Source: a virus
Taxonomy: Duplodnaviria > Caudoviricetes
Length of the DNA: 50,644 nucleotides
Virus record (IMG/VR): IMGVR_UViG_3300035109_000050
Span: 1 to 50,644 of that record
Direction: 5' to 3' (one strand)
The notes below the pieces were generated by a model. The model was not told the origin of the DNA. It saw nothing but the letters and a program-made list of their open reading frames with translations, and ran no database searches. The position numbers and the translations under genes are program-made. This document shows, piece after piece, positions 1 through 50,644 of the stretch; the stretch's first letter is position 1, and the number at the start of each line of letters is the position of its first letter.

Positions 1-76
1 CTCACGATTAGCGCAACGCGCGACAGCGTCCGTGCGGCGATCGGTCGCGCGAGAATTTGAGGATTTCGAGAGGAAA

Positions 77-126
77 TGGCGAGAGAGACGGGACTCGAAC
101 CCGCGACCTCCGGCGTGACAGGCCGG
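77..126 (-). other. att core: 3' half of tRNA-Asp(GTC)
   Basis: Minus strand reads CCGGC-CTGTCAC-GCCGG AGGTC GCGGG-TTCGAGT-CCCGT CTCTCTCG CCA: anticodon arm with GTC, T-arm and CCA end. No D-arm or 5' acceptor strand upstream. Confidence 0.9.
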
Positions 127-174
127 GGGTTTTTGTTGATTATCAGTCGGTTGCTGGTTTGGAATGGGGCTAGA

Positions 175-501
175 ATGTCGTTTGCGATCAAAGGGCGGCG
201 TTCCCGGATTTGGAACGGTTTCGCTTGCGTTTTGATCCTCGCCGCCACCCCCGCCACCGCGAAAACGCATCGCTCCGGGTGGGCGCGGATGGCGTTTCGG
301 GAGGGGCATCCTTGCCCGTCGACCGGCGCGACGCGCGGGGCTTGTCCGGGGTGGGTAATCGATCATAGCGAACCGATTTGCGCCGGCGGGGCCGACGCGC
401 CGATCAACATGCGATGGCAGGCGCGGCCCGAGTCGCTGGTCAAGGACCGGCTGGAGCGCGCGGTTTGCCGCGCGATGCGAACCCGAGGCGCTGCGCAATG
501 A
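175..501 (+). CDS. Small HNH-endonuclease-fold protein with putative signal peptide
   Basis: HPCPSTG..GACPGWVIDHSEPICAGGAD..NMRWQ motif, preceded by hydrophobic FACVLILAATPATA. The ORF-track start at 76 lies inside the att site, so a later start is chosen; exact start uncertain. Confidence 0.7.
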   Translation: MSFAIKGRRSRIWNGFACVLILAATPATAKTHRSGWARMAFREGHPCPSTGATRGACPGWVIDHSEPICAGGADAPINMRWQARPESLVKDRLERAVCRAMRTRGAAQ

Positions 502-761
502 CCTTTGATGAACAAAAGCGCCTTTTGAAAAATTGGCGCGGCCGACGCTTGCTCGCTTGCCGCGCTGACGACTTGCTTCATGAGATCATTGCAGCGATCG
601 GCGAGGAAGACGGGACAACGCTTCCACCTCAGGAAGGGCTTCCTGCTCCACCGACCGAGATGCAAAAGGCCGAGATGCAAAACAGCGCGACGAACCTTTT
701 GCGCATGATTTTGCTTTGGAATGACGGCCATGTCTCACGGTCAAAACTGCAACGGTTTTGA
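498..761 (+). CDS. Hypothetical protein (87 aa)
   Basis: ATGA overlap with the upstream stop at 498-501; protein-like composition; followed by a hairpin. Confidence 0.6.
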   Translation: MTFDEQKRLLKNWRGRRLLACRADDLLHEIIAAIGEEDGTTLPPQEGLPAPPTEMQKAEMQNSATNLLRMILLWNDGHVSRSKLQRF

Positions 762-789
762 CCGAGGCGAAGCGGCACACCTAAAACGC

Positions 790-824
790 AAAAAGCCCCG
801 CCGACCTCTCGATCGACGGGGCTT
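790..824 (-). terminator. Intrinsic terminator ending the late operon (possibly bidirectional)
   Basis: Minus strand AAGCCCCGTCGA...TCGGCGGGGCTT followed by a T run, between convergent genes. Confidence 0.7.
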
Positions 825-882
825 AAGACAAGCATGTTTGGTCAGTTTGCCTTTATGCGCAAGTTCGCAAATTCCGCGATGA

Positions 883-1239
883 TCACCCGATGCTGAGCGC
901 CTTCTTCAGAGCCGGCCAGCCGACGTTGGTCACGATCCACATCGCCACGCCGCCAACGCCGGCGGCGATGAAGCCGGCCAAGCCGATCGCGATGTTGCGT
1001 TGGGTCTTGCTGACGATCTCGGCCGTTTGGAGCGCGGTGACGCGGCCGTCCTGTTTCTCGCACAATAGCTCGATCCGCTCGGCCGTCGCGGCAAGGGAAT
1101 CGAAACGCTCGGGCAGCGGCCTCAATTCATTGATCGCCGCCCATAGGTCGCGGCGGTCCTTCTCGCAAAGCTCATTGTCCTTTTCGAGCGACGCGACGCG
1201 CTCGTTGATCGCTCTTTCCTGGACCGCTCTTTCCTGCAT
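883..1239 (-). CDS. Coiled-coil protein with C-terminal TM helix (holin/antiholin-like)
   Basis: Heptad-like charged N-terminus, then IAIGLAGFIAAGVGGVAMWIV. Last gene of the lysis cassette. Confidence 0.6.
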   Translation of the reverse strand: MQERAVQERAINERVASLEKDNELCEKDRRDLWAAINELRPLPERFDSLAATAERIELLCEKQDGRVTALQTAEIVSKTQRNIAIGLAGFIAAGVGGVAMWIVTNVGWPALKKALSIG

Positions 1240-1263
1240 CTTCGCGCCCCGCCCCGAGTTGGA

Positions 1264-1500
1264 TCAAGCCTTGGGCGGAACGAGCGGCCCAGTTTTGTCG
1301 GACGACAGCGCGCTGATCAGCGGCGCGATCGCCAGCACGAACACGCCGACGATGAAGGCGTCGGTCTGCTGGATCGCGTGCGTCGCGGCCGCCGGGATGT
1401 AATCGGGCAGCGCCAGCGTGCCCTTGGCGATCGCGTCGAGCACGGCGACGGCGCCGGCGACGACCAGGCCGGTCTTTGGGTCGATGGTCGGAAACTTCAT
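1264..1500 (-). CDS. Putative two-TM holin
   Basis: 78 aa, two hydrophobic segments, GAAAGG upstream, lysis-cassette position. Confidence 0.6.
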   Translation of the reverse strand: MKFPTIDPKTGLVVAGAVAVLDAIAKGTLALPDYIPAAATHAIQQTDAFIVGVFVLAIAPLISALSSDKTGPLVPPKA

Positions 1501-1510
1501 GGCTTGCCTT

Positions 1511-2161
1511 TCATTGCAGGGCTTGGACGTAGAGACTCATGTCGTGCAGCGCGAACGGGCCGAGCGCGGCGGCGATCGCCGGCGTCGGCGGCGCGCTGAC
1601 GAAGCTGAGCGGCGTCGCGTGGACATATTCCTCCGGCGGGAAGGAAAACGGCAGGTCGCACACCGGATCGCGGTTGCGCTCGGCGTCGTCGCTGTTGCAA
1701 TAGGACCGCCCGGCCGCGCCGACGATGCTCGCCAGCTTGGCGAAACCCGGCCGCGGCTCGCCGAACACCACCCGGCGCAGCGGGCGAAAGCCGTCGAGCG
1801 TCATCAGCGCGGTCAGGATCGACGCCCGCGCCGCGCCGAGGCTGTGGCCGGTGACGATGGCCGGCTGCTCCAGCAGCGGGCGGATCGTCGCCCAGGTCTC
1901 GCGCATGCCGCAAAGGAAGCCCGGATGCACCGGCCCGAGCGCGCCACCGAACAGCGGATCGGCGAACAAGTCGAGGTCGCGCAGCCAGTCGCGCAAGGTG
2001 AGCGAACCGCGCAGCGCGATCACATCCACCCCGGCGCAGCGCATCAGCCCCCAGCAGACGCCGGCGGCGTCATTCCCGTCGTTGTAATGGGTCCAGGGGA
2101 TGGAGCCGGGCCTGTAGATCGCGGCCGCGAATTTCGCCAGCTTGGCGTCGGAGAAGCTCAC
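1511..2161 (-). CDS. Class 3 lipase (alpha/beta hydrolase)
   Basis: VIALRGS..DW..D, VHPGF, nucleophile elbow VTGHSLGAA, FGEPRPG, DPVCDLP and C-terminal His. GTGA overlap with the upstream gene. Confidence 0.9.
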   Translation of the reverse strand: MSFSDAKLAKFAAAIYRPGSIPWTHYNDGNDAAGVCWGLMRCAGVDVIALRGSLTLRDWLRDLDLFADPLFGGALGPVHPGFLCGMRETWATIRPLLEQPAIVTGHSLGAARASILTALMTLDGFRPLRRVVFGEPRPGFAKLASIVGAAGRSYCNSDDAERNRDPVCDLPFSFPPEEYVHATPLSFVSAPPTPAIAAALGPFALHDMSLYVQALQ

Positions 2162-2991
2162 GCCGCGACCCCCGCCGCGACCTTACCGCCGAGCGCGTCG
2201 AAGTCGGCGACGAGCCCGGCCCAATCGAGCCCGGCCGGGGTCTTGGCGGTCGCGCGCGCGAGTTGGTCTTGCGAGATTACGGTCCACAGCTCGCCGCCGT
2301 CGGCGTGGCCGGCGTATTTCTCGATCGCCGCCCAGGTGTGCAGCCCGAGCATGCCCCATGTGTCGATCGAAACGCCCGCGAGGCCGTAGCCGCAACCGAT
2401 GAAGCAATGGCCGTTGTTCGGGTCCGGGTCGCCGGCGACATCCCAGGTGAAGCCGGCGCCGGACGGCATCGGGTCGACATAGGCGTTTGGCAATTCCTCG
2501 CCGAAATAAAGGTTCTCGAATAGCCACAAGGCCGTCTTGATCTCGGTCAGATTGGCGGCGTCGACGGCGAGATAGCCGGCGATCCTGTGCGAGCCGTCGG
2601 CCAGCAGGCCGCGGTCGCGCCAATGGCTCAGCACGGTCTCCTCGTCGCCGCCATTGTCGGTCGCGGGGTCGCCCATCACATAGCCGGTCGAGCGGGCGTA
2701 GAACGCCTCGACCTGTTCGTCGGTCCAGGTCACCGGCGCGCCGGCGGCGCCAAGCATCACGCCGTCGATATGGAACGCGCCGCTGGCGGTGCAGCAGCCG
2801 AGCCGGTCGTTGCACAGCACCTGCGCCAGCACGGCCGGGGCGACGGTAGAATAATAGATCGACGCCGGCGGCGGCGGCAGCGCGGGGGCCAGATAGTCGC
2901 TCAGGAACAGCCGCGGACGGCGGACTGGCGCGCGCTTGCGGCCGAGCTTGTAGGTCTTGCCGGTCAGCGGGTGGATGATGGTCTTGACCAT
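2158..2991 (-). CDS. Papain-like cysteine peptidase
   Basis: NDRLGCCTASG (catalytic Cys), DNGG, GHCFIGCGY (catalytic His), TWG. GGAGG RBS before the ATG at 2991. Confidence 0.75.
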   Translation of the reverse strand: MVKTIIHPLTGKTYKLGRKRAPVRRPRLFLSDYLAPALPPPPASIYYSTVAPAVLAQVLCNDRLGCCTASGAFHIDGVMLGAAGAPVTWTDEQVEAFYARSTGYVMGDPATDNGGDEETVLSHWRDRGLLADGSHRIAGYLAVDAANLTEIKTALWLFENLYFGEELPNAYVDPMPSGAGFTWDVAGDPDPNNGHCFIGCGYGLAGVSIDTWGMLGLHTWAAIEKYAGHADGGELWTVISQDQLARATAKTPAGLDWAGLVADFDALGGKVAAGVAA

Positions 2992-3054
2992 GACGGCCTC
3001 CAGGCGGCGATAATTTTCGCCGCCTCGAATGAGGGCGAAAAAATTATCGCGGAG

Positions 3055-3090
3055 AAAAAAAGGCGCGCGGGGCCCCCTCGCCCCGCGCGC
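3055..3090 (-). terminator. Intrinsic terminator downstream of the omp gene
   Basis: Perfect 11-bp stem (3063-3073/3080-3090), 6-nt loop, then 7 T on the minus strand. Confidence 0.75.
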
Positions 3091-3104
3091 GGGAAAGGCG
3101 AGGC

Positions 3105-4103
3105 TTAGAGCCCCGCCTTGGCGGCCGCCGAGGACAATCCTCCGGCCGGCAGCGCGTTCGAGATCGCCCCGTTGATGTTGCCGACGCCGCTCGTCAGATT
3201 GCCGTTTAACGTCGCGATGTCGCCGGCGATATTGCCGGTCGGCACGAAGAACAGCCCGTTGGAGCCGCCGAGAAAATTGGTGTGATAGGTCAGGCCGATC
3301 CGCACGCTTTCCTCGGTGAAGCGCTTGGTTCCGATGAACCGCGACTGCTGCGCCGCGAACAGCGCCGGCGTCGCGCCGTAGAGCAGACCGGAGCCGGCGA
3401 CGGTGTGCGAGCCCCAATCGGCGTGGTCGTATTCGAGCTTGACGCTCCAGCCGGGCGTCGCCATCCATTCGACGCCGCCCTTGGCGTGCCAGCCCATGAA
3501 GGTCGGGCCCTGCGTGCCGAAGCCGCTGGCGACGTTATAGGGGCTGCCGGCGTAGACGCTCGAATTGGTCTTCAGCATCGACGGGCCGCCGCCGACATAG
3601 GCCTGCAGCGTCGGCGTCACGAGCCAGCCGACCTTGCCGGTCCCGTCGAGCCGAAACGACCAGCCGGAGCCGATCTGCGCGACCGACGGAACATAGCCCA
3701 GCCCCGGCGTCGCGAAGGTCACGGATTTTTCGTCGCCGCCCACCGGCAGATCGGCGGAAGCCTCGAGCCCCAGCACCCAATTACCCGCCTGGTAATTGGC
3801 GCCGACGTTCGGGCTGACGACGAAGGCGCGGTTATTGATGACGGCGGTCGCGCCGCTGGCGTAGGCGTAGGGCTGAAAGCTGGTCCCGAGGCCGCTGTTA
3901 TAGGCTTCGAGATTCATCGTCGGCGCGGAGTCGAAGGCGTAGCCGCCGGAGACGCCGAAATAGAGCCCGGTCCAGGACGGCGCCGGCGCGTAAATCGGAA
4001 CCGGCGCGGGAGCCGCTTTCGTGCTGGGGAGATCGGCGGCGAAGGCCGGCGCGAGAACAAGGGCGAGGAGCAGCCCCGCGAGAAGGCGAAAGTTGGTGCT
4101 CAT
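3105..4103 (-). CDS. Omp25/RopB-family outer-membrane beta-barrel with C-terminal extension
   Basis: Signal peptide, then AADLP..KA..P..SWTGLYFGVSGGY, GANYQAGNWVLGLE, GGVEW..PGWSVKLEY, VRIGLTY. These motifs are typical of rhizobial Omp25/31 proteins. Confidence 0.88.
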   Translation of the reverse strand: MSTNFRLLAGLLLALVLAPAFAADLPSTKAAPAPVPIYAPAPSWTGLYFGVSGGYAFDSAPTMNLEAYNSGLGTSFQPYAYASGATAVINNRAFVVSPNVGANYQAGNWVLGLEASADLPVGGDEKSVTFATPGLGYVPSVAQIGSGWSFRLDGTGKVGWLVTPTLQAYVGGGPSMLKTNSSVYAGSPYNVASGFGTQGPTFMGWHAKGGVEWMATPGWSVKLEYDHADWGSHTVAGSGLLYGATPALFAAQQSRFIGTKRFTEESVRIGLTYHTNFLGGSNGLFFVPTGNIAGDIATLNGNLTSGVGNINGAISNALPAGGLSSAAAKAGL

Positions 4104-4168
4104 GTGGTTTCCTTCGGTTGAACGCGCCGCCGGCCGAGCGGTCGTCGGCGCCGGTTGGATGGAGGGCG

Positions 4169-4414
4169 TTAGGGGGCGGCCGCCGGAGCGGGAGCCAAGG
4201 TCGGCAAAAGACTGAGCGCGCCGAGCGCCGTCATCGCCGGGGCGAGCTTGGCGCGTTCGGCGGCGACCGAAGTCGCGAGATCGGCCAGCGCCGCGTCGAG
4301 CGCCTGCATTTCAGCCAGCGCGGCGGCATTGGCGGCCGTCGCCGTGGAGATATAGCCGTCGGCCGTCGAGGTGATCGCCGCCTTTTCGGCGGCGATGTCG
4401 TCGAGAATCGTCAT
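4169..4414 (-). CDS. Ala-rich helical hypothetical protein
   Basis: AGGA RBS, 81 aa, in operon. Confidence 0.65.
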   Translation of the reverse strand: MTILDDIAAEKAAITSTADGYISTATAANAAALAEMQALDAALADLATSVAAERAKLAPAMTALGALSLLPTLAPAPAAAP

Positions 4415-4459
4415 GGATTTTTCCTAACCGTCGAAGGCCGGGAAGCCGCCCGGCGCGGA

Positions 4460-4798
4460 TCAATGACCCTCGATGCCCCAAACGGCGTCGAGGCAGGCAA
4501 ATCCTGCCGGCGTATTGACCGGGTGGATGCAGTTGGCGGAGGGAGCCGCGGCGGACGCCTGCTTGCAGTAGAACGGGTTCGTCCCATCGGCCCACCCGCT
4601 CATTTGCGGGAGCGCCTCGCACGCCGCCTTGGTGTATTCGGCGCTGGAGTCGCACGCGGGGCCGGAGCCCGTGACGCAAAGCACGTAACGGTCATCGGCC
4701 CGAGCAGGCTTACGTTGCGTCCAACCGAACAGCGCGGCGATGACGCACGCGGCCAGGTAAAGCGCGATGGCGATTGCGGAGCGGGTTGGCTTGCGCAT
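4460..4798 (-). CDS. Exported/lipoprotein-like Cys-rich protein (possible spanin component)
   Basis: Basic N-terminus, hydrophobic stretch containing LAAC, six further Cys. Directly follows the endolysin genes. Confidence 0.55.
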   Translation of the reverse strand: MRKPTRSAIAIALYLAACVIAALFGWTQRKPARADDRYVLCVTGSGPACDSSAEYTKAACEALPQMSGWADGTNPFYCKQASAAAPSANCIHPVNTPAGFACLDAVWGIEGH

Positions 4799-4799
4799 A

Positions 4800-5267
4800 T
4801 CAGCCGCCGCCGTGCGCTTGCTGGAAATAGCTCGCCCAGAACATCGCGCGATTGCCGCGCTTCACATTCTGTCCCAGCGCGCCCGGCCGCTCGTAGAACG
4901 CGCAGGCGGCGAAGCCGGCGTCATAGGCGGTCTTGGCCTCGCGGATCATCTTGAGCGCGTGCATCTCGGAGTGGTTCAGCTCCCACCACACCGCCTCGAG
5001 CTGGCGCCCGATCGACGGCAGCGCCGACACATCGATGCGGCAGCCGGGCCACGTGCCGTTGCCGTCGCGGATCAGCCTGATGCGATCCATGTGGAGCTGA
5101 TGCAGCCCGAAGGCCTCGTGGTGGTCGCCGATCGCGCGCGGATCGAGCGACGACTCGGCGTCGGCTTGCGCCAGCATCGCGGCGGCGAAGATCGCGGTTT
5201 CGTTCTTGGCGAGCCAAAAGGCGTGAATCTCGCGCGCGTTGGCGTAATATTGCGCTTGGCTAAGCAT
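4800..5267 (-). CDS. Phage tail lysozyme-family muramidase
   Basis: AAAMLAQADAESSLDP, FGLHQ, QLEAVWWEL, YERP motifs. Confidence 0.8.
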   Translation of the reverse strand: MLSQAQYYANAREIHAFWLAKNETAIFAAAMLAQADAESSLDPRAIGDHHEAFGLHQLHMDRIRLIRDGNGTWPGCRIDVSALPSIGRQLEAVWWELNHSEMHALKMIREAKTAYDAGFAACAFYERPGALGQNVKRGNRAMFWASYFQQAHGGG

Positions 5268-5814
5268 GCGCCGCCTCCATCGCGTCGGCGACGCGGGCGA
5301 TGATGTCCGCCTTGCTCACGTTCTTGCCGGGGCAGTCGTGATGATCGGCGACGCATTCCTTGTGGAAGCGGATCGTCTCCGGCGAGATGCCGAGCGCGCG
5401 ATGCAGCGACGCCAGCGCGGCGACCGTGTTGGCGCGCACCTTGGCGCCGTCGCCGCTGTCGAACGGCTCGGACGAATAGTCGCCGACCATTTCGACGCCG
5501 ATGCTCTCGTGATTGTAGCAGGAGGCGTGGACCCCATCGGCGCGAAGGTCGCAGGCGAGCCAGACGAAATCCGGCGCGACGAACAGATGCGGGCCGCTGT
5601 GCCAACCAATGCCCTTGTAATAGGCGTTGAGGTTCTTGACGCGCTGGAGGCCGTTCACCGCGCCGGCGCCGAAATGCGCCCATTGCGCCAGGTTCGGCTC
5701 GGCGCTGTTATGCAGCACGATGTATTTCGGCCGCCACGCCAGCCAATGCAGCGTTCTGACATAGACGTCGAACGCCGCCGGAACATAGCCGCGCGGCTCC
5801 GCGAGGAATGTCAT
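5260..5814 (-). CDS. Endolysin, N-acetylmuramoyl-L-alanine amidase (Amidase_2)
   Basis: IVLHNS, PHLFV, HAS.YN..SIGVEMVG, FHKE...DCPG (Zn ligands H/H/C). AAGGA RBS. Confidence 0.9.
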   Translation of the reverse strand: MTFLAEPRGYVPAAFDVYVRTLHWLAWRPKYIVLHNSAEPNLAQWAHFGAGAVNGLQRVKNLNAYYKGIGWHSGPHLFVAPDFVWLACDLRADGVHASCYNHESIGVEMVGDYSSEPFDSGDGAKVRANTVAALASLHRALGISPETIRFHKECVADHHDCPGKNVSKADIIARVADAMEAAHA

Positions 5815-5863
5815 GAGACCATCCTTTGATTGACGGGGGAAGATCGGGGCCGCGAAGCGGCGA

Positions 5864-5944
5864 TCAGCGAAACAGCGGCGCGGCGAGCGAGGCCGCGAAG
5901 GCGCACAGCAGCGCGATGACGGCGAGCCAAAGAAAGCCGCGCAT
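5864..5944 (-). CDS. 26-aa single-TM peptide
   Basis: MRGFLWLAVIALLCAFAASLAAPLFR; TGATG overlap with the upstream stop. Confidence 0.45.
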   Translation of the reverse strand: MRGFLWLAVIALLCAFAASLAAPLFR

Positions 5945-6174
5945 CAAATCGCTTCGGCGAGGCGCAGCGCGGCGAGGATCGCGGCGAGCGTGAAGACGAG
6001 ATAGAAGCATTGAATGGCGACGCGCTCGACCAGCGCGCGGCGCGGCCGCCGCCAGGTCTTGCGGTCGCCGAGGATCACGGGAGTGGGCTTCGCGGAATCG
6101 CGCGTCGCCCAATCGAGGATCAGCGCGCCGCCGATCAGCGCGGCGGCGACGAGACAAAGGCCGGCCGTGGTCAT
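5944..6174 (-). CDS. Two-TM small membrane protein (holin-like)
   Basis: MTTAGLCLVAAALIGGALIL...FYLVFTLAAILAAL; ATGA coupling; GGAAGG RBS. Confidence 0.55.
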   Translation of the reverse strand: MTTAGLCLVAAALIGGALILDWATRDSAKPTPVILGDRKTWRRPRRALVERVAIQCFYLVFTLAAILAALRLAEAI

Positions 6175-6302
6175 CGCGCCTTCCTGTTGTTGCGGGATCC
6201 GCGCGCGGCGCGGACAAGGATCGCGGCCGCGGCGAGCGGCAGGCCGATCAACGTCAGCGCGGCGAGGACGGTCTCGATCAAATCCACGCGGCGTCGGCGC
6301 AT
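6171..6302 (-). CDS. 43-aa single-TM peptide
   Basis: MRRRRVDLIETVLAALTLIGLPLAAAILVRAARGSRNNRKAR; AGGA RBS; stop overlaps the next ATG. Confidence 0.5.
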   Translation of the reverse strand: MRRRRVDLIETVLAALTLIGLPLAAAAILVRAARGSRNNRKAR

Positions 6303-6367
6303 GGCTATTTCCTGAAGATCGGCAGCAGCAATTTAGAGGGAGAGGCCACTGATTAGGCGGCAGTGGC

Positions 6368-6529
6368 CTACCGCGTCGCGCTCGCGGCTTCAGCAAGAGC
6401 CGCGACCAATTTCGCCTTGAAATGCGCGGCGACATCCAGCGCGCCGACGCCGGAATGACGCAAGGCGGCATCGAGAACTTGTTGGAACGCGGATTGTTCT
6501 TCGTCGGTAAGCGTGATCGTGATTTGCAT
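6368..6529 (-). CDS. 53-aa protein after the fibre gene (possible fibre chaperone)
   Basis: MQITITLTDEEQSAFQQVLDAALRHSG...; strong AGGAAGGA RBS. Below the ORF-track size cut-off. Confidence 0.6.
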   Translation of the reverse strand: MQITITLTDEEQSAFQQVLDAALRHSGVGALDVAAHFKAKLVAALAEAASATR

Positions 6530-6543
6530 TTTTAGTTCCTTCC

Positions 6544-8037
6544 TTATGCAACAACCCAGTTGGTGCCATTATAGAGAACAGGGATATGAGACGATCCGCC
6601 GCCAGACGAAACCGTCGCATAAAAAGTAGTGGTGTTGCCGTCTGTGATATAGCAGCGCTGCCCCTCCACCGGCGAGGCGGGGAGCGTCGCGTAGGTGAGT
6701 GGTGTCGTCACAACGCTTCGCGCTTTAAGGTCTCGATAGTTAGAAAGCGTCGTGCTGCCATCGACGACGGCTAGGACGCCAGCGGAGTCGCGGGCAAGTC
6801 CAACATCGTAAGTGCCAGCATTGGAGCCCCATCGCACACGGGACGCCCTCGCCGCGCCATCACGAATAGACAGCACGCTATCTCCGGTCGTGGCCGTGCT
6901 ATCGTAGAATGTCCATATGGAGTCAAACGTATTGGAGCCGAACCCAATATCTCTATTGGCCTCATTCAAAGTCATTATATACGCTGTAGTCGCCGCGTTT
7001 AGGAACCTGATTTGCTTTCCTGTCCCTGGGGATACAACCACATGCCCTATGGTTGAATAGCCAATATTAAGACTATTAATACTGTCCATTAGGAATATTG
7101 GAACAACACCGCCAGCGGCTAACGTGCCGCCAATCCCAGTATTGTTGGAGAATACGATGGACGTTCCGAATGTTTGCGTTCCAGCCCAGGTTTGCGCCAA
7201 GCCAATTCCAGGGATCGTCGCGCTGCTCGACGGGAACGTCATCGTCGTGCTATCGGTTCCTGCTAACGTAAGTATATTGTTAACAGTTAGCGACTTGCCC
7301 GATGCAATAGTTAAACCAGTAACACCGGAGCCAGTATAGGCCGTGGTTTGGTTTGTTCCATCGGGAAATTTCAGCGTAGTAAGCTTCAGCGAACCTGTGA
7401 AATCTCCCGCCGTGCCATTGCCAACCGCGAGACCCGCCGCACCGATGCGCGACAGACTGGTATCCATTACATAAGTTGAAGCCGAGCCGGCCCAACCGAT
7501 GTTGCCGTATTCCTCGACCGACAGCACGTAATTGCCGTTGCGGTCGAGCGCGGTCCAGTGTCGGCCGCTGGCGGCGTTCCATACGCGCGACTGCCATGCC
7601 GTTTGCACGTCGGCCCATAAGGCAAGCATACCCGGATCAAGGGAAGGCGGGTTGATCGCGAGACTGTCGCCAGAACCTGTGTAACTACCTGAAATAATCA
7701 TCCAAGCTTGCGAATAAAAGCCGCCGCCCGCGTCGATATAGATACGCGGCGATCCCGGCGCGAGCCCCCAACCCCCGTCGGGAAATACGCGCAGTATTTT
7801 GCCAGAGGGATCGGATGGCTTGAGGTCAAGAACACTTTGGTTATACGTTTTATTCAATGTCAGGGTCGCGCCCGGCCCAGGAGCGCCACTGGTGAAGGTC
7901 TTGCCTGCGATTGTAAGTTGTTGATTGGTCGCGTCCCAGCTCGTCCCGGCCATCCCTCCGAACGTGCCGGAATTGTTATATTGGATTTGTCCTGAAGAGC
8001 CTTGAGGCTCGGATGGAACAATCATAAAATCCGACAT
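6544..8037 (-). CDS. Tail fibre / receptor-binding-like protein
   Basis: G/S/T-rich beta-type sequence, N-terminal GSSGQIQYNNSGTFGG, C-terminal TYATLPA..EGQRCYITD...YNGTNWVV. TGATG-coupled start; lower GC than the flanks. Confidence 0.75.
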   Translation of the reverse strand: MSDFMIVPSEPQGSSGQIQYNNSGTFGGMAGTSWDATNQQLTIAGKTFTSGAPGPGATLTLNKTYNQSVLDLKPSDPSGKILRVFPDGGWGLAPGSPRIYIDAGGGFYSQAWMIISGSYTGSGDSLAINPPSLDPGMLALWADVQTAWQSRVWNAASGRHWTALDRNGNYVLSVEEYGNIGWAGSASTYVMDTSLSRIGAAGLAVGNGTAGDFTGSLKLTTLKFPDGTNQTTAYTGSGVTGLTIASGKSLTVNNILTLAGTDSTTMTFPSSSATIPGIGLAQTWAGTQTFGTSIVFSNNTGIGGTLAAGGVVPIFLMDSINSLNIGYSTIGHVVVSPGTGKQIRFLNAATTAYIMTLNEANRDIGFGSNTFDSIWTFYDSTATTGDSVLSIRDGAARASRVRWGSNAGTYDVGLARDSAGVLAVVDGSTTLSNYRDLKARSVVTTPLTYATLPASPVEGQRCYITDGNTTTFYATVSSGGGSSHIPVLYNGTNWVVA

Positions 8038-8996
8038 CAGAAGGTCTCCATAACGCCGATGGTTTGAGTTCCGCTGGCGGCAATTCCGTAGATCGCGGCC
8101 TGCGTGCTGATTGTCGCCGAGGCGCCGGCGGGAAGCGGCATTCCCGTCGACGTCGTGACGCCGCTGGCGCCGAAATAGACCGTGGCCGAGCCCGCGTTGT
8201 AGAGCGTCACGGCGATGCGGCCGGTCCCGGCGGCGCCCGTGCGCGCCGCCACGATCAGCGTGGCCGCGGTTCCGATCGAGGCTTGCGACATGGCGAAGGC
8301 GGCGGAGCCGACGGGGGTATTGTTGACGCCGAACGACGTGTTTCCGATCGAGCCGCCGGCTTGAAACGGCGTTCCCAAATTCGTCAGCAGCGACGAAACC
8401 TTGCCGTAAATTCCCGACAGCCAACCCCGGATGCCGACGCCGCCGGTGGGCGCGGTGATCCCGGTGGCGTCGGTCCCGTCTTGCGCCGCGCCGTTGAGCG
8501 TGCCGATATTGAAGGTCGGAGTGGCCGCGAAGGCGGGCAGAGAGGCGATGCTCACCGCCTGCGTCGTCGGGAAGTTGGAAACCGCGACGCTCTGCCCTGA
8601 CCAGGAGACCGTCCAGGGGCCGCCCGATTGCGTGACGCCGCCAATAACATTGGCTCCGCTCGCGAGCGCTGGAAGGCTCGCGAGGGAGACGGGTTGCGTG
8701 GCCTGCCAAAACGTCCCGGTGACGGCGACGCCCGGCATGGTTCCGATGTTGAAGGTCGGCGGCGCGGCGAAGCCGGGTAGCGGCGAGTTCGGCGACAGCG
8801 CGACCACGAGGGCGTTGTCGCCCGCGCCGGCCGGCGTGGACCCGGCTTTGACATTGGCGACGTTGCCGAGCAGCGCCGGGTCGCCGAAGGTGACGGTTTG
8901 GCGATAGACGGTTTGCCCGCCGCCGTTCAGCAGCGATTGGCAATCGACTTTTTTGCCCGTTCCATCGGGCGGCAGTCCAATGAGGTCGTCGGCCAT
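8037..8996 (-). CDS. Fibre-like structural protein with internal repeats and C-terminal beta-rich domain
   Basis: GAGGGG RBS; repeats TQPVSLASLPA/TQAVSIASLPA and FAAPPTFNIGT/FAATPTFNIGT. The last 92 aa are paralogous to those of 9501..10124. Confidence 0.7.
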   Translation of the reverse strand: MADDLIGLPPDGTGKKVDCQSLLNGGGQTVYRQTVTFGDPALLGNVANVKAGSTPAGAGDNALVVALSPNSPLPGFAAPPTFNIGTMPGVAVTGTFWQATQPVSLASLPALASGANVIGGVTQSGGPWTVSWSGQSVAVSNFPTTQAVSIASLPAFAATPTFNIGTLNGAAQDGTDATGITAPTGGVGIRGWLSGIYGKVSSLLTNLGTPFQAGGSIGNTSFGVNNTPVGSAAFAMSQASIGTAATLIVAARTGAAGTGRIAVTLYNAGSATVYFGASGVTTSTGMPLPAGASATISTQAAIYGIAASGTQTIGVMETF

Positions 8997-9007
8997 TTTA
9001 CCCCTCG

Positions 9008-9448
9008 TTAAGGTCGGATGATCGTCGCGCCGAGGTTCAAGGAGCCGGTCGAGACGACATCCTCGTTGACGCCATCGACGACAAGTAGTTCGTAGTAATG
9101 GGCGCCGGCCGAGAGGCTCGCGGTGTCGACGCGCGCGAACGAAACCAACGCGGTCCAAACGCCGAGTATTTGTTGCAGCGCGCCGGTTTTCGCGGCGACC
9201 GGCGCCGCGCCGTAGATCGCGTAAGGCGCGCTCGACAGCGCGAAGGAATAGGTCGGGCTCGCGTAATCGACCCCGATTCCCGACGGCAAGAGCACGGGAA
9301 AGGCCAGCGTGAAAGTGTCGCCCTGGGCGACCGCGAGCGGCATGTTGCGCGCCGCCGGCAGCGACGCCCGCAGAACATAGACCAGCGACGAGCCTGTTGT
9401 CTGGAGCGCGTCGGTGGACATCAGCGGCATGAACAGCAGCATCGGCAA
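9008..9448 (-). CDS. BppU-N-like Ig-fold adaptor protein
   Basis: VAQGDTFTLAFPV...DTASLSAGAHYYELLV...VVSTGSLNL pattern. Confidence 0.6.
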   Translation of the reverse strand: MPMLLFMPLMSTDALQTTGSSLVYVLRASLPAARNMPLAVAQGDTFTLAFPVLLPSGIGVDYASPTYSFALSSAPYAIYGAAPVAAKTGALQQILGVWTALVSFARVDTASLSAGAHYYELLVVDGVNEDVVSTGSLNLGATIIRP

Positions 9449-9500
9449 CCCTTATGGTTGAGCGGCTATTACAGCGCGGCGGCGAATATCGGATTCGCCA

Positions 9501-10124
9501 TTAGAATGTCTCCCATGCGCTGCATGTCGCGCTGCCCGATCCGACGATTCCATAGACCGCCGAAGTCGTGTCGAGCGTCAGCGCGGCGTTGGCCGGGATT
9601 TGGCCGGCGCCGGCGAACGTCACGCCGTTCGTCGGCCCGATCGCCACGGCGGCGGAGCAAGTAATCGTCAAATGGATGCGGCCCGTTCCCGCCGCGCCGA
9701 GCCGCGCCGCCAGGATCAATGTGGCCGATGTGCCGACCGTGACCGGGGCCGGGCTCGCGAAGGCCGCCGCTCCAACGGGCTGAGCGCCGCTAAGGCCCGC
9801 TGTCACCTGGATCTGCGCGCCGGCGGCCGTGATCGCCCGCGCCCAGACATGCGATGCGGTGAGATAGGGCCGCGACGTTGGGGTCGAGTCGGCGCGGTCG
9901 AGCTGCTCGCCCTGCGCCGAGGACGAGGGCTGCGCGTCGGCGACGATCAGATAGACGCCGCCGAACCCGTTGAGCCCGACCTGCAGCGGCCCCGCGCCGA
10001 TGTCGGTATAGCCGCTCTGGGCGATCGAATATTGCGTGGTGTAGGTCGTCGCCCGCGCCGCCGGACCGCACAGCAGAGCGGCGGCGAGCGCCAGGCCGCC
10101 CGCGAGAGCGTGAATTATTTTCAT
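9501..10124 (-). CDS. Secreted two-domain beta-rich protein
   Basis: Sec signal MKIIHALAGGLALAAALLCGPAARA; GGAG RBS; C-terminal domain paralogous to 8037..8996. Confidence 0.75.
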   Translation of the reverse strand: MKIIHALAGGLALAAALLCGPAARATTYTTQYSIAQSGYTDIGAGPLQVGLNGFGGVYLIVADAQPSSSAQGEQLDRADSTPTSRPYLTASHVWARAITAAGAQIQVTAGLSGAQPVGAAAFASPAPVTVGTSATLILAARLGAAGTGRIHLTITCSAAVAIGPTNGVTFAGAGQIPANAALTLDTTSAVYGIVGSGSATCSAWETF

Positions 10125-10152
10125 CGGTTTCTCCGCGTTAGGGAACGGGCCG

Positions 10153-11373
10153 TTACTTTCTGCCGTAGACCGTGACGGTCGCGGAAAATGTCGAGCCAGT
10201 GGACGGAATAATCTGAAAGCCGGCTATGGCCGTGGTTCCACCAGCCCACAGGCCGGCACCCATAAGCGTATACACAAGTCCGGATTTATAATCCCATCCA
10301 TATGTCTTGAATCCAGAGATTGCAGAAGCGGAAGGGTTTCTAACGGTAATCTTCCGATATGTATATGGGGGGATTACCGTGGAACCTGTGGCGTTCCCGC
10401 ATTCTATATACGCCGTCGATGATGCCCCCGAACTTGTCCCACTTGCTGACCAAGATGAGAATGTAATATAGTTTGAGGTTTGGTAAGCCGACGCGGAATA
10501 TACTTGAAATTCGCACACTGCCGTCGCTGTCGAGCCGATGAACCCTTCGACGACGATCTCGTATTCCGCCAGATTGCCCGCGAAATCGGTGGTGTCTTGA
10601 AACGACGCCTGCGAGGAAACGGTCGTTGAACTGATCTTGCACCACGCTCCGGCGGGTTCATCGGCGCAGACATCGGCTCGAAATCCCGGCGCGGCGGCGG
10701 CGCCGGACGCCGGACCCCGAAACCCATAATTCGCGGTTTGCGAGGCGAGCGAGCAGTTGAATGTTCCGCTCGTCGTGATCGGCGACCCAGAACATGAAAA
10801 TATCGACGGTAGCGAAAGACCGACGCTGGACACCGGGCCAGCCGGCCCGGTCGGTCCGGTGGCTCCCGTGGCGCCCGTTGGCCCGATCAAGCTCACGCAG
10901 CCGCCCGGCCACGCGCCGGAGGCCTTCGGACCGTAAAGGCACGAGCTGGCGGTGTTGAGATAGAAATCGCCATTCTGACCAAGGCCCGACGATGGCGCGC
11001 CGGAACCGTTCCAGATCGTATCGCCCGCCGCGCCGGTGGCCCCCGTCGCGCCCGTGGCGCCGGTGGCGCCGGTCGCGCCGATCAGGCTCGTGCAACCGCC
11101 CGGCCACGCGCCGGCGGCCTGCGGACCATAGAGACAGGAATTGGCGGTGTTGAGATAGAAATCGCCGTTCCGGCCGAGACCAGACGAGGGAGGGCCGCTG
11201 CCGTTCCACAGCGTATTGCCGTTGACCCCGGGGGGGCCCATCGGCCCCGCCGCGCCGGTCGGTCCCTGCGGCCCCATCGGATTGAGCGTGACCGGGCCGT
11301 TGGTCGAGCCGTTCTGGAACGCCGACGCCGGCGAGACGAGCAGCAGCAGCGCGAGGAGGAGGTTTCTCACCAT
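10153..11373 (-). CDS. Collagen-like fibre protein with signal peptide
   Basis: MVRNLLLALLLLVSPASA signal; GXY runs (GPQGPTGAAGPMGPPG, GATGATGAT); two copies of WNGSGxPSSGLGxNGDFYLNTAxSCLYGP; AT-richer C-terminal domain. Confidence 0.8.
   Translation of the reverse strand: MVRNLLLALLLLVSPASAFQNGSTNGPVTLNPMGPQGPTGAAGPMGPPGVNGNTLWNGSGPPSSGLGRNGDFYLNTANSCLYGPQAAGAWPGGCTSLIGATGATGATGATGATGAAGDTIWNGSGAPSSGLGQNGDFYLNTASSCLYGPKASGAWPGGCVSLIGPTGATGATGPTGPAGPVSSVGLSLPSIFSCSGSPITTSGTFNCSLASQTANYGFRGPASGAAAAPGFRADVCADEPAGAWCKISSTTVSSQASFQDTTDFAGNLAEYEIVVEGFIGSTATAVCEFQVYSASAYQTSNYITFSSWSASGTSSGASSTAYIECGNATGSTVIPPYTYRKITVRNPSASAISGFKTYGWDYKSGLVYTLMGAGLWAGGTTAIAGFQIIPSTGSTFSATVTVYGRK
10882..11208 (-). 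repeat. Intragenic direct repeat, two ~132-bp copies with a 195-bp period
   Basis: 11077-11208 and 10882-11013 encode near-identical 44-aa modules separated by GAT collagen triplets. Confidence 0.85.
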
Positions 11374-11783
11374 GTCGGACCCTGCGTGATCGTGATGTTT
11401 CCAGTGGCGACGACGGTCTTTTCGCCGCTCGCCGCGATGAATTTGAGCGAGATCGGATAGGTCCCCGGCGCGGCGCGGCGCACCACGTCCTCGGCCTGCT
11501 GGAACTCCAGCGCGACGGTGGCGCCGGCGATTGGATTGCCGAGCGAATCGAGGCCGGCGCCGCTGGCGATGGAGAGCTGCGTCAGGCTGCCGTCGCCGGC
11601 GGCGCTGTCGAAATTCAGCGTCGCCTGGGGGTTGTTTAGGGGATAGCGCGCCTGCATCAGCCAGCGGCCGCCGGCGAGATAGCCGGAGGTCCAGCCGGGC
11701 AGCGCGATGCTTTCCGAGACGTCGAAGGTCTCGGTCTGGTCGCAGGTCCAGGCGAGCGTCGCGACTTGGGCGGTTGTCGCCAT
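11367..11783 (-). CDS. Second BppU-N-like adaptor protein
   Basis: CDQTETFDVSES...PGTYPISLKF...VVATGNITIT; same layout as 9008..9448. Confidence 0.55.
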   Translation of the reverse strand: MATTAQVATLAWTCDQTETFDVSESIALPGWTSGYLAGGRWLMQARYPLNNPQATLNFDSAAGDGSLTQLSIASGAGLDSLGNPIAGATVALEFQQAEDVVRRAAPGTYPISLKFIAASGEKTVVATGNITITQGPTW

Positions 11784-11788
11784 GGCGG

Positions 11789-12331
11789 TTAGCTATTCGC
11801 CGGCCACGCCGCGATCGGCGAGGGCGGCGCGTCGATCTGCGCGGTGGTGGTGATGGTTCCGGCGGCGATCGCCGTCACCACGGCGCCCAATGTCGCCTGC
11901 ACCGCGACATAAAAGTTGGAGATCGCCGCGAAGATCGTCTCCACCTGCGCCGCCGTCAGCGTGACGACGCCGCTCGGAAACACCTGCATGACGGTCTCGC
12001 TCGGATTGGCGATGGCGACCGCCGCCGCGGCGCTCACGCGCGCGTAGCTGAGTGGATCGGTGGCGCATTCGACATTCTGCGCCGGCTGGCCCGAGGCGGC
12101 GATATTGACCGTGATCCCGCCCGCCTCGATCCGCGCCGCCTTGTTCAGCGCATAGAGATTGAGCGCCGTCCCGACCCCGGAATAGCCCGGGAACTGCGCT
12201 TCGAGCGTCGCCTCGGAGGCCGGTTCCGGCGAGGACAGAAACTCGCCGCTCGCCGCGACATAGCCAGGGGGAACCATGCGCATCGATAGCCCGGTCGCCG
12301 CGCTGTAGGAATAGCAATAGGTCACTTGCAT
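11789..12331 (-). CDS. DUF4376-like tail fibre assembly protein
   Basis: IEAGGITVN..ATDPLS..VTLTAAQV..IAAGTITTTAQIDA..WP; follows the fibre gene; GAGG RBS. Confidence 0.7.
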   Translation of the reverse strand: MQVTYCYSYSAATGLSMRMVPPGYVAASGEFLSSPEPASEATLEAQFPGYSGVGTALNLYALNKAARIEAGGITVNIAASGQPAQNVECATDPLSYARVSAAAAVAIANPSETVMQVFPSGVVTLTAAQVETIFAAISNFYVAVQATLGAVVTAIAAGTITTTAQIDAPPSPIAAWPANS

Positions 12332-12338
12332 GGTCGCC

Positions 12339-13643
12339 TCAGATGTTGATCTTGCCGCCGGAGATGAAACTGGCCGCGTTCGACTGCGCCGCGATGTAAA
12401 GCGTCGGCGGCGCCTCGAACATGATCCGCGCGCGCGAGAAGGAGCTTTGCGTGCTTGCGTTGTAGCCAGAGGAAGTATATGGCGGAGCGCTAGACGCATA
12501 ATTAGCTCCGCCGTAATTAGCGTTTGGCGCGAGCAGGGTGTCGTTGCCGCTCGACGCGCTGCCGCCGAACACCACGTCCACCGCGATGGATTTCGACGGG
12601 ATGGCGCCGGCGAGCGAGACGGCGGTCGTCGCCCCCGTGGTGATGCTACCAACCGCGCCGGTGCTGAGCACGGGCAGAGCGGTGGTGTTCGGGCCAGACG
12701 CCACGACCTGATACCACCACTCGTCGTCGCGCTGGATCAAGCTGTAAAAATTCTTCGACGAGTCGGTGCGCTGCCAGCCGACGCGCATATAGGTCGTGAC
12801 GCCGCTGGGGACGGTTGGAGCATTGCCCTCGAGCGTCATCCACGCCGTCTGCGCGCCGGTGGCGCCAATGACGCCGGCGTAAAGGTCATAGGCCGCCGAC
12901 GCCGCGAGCGCCCCGGTGTCCAGGCCGCCGGCCCCGCTGGTCGCGGAGTTGATCGACGCCGAGAAATTGGCGACGCCAAACAGCCAATCGGCGGTGACAT
13001 TGACAACGGATGTCGAGGAATTGTTGATCAGTAGGTTCTTGTAGCGCAGCGCGGCGCCGCTCGGAAGCTGGCTCGCGACCAGCCCGGCCACGCGCCAGAA
13101 GCCGCTGCCGGCGTTCCAGCGCACCCGCGCCGCATTAGCGATGATGTCGGCCGCCGCCAGCGCGCCGCCGGCGCTGTTCTTGATCGTCTTGGCGCCGGTG
13201 AGGCCGGGACAGGTCAGCGTCGGCGCGATGGTGGCGTTGGCGGCCGAGAATTCGATCAGGAATTCCATGCCGTCGAGAATTTCCGGCGGCGTCGGGGTCG
13301 GCGTGATCACATAGGCGTCGGCCGCGCCGCTGTCGACGCAATAGGTCGCGCGGCCGCGCTGCACATAGTTCTGCACGCCGAGCAGCAGCTGGGTGTCGCC
13401 GCCGGTCTCGGCGACCACCGGCGCGCCGGCGACGGTCGAGCCGTTGGCGCGCACCAGACCGCGCAGATTGACCGTGACCTCATTGGCCCATTCGGCCGAA
13501 TTTTCCGTCCCGTCCTGCGCCGTCGGCGACGAACAATCGACCGCGAAATCGTCGGCCGCCGCCGCCGCGCGCGTGTCGGTCGCCGGCCGCGTCAAGCTGG
13601 CGAGCAGATTGGTGCCGTAGCGGAACGCTCCGTAAAGGCTCAT
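12339..13643 (-). CDS. Main tail fibre protein
   Basis: Directly after the baseplate genes; DGTENSAEWANEV..L, DSGAADAYVIT..P, GAGGLDTGALAAS..Y motifs. Confidence 0.8.
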   Translation of the reverse strand: MSLYGAFRYGTNLLASLTRPATDTRAAAAADDFAVDCSSPTAQDGTENSAEWANEVTVNLRGLVRANGSTVAGAPVVAETGGDTQLLLGVQNYVQRGRATYCVDSGAADAYVITPTPTPPEILDGMEFLIEFSAANATIAPTLTCPGLTGAKTIKNSAGGALAAADIIANAARVRWNAGSGFWRVAGLVASQLPSGAALRYKNLLINNSSTSVVNVTADWLFGVANFSASINSATSGAGGLDTGALAASAAYDLYAGVIGATGAQTAWMTLEGNAPTVPSGVTTYMRVGWQRTDSSKNFYSLIQRDDEWWYQVVASGPNTTALPVLSTGAVGSITTGATTAVSLAGAIPSKSIAVDVVFGGSASSGNDTLLAPNANYGGANYASSAPPYTSSGYNASTQSSFSRARIMFEAPPTLYIAAQSNAASFISGGKINI

Positions 13644-13644
13644 G

Positions 13645-14394
13645 TCATTGTGTCCTGTAAACGACGAGGGCGTGCGCCGGCGCGATGCGCTCGATCAGGC
13701 ATTGCAGCGGGGCGATGGAGTTTTCGGCGCAGGCGCGGAACTGGCCGAAACGGCCGCGTCCGAACAGCAGCGGGGTCACGGTCGGCGCGACGTAGGCCGG
13801 CGACGAGCCGGTGTAGACGACGATGGTCAGCGTGTTCACATCGGCCGCGCCGAAGCCGTCGCCGCCATAGCCATAGGTCTCGGCGCAGCCGCGCGCATGG
13901 CCGAATCGGTAATTGCCGAACCGCGGGCTTTGATCGGCGGTCGCCGGCACGCCGCCGCCGAATCGACTGACGCCGAACTGCCGCAAGCAAGCGGCGGTGA
14001 ACGCGACGCAGGCGATGGTCCAGCCGTTTCGCGCCGCGACCTCCTGGAAATATTCGCAGCGCTGGCCACCGACCGCCGCGACCTTGGCGCAGAGGTCGCC
14101 ATAGGGGTTGCAGTCGTCGGGCAGCCCGTATTGCGCGTTCCAGACGTCGAGCGTCTCGCTCGCGGTCGCGCAAAAGAACTCCTCGCGCATGTTGCACATG
14201 CGCTCATTGAACCACGCCCGCATATGCGCCACGGCGTCGAAGAAGCCGTAGAGCGTCGTGGTCGGCCACGGGCCGCCGTCATTGGTCTGGAACGACCGCC
14301 CCGGCGGCAGCAGCGCGAAGATTTGCGGCCGCAGCTCGTCCCCGGTCGGACAAATGTCGATCGACGGCGCGGCGGCGTCGCAGGGCTCTGACAT
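13645..14394 (-). CDS. Baseplate protein, Mu gp48/YmfQ (DUF2313)-like
   Basis: ALLPPGR, ETLDVWNAQYGLPD.C, LQCLIERIAPAH. Confidence 0.85.
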   Translation of the reverse strand: MSEPCDAAAPSIDICPTGDELRPQIFALLPPGRSFQTNDGGPWPTTTLYGFFDAVAHMRAWFNERMCNMREEFFCATASETLDVWNAQYGLPDDCNPYGDLCAKVAAVGGQRCEYFQEVAARNGWTIACVAFTAACLRQFGVSRFGGGVPATADQSPRFGNYRFGHARGCAETYGYGGDGFGAADVNTLTIVVYTGSSPAYVAPTVTPLLFGRGRFGQFRACAENSIAPLQCLIERIAPAHALVVYRTQ

Positions 14395-14409
14395 GCTTCT
14401 GGCGTCCCG

Positions 14410-15591
14410 CTATTCGAAGAACACGCTGCCGAGCACCGGGATCGCGCCGGCGGGAATCACGTCGTCGGCGCCGGGGGCCGAGAGGTCGAAGCTCCGCGTC
14501 CCCGAGGCGTTGGCCACGGCCTGCCAGATCCACGACTGCGAGAAGGTGAAGGGCCACGCGAGATAGGGCAACGCCGGGATGTCGAGATCGGAGCCCGAGA
14601 CCCGCGACAGCCGCAGGAAGGCGTTTTGCAGCTCGGCGATAATAGCCGCTTGTGCCGCCGCCGTCTGCGGATTGAGATTGGCGATCGTCACGTCGATCGG
14701 ATAGAGCGTCGCCGCCGCCGTGGTGACCAGCGCGGTCGCGGGAACCACGCCCTCGAGATAGGCGGCGACCTCGGCGAGGTGCGCCGCGTCGGGCGAGCCG
14801 GAGCCGGGGAACAGCGCGTCGAACAACGGGAAGACCCGCACCGTGCCGGCGCCGCGCCAGCGCCGCTCGACGAACACCCGCGTCACGCCGGGAATATCGG
14901 CGCACCATTGCACGTAGTCGGCGGGATTGCCGCCGGCCGGCGGGTTGCGCAGCCGGAACAGCAGCCGGCCGCGCAGCGTCGAAAGATCGGTGGTGTAGAA
15001 CGCGCCGTCCTGTTCGACGTCGACGCCGAAGACGATGCCGCCAATGTCGGCGACGGCGGCCGCGCCGTTGAGGCCGGGCCCGGTCGGGGCCGGGGCGTTG
15101 GTCGAAATGGCGAAGGGCAGGCCCGGCGCGCAATTGCCGACGCTGCCCGCGCCGTCGGTCGAGCCGCCGGGGTTGAGTTGCGGATTTGAGACCGCCGTGA
15201 CCGGGATCGAAACCGAGCCGGCCGCCGAAAGGCTGGCGGCGGCGGTCGAGGCATAGGTCCAGCCGTCGCCGCGCGTGAAGGAGCAGCCGGCCGGAAACAC
15301 GGCGGCGTCGGTCGTCGTCACAAGAATGTCGCCGCCGGCCGCGGCGGCGGGGCGGCGGGTCAGGCCAAATTGGCCAGCGAGCGTATCGAGCCAGGTCCCC
15401 TCGGCGGTGACCGCGAAGGCCTGACGGCCGACGAAATCGAGCCGGCCGAAGTCCTCGGCCTGGCCGCCGGCCATGACCTGGCTCGCAACGACCACATTGT
15501 TGAACGGCGTCGCCGCGTCGAGCGTTCCGCGCGAGCGAAACGCCGCGAGCCATTTGGCGGAAAGCGTCGCGAGGGTCGGGAAGTTGAACAA
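14410..15591 (-). CDS. Baseplate J / Mu gp47-like protein
   Basis: TAEGTWLD..A...GLTRRPA, LRGRLL.R.RNPPAGGNPADYVQW...PGVTR..V, GAGTVRV. TTG start inferred just after the gp46 stop. Confidence 0.9.
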   Translation of the reverse strand: MFNFPTLATLSAKWLAAFRSRGTLDAATPFNNVVVASQVMAGGQAEDFGRLDFVGRQAFAVTAEGTWLDTLAGQFGLTRRPAAAAGGDILVTTTDAAVFPAGCSFTRGDGWTYASTAAASLSAAGSVSIPVTAVSNPQLNPGGSTDGAGSVGNCAPGLPFAISTNAPAPTGPGLNGAAAVADIGGIVFGVDVEQDGAFYTTDLSTLRGRLLFRLRNPPAGGNPADYVQWCADIPGVTRVFVERRWRGAGTVRVFPLFDALFPGSGSPDAAHLAEVAAYLEGVVPATALVTTAAATLYPIDVTIANLNPQTAAAQAAIIAELQNAFLRLSRVSGSDLDIPALPYLAWPFTFSQSWIWQAVANASGTRSFDLSAPGADDVIPAGAIPVLGSVFFE

Positions 15592-15593
15592 GC

Positions 15594-16112
15594 CTATCTC
15601 CCGATCTGCGCCCAGACGACATCGAATTGCGCGGCGTAAATTTGCGCGCCGTCGGACCCGTAAAGCGCGACGGCCAGCGTCACGCCATTGCGGCGCGGCA
15701 GGATCGTCGCCGTCGCGCTCGCCTTGACCGCGAGGCCGGCGGCGATCAGCGGCGCGAGCGCGTCGAGCGCGAAGGTCTCGGCGTAACGGCGATTGGTCTC
15801 GTTGACCGCCTTGTTTTCCAGCAGCCACAGCAGCGACCCCATCTCGGGGATTCCCTGCGCCGCCAGCAGCGGCGTCGCCCACCATCCCCGCAGATCGCCG
15901 TCGCCGGGCGCCAGCGGATGATCGGCCGGGCAGGCCTTGTCGGTCATCAGCGCCAGGATGGCGCAGGTCGCTATGCCTGCGCTCGCCTTGAGCGACCCGT
16001 CGGCGGCGCGGGCCCAATCGCCCTGCTGCGTCTCGCGGTTCCAGATCGTGTCCCACGCCAGATAGGCGTTGGACGGGCAGGACAGATCGGGCTGGATCGA
16101 TATCTGGACCAT
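15594..16112 (-). CDS. Mu gp46-like baseplate protein
   Basis: LMTDK...DLRGWW...MGSLLWLL...YAE.FALDALAPLI..G. Confidence 0.88.
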   Translation of the reverse strand: MVQISIQPDLSCPSNAYLAWDTIWNRETQQGDWARAADGSLKASAGIATCAILALMTDKACPADHPLAPGDGDLRGWWATPLLAAQGIPEMGSLLWLLENKAVNETNRRYAETFALDALAPLIAAGLAVKASATATILPRRNGVTLAVALYGSDGAQIYAAQFDVVWAQIGR

Positions 16113-16113
16113 A

Positions 16114-16641
16114 TCACCCAGTCCGAGCGAAGACGTTGGTCGATGGCCCCGAGGTCGTCGACACGGCGGCGTAAGTTCCACTCGACGACTTGCCGCCGAG
16201 GTAAATCTTGTTGCTCGCGCCCGGATCGACCGCGATGTCGGCGCCGTCGGAGGTGATGGTCGCGCCCTTGCAGGTCACGATCCAGGCGTTGCCGTCGAAT
16301 TTGAACTTCGCGCCGCCCTTGAGCAGTAACGAAATGACATTGCCCGCCATGTCGTAAAGCGCCGTCGCGCCCGACGGCAGATTGCGCTGGCGGTATCGCT
16401 GGTGTTCGAACCCCATCGCCCAGGCGCGATCGGCGCGGCCGCCCTGCGGCAAAAGCAAGCCTTCCGATCCGGGCGGCGGGTTGGAGGCAAAGCCGAAGTC
16501 ATGCGAGCGCGGGACGTTCGAGAATTGCTCGCCCTTGAGCCCGGTCAGCGTCATACGCTGAAAGTCGCCGGAGTCGTCGACCGAGACCACGCCGGCCCGC
16601 CGCAGCATCGAACGCGTCGCGTCGCGGTGTTCGTCGAACAT
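16114..16641 (-). CDS. Mu gp45-like baseplate spike
   Basis: VDDSG..Q...GLKGE, FGFASNPPPGSEG, GGR, RNLPSGATALYD. Confidence 0.88.
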   Translation of the reverse strand: MFDEHRDATRSMLRRAGVVSVDDSGDFQRMTLTGLKGEQFSNVPRSHDFGFASNPPPGSEGLLLPQGGRADRAWAMGFEHQRYRQRNLPSGATALYDMAGNVISLLLKGGAKFKFDGNAWIVTCKGATITSDGADIAVDPGASNKIYLGGKSSSGTYAAVSTTSGPSTNVFARTG

Positions 16642-16647
16642 TTCGGC

Positions 16648-17697
16648 CTATTCTCCGATATCCCAATCGCTCGACGAGCCGCTCGATTGCCCCGCCTTGC
16701 CGCCATAGGCGCGCGGATCGACGAGGCCGAGATGCGCGTTGGTCGACTTCGGCGTTTGCGTATAAGTGACATGCTCGATCAGCATGTCCTGTTTCAGCCC
16801 GAGAAAGGCGCTCTCGGTCCAAACCTTGTTGCCCGGGACGAACAGCGCGCCGTTGTCGTCGCGCCAGCCCGCGACACTGACGCCGGCCTTGATCGCCTCG
16901 CCGGCGGCGCGGTCGCGGTGATAGGTCGCGCGCTTCTTCGCGCGGTCCGACGAGGTGTTGCCGTCGATCACGATGACGCGCGTCCGGTCGCGGGTGATCG
17001 CGCCGTCGGTCGCCTGTCCCTCGATCTGCATCGCCGCCGCGCCGTGGCCGTCGAACGACTGGCCGCGCACGTGATAATTCTTGTGCCGGTTGGCGTCGTT
17101 CAGATCCGACGACGCCTGCTCGATGTTCTGGCCCTGATAGAGGCCGCCGGCCTGACGCCGCGCCTGACTCGCGTCGACGATGACGATCGAGCCGTCGGCC
17201 GCGCCCATCATCGTCGCGCCCTGATCGCGCAGCAGCCGTTCGATCTCGCGAAACACCGACGCGCCGGGGTTAAGCTGATATTGCGCGATCTTTTGCAACT
17301 GAACCATCGACGTGAAGGTCACGCCCCGCGGCGCGATGGCGTTGGCGATGTCGAGCGGGGTCTCGTTCAGGAAGCAGCCGGTGTCATGCTTGGCGGAGGA
17401 GTCCACCGCGTCGGCCCCCTTGGCGCGGCCGCAAACCGCGATGGTTTGCACGCCCGGCGCCATATGCGGCCGGCGCCGGTCGACATAGCCGTTGAAAATC
17501 TGGTCGGACCCACCCTGGATTTGCACCGGATTGCCGCTGGCGAAAATCTCGTGCGCCGCCGCCGCCCCCTGCGCGTCGGCGATGACCAGCTGAAAGCTCC
17601 GCGCCGCCTCCTTCATCGAGGCGTGGACGCTGATGCCCTCCCAGCTCGCATACGGCTGGCCGCCGACCAGGACGGTGACGTTTTCAGTCTGGGGCAT
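16648..17697 (-). CDS. Mu gp44-like baseplate hub
   Basis: VTVLVGGQPYASWE..SV.AS...AARSF, GYVD, GRAKGADAVDSSA, GWRD..GAL..PG. Confidence 0.88.
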   Translation of the reverse strand: MPQTENVTVLVGGQPYASWEGISVHASMKEAARSFQLVIADAQGAAAAHEIFASGNPVQIQGGSDQIFNGYVDRRRPHMAPGVQTIAVCGRAKGADAVDSSAKHDTGCFLNETPLDIANAIAPRGVTFTSMVQLQKIAQYQLNPGASVFREIERLLRDQGATMMGAADGSIVIVDASQARRQAGGLYQGQNIEQASSDLNDANRHKNYHVRGQSFDGHGAAAMQIEGQATDGAITRDRTRVIVIDGNTSSDRAKKRATYHRDRAAGEAIKAGVSVAGWRDDNGALFVPGNKVWTESAFLGLKQDMLIEHVTYTQTPKSTNAHLGLVDPRAYGGKAGQSSGSSSDWDIGE

Positions 17698-17700
17698 GGA

Positions 17701-18912
17701 TCAGGCCGCCACCGCCGCGAACCGTAGCGGCATGAAGCTCGGATGCTTCACGTCATTCTGCGAGACCAGTTCGGCCGCGCGGGTCGGGTCGCCATAGAGC
17801 CGCCAGGCCAGCACGATCGACGGCAGCGCGCGCGCGGTCGAGACGATGACAATCGGCTTGAGCGAGATCGCCAGCGCCGAGAGATAGGCGGTCGCCGTGC
17901 CGCGCAGATTGGCGATGGCGTCGATCAGACCGACGCTCTCCTCGCCGACCGCCGCGGCGAGTTCATTGTCGAGCAGCGCGTTGAGTTGGTCGCGCGCCGT
18001 CACCGCGTCGGGCCGGCTGGCGTAAGTCGCGGTCAGCAGCGCGTTGACATAGCCGGTAATCAAGATCAGCCGCGCCACTTGCGCCAGCGTCGCCGCGTTG
18101 CTCTGCAGCAGCCCCGCCGATGCGGTCAGCGCCGGCTGCGCTAGGGTGGGCGCGGGGAAGGCCGCGACGGCGAGGGCGAAGGCTCCCATCGCGGTTTGCG
18201 GGGTCATCGCGGCTGCGAGCGCGACCGCGTTGGCGGTCAGCGTCGTGATGATGCTCGGATCGAGCCCGCCGACCCCATCGACGGCGGCGGGAATGGCGGC
18301 GGTCGCTTGCACATTGGCGAGGCCGACCGCCGCGCTGCCGGTGGTTTGCGTCGTCGATCCCGTGCGGATGCTCTCCAGCGCGGCCGGAATTTCGTCGAGC
18401 GCCGCGACGGTGGCGGCGTTGATCCAGTTGGGCTGGCCGGCGACGGCGACGGTCGACGCCCGCGCGGCGATCGCCGCGCCGAGCGCGCCGGCGGCGTCGA
18501 ACCCGAGCTGCGCCAGATGGGCCGGCGAGGCCGTGACGGTCGCGGCGCCCTCGCGCACGAAGCTGAGTTCGAACGTGACCTTGCCGAGCTCGTCGCGCGA
18601 GCGCGACCGCGACCAGGGCCGCTGCGCCCGCGCCTGAATCGGTCCGAGGTCCGGCAGCACCAGCGTGCCCGGGCCTTGGGTCGACAGCGCCGTCTCCAGC
18701 GCGTCGGAATCGGCGTCGGCCGCATCGCCGACGATATAGCCGGTCACGCGATAGACGCGCGGCCCGTCGCCCATGTCCTCGTTGAACGGGACGTCGTTAT
18801 GCGGGAACTCATGGATCGCGACGCGCCGGCCGCCCTCGCGCGTGTCGCGCTCGACCCAGAACGGCACGCCCATGTAGGAGGCGGGATAGAGCGTCGCGGT
18901 CCAGTCACGCAT
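17701..18912 (-). CDS. Mu gpN-like DNA circularisation protein
   Basis: W...LYPASYMGVPF.V...GGRRVAIHEFP..D....EDMG; C-terminal LPSIVLAWRLYGD..RA.EL...N.VKHPSFMP. Confidence 0.92.
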   Translation of the reverse strand: MRDWTATLYPASYMGVPFWVERDTREGGRRVAIHEFPHNDVPFNEDMGDGPRVYRVTGYIVGDAADADSDALETALSTQGPGTLVLPDLGPIQARAQRPWSRSRSRDELGKVTFELSFVREGAATVTASPAHLAQLGFDAAGALGAAIAARASTVAVAGQPNWINAATVAALDEIPAALESIRTGSTTQTTGSAAVGLANVQATAAIPAAVDGVGGLDPSIITTLTANAVALAAAMTPQTAMGAFALAVAAFPAPTLAQPALTASAGLLQSNAATLAQVARLILITGYVNALLTATYASRPDAVTARDQLNALLDNELAAAVGEESVGLIDAIANLRGTATAYLSALAISLKPIVIVSTARALPSIVLAWRLYGDPTRAAELVSQNDVKHPSFMPLRFAAVAA

Positions 18913-19123
18913 GATCGCGCTTCAGCCAAGCCGCCTCGAAAATATGCGAGCGACGACAAAGCGCCAGCGCATCGTCCCTGTCGAAGGCTATGGTGACAAT
19001 TAAATCGAGGGAGAGAATCCGATCGCCGCTGTCCAAAACATTACTATGCCGCATAAGCCCAAAGCCGTAGCGCTTGAGAATATATACGGCCTGCTCGATT
19101 GCGATTTCTTCATCTGTCGGCAT
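18905..19123 (-). CDS. Hypothetical 72-aa protein, lower GC (moron-like)
   Basis: GGAGAG RBS; fills the gap inside the tail operon; AT-richer than its neighbours. Confidence 0.55.
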   Translation of the reverse strand: MPTDEEIAIEQAVYILKRYGFGLMRHSNVLDSGDRILSLDLIVTIAFDRDDALALCRRSHIFEAAWLKRDHA

Positions 19124-19149
19124 CGATTCTCTCCATGCATCGCATCGAA

Positions 19150-20253
19150 CTATTTCCCGGCTATCGGCGGAACATCATTGGCCGGCGGCGTCGTCCCGCC
19201 GGCGGTGGCCTTGGGCGTGCCGCCGTCGGTCACGGCCGCCGGCGTCGCCCCCGGCCCGCGCCCGGCGAGATGGTTGCGATAGGCTTCCTCGGCGAGGCGG
19301 CGGCGCTCGGCGTCGCTGCGCCTTGGAGCCTTCGGCCGCTCGAACAGCGTGTTGACGATATGGGCCTTTTGCGAAACGGTCCTGGCGCGCTGCATCGCCC
19401 GGTAGGCCTTGGCCTCGCGGCCGTGCATCTCGTTCCAAATGTGGTCGACCTGCGCGTCGAGGCTTGGATTCCTCAGCCCCTGCTTGCGCTTGCCTTCCCA
19501 TTGGCCGGCGCCCCAGGCGGCGTCGCCCGAGTCGCCGCCGGTCGGCGGGTTGAGCACCACCGGATGGCCCGGCAATTGGTTGCCGCCGCTCTCGTGCATC
19601 ATATTGCCGGTGATCGCCGCCGCGTCCTTCGGCGAAAAACCCCGGCGCACCAGCGCGCGGTGAAATTCCTGGTGCGGGACGATCCCGCGCCGGTCCATGT
19701 GCGGCGACCAGTCCGCGACCGAAGGGGCGGCGGCGCGGTCGCGATGGCCAAGAGCGACCCGGCCAGCGTGCGGCGCGTGAGGCGCCGCGCCGGCCGGCGC
19801 GAACGGATTCTCACGGGCGTTCCAGCTCTTGGCGAACGCCTCGCGCTTGCGGGCGGCTTCCGCCTCGTAACCCGCCGCCTCGGCGCCGGTCATCGGGCCA
19901 TGCGGATGGAAGCTCTTGTCGCGGTGGCTCAGCGCCACGCGGCCGGCGTGGCCGTGCTTGGGTTGTGGATGCGCCGGCGCGGCCGGATGCGCCGGCGCGG
20001 GGCCGGTGGGCGAGAGACTATGCGGCGAGAGACTATGCGGCGCGGCGTGGCGCGGCGTGGTCGCGCCGCCGGAGACGCGCGGCGTGTGGCTCGGCGAGGA
20101 CGGCCGGCGAAGCGGCGCGGCGAAGGCGCCCGGCGGCAGGGCCGAAAGCCCCGCGCCGGCCTCGGCCCCGTCGCCGCCGTAGCTGGCCTCGCTGGTCGAA
20201 GCGCCTGTGTTTGGCCCGAACAGCAGCCGCGTCGTCAGGGTGATGACCGGCAT
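19150..20253 (-). CDS. Tail-associated lysozyme with P/H/A-rich N-terminal region
   Basis: GFS..DAAAITGNMMHESG, AWGAGQW.G.R, QVDHIWNEM, FERP. TAATG-coupled to the tape measure gene. Confidence 0.8.
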   Translation of the reverse strand: MPVITLTTRLLFGPNTGASTSEASYGGDGAEAGAGLSALPPGAFAAPLRRPSSPSHTPRVSGGATTPRHAAPHSLSPHSLSPTGPAPAHPAAPAHPQPKHGHAGRVALSHRDKSFHPHGPMTGAEAAGYEAEAARKREAFAKSWNARENPFAPAGAAPHAPHAGRVALGHRDRAAAPSVADWSPHMDRRGIVPHQEFHRALVRRGFSPKDAAAITGNMMHESGGNQLPGHPVVLNPPTGGDSGDAAWGAGQWEGKRKQGLRNPSLDAQVDHIWNEMHGREAKAYRAMQRARTVSQKAHIVNTLFERPKAPRRSDAERRRLAEEAYRNHLAGRGPGATPAAVTDGGTPKATAGGTTPPANDVPPIAGK

Positions 20254-22163
20254 TACTCGCCGTTCCAGGCGCCCGGCGTCGCTTCCGGCATCGAGCGGCC
20301 GGTGTCGGCGCGCAGATTGCCGGAAGCCGCGATACGTTGATCGATGCGCGCGTCGAGCATCGGCTCGTTTAGAACGATCTCGACGCGGTTGGTGATCGCC
20401 GCCGCGCCGTCGAGCTGAACCTTTTGCGCCCTGTCCGGACCGAGCGACGGATAAAGACCGCCGAGGCGGTTGACATTGGCCCAATCCTTGGCCGGCCGCA
20501 TCCGCAGCATCGCCGCGTCGCCGGCATAACCGCCGCTGGCGGGGAACAGCGTGTCGTCGAACCGGGGTAATGGAAAGAGATCGTGGAACGCGTTTTTCGC
20601 GCCCTCGTAAAGCTCCTTGCCGCGCGCGCCGAGCTGGGGGCGCCAGTCGAACCCGCTGGATGGCTCGCTCGGCTCGACCTTCGGCGCGGCCTCGCCCTTG
20701 CGCATCCGGCCGAAAACGTCGGAGGCTTTTTCGTGCGGCGCGAAATTTTCGTCGTAAAGCTTTTTGCCCTCCGGCCCGAGCCAATGATCGCGCGCGAATT
20801 TGGCGAGGCCGGCGAGGAAACTGTCGCTCTTTTGCACGGCGGCGTCGAACTGCGCGACCGCCTTGGAGAAGCCGGCGATCTGCGGCGAGAAATCCTTGAC
20901 GAGACCCTGAAACGCCGTGCCGGCGACAGATTCCAGCGACGACTTGAACCCCTGCCAGATCGTGCTCGGGTCCCTGTTGGTCATCTTCTCGGCGGCGGAA
21001 AGGCCGGCGGCCTTCTCGATCAGCGCCGCGTCCTTATCTATCCGCGCCTGCTGAGTCGCCAATATGCCGACGAGCTGCGCGGTCTGGGTGTTCTGGAAGT
21101 CCTGGCTGATGCGCTGCGAAATGCCTTCCTTGCTGGTCACGCCGGCGCGGGCCAGCGCCGGAAGGTAATATTGCTTGATCCATTCGTTCGGATTGCTCTG
21201 CGCGAGGCGCCAGCCCTCGACATGCTCGCCGGGCTTGAACCCCTTGGCCTCGCCGGTTTTGGTGTAGGTCAGCGCGTCGTGGCGGATCAGCCCGAGCGAC
21301 GCGAGGTCTTTCAGCGCGGCGTGTTTCATCACGCCGCCGATCAGCGCGTTGTTGAAGCCGCTGACCGCCTTGCCGAACGACGAGCCGCCCATTTCCTGCG
21401 CCAGCGTCGGCGCGGTCGAGAGGATGAACTTTTCCGAGAGGGTCGGCGTCGCCTGCCGGCCATATTTGAACATCTCGTAATATTGATAGGGCTTCAGCGT
21501 GTCGCCGAAGGCGTTCACGCCCTTGGCGATGCCCTCCATATATTCGAGGAATTGCGCCTTGTTCTGCGTGACGCCCTTGATTTCAAGGCCCTTGATCAGT
21601 TGATCGAGGTCCTCGGTCACGTCGGCGCCGGGCCGCGCCGCTTGCGCCAGGATGCGCAGCTTGGCCATCGGTTCGAGGATCTCGGCGGCTTCCTCGTAGG
21701 TGCCGACGATCGAACGGGCGTTGCGCAGCATGTGCATGCCGGTCGTCGTGTCGATCGACGGCATTTGGGCGTGAACGTCGGCGGCCTTGCGCTGCGCCTC
21801 GGCGATCTCGTCGGGGTCCATCCCGGCCGCGCCCATGCGCATCTGCTCGTGCACGCGGGCGCTCGCCGCCGTGACCGCCTGATGCGCCGAAACGACCGTG
21901 CCGACCGTGGCCGCCAGCGCGGCGACCTGGCGCGCGATCATCGCGCCGCCGGCCGCCATCAGGCCGCCACCGCCGCCACCACCGACCACCGCGGCCTGCG
22001 CCCGCGCGACCGATTGCGCGCTCTGCGACATCCGCGCGGTGATGCTGGAGACTTGCGACGCGGTTTTCGACATCGCGGCGATCTTGGCCTCGATCGCCTG
22101 AAACGCCGGGCCGGTGCGATCGTCGGCGGTGATAATCGCTTTGGCTTCGAGAATGGTGGCCAT
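20253..22163 (-). CDS. Tape measure protein
   Basis: N-terminal AIITADDRTGPAF, Ala-rich helical sequence, position after the tail chaperone. Confidence 0.85.
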   Translation of the reverse strand: MATILEAKAIITADDRTGPAFQAIEAKIAAMSKTASQVSSITARMSQSAQSVARAQAAVVGGGGGGGLMAAGGAMIARQVAALAATVGTVVSAHQAVTAASARVHEQMRMGAAGMDPDEIAEAQRKAADVHAQMPSIDTTTGMHMLRNARSIVGTYEEAAEILEPMAKLRILAQAARPGADVTEDLDQLIKGLEIKGVTQNKAQFLEYMEGIAKGVNAFGDTLKPYQYYEMFKYGRQATPTLSEKFILSTAPTLAQEMGGSSFGKAVSGFNNALIGGVMKHAALKDLASLGLIRHDALTYTKTGEAKGFKPGEHVEGWRLAQSNPNEWIKQYYLPALARAGVTSKEGISQRISQDFQNTQTAQLVGILATQQARIDKDAALIEKAAGLSAAEKMTNRDPSTIWQGFKSSLESVAGTAFQGLVKDFSPQIAGFSKAVAQFDAAVQKSDSFLAGLAKFARDHWLGPEGKKLYDENFAPHEKASDVFGRMRKGEAAPKVEPSEPSSGFDWRPQLGARGKELYEGAKNAFHDLFPLPRFDDTLFPASGGYAGDAAMLRMRPAKDWANVNRLGGLYPSLGPDRAQKVQLDGAAAITNRVEIVLNEPMLDARIDQRIAASGNLRADTGRSMPEATPGAWNGE

Positions 22164-22167
22164 TCAT

Positions 22168-22359
22168 TCACCCTGCTTTGATGAACTTCTTACGCCGCTC
22201 CTGCCAACTGGCGCCGCGACGGAAGGCCATGCCAAGTTCCTCGAACGTCATTTCGTCCGCGCTGCGATAATCAATATAGCGCCATTCGAATACTAGGAAT
22301 CCGAAGTAATCTTCAACCTGCCGCGCTCCAAAATTCTCTCGTAGGCCTTGGTAAAAAAA
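22168..22359 (-). CDS. -1 frameshift extension of the tail chaperone (GT/E'-like)
   Basis: Slippery GGTTTTTTTA (7 T at 22353-22359). The -1 frame reads FFYQG...LVFEWR..ADEMTFEEL and ends 4 bp before the TMP start. Confidence 0.75.
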   Translation of the reverse strand, partial: FFYQGLRENFGARQVEDYFGFLVFEWRYIDYRSADEMTFEELGMAFRRGASWQERRKKFIKAG

Positions 22360-22655
22360 CCGAATAGCGCGGCCCGGACCTGAAGGCCGTCCTCCAGCGA
22401 GAGCTGCGAATAGAGCGCCGCGCCGCCGCCATCGACCGGATTCTCGCCGTCGAGCGACAGCAGCGCGCCGATATATTGGCCGATCGCCTGCTCCTGATTG
22501 ATCGAATAAGAGCCGCCGTCCGCCAGCCGCACGGCGATTTCCAGTTCGCCGAACCGCGCCAGATGGCTGGCGGTCGGCGGCCGCAGATAGAGCGTCGCGA
22601 CGGGCTTGTCGAACCATTTGAAGTCGGGCGTAAGCAGATCGATCCGCGTGGACAT
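22293..22655 (-). CDS. Tail assembly chaperone (short form)
   Basis: LYLRPPTA..L...G, LSLEDG..V..AL.GFF; between tube and TMP. Confidence 0.8.
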   Translation of the reverse strand: MSTRIDLLTPDFKWFDKPVATLYLRPPTASHLARFGELEIAVRLADGGSYSINQEQAIGQYIGALLSLDGENPVDGGGAALYSQLSLEDGLQVRAALFGFFTKAYERILERGRLKITSDS

Positions 22656-22662
22656 GGGAACC

Positions 22663-23037
22663 TCAAGCCGCCGACTTGGTGAAGCTCTGCGAGCGCAGCT
22701 TCAGGCCGGTGACTTCGCCGGTGTGGTGGTCGACGCGCGGCTTGCCCTCGAACTGGGCGTTGGTCCAGGTGTAGAGCCGCCCGGTCTGGGTCTCGTTCAG
22801 CGCGATGTTGTAGGGGCCGCCGCGGATGATCACGTCCCAGCTCAGGGTCGAGCCGTCGGGCAGGTCCTGAAACACCGGCTCGGACACCCAGCCATCCGGC
22901 TTCATCGTGCGATACAGCGAATTGTCCTGATTGGCGCCGCCGTCGACCTGGATGTTCGTCGGCTCGCTGTCGAATTTGGCGCGCAGCACCAACTGCTGGC
23001 CGTTGACCGTGAAGTTCATCTCGCCGCCGAAATCCAT
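22663..23037 (-). CDS. Tail tube protein (Mu gpM-like)
   Basis: 124 aa after the sheath; GGEMNFTVNG..L, GEVTGLK; AAGGAG RBS. Confidence 0.8.
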   Translation of the reverse strand: MDFGGEMNFTVNGQQLVLRAKFDSEPTNIQVDGGANQDNSLYRTMKPDGWVSEPVFQDLPDGSTLSWDVIIRGGPYNIALNETQTGRLYTWTNAQFEGKPRVDHHTGEVTGLKLRSQSFTKSAA

Positions 23038-23076
23038 CGCGGGCGCTCCTTATGTTGACGTGGAACAGAACGCCGC

Positions 23077-24609
23077 TCAGGCGGCCTGCGCGAATTGGCG
23101 GTAGATCGTCGCGTTGACCGCGAGGATGTCGAACGGCTGCACTTCCTCGAGCGGCAGGTAGCAATCGACGCGGGCCGAATTGTCGGGGTTGATCGCCAGC
23201 AGCATGTTGGCCGCCGTCGTCGCCAGGTCGTCGAACACGCCCTGATTTTCGAGCGTCGTCACCGCGCCGATCAGCGACGCCTTGATGTCGCCGAGCGTCG
23301 CGACGGATTGCAGCGACGCTGGGTTTTCCTTCTTCAGCGACTTGTTGCCCTGCTCCTGGCTGACGACGTAGCGGATATAGGGCAGCCCGAAGCCGAGCTG
23401 ATAGATCGATTGCACGCCCTGGAAGGTCGTGTCGGGCGACCCCGCCGGATTGGTCTTATACGCGGTGACGGTCTTGTCGATCGTCACCTGTCCCGAGGCG
23501 TTGACGCGGTTGGTGGAGATCGACGCCTGCAGTAATTGGTTGCGGGCGTTGTAATTGTCCCAGGTGGTCGTATCGCGTGGCGGCAGCGATTCGAGCGTCG
23601 CGCGGTTGGATTGGTTGCACGAGACGCGGCCGGTGACGATATCGGAAAGCCACGGGGCCTCCAGCGCGGCGCGCTCGGCCACCCAGATCCATGAGGGCGT
23701 CGGCGTGCCGTTGGTGAAGCCGCCGGGGCGGCCGATCGGCACCAATTGGCGCGCGTTGGCCAGCGCCAGGCCGGCGGTGATGCGCGTCGCGAAATTACCG
23801 GACACCGGGAACCAATAGGCGCCGTAAACCTGCTGGTTCCACGACCAGCGGCCGGCGGCGTCGCCAAAGAAGGTCCAGGCCGCCGAAAGCGTGGTCGCGT
23901 CGGCGAACGGCGACACCACGAAATCGGCCTTTTGCAGCCCGATCGCCGCGAACGCCCCCGCCATGTTGGGCGGCGTGCCAGTCCCAGCCGTGACGGAAGC
24001 ATAGGTCAGCGTGCCGCTGAACACGTTCCAGCTGTTCGGCGGAACGTAATAATCGAAATCGTTCATGATGGCGCCGGCGTGGCGCGCGGTCAGGGTCACG
24101 ATGGCGGCGGAGGCGGTCGCGGTGACCGGCAGCATCGCCGAGGTCAGCGAATCGTAATAGCCGTTGATCGCGGCGGCGAGATTGGCGGCGATGGTGGTCG
24201 GCGTGTCGGTCGACAGCACGGCGATCTGCAGAATCTTGCCGCACAGCACGACATAGCCGGCGCCGGGCGCGGGCTGCGGCGAGGCGCCGACCGTGATGGT
24301 CCAGCTCGCCTTGGTGGTGCCGGGGTCGGCCACCGCCTCGAGCCAGATCGGCTGCGCCGGGGCGATCGCCTGGGCGACGCGATACATTTCGCGCAGCATC
24401 GAGCCGGGGCCGCACAGCGCGTCGGCCTGCTGCTGCGACGCGCAGGGGGTCGGCGTGTTGAGCGCCAGGCTGCCCGCCGAGGTGATATAGCCCTGCAGGA
24501 TCATCCGCGACGTGGTTCCGTAGGAGCCGCCGCTGTTGACCTCGAACGCGAAAGTCGGCGCGACCAGGCCGGAGCCGGGAATGGAAGTAAAGGCGACTGG
24601 ATCGGTCAT
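23077..24609 (-). CDS. Contractile tail sheath (Mu gpL-like)
   Basis: FTSIP....P....EV, GPGSMLREMY, LPVTA, VTLTARHAG..N, RNQLL, VTAYKTN.AG.PD, NPDNSARVD. Confidence 0.92.
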   Translation of the reverse strand: MTDPVAFTSIPGSGLVAPTFAFEVNSGGSYGTTSRMILQGYITSAGSLALNTPTPCASQQQADALCGPGSMLREMYRVAQAIAPAQPIWLEAVADPGTTKASWTITVGASPQPAPGAGYVVLCGKILQIAVLSTDTPTTIAANLAAAINGYYDSLTSAMLPVTATASAAIVTLTARHAGAIMNDFDYYVPPNSWNVFSGTLTYASVTAGTGTPPNMAGAFAAIGLQKADFVVSPFADATTLSAAWTFFGDAAGRWSWNQQVYGAYWFPVSGNFATRITAGLALANARQLVPIGRPGGFTNGTPTPSWIWVAERAALEAPWLSDIVTGRVSCNQSNRATLESLPPRDTTTWDNYNARNQLLQASISTNRVNASGQVTIDKTVTAYKTNPAGSPDTTFQGVQSIYQLGFGLPYIRYVVSQEQGNKSLKKENPASLQSVATLGDIKASLIGAVTTLENQGVFDDLATTAANMLLAINPDNSARVDCYLPLEEVQPFDILAVNATIYRQFAQAA

Positions 24610-24649
24610 GGAGGGGCCTTTATCGGGTTAGCTGGCGGCGCGCGGCGGA

Positions 24650-24886
24650 TTACTGGGCGGATTCGGCGGGCGCGGCGGCGGCGGCGCGTTTGTCGGCCTC
24701 GGCGATCTCGGCCTCGGTCATGAAGCGGATCGAGCCGTCGGCGATCAGCTGGTGCCAATGGGAGTCGCGCATGTCGACGGTCTCGCCGTCCTGCGAAAAC
24801 TGGCGGTGGCCGCCCGGCGCGCGGATCGTATGGGTCGGATCGACCAGCGCGACGCGGCGGAAGTGGGTCTGATCAGCTTGGGACAT
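24650..24886 (-). CDS. DUF2635 / Mu gp38-like small protein
   Basis: IR.P......DGE.V....HWHQLIADGSI, immediately before the sheath gene. Confidence 0.7.
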   Translation of the reverse strand: MSQADQTHFRRVALVDPTHTIRAPGGHRQFSQDGETVDMRDSHWHQLIADGSIRFMTEAEIAEADKRAAAAAPAESAQ

Positions 24887-25727
24887 TGGTGAACACCATG
24901 GTTTCTTGAGCGTTGGCGGCGACGACCTCGGCGACCGTCTGGCCCGGGGCGGGCGTGACGGCCGGGCCGATCCCGAGATTGAGCGTGAATGGCGCGGAGC
25001 CGAGCGGGGTCGGACCCGGCATGGCGGCGGCGAGCGCGGCGCACAGCGTCGCGCCGGACGAGCCGAGCGAGAGGCCCAGCGCCACGTCGCGCAGCGGATA
25101 AGGCAGCGCGGCGAGGCCCTCTCCCAGCGTCGCGCCGGGCGCGGGCCAGCACGTCGTCTTGACCTTGATGTGAAACTTCACGGTGCGCAGCGCGAGCCGC
25201 AGGGTGCGGTCGGCGGCGCGCTGCGGATCGGAGTGGATCAGATGGGTTTCCATCGCCACCTTGCGCAGCAGCGCGGCGCTGGCGACCTGGTTGCGGCCGT
25301 CGAAGATGTAGGAGACCTGCGCCTCCAGCACGTCGAGCAGCGCGGCCTGCTGGCGGTCGGTAACGGGGGCCTCCGCCGTGCCGACGCTGATGGTCTCGCC
25401 GGCGGCGTTGACGAAGGTCACGACGCCCTGCGCGCCGATCGACAATTCGACGACCAGCGTGACCATCTCTTCCCGCGGCGGATATTTCAGCGCGCCATAG
25501 GGAGCGACGTTGCTCTCCTCGGTGTAGACGATGATGACCGGCTTGTTGGCGATCGCCGCGAGGGCGATATCGAGGTCTTCCTGCGTCTCGCTATGGGCCA
25601 ACAGGTCGAGCCGCTCCTCATAGACCTCGGCCCCGGCCAGCGTCGGCCACGGGCCGGAGCCAGCCGCGGCGGCCGGGTTCAGCGCCTCGATCGCGGCGAG
25701 GCGCAGGGCGAGGCGCGACAGCGACAT
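24873..25727 (-). CDS. Neck / tail-terminator-like protein
   Basis: MSLSRLALRLAAIEAL...PTLAG..V...PVIIVYTE; TAATG-coupled; synteny. Confidence 0.65.
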   Translation of the reverse strand: MSLSRLALRLAAIEALNPAAAAGSGPWPTLAGAEVYEERLDLLAHSETQEDLDIALAAIANKPVIIVYTEESNVAPYGALKYPPREEMVTLVVELSIGAQGVVTFVNAAGETISVGTAEAPVTDRQQAALLDVLEAQVSYIFDGRNQVASAALLRKVAMETHLIHSDPQRAADRTLRLALRTVKFHIKVKTTCWPAPGATLGEGLAALPYPLRDVALGLSLGSSGATLCAALAAAMPGPTPLGSAPFTLNLGIGPAVTPAPGQTVAEVVAANAQETMVFTNVPS

Positions 25728-26140
25728 TACGAGGGAGTCCCGAGGCTGTTGATCGGCGCGACGACGATGCCGGTCTTGGTCACATGCGGCGTCGCCACCT
25801 GATAGGATCGGCCGTTGGAGGCGCGGGTCAGAATGTCGCCGGCGCGCAGCGCGAAGGCGTTGGGGTTGGTCGGCGCGGGCGGGAATTCGACCCGCGGCGA
25901 CCCGATTTGCGAGCCGGGCCGCTGGTCGGCGCGCGGATCGTAGGCGTTGACGATGTTGGGATTGGCCGGCTTCTCGAAATAGATGCCGATCAAGTCTTGC
26001 GGCGGCCGCGTGACGTCGGGAACGGCCGGCGCGGTCTTGTCGGCCGCCGGCGTCATGGGCTGATGCGCCCACTCCTCGCCATGATGGGCGAAGGCCGGCG
26101 CGAGCTTGGCGCGCGCCAGCGCGACGAAGGGCGAGACCAT
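25727..26140 (-). CDS. Head-tail joining protein (gpFII-like)
   Basis: Follows the capsid gene; LRAGDIL.R....YQV; AAAGG RBS. Confidence 0.65.
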   Translation of the reverse strand: MVSPFVALARAKLAPAFAHHGEEWAHQPMTPAADKTAPAVPDVTRPPQDLIGIYFEKPANPNIVNAYDPRADQRPGSQIGSPRVEFPPAPTNPNAFALRAGDILTRASNGRSYQVATPHVTKTGIVVAPINSLGTPS

Positions 26141-26190
26141 GGGGTGCCTTTAGCGAGCGGTTGGGCTGGCCCAGAGCGAGCGCGGCGAGC

Positions 26191-27210
26191 CTAATCCGTG
26201 CCGTAGCCCAGTGCTTGCGGCATCACGCAGACCGGCAACGGGTAGGAATACATTTCGATGTCGGCATACATCTGACGCTTGCTATCCACGATGATCATTT
26301 CGTAGATTTCCTTGCCCGGCGTATTGACGAACTCGAAGCTTTCGCCGGGCGACATCGCCCATTGGAAGATGCCGGCGCCGACCGGGAAGATCTTGAATCC
26401 GCTGGTCGCGACCGCGACCGTCGAATTGTCGTCGGTGCCGCGGTAATTGACCCAATAGACGCCGCCAAACTTGAAGATCGAGAATTCCTCTCCGACCTTC
26501 TCGCGCAGATCGGCGGCCTCGGCCCAGTTCAAATAGGTGCGGCTGACGTCGGGATGCTGCGTGAACAAATCGAAGAAGGCGTCGCCGCACAGCGCGTAGA
26601 ACCGCACGCCGGGATGATCGAGACCCGCCAGCTGGCGCTTGATCGTGCGCTTCATGACGTTGATCTGGCCGCGCAGCGTGCCCACCGTCGCGGCGGCGAG
26701 GCCGAGCGCGCCGAAATTCTGCTTGGTCTGGCTGAATTGCGACGCCCAATCATAAATCAGCGTGCCGTCGGCGTCATAGGTATATCCCTGCACCAGATTG
26801 AGCAGGTGATATTCCTTGGTCAGCTCGAAATCGCGGCGCAGTTTCAGATTGCGACGGCCAATCTCCATCTGCAGCGACTGCAGTTCGGTGACCGAACCGA
26901 AGGCGCGCATGTTCTGCAGCTCGGAAGCCTTGATGCGCGATTTCTTGCCGATGCGAACGGTCTTGAAGTTGCGCGCGTCGCGATAATCCGGCGCCTTGTC
27001 GGGCAACGGCGAACCGCGCGGCGAGGTTTGAATGAGCGCCGGACCGCTGAGCCGCGTCTCGATGAAGATTTCCTCGGTCATCACCGGCGCGGGCTCATAG
27101 AGCCCGGGCAACCCGGACAGAAACTGCGGCACGAAGGGGTATTTATCCACCGAGGCCGTCAGGCTCATGGCCGTGAACGGATCGGCGTTGAAAACGTCCA
27201 TAGTCAGCAT
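26191..27210 (-). CDS. Major capsid protein (lambda gpE family)
   Basis: MDVFNADPF..MSLT.SV, LIQTSPRGSP, ELQNMRAFGS, ALCGD.FFD....HPDV, SYPLPVC.MP. Confidence 0.93.
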   Translation of the reverse strand: MLTMDVFNADPFTAMSLTASVDKYPFVPQFLSGLPGLYEPAPVMTEEIFIETRLSGPALIQTSPRGSPLPDKAPDYRDARNFKTVRIGKKSRIKASELQNMRAFGSVTELQSLQMEIGRRNLKLRRDFELTKEYHLLNLVQGYTYDADGTLIYDWASQFSQTKQNFGALGLAAATVGTLRGQINVMKRTIKRQLAGLDHPGVRFYALCGDAFFDLFTQHPDVSRTYLNWAEAADLREKVGEEFSIFKFGGVYWVNYRGTDDNSTVAVATSGFKIFPVGAGIFQWAMSPGESFEFVNTPGKEIYEMIIVDSKRQMYADIEMYSYPLPVCVMPQALGYGTD

Positions 27211-27268
27211 GGAAGGAGTTCCTTATTGCGAAGCGCGTAAACGACGAGGCGCGAGGATGAAGCCGCCG

Positions 27269-27949
27269 TTAGGCGTCGCTCGGACGAACGATGATGTTTT
27301 TCTTGGCCAGCTGGGTGGTCCACTCGGCGATCTGCGCATTGGTCGCACCGGAGGGCCAGGTCAGCATCGACGACATCACCTCGGCGTCGCGGGTCGTCGC
27401 CGTCACCTTCGTCGCGGCGCCGAACGCCGTCGGGACGCCTTGCCACAGAATGGCGCGCGCGATTTGCGTGCCATCGGTCGCCGAGGCATTCAGCGGAAAG
27501 AACTCCTCGCCCGAGATCGCCGGCCGCGCCACGGTAATAAGGAACTCGTCCCCAACAGCCGCGTGAGTTGAGCCGTCCGTGATCGTGAAGCCGATTTCGC
27601 CCGCGAATGCCGTTCCGACAGCGCCGTGACCGACAATAATGCCATTTGGATCCATGACGTCGAATTCGCCGGTGGCGCCCGCGGTTCCGATGCGGATGAT
27701 ATAAGCTCCGTCTTTCGCGGCGTCGGTGAACGTCACCGAACCGGCTGCGGTGATGGTGTCGTTACAGACGTTGCCGGCGGCGGCCGCCGAAGAGATGATC
27801 GACATCTTGGCGACAACGCCGGTCACGCCGAGCACCGTGCCGGCGACAGCGGTGACGCTGGGCGGAAACAGCACCGAGTCGCGCGAAAACTCATGGCGAT
27901 CGGAGACCAAATAGCTGCCGGGACGCGGCAGCTCCAAAAGAGTGCTCAT
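27269..27949 (-). CDS. Head decoration protein (gpD-like, with insertion)
   Basis: YLVS....SRD..., AGTVLG, DGTQIARAILW, TRDAEV...LTWP.G, QLAKKNIIVR. Confidence 0.85.
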   Translation of the reverse strand: MSTLLELPRPGSYLVSDRHEFSRDSVLFPPSVTAVAGTVLGVTGVVAKMSIISSAAAAGNVCNDTITAAGSVTFTDAAKDGAYIIRIGTAGATGEFDVMDPNGIIVGHGAVGTAFAGEIGFTITDGSTHAAVGDEFLITVARPAISGEEFFPLNASATDGTQIARAILWQGVPTAFGAATKVTATTRDAEVMSSMLTWPSGATNAQIAEWTTQLAKKNIIVRPSDA

Positions 27950-27985
27950 AGGGAAGTCCTTTTGCGAGAGCTGGCGCGAACGGGC

Positions 27986-28420
27986 TTAGTGCTGACGCGG
28001 CTTGACGCCGATCTCGGCGCAAACAGCGGAAATCGCCGCGTCCCAGGGGATCGCGCCGGGGGTTCCCTGCTGTTGTTCGCCGGCCCCGGCGTCGGCGCCG
28101 ACGCTGCGGTCGAGCCGCGCGATTTCGAGCAGGCGCTCCTTGGTCGTCGGCGCGGGCGGGGCGGCGGCGGCGGGCAGCGGGATCTTGCCGGCCAGCGACG
28201 CGGCGGTCGAAACCGGGACGCCGGCCTGCAGCGCCTCGCCGAACGCGGCGGCGCGCGGGTTTTCCGGGAACAGCGTCGCCATCGCGGCGCCGATCTCGTT
28301 GAAGGCGTCGACGCGGGCCGCGCTGCGCGCGGTCGCCGAGGCCTGGGCGAGCGCCGTGTCGAGCGCCGCCTGGGTGATGACCGGGGTATCCGCGCCGGTC
28401 GCGCCGTTGTTCGCTGTCAT
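27986..28420 (-). CDS. Nested in-frame scaffolding protein (Nu3-like)
   Basis: Internal AGGAG-5nt-ATG (MTANNGATG), in frame with the protease and just after the S49 domain. Confidence 0.65.
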   Translation of the reverse strand: MTANNGATGADTPVITQAALDTALAQASATARSAARVDAFNEIGAAMATLFPENPRAAAFGEALQAGVPVSTAASLAGKIPLPAAAAPPAPTTKERLLEIARLDRSVGADAGAGEQQQGTPGAIPWDAAISAVCAEIGVKPRQH

Positions 28421-29335
28421 GTTTACTCCTAGCGAAAGGCCGCGATTTCGGCCGAATGATTTTAGATAGGCGAAGGCGGCGTCGAGGCCGCCCATTTGGT
28501 CGGCGAGGCCGGCGTCGATCGCGCTCTGGCCGATGAACACCCCGGCCTCGGTGGCGCGCACGGCGTCGGCGCTCATGCCGCGATGCGCGGCGACCGTATC
28601 GACGAACAGCCCGTAGATTTGATCGATGCGCCCCTGGATGCGCGCGCGGGCGTCGTCCGGCAGCGCCGCGTAGGGGTGACCGTCGGCCTTATAGGCGCCG
28701 GCGGTCAGCAGGGTCGGCTTAACGCCGCGCTCCGCCACTTGTTTCGAGCGATCGAGGTGCAGCCAGACGACGCCGATCGAGCCGGCGATCGAGGATTGCT
28801 GGACGAAGATGCGATTGGCGCCGGAGGCGATGGCGTAGGCCGCCGAGGCCGCCTGCGCGTTGACGACGGCGGCGACCGGCTTGGCGATCTCGCGCACCAG
28901 CGCGGCGGTCTCCATCGCGCCATGCGCCTCGCCGCCCGGCGAATCGACGTCGAGCAGAATGGCGCGCACGGCGGGGTCTTCCGCCGCGAGGCGGAGCGAC
29001 TCGGCGAGGCCCTCATAGGAGGTGAGGCCCGACGACGCGCCGATCCAGGCGCCGCGATTGACCAGCTCGCCGCGCAGGCCGATCAGCGCCACGCCGTCCT
29101 TTAGCTTGTAGGGCGTCGCCGTCTCGCCGCTGTCGAGCGCGCGCTCGCGCGGCGCGCCGACGAAGCGCGAGGCGTCGAACCCTCCGGCGCCGATGTTTCG
29201 AGCGCCGGCAAAATCCGCGAGCGGTTCGACGTCGAACCGCTCCGAAAGCGAGCCGGCGATCACCGCCGCCGTGTCCGGCGTCAGCAGCAGCGGCGTGTTG
29301 AACAGCCGCGCGGCGACGCGGGCGACAATCGGCAT
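27986..29335 (-). CDS. S49 prohead protease (lambda gpC-like) with C-terminal scaffold region
   Basis: LFNTPLL, ILLDVDSPGG, AASAAYAIASGA, GSIGV, AGAYKADG.P, AGLAD. Confidence 0.93.
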   Translation of the reverse strand: MPIVARVAARLFNTPLLLTPDTAAVIAGSLSERFDVEPLADFAGARNIGAGGFDASRFVGAPRERALDSGETATPYKLKDGVALIGLRGELVNRGAWIGASSGLTSYEGLAESLRLAAEDPAVRAILLDVDSPGGEAHGAMETAALVREIAKPVAAVVNAQAASAAYAIASGANRIFVQQSSIAGSIGVVWLHLDRSKQVAERGVKPTLLTAGAYKADGHPYAALPDDARARIQGRIDQIYGLFVDTVAAHRGMSADAVRATEAGVFIGQSAIDAGLADQMGGLDAAFAYLKSFGRNRGLSLGVNMTANNGATGADTPVITQAALDTALAQASATARSAARVDAFNEIGAAMATLFPENPRAAAFGEALQAGVPVSTAASLAGKIPLPAAAAPPAPTTKERLLEIARLDRSVGADAGAGEQQQGTPGAIPWDAAISAVCAEIGVKPRQH

Positions 29336-29357
29336 GGGCGCGGGGCTCCGAATGGGG

Positions 29358-31040
29358 TTAGGCGGCTTGTTTCGCGCCGCGCTCTTCGGGGTTCTCGTTG
29401 CGGGCGAATTTGTCGCTTTGCACCGATTGCACCACCGACTGGCGGGTCAGGCCGCGCGCTTTTAGTTCTTCGTCCTCGAACTGCAGTTGGTCGAGGGTAT
29501 CGATGAAATCGAGGCCCTGGTCGGCCTGCTCGATCTCCAGCGTCGAGGTCAGCGTCTCCATCCGCAGGCCGGCCGATTCGGCCTCCTTGACCGGATCGAT
29601 GTAGCCGCGGCCCGGGCCGATGTAGCGGAACTGCGCCCAGGCGGCCGGCATGTCCCAAAAGTCCGGCGCGCCCTTGGGGGCGGCCACATAGCCGCGGTCA
29701 AACGCCTCCTCGAGGACGGCGAGATAAATCGGCGCGACATACTGCTCGGCGAACACCGACTGCATGCGCTTGATCATCCGCCAGACTTCGTTCAGCGCGG
29801 CGCGGGCGCTGGAATAATTGGTCTGCGACCAGTCGTGCGACAACTGCTCGTAGGATATGCCGAGCCGCGAGGCGATCTTGCGCAAAAACGCGGTCTGGAA
29901 CTGGCCGAACGCCGCCGTGCCGCGCGGCGTGCTGTTCATTTTCATGCCCGTGCCGGGCGGCAGCACCGCCGCGCGCACGCCGCCAATCGCATAGGGGTTC
30001 TTCTCGAAGTGATCAATCACTCGGTCGAGGTAATCGGCGCGCACCGTGCCGGCATCGCCGCGACGCGGGCCGGCGAGGCGATCGGCGATCTCGTCGGTCG
30101 GTAGGTCCGATTCGATCGTCGCGGTGAACAGCGAATTGGCGACGGCGTTGGCGAGCTCGGTGTCGCTGTGCTTGCCGAGCATGCGCAGCAGCCCGACCAG
30201 CGCCGCGAACGGCGTCACCGCGCGGGTCTGGTCCTCGCGCTCGGGCTCATAGGCATGGATGAAGATCGGGCGACCCCACGCGGTCTCGCGCTCGATCCGC
30301 TTCCAGGTCATCGCCTCGACGCTGTTCCACCAGTCGGCGAGATGCGCCTCGCGGATGTGATAGGCGACCGGCGTGCCGCCGTCGGCGGCGAATTCGACCC
30401 CGCCGCGCAGATTGGGCCGGGGCGGCATGTTATAGGGGTTGCACAGCCGGTCGGGGTCGATCGGCTGCACGCAAGTGGCGTAGCGCGACCCCTGGGCGAC
30501 GCGGGCCTCGTCGTAGCCGAGGATGGCGCAGGCCTCGGCGCCGGTGGCGATGGTGCGGCCGGCCTGGCGCAGAATGCCGTTGAACGACATGCGGCGGTGG
30601 CGGTCGCAGAACTTGCGCGGATCGCGCGAGAACAGCCGAAATTCGCTGCGCATGACGCGGGCGAGATCGCGCGCGACAGCCGGATCAATGCCGAGCGCGC
30701 GGGCGTCGGGGGTCGGAACGATCTGCCAGCCGTCGCCGACCAGCATGTCGACCAGCCGGTCGACGCCGGCCCCGGCGGAGGGGTCGTTGCGCACCAGGTC
30801 GCGGGCGCGGTCGAGCGACAGCCGCTGCTCATAGAGCGTGCCGGAATCGCCTGACGTGTAGCGCGGAAAATAGCTGGCCAGATCCTGCGTGGTGTGGCCG
30901 GCGGATTTATAGGCCGAGCGGATCGGCGAGCCCATCACGCCAGGGCCGATGACCGTCGCCGGACCCGCCGCCGAGGCCTTGAACTTGCCGGCCCAGCCGG
31001 ACGAGGCCGCCGGGGTCTGGCCGCCGATCTTCGCGAACAT
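29358..31040 (-). CDS. Portal protein, lambda family
   Basis: RARDLVRND, IDPDRLCNP, GGVE....PVAYHI, ER.DQTR.V..FA, GISYEQLS.DWS..NYSSARA, YIDPVKE. Confidence 0.95.
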   Translation of the reverse strand: MFAKIGGQTPAASSGWAGKFKASAAGPATVIGPGVMGSPIRSAYKSAGHTTQDLASYFPRYTSGDSGTLYEQRLSLDRARDLVRNDPSAGAGVDRLVDMLVGDGWQIVPTPDARALGIDPAVARDLARVMRSEFRLFSRDPRKFCDRHRRMSFNGILRQAGRTIATGAEACAILGYDEARVAQGSRYATCVQPIDPDRLCNPYNMPPRPNLRGGVEFAADGGTPVAYHIREAHLADWWNSVEAMTWKRIERETAWGRPIFIHAYEPEREDQTRAVTPFAALVGLLRMLGKHSDTELANAVANSLFTATIESDLPTDEIADRLAGPRRGDAGTVRADYLDRVIDHFEKNPYAIGGVRAAVLPPGTGMKMNSTPRGTAAFGQFQTAFLRKIASRLGISYEQLSHDWSQTNYSSARAALNEVWRMIKRMQSVFAEQYVAPIYLAVLEEAFDRGYVAAPKGAPDFWDMPAAWAQFRYIGPGRGYIDPVKEAESAGLRMETLTSTLEIEQADQGLDFIDTLDQLQFEDEELKARGLTRQSVVQSVQSDKFARNENPEERGAKQAA

Positions 31041-31054
31041 TCAGCCGATCCCGG

Positions 31055-31303
31055 TTAAAACGTAAATCCGACGCCGCTGGGGCGGCCCCGGCCGGCGATC
31101 TGGTTTTCGAGACGGCCGATATAGGCGCGCAGCTTGTCGGCGTCGGCGATGCGATATTTCGTCATATAGCCGTCGGCGACGATCTCGACGACGGCGGCGC
31201 CGGTCATCAGGTCCTGATAGGCCTGCCGCGCGTCGATCAGCCAGCCCTGCAAGGTGGCTAGCGGCGTTTGCGGGACGTTGGCCCAGCCTTCGGAATAGCT
31301 CAT
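31055..31303 (-). CDS. gpW-like head completion protein
   Basis: L.DARQAY.DLMTG..VV......Y..AD..KLRAYI.RLE.QI; upstream of the portal gene. Confidence 0.85.
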   Translation of the reverse strand: MSYSEGWANVPQTPLATLQGWLIDARQAYQDLMTGAAVVEIVADGYMTKYRIADADKLRAYIGRLENQIAGRGRPSGVGFTF

Positions 31304-31329
31304 CGGGCGCGTTCCAATGTCGAAAGCGT

Positions 31330-32301
31330 GGCGGGCGACGGGCTTGGCCCCTACGGTCTTACCGTCCTCAATGAGTGCTGGCGGCCTCGCGAGCCGGACC
31401 AGATCGCCCTGGGTATTTCTGAACGGGAGCGCCTAGCGCCTCTTGGGTGGTCGTCGCCCGTGGACGCTAGGCATACCGGCATCGTTTCCGGCTTTCCGGC
31501 CTTCGTTGTTCTGGATTAACGCCCCGGCCCGGCGCACCGTCTGGTGAATGAACCCGCGGCTGCATTTTCGGCTGCCCGCGACTGGACCCGTGACCACTGA
31601 GAATGCGTCGTCACCGACCATTGGCTTTCGAGCGGGCCGGGCGCTAACCGGCTTTCCGCAATCCCCGGTGCTAGGCCCGCGCACCGTAGCGCCTATCGCG
31701 CCCCGGATTTTGCAAAGCCGTTGATTTCAGCCGTTGAAGATACGGGGACCATAACCGCGTGTCTGCTTTCCACGCCGCCGCTCGAAACTTGGTTGCCCAT
31801 TTGGGCTAATTTTCGCGCTTGCGGCCTCCTGTGGGAGCGCCGGCGCGCGGGTTCTTCGCTTTCGCTCGCCGGGAGAAAACCCGAAAGCTCCCGGGCCGCT
31901 AGGAACCGGCTTCACGGTCCTGCGCAAAGTTGTGGCACTCTCTCCACCCGTCACCGCGCGGCCGGGCCTGCAAGGCCTTGCGGTTCACCCATCTACGACC
32001 CCCGGCTGGAGGAGACCCTTAATCCCTCTAATGGTCTCATTGTCGCTTTACCGCCGCCGATTTCCGCGAGGGCGGTCATCGTTGAGCGTAGGGAGACAAA
32101 AGCTCGCTCGAAACTTCGCTCGCGACCCATTCGCCGCGAGCAGGCGTCAACCGCGTGACGCGCGCCTACTCCCAACCCTGTCCGGCTTTCCCCTCGTGGT
32201 CGGGCCGGCTTTGCCTTCGGTTGGTTTCGCTCTGGGATTCACGAAAAAGCGCCGGCTTGTCCGATTGCTTCCCTGTCGAAGGCGCGGCGATGACGCCCGC
32301 C
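31330..32301 (-). ncRNA. Candidate giant structured ncRNA (~970 nt) with embedded tRNA-like domain
   Basis: 1.07-kb gap in an otherwise gapless operon. Terminal helix 32294-32301/31330-31337. Nested helices 31961-31968/31526-31533, 31846-31854/31550-31558 and 31778-31787/31626-31635. Many local hairpins and GAAA-type motifs. Confidence 0.7.
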
Positions 32302-32375
32302 CCTCTTATCGATCGGACCGTGTTTGCGCTGCTGGCCGGCCAGATCAGCGGGAGGCCGAGGGGCTGGGAAAGGCG

Positions 32376-34418
32376 TTAGTCTTGGGCGTTCAACGCGGCG
32401 AGCCGCGCGAACGGGTCGCGCCGCTCGGGCGGTTTCTCGGGCTCTCGCGGCGGCGCCGGCGGCCTCGCGGCTTCGGGCTCAGCGGCGTCCTGCGCCAGCC
32501 GCGGCGCGAACAGCCCGTCGGCGATGGCCTCTTGCGGCATGCCGCGCCGCTTGGCGAGCAGCGCCCATTCGTCGTCGGTCGTCGACGACAGGCCGAGATA
32601 TTCGGCCAGCGCCATGTTGTAAATCCGCGCATCCAACAGATGGTTGTCGCGCTCGCTCGACGTGATCTTCCAGATCCGGCGCGGCCGGCCGCGATAGGTC
32701 TCGGTGGCGAGATATTCCGCCGTGATCTGGCGAAAATAGTTTTCGTCGAGCCAGTCCGGGAAGTGGCAATAGCCGCCGGGGTCCTCGGCCTGTCCGGAAC
32801 GCCGGCCCAGCTTGCCGAGATCGGCGTAGAACGCGCCCTTGAGCGGCCAGGTGCCGATCGGCCACAGCTTGACGCCCTTCTTGACCTTCTGCCCGGCGAG
32901 ATTGATGTCGACCAGGCTCGGCGTGCCGATCGCCGGCTTGCCCCAGCCGTCGCGGCCGTCGATCGCCAGCACCGTGTCCTGGCCGGTGTCGGGATGGAGC
33001 CGCTGGTTGGAGCGGACCCAGGCGTAGACGATATGGCTGCGATAGCCGGAATCCACCGCCAGCGCGTCGAGCCGGCGCGTCCCGCCGAACGCGTCGGGGA
33101 AGTCGCGGTCGAGCGTGGCGCTTTTCAGCTTTTCGAATGCCTCGCCGTCGACCGATTCGGTCGAGCCGTCACAGTAGAACGCGTCGATGGTCCAGGTCTC
33201 GCGGTTCGGCGCGATGGCGATGATCTCGCACCAGATGCCGCGCATCTGCACGTCGGCGGCCGCGACCAGCATCAGGCCGCGCGCGGGGATGTGACCCTTG
33301 CGGAGCCCTTCCTCGCGCCGCTCCATCAGACGCGCCCAGTCCGGCGCGTCGCCCTTGAACAGGTGCGGCAGGCCGAGCGTCAGGTTGGAGAAGTCCTTGA
33401 GGCCGGTTTCGCCCTTCTTCTTGAGCTTGAGCCAATCCTCGGCGATGGCCTCGTAGCTCATCATCAGCGAGATGAAGGCGTCGATGTGGAACCCAGGATG
33501 ACGGTCGGGCCCCGATGCGGTTGGGCGCCACTCGCCGGCGCGGATCATCGCGACGCGGGCGAGATCGTCGATCACCCCGCCGCAGGCCTGGCAGACGTAG
33601 TGCGAGCGCGCCGGATTGGCCTCGTCGACGACGAGATGGCGGAACTCATGGACAAAATATTCGCCGCATTGCGGGCAGGGACAGTGCCAGAACCGCATGT
33701 CGGAGCGGCGAAAGCTGCGGTCGATCCGGCAATGGCCGGGGGCGTCGCCGAGCGGGTCGCCGGAATCGACCTCCGGGGTCGATATTTCGAGGATTTTCCA
33801 GTTGCGGCGACGGCGGAACGCGGTGAAACGGCCGAAATACAAGGTTTCCGGATCGCCGAAGCCGGGGATGTCGTCCCATTTCGATAATTCGTCCTTGACG
33901 CCCTTCTTGGCGGTCTTGGACGAGAGGTCCATCACGGTGTTGGCGTTGCCGAGCCACAGCCGGCCGCGCGAAAACACCTTTTCGTAGGTTGTCGAGCCGG
34001 TCGCTGAGCGCGAGGTCTGCGGCTCGATGACGACGCGGCCCGCGCGCTTTTGCCAGGCGTCGATCAGCGGCTGCAGCTTGCCGCTGTTGAGGTCGCGCAG
34101 CGCGTCGATGCCGGGGACGGCGTAGAGCGTATTGGCCGGCTCGCGATCGGCGATGTAGAGGCACCAGCCGAGCGCCAGGATCGACGCGCCGGACTGCTGC
34201 GATTTGCGCACCGTGACCAGGTTGCTGGGGTGGTCGTCGCCGAGGCAGTCGGCGATCTCGGTGAGGTAGGGCGCGCCCTTGCGGTTCCACAGTTGGCCGG
34301 CTTGCGGGCCGTCGACCAGTTCGAGGTTTTGCTCCAGCCACAGCGACAGCGGCTGCGGCGGGAGCGGCTTGAGGCGCTCGGCCAGCGCGTCGAGCACGGC
34401 AGCGGCGCCGGCGCTCAT
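32376..34418 (-). CDS. terL: Terminase large subunit (lambda gpA family)
   Basis: PYLTEI.D.L, VRKSQQSGAS (Walker A), KDE, ISTP, CPCPQCGE, GFHID, AAADVQ, AVDSGY, NHLLD. Confidence 0.95.
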   Translation of the reverse strand: MSAGAAAVLDALAERLKPLPPQPLSLWLEQNLELVDGPQAGQLWNRKGAPYLTEIADCLGDDHPSNLVTVRKSQQSGASILALGWCLYIADREPANTLYAVPGIDALRDLNSGKLQPLIDAWQKRAGRVVIEPQTSRSATGSTTYEKVFSRGRLWLGNANTVMDLSSKTAKKGVKDELSKWDDIPGFGDPETLYFGRFTAFRRRRNWKILEISTPEVDSGDPLGDAPGHCRIDRSFRRSDMRFWHCPCPQCGEYFVHEFRHLVVDEANPARSHYVCQACGGVIDDLARVAMIRAGEWRPTASGPDRHPGFHIDAFISLMMSYEAIAEDWLKLKKKGETGLKDFSNLTLGLPHLFKGDAPDWARLMERREEGLRKGHIPARGLMLVAAADVQMRGIWCEIIAIAPNRETWTIDAFYCDGSTESVDGEAFEKLKSATLDRDFPDAFGGTRRLDALAVDSGYRSHIVYAWVRSNQRLHPDTGQDTVLAIDGRDGWGKPAIGTPSLVDINLAGQKVKKGVKLWPIGTWPLKGAFYADLGKLGRRSGQAEDPGGYCHFPDWLDENYFRQITAEYLATETYRGRPRRIWKITSSERDNHLLDARIYNMALAEYLGLSSTTDDEWALLAKRRGMPQEAIADGLFAPRLAQDAAEPEAARPPAPPREPEKPPERRDPFARLAALNAQD

Positions 34419-35032
34419 TGCGTGGTTTTGGGCGCGCTTTCGACCAGGCCGGCGCGCATCATCTCGGCCTCTCCGGCAAGCGCCGCGGCGATCTCGGCGA
34501 GGACGGTCGCGCCGAGCTTTTTAAGCGCCGTGGCGAGCCCGCGTCCCCCATCGCGGGCGACGACGGCGGCGAGATCGTCGGCGTGGTCGTCGAGATGGTC
34601 AAGCGCGTCCTGAATCTTGGCGGCGGCGCGGTCGTAGCCCTCGGCGACGGCGGCGGTGTCGATCAGCCGGCCCTTGATCTGGTCGAGCTCGATGCGGCGA
34701 CGCTCGGTCTCGATCCAGGTCTTTTGGCGGAGCGCTTCGTCATAGGTCTCGGAGGAGTCGCCGCCGCTGTTTTGGGCCTCGGCGCGGCGCGGGGCCTGCG
34801 CCTTGGATGGATCGTCGTAGCGGCCGCGCAGCGTGTCGTATTCGGCCACGTTGAAACGAGCGACGCGGCCCTGGCTGTCAAGCTCGACGGTCAGCCCATG
34901 CTGCTCGCGAAACCGTTTGACCCGGACCGAGACCACCGGCTTCGACACGCCGTCGCGCGTGGCCACGTCGGCGATCGTCAGCATCACGGCGCGGGGGCTG
35001 GCGTTAGCGCCGTTAGGGGCTTCCGTTAGCAT
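34415..35032 (-). CDS. terS: Terminase small subunit (Nu1-like)
   Basis: N-terminal HTH (TIADVATRDGVSKPVVS), IELDQIKGRLID; ATGA overlap with terL. True start may be the ATG at 34984. Confidence 0.8.
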   Translation of the reverse strand: MLTEAPNGANASPRAVMLTIADVATRDGVSKPVVSVRVKRFREQHGLTVELDSQGRVARFNVAEYDTLRGRYDDPSKAQAPRRAEAQNSGGDSSETYDEALRQKTWIETERRRIELDQIKGRLIDTAAVAEGYDRAAAKIQDALDHLDDHADDLAAVVARDGGRGLATALKKLGATVLAEIAAALAGEAEMMRAGLVESAPKTTQ

Positions 35033-35125
35033 CGTTAGCCCTGATTTTAGAGCAGCCCGACTGGAAAAACCGCGAATGCCACCGGGGCCGCCGGGCGAGG
35101 GAGGGGGCGGGAAGGACCCGCTGCT
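35002..35125. promoter_or_regulatory. Candidate cos/packaging region
   Basis: Gap directly upstream of terS, where lambdoid cos sites lie; four CGTTAG repeats at 35002, 35011, 35024, 35033. Confidence 0.45.
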
Positions 35126-35686
35126 TCACGGAACGCCGATGGCATTGGAGAGGCGCGCGACGATGGCCTTTGGGACTTCCTGGGCGGCGGCGAGTTCGAA
35201 GGTTCGTGGGACTTGCGAGCCCGGCGTCAGGCCGAGGAACTCGCGGGCGAGGTTCGGGCCGTGCAGCGCGCGGATCGGATAGCGCTTCGCCCCGACGCGC
35301 GCCACGAAGCCTTCGGTGTTGCGGTCCGACTTCTTGCGATTGTCCTGAAACGACCGGGCGAACACGCGCGGGACGCCCCAGGGAGCGGCCTTGACCCCGG
35401 ACGCGGTGGCCCTCGCCTTGAACTCCGCCAGATCAATCGGTTCGTTCTTGGCGAAGATCGTGAAGCAGGGGTGGCCGACGCTGGGCTCGGTTTTCAGCGT
35501 GCGACTGGTGATCGTGGCGTATTTCGCCGGCCGCGTCTGGGCCTGGAGCTGCTTACGAAGCCGCGTGAAAACCTTGCGGCCGCCGTCGCTCAAACCCCCG
35601 ACGATGGCCAACTGGACCGACTTCTCCAGCTTGCGGAAGCGGCCTTTTTGATCCTCGAATCCAACCTTGAGAACGAAGCCGCCCAT
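35126..35686 (-). CDS. Lambda gpZ-like minor tail/neck protein
   Basis: Basic protein; PIDLAEF.AR....GV...PWG...F..SF, FVARVG..RYPI..L.GP; TGATG-coupled start. Confidence 0.6.
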   Translation of the reverse strand: MGGFVLKVGFEDQKGRFRKLEKSVQLAIVGGLSDGGRKVFTRLRKQLQAQTRPAKYATITSRTLKTEPSVGHPCFTIFAKNEPIDLAEFKARATASGVKAAPWGVPRVFARSFQDNRKKSDRNTEGFVARVGAKRYPIRALHGPNLAREFLGLTPGSQVPRTFELAAAQEVPKAIVARLSNAIGVP

Positions 35687-35862
35687 CACCGCCCCGCCGC
35701 GCGTTTCAGCCGCGCCTTGGCGGCGCCCAAACCGGCGCGGAGGTCCTGCGCGCCGCTTTGGAAATTGAACCGAGCCGCCGGCGCGACCTGTGACAGATCG
35801 CCCTTAACGACGGCGCGCGCAGCGTCGACGATCGCGCGGCGGCGCTGGGCGCATCGGCACAT
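35686..35862 (-). CDS. 58-aa hypothetical protein (CxC..RR)
   Basis: MCRCAQRRRAIVDAARAVVKGD...; GAGG RBS; stop overlaps the next ATG. Confidence 0.55.
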   Translation of the reverse strand: MCRCAQRRRAIVDAARAVVKGDLSQVAPAARFNFQSGAQDLRAGLGAAKARLKRAAGR

Positions 35863-35935
35863 TTCGCGCCTCGATTTTTAGGGAAGATCGAAAGCCGCCA
35901 TTGCGGCGGCACTGGACCGGGATTTACCCCGTCCT

Positions 35936-36505
35936 TCAGGCCGACATCGCCAACTTCGGGGGCCGCTGGCCCATCACCCGTTCCGCGATGTGGCCCACCT
36001 CGAAAGGAATGGAGGTGAGCCGACCCATGAAGTTCATTTCTAGGCGCACAATTCCGAACCTGTCAAGGTCGCGCACGTCCGACACCGCGCCGAAATGCCC
36101 GGCGAACGTCCCTTCGGTCACGTCAAACACCTGACCAATCCTGATCTTAGGCATATTTTTCGGCCGCGTCGGCTTGTGCTCGCGCCAGAAGCAAATTTGC
36201 GCGTCCGGCACCACCGACGGCGACGAATCACGCGTCGGACGCAAAAATCCGCGCACATCGTCGAGTTGCTCGACCGCGTTGACCACCGCGTCGCTGAGCT
36301 CGCAATGCAAAAACAGGTAGCGCCCAAACCGCGGGATTTTCCGCTCAAGCCGCATCGCGTTCGACGCCAGCGCGCCGCGCCGGTTCCAGGAGCGCACCCG
36401 GTCGACCGGCCGCCAAACGTCGAACCGCGCCCGCGCCAGCCGCAGGCATGCGTCGAAATCCCGCCCCTGCACCGCCTCGACCACAAACCAGCGCAAACCG
36501 TCCAT
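35936..36505 (-). CDS. nusG: NusG/RfaH-family late antiterminator
   Basis: NGN domain (RWFVV, PRFGRYLFL, VRGFL, PSVVPD) plus KOW (IGQVFDVTEGTFAGHFGAV..V...VRLEMNFMGR). GGAGG RBS; occupies the lambda Q position. Confidence 0.88.
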   Translation of the reverse strand: MDGLRWFVVEAVQGRDFDACLRLARARFDVWRPVDRVRSWNRRGALASNAMRLERKIPRFGRYLFLHCELSDAVVNAVEQLDDVRGFLRPTRDSSPSVVPDAQICFWREHKPTRPKNMPKIRIGQVFDVTEGTFAGHFGAVSDVRDLDRFGIVRLEMNFMGRLTSIPFEVGHIAERVMGQRPPKLAMSA

Positions 36506-36544
36506 TCCCGCCTCCATTCGCCAAATCATTGAAAAGTTTGAAGC

Positions 36545-36826
36545 TGTCAGACCTGTCATACCTTTTATTATTGAGATTAAAAGGTATGACACCAATAACC
36601 CGCTGTTCTCATTGGTGTTGTCAGACCTGTCAGACCTGTCAGACCTTTTTCGGCCAACCGAGAACGCAATTCGAAAACTGCATCACTCCGCTGCAACTTC
36701 GCGCCTCGCGCGCGCGAGGTAAAAAGGTCTGACAGGTCTGACAGGTCTGACAACGCCTTTAAATTCAAACGCTTATATGTGTCATACCTTTGATTTCATT
36801 CGCGAAAAGGTCTGACAGGTCTGACA
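36545..36826. repeat. Palindromic array of twelve TGTCA(G/T)ACC 9-mers; putative replication origin
   Basis: Forward copies at 36545, 36554, 36619, 36628, 36637, 36780; reverse copies at 36583, 36726, 36735, 36744, 36809, 36818. Perfect 34-bp IR 36617-36650/36721-36754. AT-rich spacers. Confidence 0.85.
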
Positions 36827-36838
36827 CTTCGCTTGATT

Positions 36839-38473
36839 TTAGTCATGATCGCCCCCATTTTCGGCGTCTTCGTTCCACTCGACCGCTTGCCCCAACGCGC
36901 GCTGAAATTCGTCGCGCGCGTCTTCCAGCGAGGGGAAGCGCCAGCAATTGACCCGCTTCAGCACCGTCACCGGGCGCCCGTCGAAGCCCTCTTCCTCGAC
37001 ATCCTCGGTGGCGCGCACGACCTTCAGCGCCGGCAGCAGGCGCCGCATCCGCATCCCGAATTCCGTTTCGCCGGAGCGCCGCCGCACCCCCTGTTCCTCG
37101 GTGGTGCGGGAATAATCGCGATAGAGCGTGCGGATCGGGATTGGCTGGGTCCGCCATCCAATCGCCCGATGGGTCTGCGAGCCGTCCATCAGCCGCCCGA
37201 GCCACCACGCCGCCAACGGATCGAGCGAGCGCACCTTTTGCTCCAGCAGCGCGCCAGTCTTCGGGATATTGCGCAGGTTCGGCGCGTCGCTCGCGTCGAG
37301 ATCGACCGCCAACAAATCGGCCAGCAGCGCCTCGCGGCCGCCGCTGTTCATCTCGGCGTCCATCGCGCGGAAAAACCCGTGATCTTCCTTATTGCCCTCG
37401 CCGACGTCGAGCACGCAAAAGCGCCGCTCGTCCATCCCGGCCGGGATGACCCAATCCTCGTTCGACGAGATCAGCAGGCGGATGTAATTGGCCAGCTTGA
37501 TCGGATCGACGCCCTTGGCCTCGATCATTTGCTCCGACGAGGTGATCAGCCCCTTGAGCCGCCCCTCCGCCTGCTTGTCGCCGGCCCAAAACCCTTCGTC
37601 GACCAGCATCAGGATGCACCAGGCCATGTGCGCGTTGAACTGGCCCGTCACCAAATGCGGCGAATCGATCGAGATATAATGCGACGAGAACAGCGAGCCG
37701 ATGATCTCGCCGACCTTGGATTTGCCGGTCCCCATCCGCCCGCGCATCACCAGCGCCGTGCCGATCCGCTCGCGCGGACGCTGGATCAGATGCGCGAACC
37801 AATGCCACACCCATTTGAAAATCACGTCGTCGCCGGCGCAGATATTGGCGCGCAGGTGATCGTGGAACTTGAAATATTTTTCGCTGCGATCTGCCGCGCC
37901 GCGCTGGCGCGGGGTCGGCGGCGCCGGGTCCGGCGTGGCCGAATAGCCGCGCCACAAATTGAAGTAGCCGGGCGTTCCCGGCGCGTTGTCGCGATCGGGG
38001 AAGAACTCTACGCCGTCGAAGGTGCGCCGCCGTTCGGAATTGAGCCACGCGGGCGCGATCTTGCGCGTTTTGCAGACGTCTTCCCACTCGCCGGTGAGGA
38101 TATTTCTTTGCCGCGCGCGATAGCGCTCCGTCTGATTTTGCAAATAGGCCGAGAACGATGTGCGATTGAGAAAACGAACGCGATCGCGCTCCGGCGCGTC
38201 CGCCTTCTCGCGCATGATCACCGCGTCCTTGCCGAGCAGCACGAACGCCCATTCGCGGTTCATCCGGTCGATCAAATCGCCGTAGCCGCCATCGTCCGGA
38301 CCGCCATGCGCGTCATCCGGCGGCGGCGGATCGTCGGGCGGCGGAGCGTTGCCGCCGCCTTTGCCGCGAGAGGAAGACTTCCGCTTTTTTTCGGCGTCCT
38401 TCTCTAGCTCCGCGCGCGGCGAAAAAACGATAACCGTGGCGCTCTCGACCGCCTTGACGATATCGTCGGTCAT
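36839..38473 (-). CDS. SF3/D5-like primase-associated helicase (DUF5906-like)
   Basis: FNLWRG, LIQRP.E.IGTALVM.G.MGTGKS (Walker A), MLVDE (Walker B), LKGLIT, ISSN, ERRF. Confidence 0.9.
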   Translation of the reverse strand: MTDDIVKAVESATVIVFSPRAELEKDAEKKRKSSSRGKGGGNAPPPDDPPPPDDAHGGPDDGGYGDLIDRMNREWAFVLLGKDAVIMREKADAPERDRVRFLNRTSFSAYLQNQTERYRARQRNILTGEWEDVCKTRKIAPAWLNSERRRTFDGVEFFPDRDNAPGTPGYFNLWRGYSATPDPAPPTPRQRGAADRSEKYFKFHDHLRANICAGDDVIFKWVWHWFAHLIQRPRERIGTALVMRGRMGTGKSKVGEIIGSLFSSHYISIDSPHLVTGQFNAHMAWCILMLVDEGFWAGDKQAEGRLKGLITSSEQMIEAKGVDPIKLANYIRLLISSNEDWVIPAGMDERRFCVLDVGEGNKEDHGFFRAMDAEMNSGGREALLADLLAVDLDASDAPNLRNIPKTGALLEQKVRSLDPLAAWWLGRLMDGSQTHRAIGWRTQPIPIRTLYRDYSRTTEEQGVRRRSGETEFGMRMRRLLPALKVVRATEDVEEEGFDGRPVTVLKRVNCWRFPSLEDARDEFQRALGQAVEWNEDAENGGDHD

Positions 38474-38877
38474 GCGCCGCGCGCCTCCTGTTTGGCGATC
38501 AGCGCGACGATGGTCGAATTGCAAAGCGCCATCGGCGCCGTCGCCGCGTAGACGCCATTAGCCCCGCACGCATAATCCGCACCCACGCGCGGATAGACAT
38601 TGGCGAACGCGCCGCAAGCATCGCTTCGCATCAACCAGTGGTGACGCGGCAGCGCGAAATTGAACAGCGCGATCGCGTCGCCTTCCTCGCGGGAAAATTC
38701 CAGCGGCTCGCGCCACGCGCCGGCCTCGCGCCACAGCGCGGCGTATTCCGGCCAAAACCTGCCGCCGGCGATCGCATCGAACAGCGCACGATCGATCTCC
38801 GCGCAGCCAGAATCGTCGCGGATCAGCATCAGCCGCGCGGCGCGCAGTTTCGGCAGGGAAAATCTCGGACCATTCAT
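38470..38877 (-). CDS. Phage hypothetical protein (ABA-sandwich-like)
   Basis: EIDRAL..AI, FSR..GDAIAL....LP..W, AATAPMALC pattern; coupled to both neighbours. Confidence 0.5.
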   Translation of the reverse strand: MNGPRFSLPKLRAARLMLIRDDSGCAEIDRALFDAIAGGRFWPEYAALWREAGAWREPLEFSREEGDAIALFNFALPRHHWLMRSDACGAFANVYPRVGADYACGANGVYAATAPMALCNSTIVALIAKQEARGA

Positions 38878-38878
38878 C

Positions 38879-39370
38879 TCACACGCCCTCCGCCATGAAC
38901 GGCCGCCGCGCGCGCGGACGCCATTTCGTCGCCGCCGGCCGGAACGCCAGCGCCGCATGCGCGCGGCAATAGGACGCCTCGCCAAACTTCGCCGCGCCGC
39001 AAAAGCGAAAAGTTTCCAAATCGCGCGGGTCGCCGAGCGGCCAGCGGCAATGATTTTCGCGCGCCGCGAACAGCGTCACGCCGCCGATCGGCGCGGGCGC
39101 GTCCACGGCGACAGCGACGACAATCGCGCGCGCCTCATCCAGCGAGCGCGAAACTTCCGCGATTTTTGGCGGAGCGAGCGCCTTCGCGACGCGGGCGCTG
39201 ACGCGCGGCTTTCGCGCATGCGACCCGTCGTTGAGCCCCATCCGCTCGATCTTGCCGATCACCGCGTTGCGCGTGACGCCCGCGCCGAGCTCGGCGGCGA
39301 TCTTCGCGCCCGAAAACCCGTCGGCGTATAGCTTCCGCGGCCGCGCGACGCGCTCGTCGGTCCAGCTCAT
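38879..39370 (-). CDS. gcrA: GcrA-family cell-cycle regulator
   Basis: MSWTDERV...KL.ADG.S...IAAELG.GVTRNAVIGK..R.GL and CRWPLGDP....FRFCG.....SYC..H. Confidence 0.92.
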   Translation of the reverse strand: MSWTDERVARPRKLYADGFSGAKIAAELGAGVTRNAVIGKIERMGLNDGSHARKPRVSARVAKALAPPKIAEVSRSLDEARAIVVAVAVDAPAPIGGVTLFAARENHCRWPLGDPRDLETFRFCGAAKFGEASYCRAHAALAFRPAATKWRPRARRPFMAEGV

Positions 39371-40590
39371 TCCGCCGCGCTCCTCTGCTCGCCCGCCAGC
39401 AGCATGTCGTTAAAATCCATTCCCGGCGCGGCCATCGCGATCCGGACGCCCATCTCGGGATAGGCGCGCGAAAACCGCTTGGCGGCGCGCCGCAGCGCCA
39501 TGCCCGTCGTGAAGGCGTCGCTGTCGCCGTCGCCGAGCAGATAAATTTCGCGCACGCTCGAAGGGACAGGGATCACCGGCCACGGCTCGGCGTCCGGAAT
39601 ATCATCGCCCGGCACGCGCACCGTATATTCGCGCCCGGCCTTGTTGATCGCCTTCAGCGTCGGATGCGCGACCGAGCCCGCCGCCTTGCCGGCGATATTG
39701 CCGAGATTGACCGACGAGCGAAATTCGCTTCCCTCGAGCAAGGGCGAACGGCCGCGCGAAAGCGCCTCGCGCATCGACAGCACGGTCTCGATTCCCTCGC
39801 CGAGAAACAGCCGGACCGGCGCGTCGGCCGCCCGCGCCAGCATGATCGACGCGCCCTTCCACGACCCCCGCGTCTTCTTGGCGTCGGCGATCTCGCCGGT
39901 TAAGGGGTCGACGATCTCCGCCTTGCCCTTCGGCCTGGCGAGGTCGAGATAGGTCAGATGCGCGCCGGCGAAACGGCCGTCGGGGCCGACCATCGCCGCG
40001 ATGACAGCCGGCCCGGTGTGAATGACCTTGCCGTTCGGCCACAGCGCGTTCCACAACGCCGCGCGCGGCATGAATTTCAGCCGCGCGCCGTCCGGCAATG
40101 TCAGCCCGCGCAGGCGCAGATAATCCTCGACCGGCGTGCCGCGCGCGGCGCGCGCCGACCGCCACAGATCATAGGCGCGCCGCCGTTCCGCCTCGCGATA
40201 TCGGTTGTATTCGGCGGCGGACCTCTCCTGTTCGGCGCGCGACTCGTCGAGACGTCGCGCGACAGCCGCCTCGCGCGCCGCGCGCTCCTCGTCCGATTCG
40301 CGCCGGTCGCGATCCGGCGCGGCGCGGCCCAGCACTTCCTCGCAGGCGCCGAGAAAATCCAACCCCTTGACATGCTGGGCCAGCGCGATCGCGTCGCCGC
40401 CGGCGCCCGAGGCGCGGCACAGCCAAAGGTTTTTCTTGGCGTTGACCGCGAAACGGTCGGTCCCGCCGCAGCACGGGCAAGGTCCGCCCTGTTCGTCGCG
40501 CAGCCGCGTGACGCCGAGCCGGCGCGCATAGTCGGCGACGGGCGCCGCCCGCGCCTCGGCGAGGAAATCGTCATGCGCGCGCGAGCTCAT
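39367..40590 (-). CDS. DNA primase (Zn-binding domain + Toprim)
   Basis: GPCPCCGGTDRF...W.CR...GGDAI.L, YLR.RGL, HLTYL, LGEGIET.LS, LLGDGD, DFND. Confidence 0.9.
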   Translation of the reverse strand: MSSRAHDDFLAEARAAPVADYARRLGVTRLRDEQGGPCPCCGGTDRFAVNAKKNLWLCRASGAGGDAIALAQHVKGLDFLGACEEVLGRAAPDRDRRESDEERAAREAAVARRLDESRAEQERSAAEYNRYREAERRRAYDLWRSARAARGTPVEDYLRLRGLTLPDGARLKFMPRAALWNALWPNGKVIHTGPAVIAAMVGPDGRFAGAHLTYLDLARPKGKAEIVDPLTGEIADAKKTRGSWKGASIMLARAADAPVRLFLGEGIETVLSMREALSRGRSPLLEGSEFRSSVNLGNIAGKAAGSVAHPTLKAINKAGREYTVRVPGDDIPDAEPWPVIPVPSSVREIYLLGDGDSDAFTTGMALRRAAKRFSRAYPEMGVRIAMAAPGMDFNDMLLAGEQRSAAE

Positions 40591-40907
40591 GGCGTCGCCC
40601 CTTCGCGCTTCGCCGCGCGCACCTTGGCGGCCGCGTAAAATTCATCCTTTTCGCGCGCCCATTCGACGAACGCCGCGCGAAAACCCTCCGGCACCCAGCC
40701 GGGAACGGCGATCTTCCTCGCGCGCTTCTTGCGCAGATTCCTTTTCTCCGCCGCCGCCTTCACCCCCGCCGAGATCGCCGCGACGCGCCGCGCGCGGCGC
40801 TCCGGATCTTCCCACACCCGCGCGCTGCCGGCGCGCAGCCGCGCGAGATGCTCGGGATTGGCCAGCAGTTTCTTGGAGTGCGCCGAGCGCCTTGGATTGA
40901 CGCTCAT
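40587..40907 (-). CDS. Basic hypothetical protein
   Basis: GGAGG RBS; ATGA overlaps at both ends; VPGWVP motif. Confidence 0.6.
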
Positions 40908-41287
40908 GCTCGCGCCCTCCCGTTGATTTTCTCGCCGCCGAATTCGGCGCGCGCGGCCGCCGACATGCGATAGCCCTGTCCCCAAACCGTTTCGATTTCG
41001 AGCCCGAACGCCCGCAGCTTCTTGCGCACCTTGCAGACGAAGACATCAATGACTTTGACTTCCGCGCCTTCGTCGATTCGGCCGCCGTAAAGCGCCGTCA
41101 TCAACCGTTCCTTCGTCGCCATTTCCGTGCGCAGCAGCGCGCCGACGACGATGGATTCCTGTTGCGTGAGCCCCCAATCGAGCGGGACTTGCGCGCCGGC
41201 GTAAAGCGCCAGTTCGAGCTGCCGCACGCGCTCGCGCAGCGTCTCGTTTTCCCGCTCGCTGATGGCGAGCCGCGCCTCAACGTCCAT
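40904..41287 (-). CDS. Receiver-less OmpR/CtrA-like winged-helix DNA-binding protein
   Basis: Coiled coil, then [31 protein letters not shown]...IETVWGQGY; closely resembles the CtrA effector domain. Confidence 0.85.
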
Positions 41288-42102
41288 GGCGCGCCTTCTT
41301 TCTCGCCTTGAACCACGTCGCCGCCAGCGCGCGCCATAACACCAGATCATGCTCGGCGGCGAAGCGCGCGGCTTCCTTCTCGGCTTCATCGAGCGCGCCG
41401 CGAATGATCGTCGCGAGATCGTCGTCGCCGATTTCGCCCTTGTATTCCTCGGCGAAGCAAAGATGCTCGACCGCGCGCAGCGCATTGGCGGAGATCGGCG
41501 CGAGCATGCCCTTGGCGCAAATTTCGATCACCCGCCGCGCACCGGCCGCGTGGCGCCGGCCGAGCAACGCCTGAATCGTTCCGACCGCCATCGTGTCGCC
41601 CGGCGCGTAGCGGCCATAGGCCGGCGGATATTTCAAAACGCGCGCCCCGGCGCGGTCGCAAATCTGCCGGATCGTCAAGGCGTCTTCGTCGCCGGCGGCG
41701 ACCAGCGCGTGATGCAGTTGCTGCTGCGTCACCTGTGTGACGGTCGCGGTTGTGGCGCACGAAGGCGAGCGCGCGCGATTCCTTCGCGCCCGGCGGCAGC
41801 AGCATGATCGGAATTTTATCGACATGCGGATGCGTCGCGGCGGCGATCGCGGTGTGCTGGCCGTCGAGTATATGGATCGCATCGCCCTCGCGCACGCAAA
41901 TCGGCGGCTTGAACGCGCGCCAACTCCACGCCGAAACGATGCGCCGAATGAGACTCGCCGACCGCGCGGAAAGATCGCGCTGATAATCCTCGTCGACGAA
42001 CAAGGCGCGCGGATCGACCCAAACAAACTCCGGCTCGAAACGCTCGAACGGCCTCGGCTCGAGACCGGCGAGCGACATCGGCTTGATCTCGCGCAGGCTC
42101 AT
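41277..42102 (-). pseudogene. ParB/DUF6551-like protein with a frameshift near 41740
   Basis: One frame gives VDEDYQR...ILDGQHTAIAA...AFVRHNRDR; the continuation TQVTQQQLHHALVAAGD is in another frame (one extra base). Confidence 0.7.
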
Positions 42103-42269
42103 GCCGCCGCCCCGCTTTTTTCGGGGTAGACCGGCGCGCCGTCGAACGGCCATTCCGCCAGCAGCGAATACCAGCCATGCGGCCCGCGCAGCGGCGAGCA
42201 CACCCAGCCGAGCGCGACATAGGCGGCCTGCAGCCGATAGGGCAAATAAACGACGGTGCGGATCATCAT
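42099..42269 (-). CDS. 56-aa hypothetical protein
   Basis: MMIRTVVYLPYRLQAAYVALGW...; GAGGAGG RBS; ATGA overlaps at both ends. Confidence 0.55.
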   Translation of the reverse strand: MMIRTVVYLPYRLQAAYVALGWVCSPLRGPHGWYSLLAEWPFDGAPVYPEKSGAAA

Positions 42270-43072
42270 GACGCGGACCCCTCCTCGAACGAGAAATCAC
42301 CTTGCCCGGCGCCAGACTTTTTCAGCCGCGACGGCGGGACCCAGCCCGGCACATGCCGCGCGGCGAGCCGCGAATCATGCGGGCGGGTGAAGCGCTCGCG
42401 GCAATCCGGCGGGATGACGAAGGTCGGGAAAAGATCGACGTTTTCGATCAGGCGAACGGCGTCGCCTTTGTCGAATTTCCAAACGAACCATGCGTAGGAT
42501 GTCGCGGTCGATAACTTGGGGTCGTAGCCGCCCTCGCACATCGCGACGCGCTCGGCGAACGGCGCGAACAGCGTCGGCGGCGCGTGATCGAACACGCGCT
42601 CGTAACGATCCTTGCCCTCGAGCCAAACCGCGCGCAGCAGCAGTGCGAGACCGCCGTCGCGCCCGTCGAACAGCCGCAGCGCGGTTTCGTAAAAATCGAC
42701 GGCGAGCCCGAACGGCGGATTGGTGACGATCCACTCGCCGGCCACGCCCCAGCCGTGGTGGGCTTGCCGAAAATCCACCTTCGTCACCGCGAGCCCCGGG
42801 TCGTAAAGTTCGACATCGGTCGCGAAAACCTCGCGCGCATATTCCTCGCACACGTCCGCCATGTGCCGCAGTCCCGCCGCCGGCTCCCATATCCGCTTGA
42901 TCGGCGTCTTCACATCCAGCTGCGGCAGCACATATTCGAACAGCGCGCGCGTCGCCCATGGCGGCGTCGGGAACAGCTCGTGCACGCGCCACGGCGGCGG
43001 ATCGTCGCCGCGATCCTTCTTCGAGCGCTTTTGCGCCCGCACAGCTGTGTGGCCGAGCGGCAGCTGCGTCAC
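42266..43072 (-). CDS. Orphan amino (N6-A/N4-C) DNA methyltransferase
   Basis: FPTPPW, IWEPAAG..HM (SAM binding), IVTNPPF (catalytic), YAWFVW. GTGA-coupled start with GGAGG. Confidence 0.85.
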   Translation of the reverse strand: MTQLPLGHTAVRAQKRSKKDRGDDPPPWRVHELFPTPPWATRALFEYVLPQLDVKTPIKRIWEPAAGLRHMADVCEEYAREVFATDVELYDPGLAVTKVDFRQAHHGWGVAGEWIVTNPPFGLAVDFYETALRLFDGRDGGLALLLRAVWLEGKDRYERVFDHAPPTLFAPFAERVAMCEGGYDPKLSTATSYAWFVWKFDKGDAVRLIENVDLFPTFVIPPDCRERFTRPHDSRLAARHVPGWVPPSRLKKSGAGQGDFSFEEGSAS

Positions 43073-43353
43073 GCGCGCCTCCGCCGCGAGGCGTTCGCGC
43101 AAAGATCGGCGTAGCCGGCGTTATCGTCCCAATGGTCCGGGAAGGCGTGATCCCCTTCCAGCACGCGCGCGATCTTGGTGAATTGCTGCTCCAGCCCCTC
43201 GCGCCGATGCGGCGGCAATTTCGCCCAGTTGCGGGAGGCGCGGGCGGCCGTCTTGAACAGCTGCGCCAGCGAGGCGGTGGCGACGAAATCCCCATGCGTG
43301 GCTTCGCGCGCGGCGATTAGATCGGCGGTCTTGCCCTTCGCCTTCTTCGTCAC
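43069..43353 (-). CDS. DUF6378-like phage protein
   Basis: REATHGDF...KIAR...G....DHW.D.AGYA. Confidence 0.75.
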   Translation of the reverse strand: MTKKAKGKTADLIAAREATHGDFVATASLAQLFKTAARASRNWAKLPPHRREGLEQQFTKIARVLEGDHAFPDHWDDNAGYADLCANASRRRRA

Positions 43354-43559
43354 CGGCGGGCCCCCTCATGCGCCTTGCAATGAAACACGAACGCCCCCGG
43401 CGAGACGCAAACCGCCAGCCCGGTGAACACGCCGCAGACGTGGCATTTGTGCGCGTCGGGCGATTTCAGATCGCGAATGATCTTGGCCGCGCGCCCCGGC
43501 GTTTTCTCGCGCGATGCTCGGGAGGGCGGAGGGGCCAGCGAGGCGAGCAGATCGCTCAT
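43350..43559 (-). CDS. Small Zn-finger-like hypothetical protein
   Basis: CHVCG...C..H; coupled overlaps. Confidence 0.55.
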   Translation of the reverse strand: MSDLLASLAPPPSRASREKTPGRAAKIIRDLKSPDAHKCHVCGVFTGLAVCVSPGAFVFHCKAHEGARR

Positions 43560-43843
43560 GCGTCGACCGGCTGTTTGGCGCGGAGCAGCGCGTCGAGGCC
43601 GCCGAGTTCGAGGCGTCGGAACCGGCGCGGGTCGAAACCCTGGACGTTGCCGGGGCCGCCGAGGTCCACGAGAACGGCGCGGAATTCGGGGACAACATCG
43701 GTCCAGTCGACAAGGACATAGACGGCGTTCTTGACGAGGCCGGACGTAATGCCGCTCGACGTTCCGCTCGGTAGATATTTAAGATCGCTGGCGTCGACGC
43801 AAACAATCTCCGTCCCAACCGGCGTATCGAGCGGCAATGCCAT
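43556..43843 (-). CDS. Hypothetical protein
   Basis: GGAGGTGAGG RBS; VG.EIVCVDAS...GL....VY...F...RFR pattern. Confidence 0.6.
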   Translation of the reverse strand: MALPLDTPVGTEIVCVDASDLKYLPSGTSSGITSGLVKNAVYVLVDWTDVVPEFRAVLVDLGGPGNVQGFDPRRFRRLELGGLDALLRAKQPVDA

Positions 43844-43845
43844 CC

Positions 43846-44259
43846 TCACCTCCCCAAAATCTTCCTCACCGCGGCGAGATGCGTCTCGATCTCGATCAGA
43901 CTCTCGCCGTCCAACCCCTCGCCGCCAAAAGCCCCGCCGCATTGCCGCGCCAGCTCGGCGCGGTGCGTCAGCGCGATTTCGGCGCGATGCGCCGCCTCGC
44001 GCGCTTCCCGTTCGGTCTCGTGGGCGTAGAGCGCGACAATCCGCGCGCAGTCGACCACTTTCACGCCCTTGACCCGCCCGGCGAAGAACCGCTCGACCCG
44101 CCCCGGCGCGACGCCGAGATCGCGGGCCAGGGCGCGCCGCGCGTTGAACGCCGACCGCTCGCGCCGCGCGTAGCGGGCTTGCAGATGACGCACGCAATCG
44201 CGGGCCAAATCGTCGCGCGACAACGCCGCGACCATTTCGTCACGAACCACTGACAACAT
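43846..44259 (-). CDS. CII-like HTH protein
   Basis: ARRALARDLGVAPGRVERFFAGR helix-turn-helix, downstream of cro; start uncertain. Confidence 0.55.
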   Translation of the reverse strand: MLSVVRDEMVAALSRDDLARDCVRHLQARYARRERSAFNARRALARDLGVAPGRVERFFAGRVKGVKVVDCARIVALYAHETEREAREAAHRAEIALTHRAELARQCGGAFGGEGLDGESLIEIETHLAAVRKILGR

Positions 44260-44503
44260 TTCGGAGACTCCCGTGCTTTCCTGACGAGGACAGGGGGAAA
44301 GCACGTCACGCTTAGAAGGGACCCGTGGGACGGGCCCCGAACCGACCGACGCGGCGAACGGGGGGCGATCGCCGCGCCGGCCAACCGACGCATCAAGCAA
44401 CGCTACGAAAACACGCCGGGCTTTTATCCACGCGACGCCCGGCCCGCGCTTACAGCCGACGCGAAGAACAACCCCCGCGCGCCGACGGAACCATCACCCT
44501 CCC

Positions 44504-44588
44504 AAAAGCCCCGCGCGACGGGCGCCGCGCGGGGAAGTCAAGGGAGGAAACGCCCAAGGAGGGCTACGAAGCGAGGCAACCTCACTGC
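44504..44588 (-). ncRNA. suhB/MmgR (alpha-r8)-like small RNA
   Basis: Minus strand GCCCTCCTTGGGCG-TTTCCTCCCT-TGACTT, then GC hairpin CCCCGCGCG..CGCGCGGGG and a T run. Matches the recalled MmgR core UUUCCUCCCU. Confidence 0.75.
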
Positions 44589-44666
44589 GAACTCCGCGCG
44601 GCCATCTAGCCCGCGCGAAGAGGGGAAGCGCCGGACGGCCGGCGCGAAAGGGGGAGGCGGAGCCGG

Positions 44667-44921
44667 TCATTCGGCGGCCTGGTGGTTGGAGGGCGATTCG
44701 GGACGCGCGACGCCTTCGGGCCAGGGCGCGTTTTCAGGCCAGCATTCCGCCAGCTTTTCGAGCGCTCGGCGCACGGTGCGCGACCCCATGTCGCCACCGC
44801 TCCGCAGCTCGCGAATCCGCGTCCCGCGCCCGAATATCCGCGTGGAGATGGTCGTCTCCGCGAGGCCCGTGTGGGCCGCGTAGGCGTCGAGAACGCAAAT
44901 GAGCTGGGCGATGTCATCCAT
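44667..44921 (-). CDS. cro: Cro-like repressor
   Basis: 84 aa, divergent from cI; YAAHTGLAETTIS..IFG.G..I..LR.G, WPE...WPEGV.RP. Confidence 0.8.
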   Translation of the reverse strand: MDDIAQLICVLDAYAAHTGLAETTISTRIFGRGTRIRELRSGGDMGSRTVRRALEKLAECWPENAPWPEGVARPESPSNHQAAE

Positions 44922-44927
44922 GCCGAG

Positions 44928-44993
44928 AGCATAGCGTATCTTAATACGCCGTCAACGTATTTTAATGCGCTCGCATCAAGTATCTAAATACGC
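44928..44993. promoter_or_regulatory. OR: three 16-bp operators and PR promoter
   Basis: GCGTAT-N4-ATACGC at 44934-44949, with variants at 44955-44970 and 44978-44993. Minus strand TTGACG-16-TATGCT flanks the first operator. Confidence 0.8.
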
Positions 44994-45004
44994 GAGTATA
45001 AGCC

Positions 45005-45688
45005 ATGGAAAAGACTATAAATCCGGTCGTCGCGGAGATCGAGCGCAGGGCTCGCGCGCAAGGCTTCACGCTAACGTCGCTGGCCAAGGAAGCCGGCCTT
45101 GCCGACACGACCCTGACAAAAAAGAAATTCGATACCGGCAACCCGAGCATGACGACGCTGACCAAGGTGGCGGCGGTGCTTGGATGCAAGCCGACTGATT
45201 TCATGGTCACGGACGAGCCACCAGCGCAAAAACTGATGGGCGAAGTCCGGGTCGCGCGCGTCAGCCGGCGCGCGCCGCCATCCCGCAAAAACCTCCCCGT
45301 GCGCGGCACGGCGTCCGGCGCTCTGGCCAACGGCTTCGAAATCTCGCCGCATATCATCGAATATGTGGATCGGCCGCCGGGGCTGGAAGGCGTCGACGAC
45401 GCCTACGCGATCTACGTGGTCGGCGAATCGATGTGCCCAGAGCATAAGCCGGGCGAACTCCGCTTCGTGCATCCGCACCGAAGGTATAGAGCTGACGACA
45501 CGATCATTCTGCAAACACGGGCATATCCAACCGCAGGCATCGAGGCGTATATTAAAAACTTCGTCCGCGAGACGCCGGATGAAGTGACGGTCAGGCAACT
45601 AAACCCGGCTGCGGTGATAAAATACAAGAAAGGCACGATTTTCGCGATACATAGAGTATTGACGGTAAACGAGCTTTTCGGTGTCTAA
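45005..45688 (+). CDS. cI: CI-type repressor (HTH + S24 peptidase)
   Basis: XRE HTH (LAKEAGL..TTL, NPSMTTL.KVA.VLG); YAIYVVGESM.P, catalytic Lys in YIK, QLNP. Confidence 0.92.
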   Translation: MEKTINPVVAEIERRARAQGFTLTSLAKEAGLADTTLTKKKFDTGNPSMTTLTKVAAVLGCKPTDFMVTDEPPAQKLMGEVRVARVSRRAPPSRKNLPVRGTASGALANGFEISPHIIEYVDRPPGLEGVDDAYAIYVVGESMCPEHKPGELRFVHPHRRYRADDTIILQTRAYPTAGIEAYIKNFVRETPDEVTVRQLNPAAVIKYKKGTIFAIHRVLTVNELFGV

Positions 45689-45714
45689 TGACGCCGGGGC
45701 CTCAGCTAAAAACC

Positions 45715-46410
45715 CTATTTCGGCGGCTGAAGGACGCCAATACCATCTTCTGCGCTTATCGTCGTTAAGTGGCCCAAGAGGCTCCCGACTTCCATTTGCG
45801 AATAACCATCATAAGTGAAACGAATTAAAAACCTGCAGCGCTTCGACAAAGAGCCTTGCAGCGTATCGCAATTCTTTTCGACATAATCGCGCGCAGGCTG
45901 CGGGCCGACGAAACTGAAATCAATTCTCGAACCAGATGCCGGGATACAGCGATATTCGCGCGCGTCGGCATAAAAGCAGTTCGCGCTCGTCTGGATGATT
46001 TTACCGTCCCATTTATGGGTCTGCACCGCCAGGTCGACCGGATCGAGGACCTTAACCCGATCAGGCGTCGCCTTTTTGATTTTCGCCACGGTCTCGCCCA
46101 GCGCGACGTCGCTTTTTTCTTTTCCTTCCGCCCCGCCTGCATCGCCAGCCATGGCGCATATTATGGCCGTTGCGCGTAAGTTCATGGCCTGCCTCTCCTT
46201 GGAAGCCGCCGCCACGTCGAGACATCCTAAAAGGAATTGTCCCGTGAGTATCGGGTGATCCGGACGGAGCATATCCGCCATATAGAATGCAAATTTTGAT
46301 CTGACGGCGGGAGGGCTCCCCGCATATTCCGCGAGCGTCTCCTTGTCCGCGTCGAGAGCGCTGGCGGGGGCCGAGGCGCACATAAGAATCATAATTAAAA
46401 TTCGCCTCAT
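45715..46410 (-). CDS. Exported protein in the immunity region (moron)
   Basis: Signal peptide MRRILIMILMCASAPASA; several Cys; lower GC; GAGG RBS; convergent with cI. Confidence 0.7.
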   Translation of the reverse strand: MRRILIMILMCASAPASALDADKETLAEYAGSPPAVRSKFAFYMADMLRPDHPILTGQFLLGCLDVAAASKERQAMNLRATAIICAMAGDAGGAEGKEKSDVALGETVAKIKKATPDRVKVLDPVDLAVQTHKWDGKIIQTSANCFYADAREYRCIPASGSRIDFSFVGPQPARDYVEKNCDTLQGSLSKRCRFLIRFTYDGYSQMEVGSLLGHLTTISAEDGIGVLQPPK

Positions 46411-46487
46411 GCTCGCCTCTTGCTTGATTCGCGAAAGCGCCTTCCCTCACGTCGAATAGTCTAGCTCCGCCGCGCCGAACCCGCAAA

Positions 46488-46538
46488 ACGGCTTAAAATA
46501 CGCTTTCTGATTGACAGCGTATTTTTATACGCTATCCT
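46488..46538 (+). promoter_or_regulatory. OL/PL: promoter with operator in the spacer
   Basis: TTGACA (46511-46516), GCGTATTTTTATACGC (46517-46532), TATCCT (46533-46538); degenerate site at 46488-46503. Confidence 0.8.
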
Positions 46539-46569
46539 TCCCCTCGTCACCCACCCGACGAGGCCCGTC

Positions 46570-46776
46570 ATGCAAAGAATCTTCCCCACCGAGGCGCTGC
46601 TGATTTCCGGCATGGCGCGGCTGCTCGAGCCGTTCGATTGCTGCGACCTTCCCTGTTTCGCGCGCGGCGTGCTCCGGCGCGCCGGCCTCGCCCCCGCCGA
46701 TATCGACAGCTTCCTGGCCACCGCGATGTCCTGGGCCCGCCAGGCGCGCGACGCCCGCGCCAAGCGGAGGGGCTGA
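46570..46776 (+). CDS. Hypothetical protein, first gene after PL
   Basis: GAGG RBS; start of the operon. Confidence 0.55.
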   Translation: MQRIFPTEALLISGMARLLEPFDCCDLPCFARGVLRRAGLAPADIDSFLATAMSWARQARDARAKRRG

Positions 46777-46779
46777 GCG

Positions 46780-46986
46780 ATGCCGCCGCGCCCCGTCCTG
46801 CGCCGCCTCGCCGCCGTCGCGCTCGTGATGCTATGTTTCCTCGCGGCGGTCGGCCTGGCCGATTGGGCGTGGATCGAAAGCGGCTTTTTCATCGTCGCCC
46901 TTTGGCTCGGTTCCACCGCCTTCTTCGGCGCCGCCGCCGCCATCATGATCACCCGCGCCGCGCGCCGCGACCGGGAGGGGCCATGA
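46780..46986 (+). CDS. Two-TM small membrane protein
   Basis: GGAGG RBS; two hydrophobic segments. Confidence 0.6.
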   Translation: MPPRPVLRRLAAVALVMLCFLAAVGLADWAWIESGFFIVALWLGSTAFFGAAAAIMITRAARRDREGP

Positions 46987-47309
46987 GCGCCGACATCATC
47001 CCGCTGCGCCCAGCGCGACCCATCCCCACCAGCCCGCTGGGCGAGACGCCGATCGAGGCCAAGCTCGCCGAGGCCTGCTCCGACGAGATGTTCGACCGGC
47101 GCGAGCGCGCCATCGTCGACACGATGGCGCAAGGCGACCTGCGCCGCGCGATCATCCATTTTTCCGCGCTGGTCGCGATGAACATCAATCCCTTCACCGC
47201 CAAGGCGCTGGAGGCGGCGCGCGACGGGCGCCTGGCCGCGCTGCTCGACCACATCGAACAGGCGGCGCGCCGCCATTCCCGCGACATTGCCGACAAGGAC
47301 GCCCCATGA
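46983..47309 (+). CDS. Hypothetical protein
   Basis: GGAGG RBS; MSADIIPLRP start; ATGA overlaps at both ends. Confidence 0.65.
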   Translation: MSADIIPLRPARPIPTSPLGETPIEAKLAEACSDEMFDRRERAIVDTMAQGDLRRAIIHFSALVAMNINPFTAKALEAARDGRLAALLDHIEQAARRHSRDIADKDAP

Positions 47310-49711
47310 CCTTTTCCGAGATCGAAATTCCGCTCGCCAGCATCTCCGGCCGCTCGCGCCTCAACCCACGCCAGACCTCCGCGCCGGCCGAGAAAATCGA
47401 GGAGATCGCCGCGACGATTGTTGAGTGCGGGCTGATCGAGCCGCCGCTGGCGATCGCCGAGAACGGCGGCTATGCGATGCTGAACGGCGGCAACCGGCTC
47501 GACGCGCTGCGGCTTTTGCAGGATAGATCGCCGCAACATCCGATCGTCGTGCGCGTGCGACTGTTCGAGGGCGACGAGATCGCCGCGCGCGAGGCGGCGG
47601 CGGCGGTGTCGCTGACCCAGACCGCGCTGCATCCGGTCGACAAGATCGAGGCCTTTTCCGCGATGGCCGGGAACGGCCGCGCGGTCGAGGACATCGCCCG
47701 CATTTTTAACGAGACTACGATCGACGTGCGCCGTCACATCAAGCTGGCGTCGCTGTCGCCGATCGTGCGCGGATTGTGGCGGAGCGGCGAGATCACCCGC
47801 GACGTCGCCATCGCCTTCACCCACGGAACCCCCGAGGCGCAGGAGGCGTTGATCGAGACGCGCGCGGTCAAGCTCACCGACGCCTTCGCCATCGCGCGAA
47901 AACTGCGGGCCGACACGCTCGACGCGGATTGCCGCGAGGCGAAGTTTCTCGGCCAGGAGCCGGGGGCGATCGACGCCTATCGCGCCAATGGCGGCGCGAT
48001 CGAGGAAGACCTGTTCGCCGAACGGCCGGTTTTTCTGCAGGCGCCGATCGCCTATAAAACCGTCGACGCGCTGCTGCTCGCCAAGGCCGAGGCCATCGCC
48101 GAGGATGAGGGCTGGGGCCGCGCCAGTCTCGTCGATGACGGCGACTATCCGGAGGTCGAGGAAATCAAGCTCGACTACACCAAGGACGAAAAGGCGCGGA
48201 TGGCCGAAATCGCCGATGCGCGAAAAACCGAACCAGACGAGCAAAAGCGGGTCGAGCTGCGCCGCGAGGCCGAGGCGATCGACGCCAAGGCGCTGCTGCG
48301 CGCCATCCCCAAGAAAAGACGCGCCGGACTCGCCGTGGTGGTCGAGCTCGATTTTAACGGCTTCGTCACATTCACCCGCGCCGTCACGCTCAACGCGCCG
48401 CGCGACGACGAGCCCGAGCAGAGCGAACCCGCCGCCCGCCCTTCGTGCCCCGCGCCGTCCGCGCCCGCGCCGCTGCCGCCGACGGAGAAGATCGGCAAGG
48501 CGGAAAAGATCATCCGCGTCGAGGCGATCAACGCCGCGCTGCGCCAGGCCTGCGCCGAGGACGCCACGCTCGCGGCGGTGTTTCTAGTCGCGGCGCTCGG
48601 CTGCCAATGGGGCCGCGAGGGGATCGCGATCGCCAGCGAGCACGCCATTGTCGCCCAGCCCAAGAGCGAGCTGCTGCGCAAGATCAGGGGCGAGAAATTC
48701 GCGACCGCGCTGCTCAGTTGCGCGCAGGCCGCGGCGGGGCGCCTACAAGCGCCGATCACCAACGCCTTCGCGGAACTGATCGGCCGCCATATCCAGGTCG
48801 AGGACGCCAGTCCCGAAATCGCCAACCTGCTGCTGACCGTCGCCTCGCGCTTCGACGATATCGGCGAGCGCGTGGCCGATGCGTTCGACTACCCCGAATA
48901 TTTCCGCGCGGTCGGCAAGAGCGGCGCGATCGAGGCGATCCGCGAGACGGCAGGCGACGCCGAGGCCAGGACCGCCGAGAAGCTCAAACCCAAGCCGCTG
49001 GTCGCCCGCGCCGCGCAGCTCGCCGCGAACAAGGGCTGGCTGCCGCCCGACCTCGCCGCCGCCTGCGCCGCGCCCGCGCCCGCGCGCGAGCCGCCCCAAA
49101 GCACCGCCGAGGCGATGACGGCGGCGATCGACGCCGACGAGGCCGGCGAGGAGAAGGCGCTCCTCAGCGACGTGGAGCAAATGCGAATCTTCCTGCTCTC
49201 GGACGCCGTTTTGATCAGCGCCGGGGCCGCGACACCGCAGCCGGCGCTGGTCAAGGCGTTCAGAGCCTTCGCCGAAGAGCGGGGCTGGGACCGATTGACG
49301 GTCGCGGCGATCGCGCGCGCGCTGGTCGAAAACGGCGTCGAGCGCCGCATCGAAAAGGGCACGCCCACCTATTTCGCGATCAAGCTCGCCGACGCGCCGA
49401 CCGGCGGCAACGCGGTCACGACCGAAGCCCCCGACGAGAAGGAAGGCGACGGCAAGCCCGTGTTCATCAACGATGTCGACCGCGTGCGGCTGTTCATCGA
49501 GGAGGTCTGCGAGCGGGTCAAGGACGCCAGCGTCAAGGCCGAGGAGCTCGCCGCCCGCTACGACCCGTTCGGCGCGCTGCGCGGCTTCCCGCCGCTGTCA
49601 TATGACGAGTTCTTCGCGGCGATGGCGACGAACGGCTTTCCCAAGAAATATTCCTCGATCAAGGGCCTGCGGCTGAAAGCCCCGGCGCCGGCGAAAGGCA
49701 AGCAACGATGA
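47306..49711 (+). CDS. Large ParB-N-domain protein with tandem C-terminal winged-helix-like domains
   Basis: IPL..I...LNPR, IEE.AA.I...GLIEP, GGNRL.AL, LHPVD..EAF, HTH, LASLSP; two similar ~70-aa C-terminal modules. Confidence 0.8.
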   Translation: MTFSEIEIPLASISGRSRLNPRQTSAPAEKIEEIAATIVECGLIEPPLAIAENGGYAMLNGGNRLDALRLLQDRSPQHPIVVRVRLFEGDEIAAREAAAAVSLTQTALHPVDKIEAFSAMAGNGRAVEDIARIFNETTIDVRRHIKLASLSPIVRGLWRSGEITRDVAIAFTHGTPEAQEALIETRAVKLTDAFAIARKLRADTLDADCREAKFLGQEPGAIDAYRANGGAIEEDLFAERPVFLQAPIAYKTVDALLLAKAEAIAEDEGWGRASLVDDGDYPEVEEIKLDYTKDEKARMAEIADARKTEPDEQKRVELRREAEAIDAKALLRAIPKKRRAGLAVVVELDFNGFVTFTRAVTLNAPRDDEPEQSEPAARPSCPAPSAPAPLPPTEKIGKAEKIIRVEAINAALRQACAEDATLAAVFLVAALGCQWGREGIAIASEHAIVAQPKSELLRKIRGEKFATALLSCAQAAAGRLQAPITNAFAELIGRHIQVEDASPEIANLLLTVASRFDDIGERVADAFDYPEYFRAVGKSGAIEAIRETAGDAEARTAEKLKPKPLVARAAQLAANKGWLPPDLAAACAAPAPAREPPQSTAEAMTAAIDADEAGEEKALLSDVEQMRIFLLSDAVLISAGAATPQPALVKAFRAFAEERGWDRLTVAAIARALVENGVERRIEKGTPTYFAIKLADAPTGGNAVTTEAPDEKEGDGKPVFINDVDRVRLFIEEVCERVKDASVKAEELAARYDPFGALRGFPPLSYDEFFAAMATNGFPKKYSSIKGLRLKAPAPAKGKQR

Positions 49712-50178
49712 CCCTCAACCGGGCTTCACTAATCGGCAATCTTGGCCGCGATCCGGAAAGCCGAACGACATCGATCGGCGGCAAGGTCGTGACCTTCTCG
49801 ATGGCGACCAGCGAAAGCTGGCGCGACAAAAACACTGGCGAGCGTAAGGAGCGTGTTCAATGGCACAACATCGTGATCTTCAACGAGAGCCTCGGCGAGA
49901 CCGCCGTCAAATACGTCAAGAAAGGCGATCAGCTTTTCGTCTCGGGCCAGATCGAAACGCGCGAATATACCGACAAGGATTCCGTTACGCGCCGCGTAAC
50001 CGAAATCGTGTTGCGCCCCTTTAGCGGCGAATTGAAGCTGCTGCGCAACGAGCGCCGCGCCGCCCCCGGCCCCGACGACTACGGCGAAACGAGGACGCGC
50101 GAGCCGGCCACGAACGCGGGCGCGGGCGGCGGGGGCTCGCGACTCGCGGACCAGCTTGACGACGATATTCCGTTTTAG
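49708..50178 (+). CDS. ssb: Single-stranded DNA-binding protein
   Basis: LNR..LIGNLGRDPE, ATSESWRDK.TGE.KE..QWH, KKG..L.V.G.I.TR; acidic tail DDDIPF. Confidence 0.97.
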   Translation: MTLNRASLIGNLGRDPESRTTSIGGKVVTFSMATSESWRDKNTGERKERVQWHNIVIFNESLGETAVKYVKKGDQLFVSGQIETREYTDKDSVTRRVTEIVLRPFSGELKLLRNERRAAPGPDDYGETRTREPATNAGAGGGGSRLADQLDDDIPF

Positions 50179-50189
50179 GGGAGGGGACG

Positions 50190-50495
50190 ATGGCGAGGCG
50201 AAGGCGTTCGGTAACCGTCAATAAGACCGTCGATGTCGATGTCTCGGTCGACGTTGATCTCACTGATTTCGAGGACGATGAATTGCTCGAGGAAATGGAG
50301 CGCTGCGGTCTCATATCCGCGCGCCAGCGGCAGGAGCTGGACCGCATAGGTCAACTCGATTTGACGCTCGACCAATACGAATACGAGTTCGCCGTCGAAG
50401 AGATGAGGCGCGGGCGCCGCGATGAAGCGGTCATCCATCTCGAACGCTCGCTCCCATCGAAGATCTGGATGGGCGCTTTGGCGGGAGAAAATTGA
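50190..50495 (+). CDS. Acidic hypothetical protein
   Basis: GGAGG RBS; VDVDL.DF.DDELLEE..R.G motif. Confidence 0.65.
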   Translation: MARRRRSVTVNKTVDVDVSVDVDLTDFEDDELLEEMERCGLISARQRQELDRIGQLDLTLDQYEYEFAVEEMRRGRRDEAVIHLERSLPSKIWMGALAGEN

Positions 50496-50644
50496 TGACC
50501 GGCAAGAGCAAGATCCAGTGGACCGACGCCACCTGGAACCCGCTCGCCGGCTGTTCCATCGTCTCGCCCGGATGCACGAATTGCTATGCGATGCGCCAGG
50601 CCGCGCGGATCGAGCGCATGGGCGGCGCGGACCATTATGTTGGC
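50495..50644 (+). CDS. Phage gp37/gp68 (DUF5131) family protein, truncated by the window end
   Basis: KSKIQWTDATWNPLAGCSIVSPGCTNCYA; TGATG-coupled start. Confidence 0.88.
   Translation, partial: MTGKSKIQWTDATWNPLAGCSIVSPGCTNCYAMRQAARIERMGGADHYVG

What the first reader, a model, noticed from the sequence alone, without database searches (positions are those of the whole stretch)
31330..32301. Candidate ~1-kb ornate ncRNA inserted between terL and gpW in the late operon
Seen: the head and tail genes are packed with overlapping start/stop codons, yet 1,072 bp (31304-32375) separate terL from gpW with no credible ORF. On the minus (transcribed) strand the two ends pair (GGCGGGCG 32301-32294 with CGCCCGCC 31337-31330). 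Inside are strictly nested long-range helices: 8 bp 31961-31968/31526-31533, 5 bp 31951-31955/31543-31547, 9 bp 31846-31854/31550-31558, 10 bp 31778-31787/31626-31635. Local hairpins include 31431-31440/31463-31472 and 31869-31875/31888-31894, and GGAAAG/GAAA/GCAA motifs recur. Known: GOLLD and ROOL are large structured ncRNAs found in prophages, and GOLLD can contain a tRNA within it. Inference: this is either a divergent alphaproteobacterial GOLLD-class RNA or a new class of giant phage RNA co-expressed with the packaging genes. Possible roles include packaging/assembly, antitermination or anti-defence.
Basis: partly seen in the sequence, partly recalled or inferred. Interest (0 to 1): 0.92.

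Follow-up and report, generated by a model that had tools for sequence, protein, structure and literature searches.

The report
Mobile cassette of phage RNA modules
The 1-kb gap between two phage packaging genes is a transferable non-coding cassette built from several conserved folded-RNA units, two of them widespread in other phages and sometimes directly beside tRNA genes, rather than one giant GOLLD-like RNA.

Summary
The gap is real. 1,072 nt (31304-32375) separate terL from gpW, with no coding signal on either strand. As a set they are no more than chance, and the region folds no better than shuffles. No Rfam family matches, so GOLLD, ROOL and introns are not supported.

Comparative data give another picture. 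Positions 31328-32372 form a sharply bounded cassette. It recurs at 87% identity in an unrelated phage record, at a different place in that phage's late operon. Thirteen terL relatives that have both genes lack it.

At least five stretches of the cassette are separate folded modules that occur on their own, in other orders, in other phages:
- Module B is in at least 120 IMG/VR contigs and in named Pseudomonas and Ochrobactrum phages.
- Module C is in 71 contigs and shows covariation.
- Modules E, A and D are rarer.

B and C sometimes directly abut tRNA genes. The function is untested. My best guess is discrete small RNAs released from the late transcript.

The parts
31328..32372 (-). Whole non-coding cassette. 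It starts 4 nt after the terL stop and ends 25 nt before the gpW ATG.
   Evidence: The same unit is present at 87% identity in virus record G791, query 4-1048, with unrelated flanks. Contigs of runs X2 and X3 match exactly 31328-31790 and 31939-32372 and then run on unlike the window.
32240..32372 (-). Segment G, the 5' part of the cassette. The boundaries are approximate.
   Evidence: About 66 nt at its start are identical in the window and G791. No other homologue was found. The 22-nt pattern scan gave only G791's own record (L277) and one chance match.
32146..32236 (-). Module E: GAGCGAAA, helix, GGCAAA, hairpin, helix', GAGUAGGCG.
   Evidence: nhmmer hit at 32236-32146. The pattern occurs in 12 IMG/VR contigs. 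The 6-bp helix covaries as CCAACC/GGTTGG, GGAACC/GGTTCC, CGAAGC/GCTTCG, GCAACC/GGTTGC and CGAACC/GGTTCG. 9 of 13 distinct instances are fully paired in the fixed register.
32023..32145 (-). Segment H, a run of local hairpins. The boundaries are approximate.
   Evidence: Only G791 is homologous. Its changes fall in loops or turn G.U into G-C, for example in the hairpin GCTCGCGGC..GTCGCGAGC and the stem GAGACC..GGTCTC.
31888..32022 (-). Module A, core GUCGUAGAUGGGUGAACCGCAAGGCCUUGCAGGCCCGG.
   Evidence: nhmmer hit at 32022-31888. Homologues are L203/G620, between portal and S49 protease after a C module, and G791. The distal hairpin differs compensatorily among the three: GTGG/CCAC, GCCG/CGGC, GTCG/CGGC.
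31794..31869 (-). Module D, three short hairpins.
   Evidence: nhmmer hit at 31869-31794. Homologues are L064 and G791. Compensatory hairpins are GCCC/GGGC, GGCC/GGCC and GCTC/GAGC, and CTCC/GGAG against CTTC/GAAG.
31626..31787 (-). Module B. Closing stem P1 is 31787-31778 with 31635-31626. The 5' box hairpin GCGUG-GAAAGCAGA-CACGC is at 31776-31758. A variable core follows, then the 3' box hairpin GCCGG-UUAGCGC-CCGGC at 31652-31637.
   Evidence: In 75 distinct instances the inner 8 bp of P1 are 96.2% paired, against 54.0% with shuffled partners. Complete copies are in Ochrobactrum phage POI1126 and in Pseudomonas phages Persinger, PotUPM1 and Orimi01.
31420..31625 (-).
Evidence: Only G791 is homologous, with about 12 changes in about 200 nt. 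The 20-nt pattern scan of metagenome contigs gave 3 chance matches.
31330..31419 (-). Module C: a 5' tail AAUACCC, then a four-helix unit closed by GGGCGA/UCGCCC.
   Evidence: Covariance model R1 scores 87.5 bits, with a single copy in the window. There are 83 matches, 77 distinct. 99.6% of cells are paired and 6 of 15 pairs carry compensatory changes. 0 of 500 shuffles reach the observed score. Two nearly invariant U.G pairs fix the strand.
32105..32116 (-). 12-nt direct repeat AAGTTTCGAGCG. The second copy is at 31779-31790.
   Evidence: Located. A contig of run X4 joins 31780 to 32107, with 10 letters fitting either side. That is a variant lacking the 326 nt between the repeats, which hold part of H plus A and D.
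32376..34418 (-). terL, the upstream flank (not part of the cassette).
   Evidence: Pfam GpA_ATPase 1.4e-43 and GpA_nuclease 2.3e-60. It is full length against its relatives.
31055..31303 (-). gpW head-tail joining gene, the downstream flank (not part of the cassette).
   Evidence: Pfam gpW 2.6e-11.

Best explanation
Positions 31328-32372 (minus strand) are a horizontally exchanged, non-coding cassette inserted into the late operon. It is a string of separate structured-RNA domains rather than one giant fold. At least five (E, A, D, B, C) have independent homologues, and three further segments (G, H, F) probably belong to it.

Shown:
- The boundaries of the cassette and its second copy in an unrelated phage.
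- The separate occurrence and covariation of modules B, C and E.
- The absence of coding signal.
- No consensus sigma-70 promoter or intrinsic terminator inside it on the gene strand.

Inferred: the cassette is transcribed as part of the late polycistronic RNA. Each domain has its own closing stem that brings its two ends together. In B and C this gives a cloverleaf-like layout of a closing stem plus several hairpins. I infer that the domains are cut out as discrete, nuclease-resistant small RNAs. The cutting enzymes would be the same ones that mature tRNAs (RNase P, RNase Z, RNase E), because in other phages B and C start 0-5 nt after an encoded tRNA CCA end or end a few nt before a tRNA.

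The released RNAs would then act through their invariant loops (B: GAAAGCAGA and AGUAGCGN) on a protein partner, for example as a decoy or cofactor during late infection. The target is unknown.
For: Cassette as a unit:
- G791 carries it at 87% identity over 1,045 nt. There it lies between two small genes downstream of the portal, S78 protease and HK97-type capsid genes, with unrelated flanks.
- Runs X2 and X3 show the same second context.
- Among 13 terL relatives with both genes located, 11 have terL and gpW at most 91 nt apart or overlapping, and 2 (L003, L020) have 339 nt.

Modules stand alone and change order:
- C then E then the next gene in L251 and L209.
- Portal stop, then C, then A, then S49 protease in L075/L203.
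- C alone between tail sheath and tail tube in L047.
- Unit loss between 12-nt repeats in run X4.

Structure:
- B's P1 is 96.2% paired against 54.0% with shuffled partners, with all four Watson-Crick pair types at positions 4-9 in 75 distinct copies.
- B's P4 covaries in phage Persinger, GCAGG/CCTGC.
- C statistics are, and E's helix.

tRNA link:
- An encoded tRNA CCA end is followed directly by B in L099 and L106, and by C in L220 and L254. C is followed 8 nt later by a tRNA in L061.
- In Ochrobactrum phage POI1126, B lies between tRNA-Met and tRNA-Gln, with 3 nt before the latter.
- In phage Persinger, B is followed by an intrinsic terminator, as for a discrete RNA end.

Context and strand:
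- B's neighbouring genes are unrelated to one another. The largest cluster is 3 of 78 downstream and 2 of 87 upstream, as expected of a self-contained RNA.
- Strand: two nearly invariant U.G pairs in C. C is co-oriented with its downstream gene in 47 of 47 classified cases.
Against: - There are no expression data. No RNA run holds the sequence, so transcription, processing and stability are all inferred.
- Direct tRNA adjacency is rare. In the viral loci 3 of 121 B boxes lie within 13 nt of a tRNA, and 3 of 71 C cores within 25 nt. Two further cases were seen in genome loci (L066 for B, L061 for C). Some of these may only reflect prophage ends at tRNA integration sites.
- The window itself has no tRNA.
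- C's strict placement upstream of a co-oriented gene fits a cis-acting element at least as well as a released RNA. 19 of 53 downstream genes fall in one cluster, whose representative is a head-tail adaptor.
- 50 of 121 B boxes lacked a 3' box under my pattern. Some are variants like Persinger's; others may be fragments.
- Segments G, H and F make up about 45% of the cassette and have only one homologue. The substitution test on the whole cassette is marginal: 18 predicted pairs broken against 23.8 expected (P=0.047), and 3 compensatory changes against 0.6 (P=0.025).
- That the whole unit stays intact between two phages could instead mean that the domains work together.
Confidence: 0.45

Rival explanations
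1. The modules are cis-acting intercistronic elements of the late mRNA. They would act as folded 'punctuation' that sets segmental mRNA stability, or that controls translation of the next gene (here gpW, elsewhere head-tail adaptor genes). They would not be released as functional small RNAs.
For: - C has a co-oriented downstream gene in 47 of 47 classified cases.
- The median distance from C's core to the next start is 147 nt, and from the upstream stop to the core 64.5 nt.
- 19 of 53 downstream genes form one cluster, whose representative is a head-tail adaptor (phrog_195). The upstream genes include major head proteins.
- In the window and in G791 the cassette ends 25-27 nt before the next start codon.
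- C's 5' tail (ACCC-GAGA-GGG) could compete with its closing stem, as in a switch.
Against: - B has no consistent neighbour. It occurs after int with its own terminator, beside repressor genes, and inside a tRNA cluster.
- A simple stabiliser would not need invariant loop sequences across alpha- and gammaproteobacterial phages.
- Eight stacked elements before one small gene is excessive for control of that gene.
Confidence: 0.25
2. The whole ~1,045-nt cassette is one large multi-domain RNA. This would be a new class of giant phage RNA, functionally comparable to GOLLD or ROOL, whose domains have also been reused singly elsewhere.
For: - The entire unit, in the same module order, is conserved at 87% identity between two phages whose flanking genes are unrelated.
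- No terminator or promoter was found inside it on the gene strand.
- Its composition is purine- and A-rich with many GNRA-like loops.
Against: - No Rfam match.
- No folding signal.
- The terminal helix is excluded by C's own stem.
- The modules occur alone and in other orders.
- Natural variants drop or swap internal units.
- 2 of 9 pairs of the 9-bp helix are broken in G791.
Confidence: 0.12
3. The cassette is a selfish or neutral insertion. It would be mobile non-coding DNA, MITE-like or moved by illegitimate recombination, that has accumulated common phage hairpin elements. It would contribute nothing to this phage.
For: - It is absent from all 13 terL relatives in which both genes were located.
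- Its borders are sharp in two contexts, with a short TTCCCAG repeat at the G791 junction.
- It carries an internal 12-nt repeat at which a deletion variant is joined.
Against: - There is a single copy in the window.
- No full-length copy was found in the 401 plus 401 Hyphomicrobiales genomes sampled.
- It has no long terminal inverted repeats and no consistent target duplication.
- The modules are under structural selection.
Confidence: 0.1
4. The elements work at the DNA level, as recombination, packaging or replication sites that form hairpins in single-stranded DNA.
For: B lies next to the integrase gene in phage Persinger, and directly next to tRNA genes, where attachment sites often lie.
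Against: - Two nearly invariant U.G pairs in C (74 of 75 and 76 of 77) would be A.C mismatches on the other strand.
- The orientation is fixed relative to genes.
- The positions, between terL and gpW, sheath and tube, and portal and protease, do not fit cos, pac, att or ori sites.
- The window's cassette has no integrase nearby.
Confidence: 0.03

Closest known systems
GOLLD and ROOL large ornate RNAs (Rfam families; accession numbers not checked here)
   Same: They are large non-coding stretches in phages or prophages, with many hairpins and an association with tRNA genes. I saw GOLLD only in the search listing and the start of the abstract of bioRxiv 10.1101/2024.12.08.627333.
   Different: There is no covariance-model match. 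The conserved parts here are short, self-closed units that also occur singly and in other orders. No single covarying global fold was found.
Phage tRNA gene clusters that also hold small stable RNAs of unknown function (phage T4 'species 1 and 2' RNAs; recalled, no paper read)
   Same: Folded small RNAs sit head to tail with tRNAs on one strand and are presumably matured with them. POI1126 has tRNA-Met, then B, then tRNA-Gln. tRNA-CCA|B and tRNA-CCA|C junctions are.
   Different: The window's cassette has no tRNA and lies inside the head-gene operon. No sequence relation to the T4 RNAs was tested.
Variable ncRNA arrays of UG27 reverse-transcriptase systems in prophages (bioRxiv 10.64898/2026.09.22.753630; passages read)
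   Same: It is a phage-borne array of structured ncRNA units with gain and loss of single units.
   Different: Those units are repeats of one fold and template cDNA for an adjacent reverse transcriptase. Here the units are different folds, and neither phage record has an RVT_1 match.
Clusters of self-cleaving ribozymes (hammerhead, twister, HDV-like and others) in phage-like regions (recalled from Weinberg and colleagues, 2015; not read here)
   Same: Several compact, self-closed RNA motifs lie side by side in intergenic regions of phage operons. Their boundaries are exact and sit next to other RNAs.
   Different: No Rfam ribozyme model matches at E<=10. Self-cleavage was not tested.
Candidate structured RNAs of IMG/VR phages (Fremin, Bhatt and Kyrpides 2023, PMC10690425; passages read)
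   Same: That study used the same data source and looked for the same kind of object. It reports 8,495 covarying motifs in viral contigs, including tRNA-like ones and motifs upstream of terminase genes.
   Different: I cannot tell whether B, C or E are among them. The passages I read do not describe a multi-module cassette.

Membership tests
GOLLD RNA | Match to the Rfam covariance model | tested here: not met
   No match at gathering score over the window. No match at E<=10 on 31000-32700 or on 31320-31800.
GOLLD RNA | tRNA gene inside or beside the RNA (seen in some members; recalled) | tested here: not met
   ARAGORN finds 0 tRNA genes in the window. Modules B and C do abut tRNAs in other phages.
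ROOL RNA | Match to the Rfam covariance model | tested here: not met
   No match.
Group I or group II intron | Match to the Rfam intron models, and interruption of a host gene | tested here: not met
   No model match at E<=10. terL aligns to relatives up to residue 677-678 of 680, and gpW from residue 3-9, so neither gene is split.
Known self-cleaving ribozyme classes in Rfam | Match to a covariance model | tested here: not met
   No match at E<=10.
Known self-cleaving ribozyme classes in Rfam | Self-cleavage of the transcript | not testable with these tools
   This needs an in-vitro transcription and cleavage assay.
tRNA or tmRNA | Cloverleaf with canonical D and T loops and an anticodon, as detected by ARAGORN or the Rfam tRNA model | tested here: not met
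   No gene in the window. B and C share only the topology: a closing stem plus several hairpins.
RT-templated ncRNA array (UG27 type) | Adjacent reverse transcriptase gene | tested here: not met
   PF00078 is found in 0 of 2 records (G000, G791). The control rings in 3 of 14 genomes.
MITE or insertion sequence | Terminal inverted repeats, target duplication and many copies per genome | tested here: not met
   One copy in the window. No full-length copy in the 401 plus 401 genomes sampled. No consistent flanking repeats in the two contexts.
Protein-coding gene or pseudogene | Open frame, codon periodicity, or a family match | tested here: not met
Module B family (defined here) | Covarying closing stem, the 5' hairpin GCGUG-GAAAGCAGA-CACGC and the 3' hairpin GCCGG-AGUAGCGN-CCGGC | tested here: met
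   The window copy is at 31787-31626 and has all three features.
Module C family (model R1, defined here) | Full-length match to R1 | tested here: met
   87.5 bits, E=1.4e-17, model positions 1-92 of 92. The window copy was one of the 13 seed sequences, so this match is by construction. The 70 or more viral matches are independent of the seed.

The most novel reading that the evidence does not exclude
The cassette is a new kind of phage accessory locus: a transferable 'operon of RNAs'. Eight different tRNA-shaped or ribozyme-like domains would be made from the late transcript and released by tRNA-processing enzymes or by self-cleavage. At least two of them (B and C) would be undescribed, widespread phage RNA classes with a dedicated function such as anti-defence decoys or assembly cofactors. 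Alternatively, all eight fold together into a new giant RNA particle.
Probability: 0.2. Interest if true: 0.85.

Novelty: new variant of a known kind. Interest (0 to 1): 0.62.

Why it matters
Two of the modules are strongly covarying RNA motifs that Rfam 15 does not hold. They occur in many phages, including cultivable Pseudomonas and Ochrobactrum phages, so their function can be tested directly at the bench. A cassette that strings such modules together and moves between unrelated phages suggests that phages trade RNA 'morons' much as they trade accessory protein genes. If the modules are released like tRNAs or cleave themselves, this would add new RNA classes and a new way of organising phage late transcripts. 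If they are only intercistronic stabilisers, the finding is a useful but ordinary addition to catalogues of phage RNA motifs. The motifs may already be listed in the supplements of PMC10690425, which I could not open.

Tried and rejected
- **Rfam.** Nothing in the gap at the gathering score or at E<=10. In 15 related loci only tRNAs and a weak mmgR hit appeared.
- **Whole-gap DNA searches.** No match in GenBank phages. Only short module matches, and nothing full length, in 5 named prophage hosts and in the 401 plus 401 Hyphomicrobiales genomes sampled.
- **Coding tests.** Negative.
- **Promoter and terminator scan.** Nothing on the minus strand.
- **tRNA scan of the window.** None.
- **Metagenome scan.** A 20-nt piece of segment F gave 3 hits, all chance matches inside what look like coding regions. 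That scan was the only one allowed. A viral scan with a 22-nt piece of segment G gave only G791's own record (L277) and one chance match.
- **Sequencing runs.** 4 soil metagenome DNA runs were listed and no RNA holder, so nothing can be said about expression.
- **RNAalifold on the two full-length copies.** It produced a global fold that contradicts the covarying stems of B and C, so I did not use it.
- **My first gene caller.** It placed many elements inside spurious GC-rich ORFs. The second is still crude: 40 of 122 B and 16 of 71 C elements fall 'inside an ORF' and were dropped from the orientation counts.
- **L073 as a homologue of module A.** Rejected as a weak, probably coding, match.
- **L057 and L067 as homologues of module C.** Dropped for poor alignment.
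- **Reverse transcriptase.** None in either phage record.
- **Model R1 on the four named B-bearing phages.** No C module.
- **Literature.** Two searches found no description of these motifs. That is weak evidence, because the supplements were closed.
- **Closed or misdirected tools.** Relatives cannot be drawn for a virus record.
Full report
**Setting.** The window is a 50,644-bp virus record estimated 97% complete. On the minus strand it carries a lambda-type head module. A probable small terminase gene lies at 34415-35032. terL (GpA ATPase and nuclease domains) is at 32376-34418, gpW at 31055-31303, a lambda-family portal at 29358-31040 and an S49 protease at 27986-29335. Its terL relatives are prophages of Hyphomicrobiales: Methylosinus, Chelatococcus, Rhodomicrobium and Beijerinckiaceae. 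The genes of this operon are closely packed, apart from the 1,072 nt between terL and gpW.

**Checking the observation.**
- The gap has stops in all frames.
- Ten stop-to-stop frames gave no Pfam or PHROG match better than E=0.056.
- Codon-phase GC amplitude is 0.02-0.16 in the gap against 0.28-0.48 in the flanks. The gap is truly non-coding.
- As a set they are not unusual. Inverted 8-mers number 27 against 21.5 +/- 6.4 in 300 shuffles, and 10-mers 1 against 1.8. Coding flanks of the same length have more.
- The minimum free energy of 991 nt gives z = -0.92, and 4 of 20 shuffles fold at least as well.
- 24 sliding windows in the gap average z = +0.10, against -0.37 for 43 flank windows.
- Rfam 15 gives nothing in the gap at the gathering score, at E<=10 on 1.7 kb, or at E<=10 on a 481-nt slice. 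ARAGORN finds no tRNA.
- Membership of GOLLD, ROOL, an intron class or a known ribozyme class is therefore not supported.

**The gap is an insertion with sharp borders.**
- In 13 terL relatives where both genes could be located, 11 have terL and gpW at most 91 nt apart or overlapping. Two (L003, L020) have 339 nt of unrelated sequence. My choice of start codons is rough, so the negative distances are not exact.
- Laying public contigs on the region showed a 15.5-kb contig in two soil metagenomes that matches 31328-31790 and 31939-32372. At both ends it runs on into sequence unlike the window.
- The same unit was then found in an IMG/VR record, G791. It matches at 87% identity over query positions 4-1048.
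- G791 is a different phage. The unit lies downstream of its portal, S78 protease and HK97-type capsid genes, between two small paralogous genes, and upstream of the tail sheath and tape-measure genes.
- In both phages the shared sequence starts just after the upstream stop codon (4 nt in the window, 26 nt in G791). It ends 25-27 nt before the next start codon.
- The cassette is therefore 31328-32372.

**The cassette is made of modules.** BLAST of the gap against 401 plus 401 sampled Hyphomicrobiales genomes found no full-length copy. It did find recurring short matches, in 12 and 17 genomes at E<=0.001. Following these gave five units.

*Module C (31419-31330).*
- It was first seen in about 15 prophages.
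- Its core pattern is in 71 IMG/VR contigs.
- Covariance model R1, built from 13 copies, finds one copy in the window. It finds 83 matches (77 distinct) in the loci searched.
- On the model-fitted alignment 99.6% of cells pair and 6 of 15 pairs show compensatory change. No shuffle of 500 reaches the covariation score, and slid partners give at most 7 compensatory cells against 54.
- Two cautions apply. The alignment is fitted to the model. The search pattern also fixed most of helices 2 and 3, so the real signal is in the closing stem (for example CG 55, AU 8, GC 6, UA 6 at one pair).
- Two nearly invariant U.G pairs show that the fold belongs to the strand of the genes.

*Module B (31787-31626).*
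- 71 of 121 boxes have a 3' box under my pattern.
- In 75 distinct copies the eight inner pairs of the closing stem are 96.2% paired. With shuffled partners the figure is 54.0% (maximum 59.8% in 500 trials). All four Watson-Crick pair types occur at positions 4-9.

*Module E (32236-32146).* It is in 12 IMG/VR contigs. It has a 6-bp helix with at least five different complementary versions.

*Modules A (32022-31888) and D (31869-31794).* Each has only two or three homologues, with compensatory hairpins.

*Segments G, H and F.* Together they make up about 45% of the cassette, and G791 is their only homologue. Changes there mostly fall in loops or give wobble pairs. The formal test is weak: 18 predicted pairs broken against 23.8 expected (P=0.047), and 3 compensatory changes against 0.6 (P=0.025), measured on a single-sequence fold.

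**The modules are autonomous.**
- In L251 and L209, C is followed at once by E and then by a gene start.
- In L075/L203, C follows the portal stop codon. A comes about 130 nt later, just before the S49 protease gene.
- In L047, C stands alone between the tail sheath and tail tube genes.
- In the window the order is E, A, D, B, C.
- Run X4 holds a variant that joins 31780 to 32107 at a 12-nt direct repeat, removing A and D.
- In G791 the stretch 31791-31938 is replaced by diverged versions of the same units.
One of its pairs becomes A.C in G791.
- These facts favour a string of separate domains over one nested 1-kb fold.
- Against that, the complete unit keeps its order between two phages. A joint function is therefore not excluded.

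**Context of the modules elsewhere.**
- C has a co-oriented downstream gene in 47 of 47 cases that my crude gene calls could classify. Of the 71 copies, 16 fell inside a called ORF and 8 lacked a flanking gene.
- 19 of 53 downstream proteins form one cluster, whose representative matches a head-tail adaptor. Upstream clusters include major head proteins. gpW is also a head-tail joining protein.
- B has no consistent neighbour. The largest cluster is 3 of 78 downstream and 2 of 87 upstream.
- B occurs in contigs of 35-72% GC and in named phages:
  - In Pseudomonas phage Persinger it lies between the integrase stop codon and an intrinsic terminator.
  - In PotUPM1 and Orimi01 it lies beside the repressor gene.
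  - In Ochrobactrum phage POI1126 it lies between tRNA-Met and tRNA-Gln, 3 nt before the latter.
- In those records the place is unannotated or lies under a hypothetical protein.
- In the viral loci, 3 of 121 B boxes lie within 13 nt of a tRNA on the same strand, and 3 of 71 C cores within 25 nt. Two further cases were seen in genome loci (L066 for B, L061 for C).
- At four of these junctions the encoded CCA end is followed directly by the module.
- One bacterial CRISPR array carries a spacer that contains the B 5' box.

**How it most likely works.**
- Shown: a mobile non-coding cassette, and separate covarying RNA folds on the gene strand. The consensus scan found no sigma-70-type promoter or intrinsic terminator inside the cassette on that strand.
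- Inferred: the cassette is read through as part of the late transcript. Each domain has a closing stem that brings its ends together and several hairpins around a junction. This layout resembles a cloverleaf, though without tRNA loops.
- With the direct tRNA junctions, B's terminator in Persinger and B's indifference to its neighbours, I consider release as discrete stable small RNAs by tRNA-type processing the most likely course (0.45). The invariant loops would then serve as contact sites for an unknown protein.
- The main rival (0.25) is a purely cis role in mRNA stability or translation of the next gene. This fits C's strict placement well.
- Other rivals are a single giant RNA (0.12), a selfish or neutral insertion (0.10) and a DNA-level site (0.03).
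- No RNA data exist for this sequence. No RNA run was listed, so all steps after transcription are untested.

**Comparison with what is known.**
- The nearest known things are listed under Closest known systems.
- From the two papers I read only passages: PMC10690425 and bioRxiv 10.64898/2026.09.22.753630.
- GOLLD cryo-EM work and Weinberg 2017 were seen only in a search listing.
- Phage T4 stable RNAs, ribozyme clusters and HK022 put RNA are recalled, not read.
- Neither phage record has a reverse transcriptase, so the UG27-type array is excluded.
- I found no description of B, C or E in two literature searches or in Rfam 15.
- The IMG/VR motif catalogue of PMC10690425 keeps its list in supplements that were closed. 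Prior listing of these motifs cannot be ruled out.

**Verdict.**
The gap and the complementary segments are real.
- The GOLLD-class reading is not supported.
- What is there is a new variant of a known kind: a transferable cassette of phage structured-RNA modules, at least two of them widespread and absent from Rfam 15.
- Interest 0.62.

Noticed in passing
window 44496-44571 (-): Full-length match to the Rfam suhB/mmgR sRNA family (44.4 bits, gathering score 41, E=5.7e-06) inside the phage record. This is a host-type alphaproteobacterial sRNA carried by a phage. A weak mmgR-like hit (36 bits) also lies about 640 nt from a module B copy in genome locus L065.
   Followed up: no
L068 (genome G414), around 1440-1800: A CRISPR array with the repeat GTTTCGATCCACGCTCCCGTGCGGGGAGCGAC holds a spacer that begins with the 24-nt module B 5' box. 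A Cas1-like frame lies nearby (not checked). Hosts therefore target B-bearing elements.
   Followed up: partly
window 38882-39370 (-): The phage encodes a GcrA-family cell-cycle regulator (Pfam 1.7e-33), next to a primase-like gene (39370-40590) and a DUF5906 protein (36842-38524).
   Followed up: no
L066 174-803 (+), genome G537: A NusG-family paralogue lies about 600 nt upstream of a tRNA that is followed directly by a module B copy.
   Followed up: no
L279 7906-8151 and 6572-6793 (-), record G791: The two small genes that flank the cassette in the second phage are paralogues. They share 38% identity over 34 residues, and both match phrog_38773. The insertion site may lie within a small gene duplication.
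   Followed up: partly
L003 8029-8367 and L020 1400-1738: Two close terL relatives (75-77% identity) have a different, unrelated 339-nt non-coding stretch at the same terL-gpW junction. The site seems to be a hot spot for insertions.
   Followed up: partly
L285 (Ochrobactrum phage POI1126, record 6400-7000): Two tRNA genes (Met, Gln) and a module B copy lie in a stretch of about 590 nt that carries no annotation in the GenBank record.
   Followed up: partly
window 31399-31419 (-) and other C copies: The conserved 5' tail of module C (ACCC-GAGA-GGG) could form a small GNRA-type hairpin that competes with the closing stem. This hints at two alternative folds.
   Followed up: no
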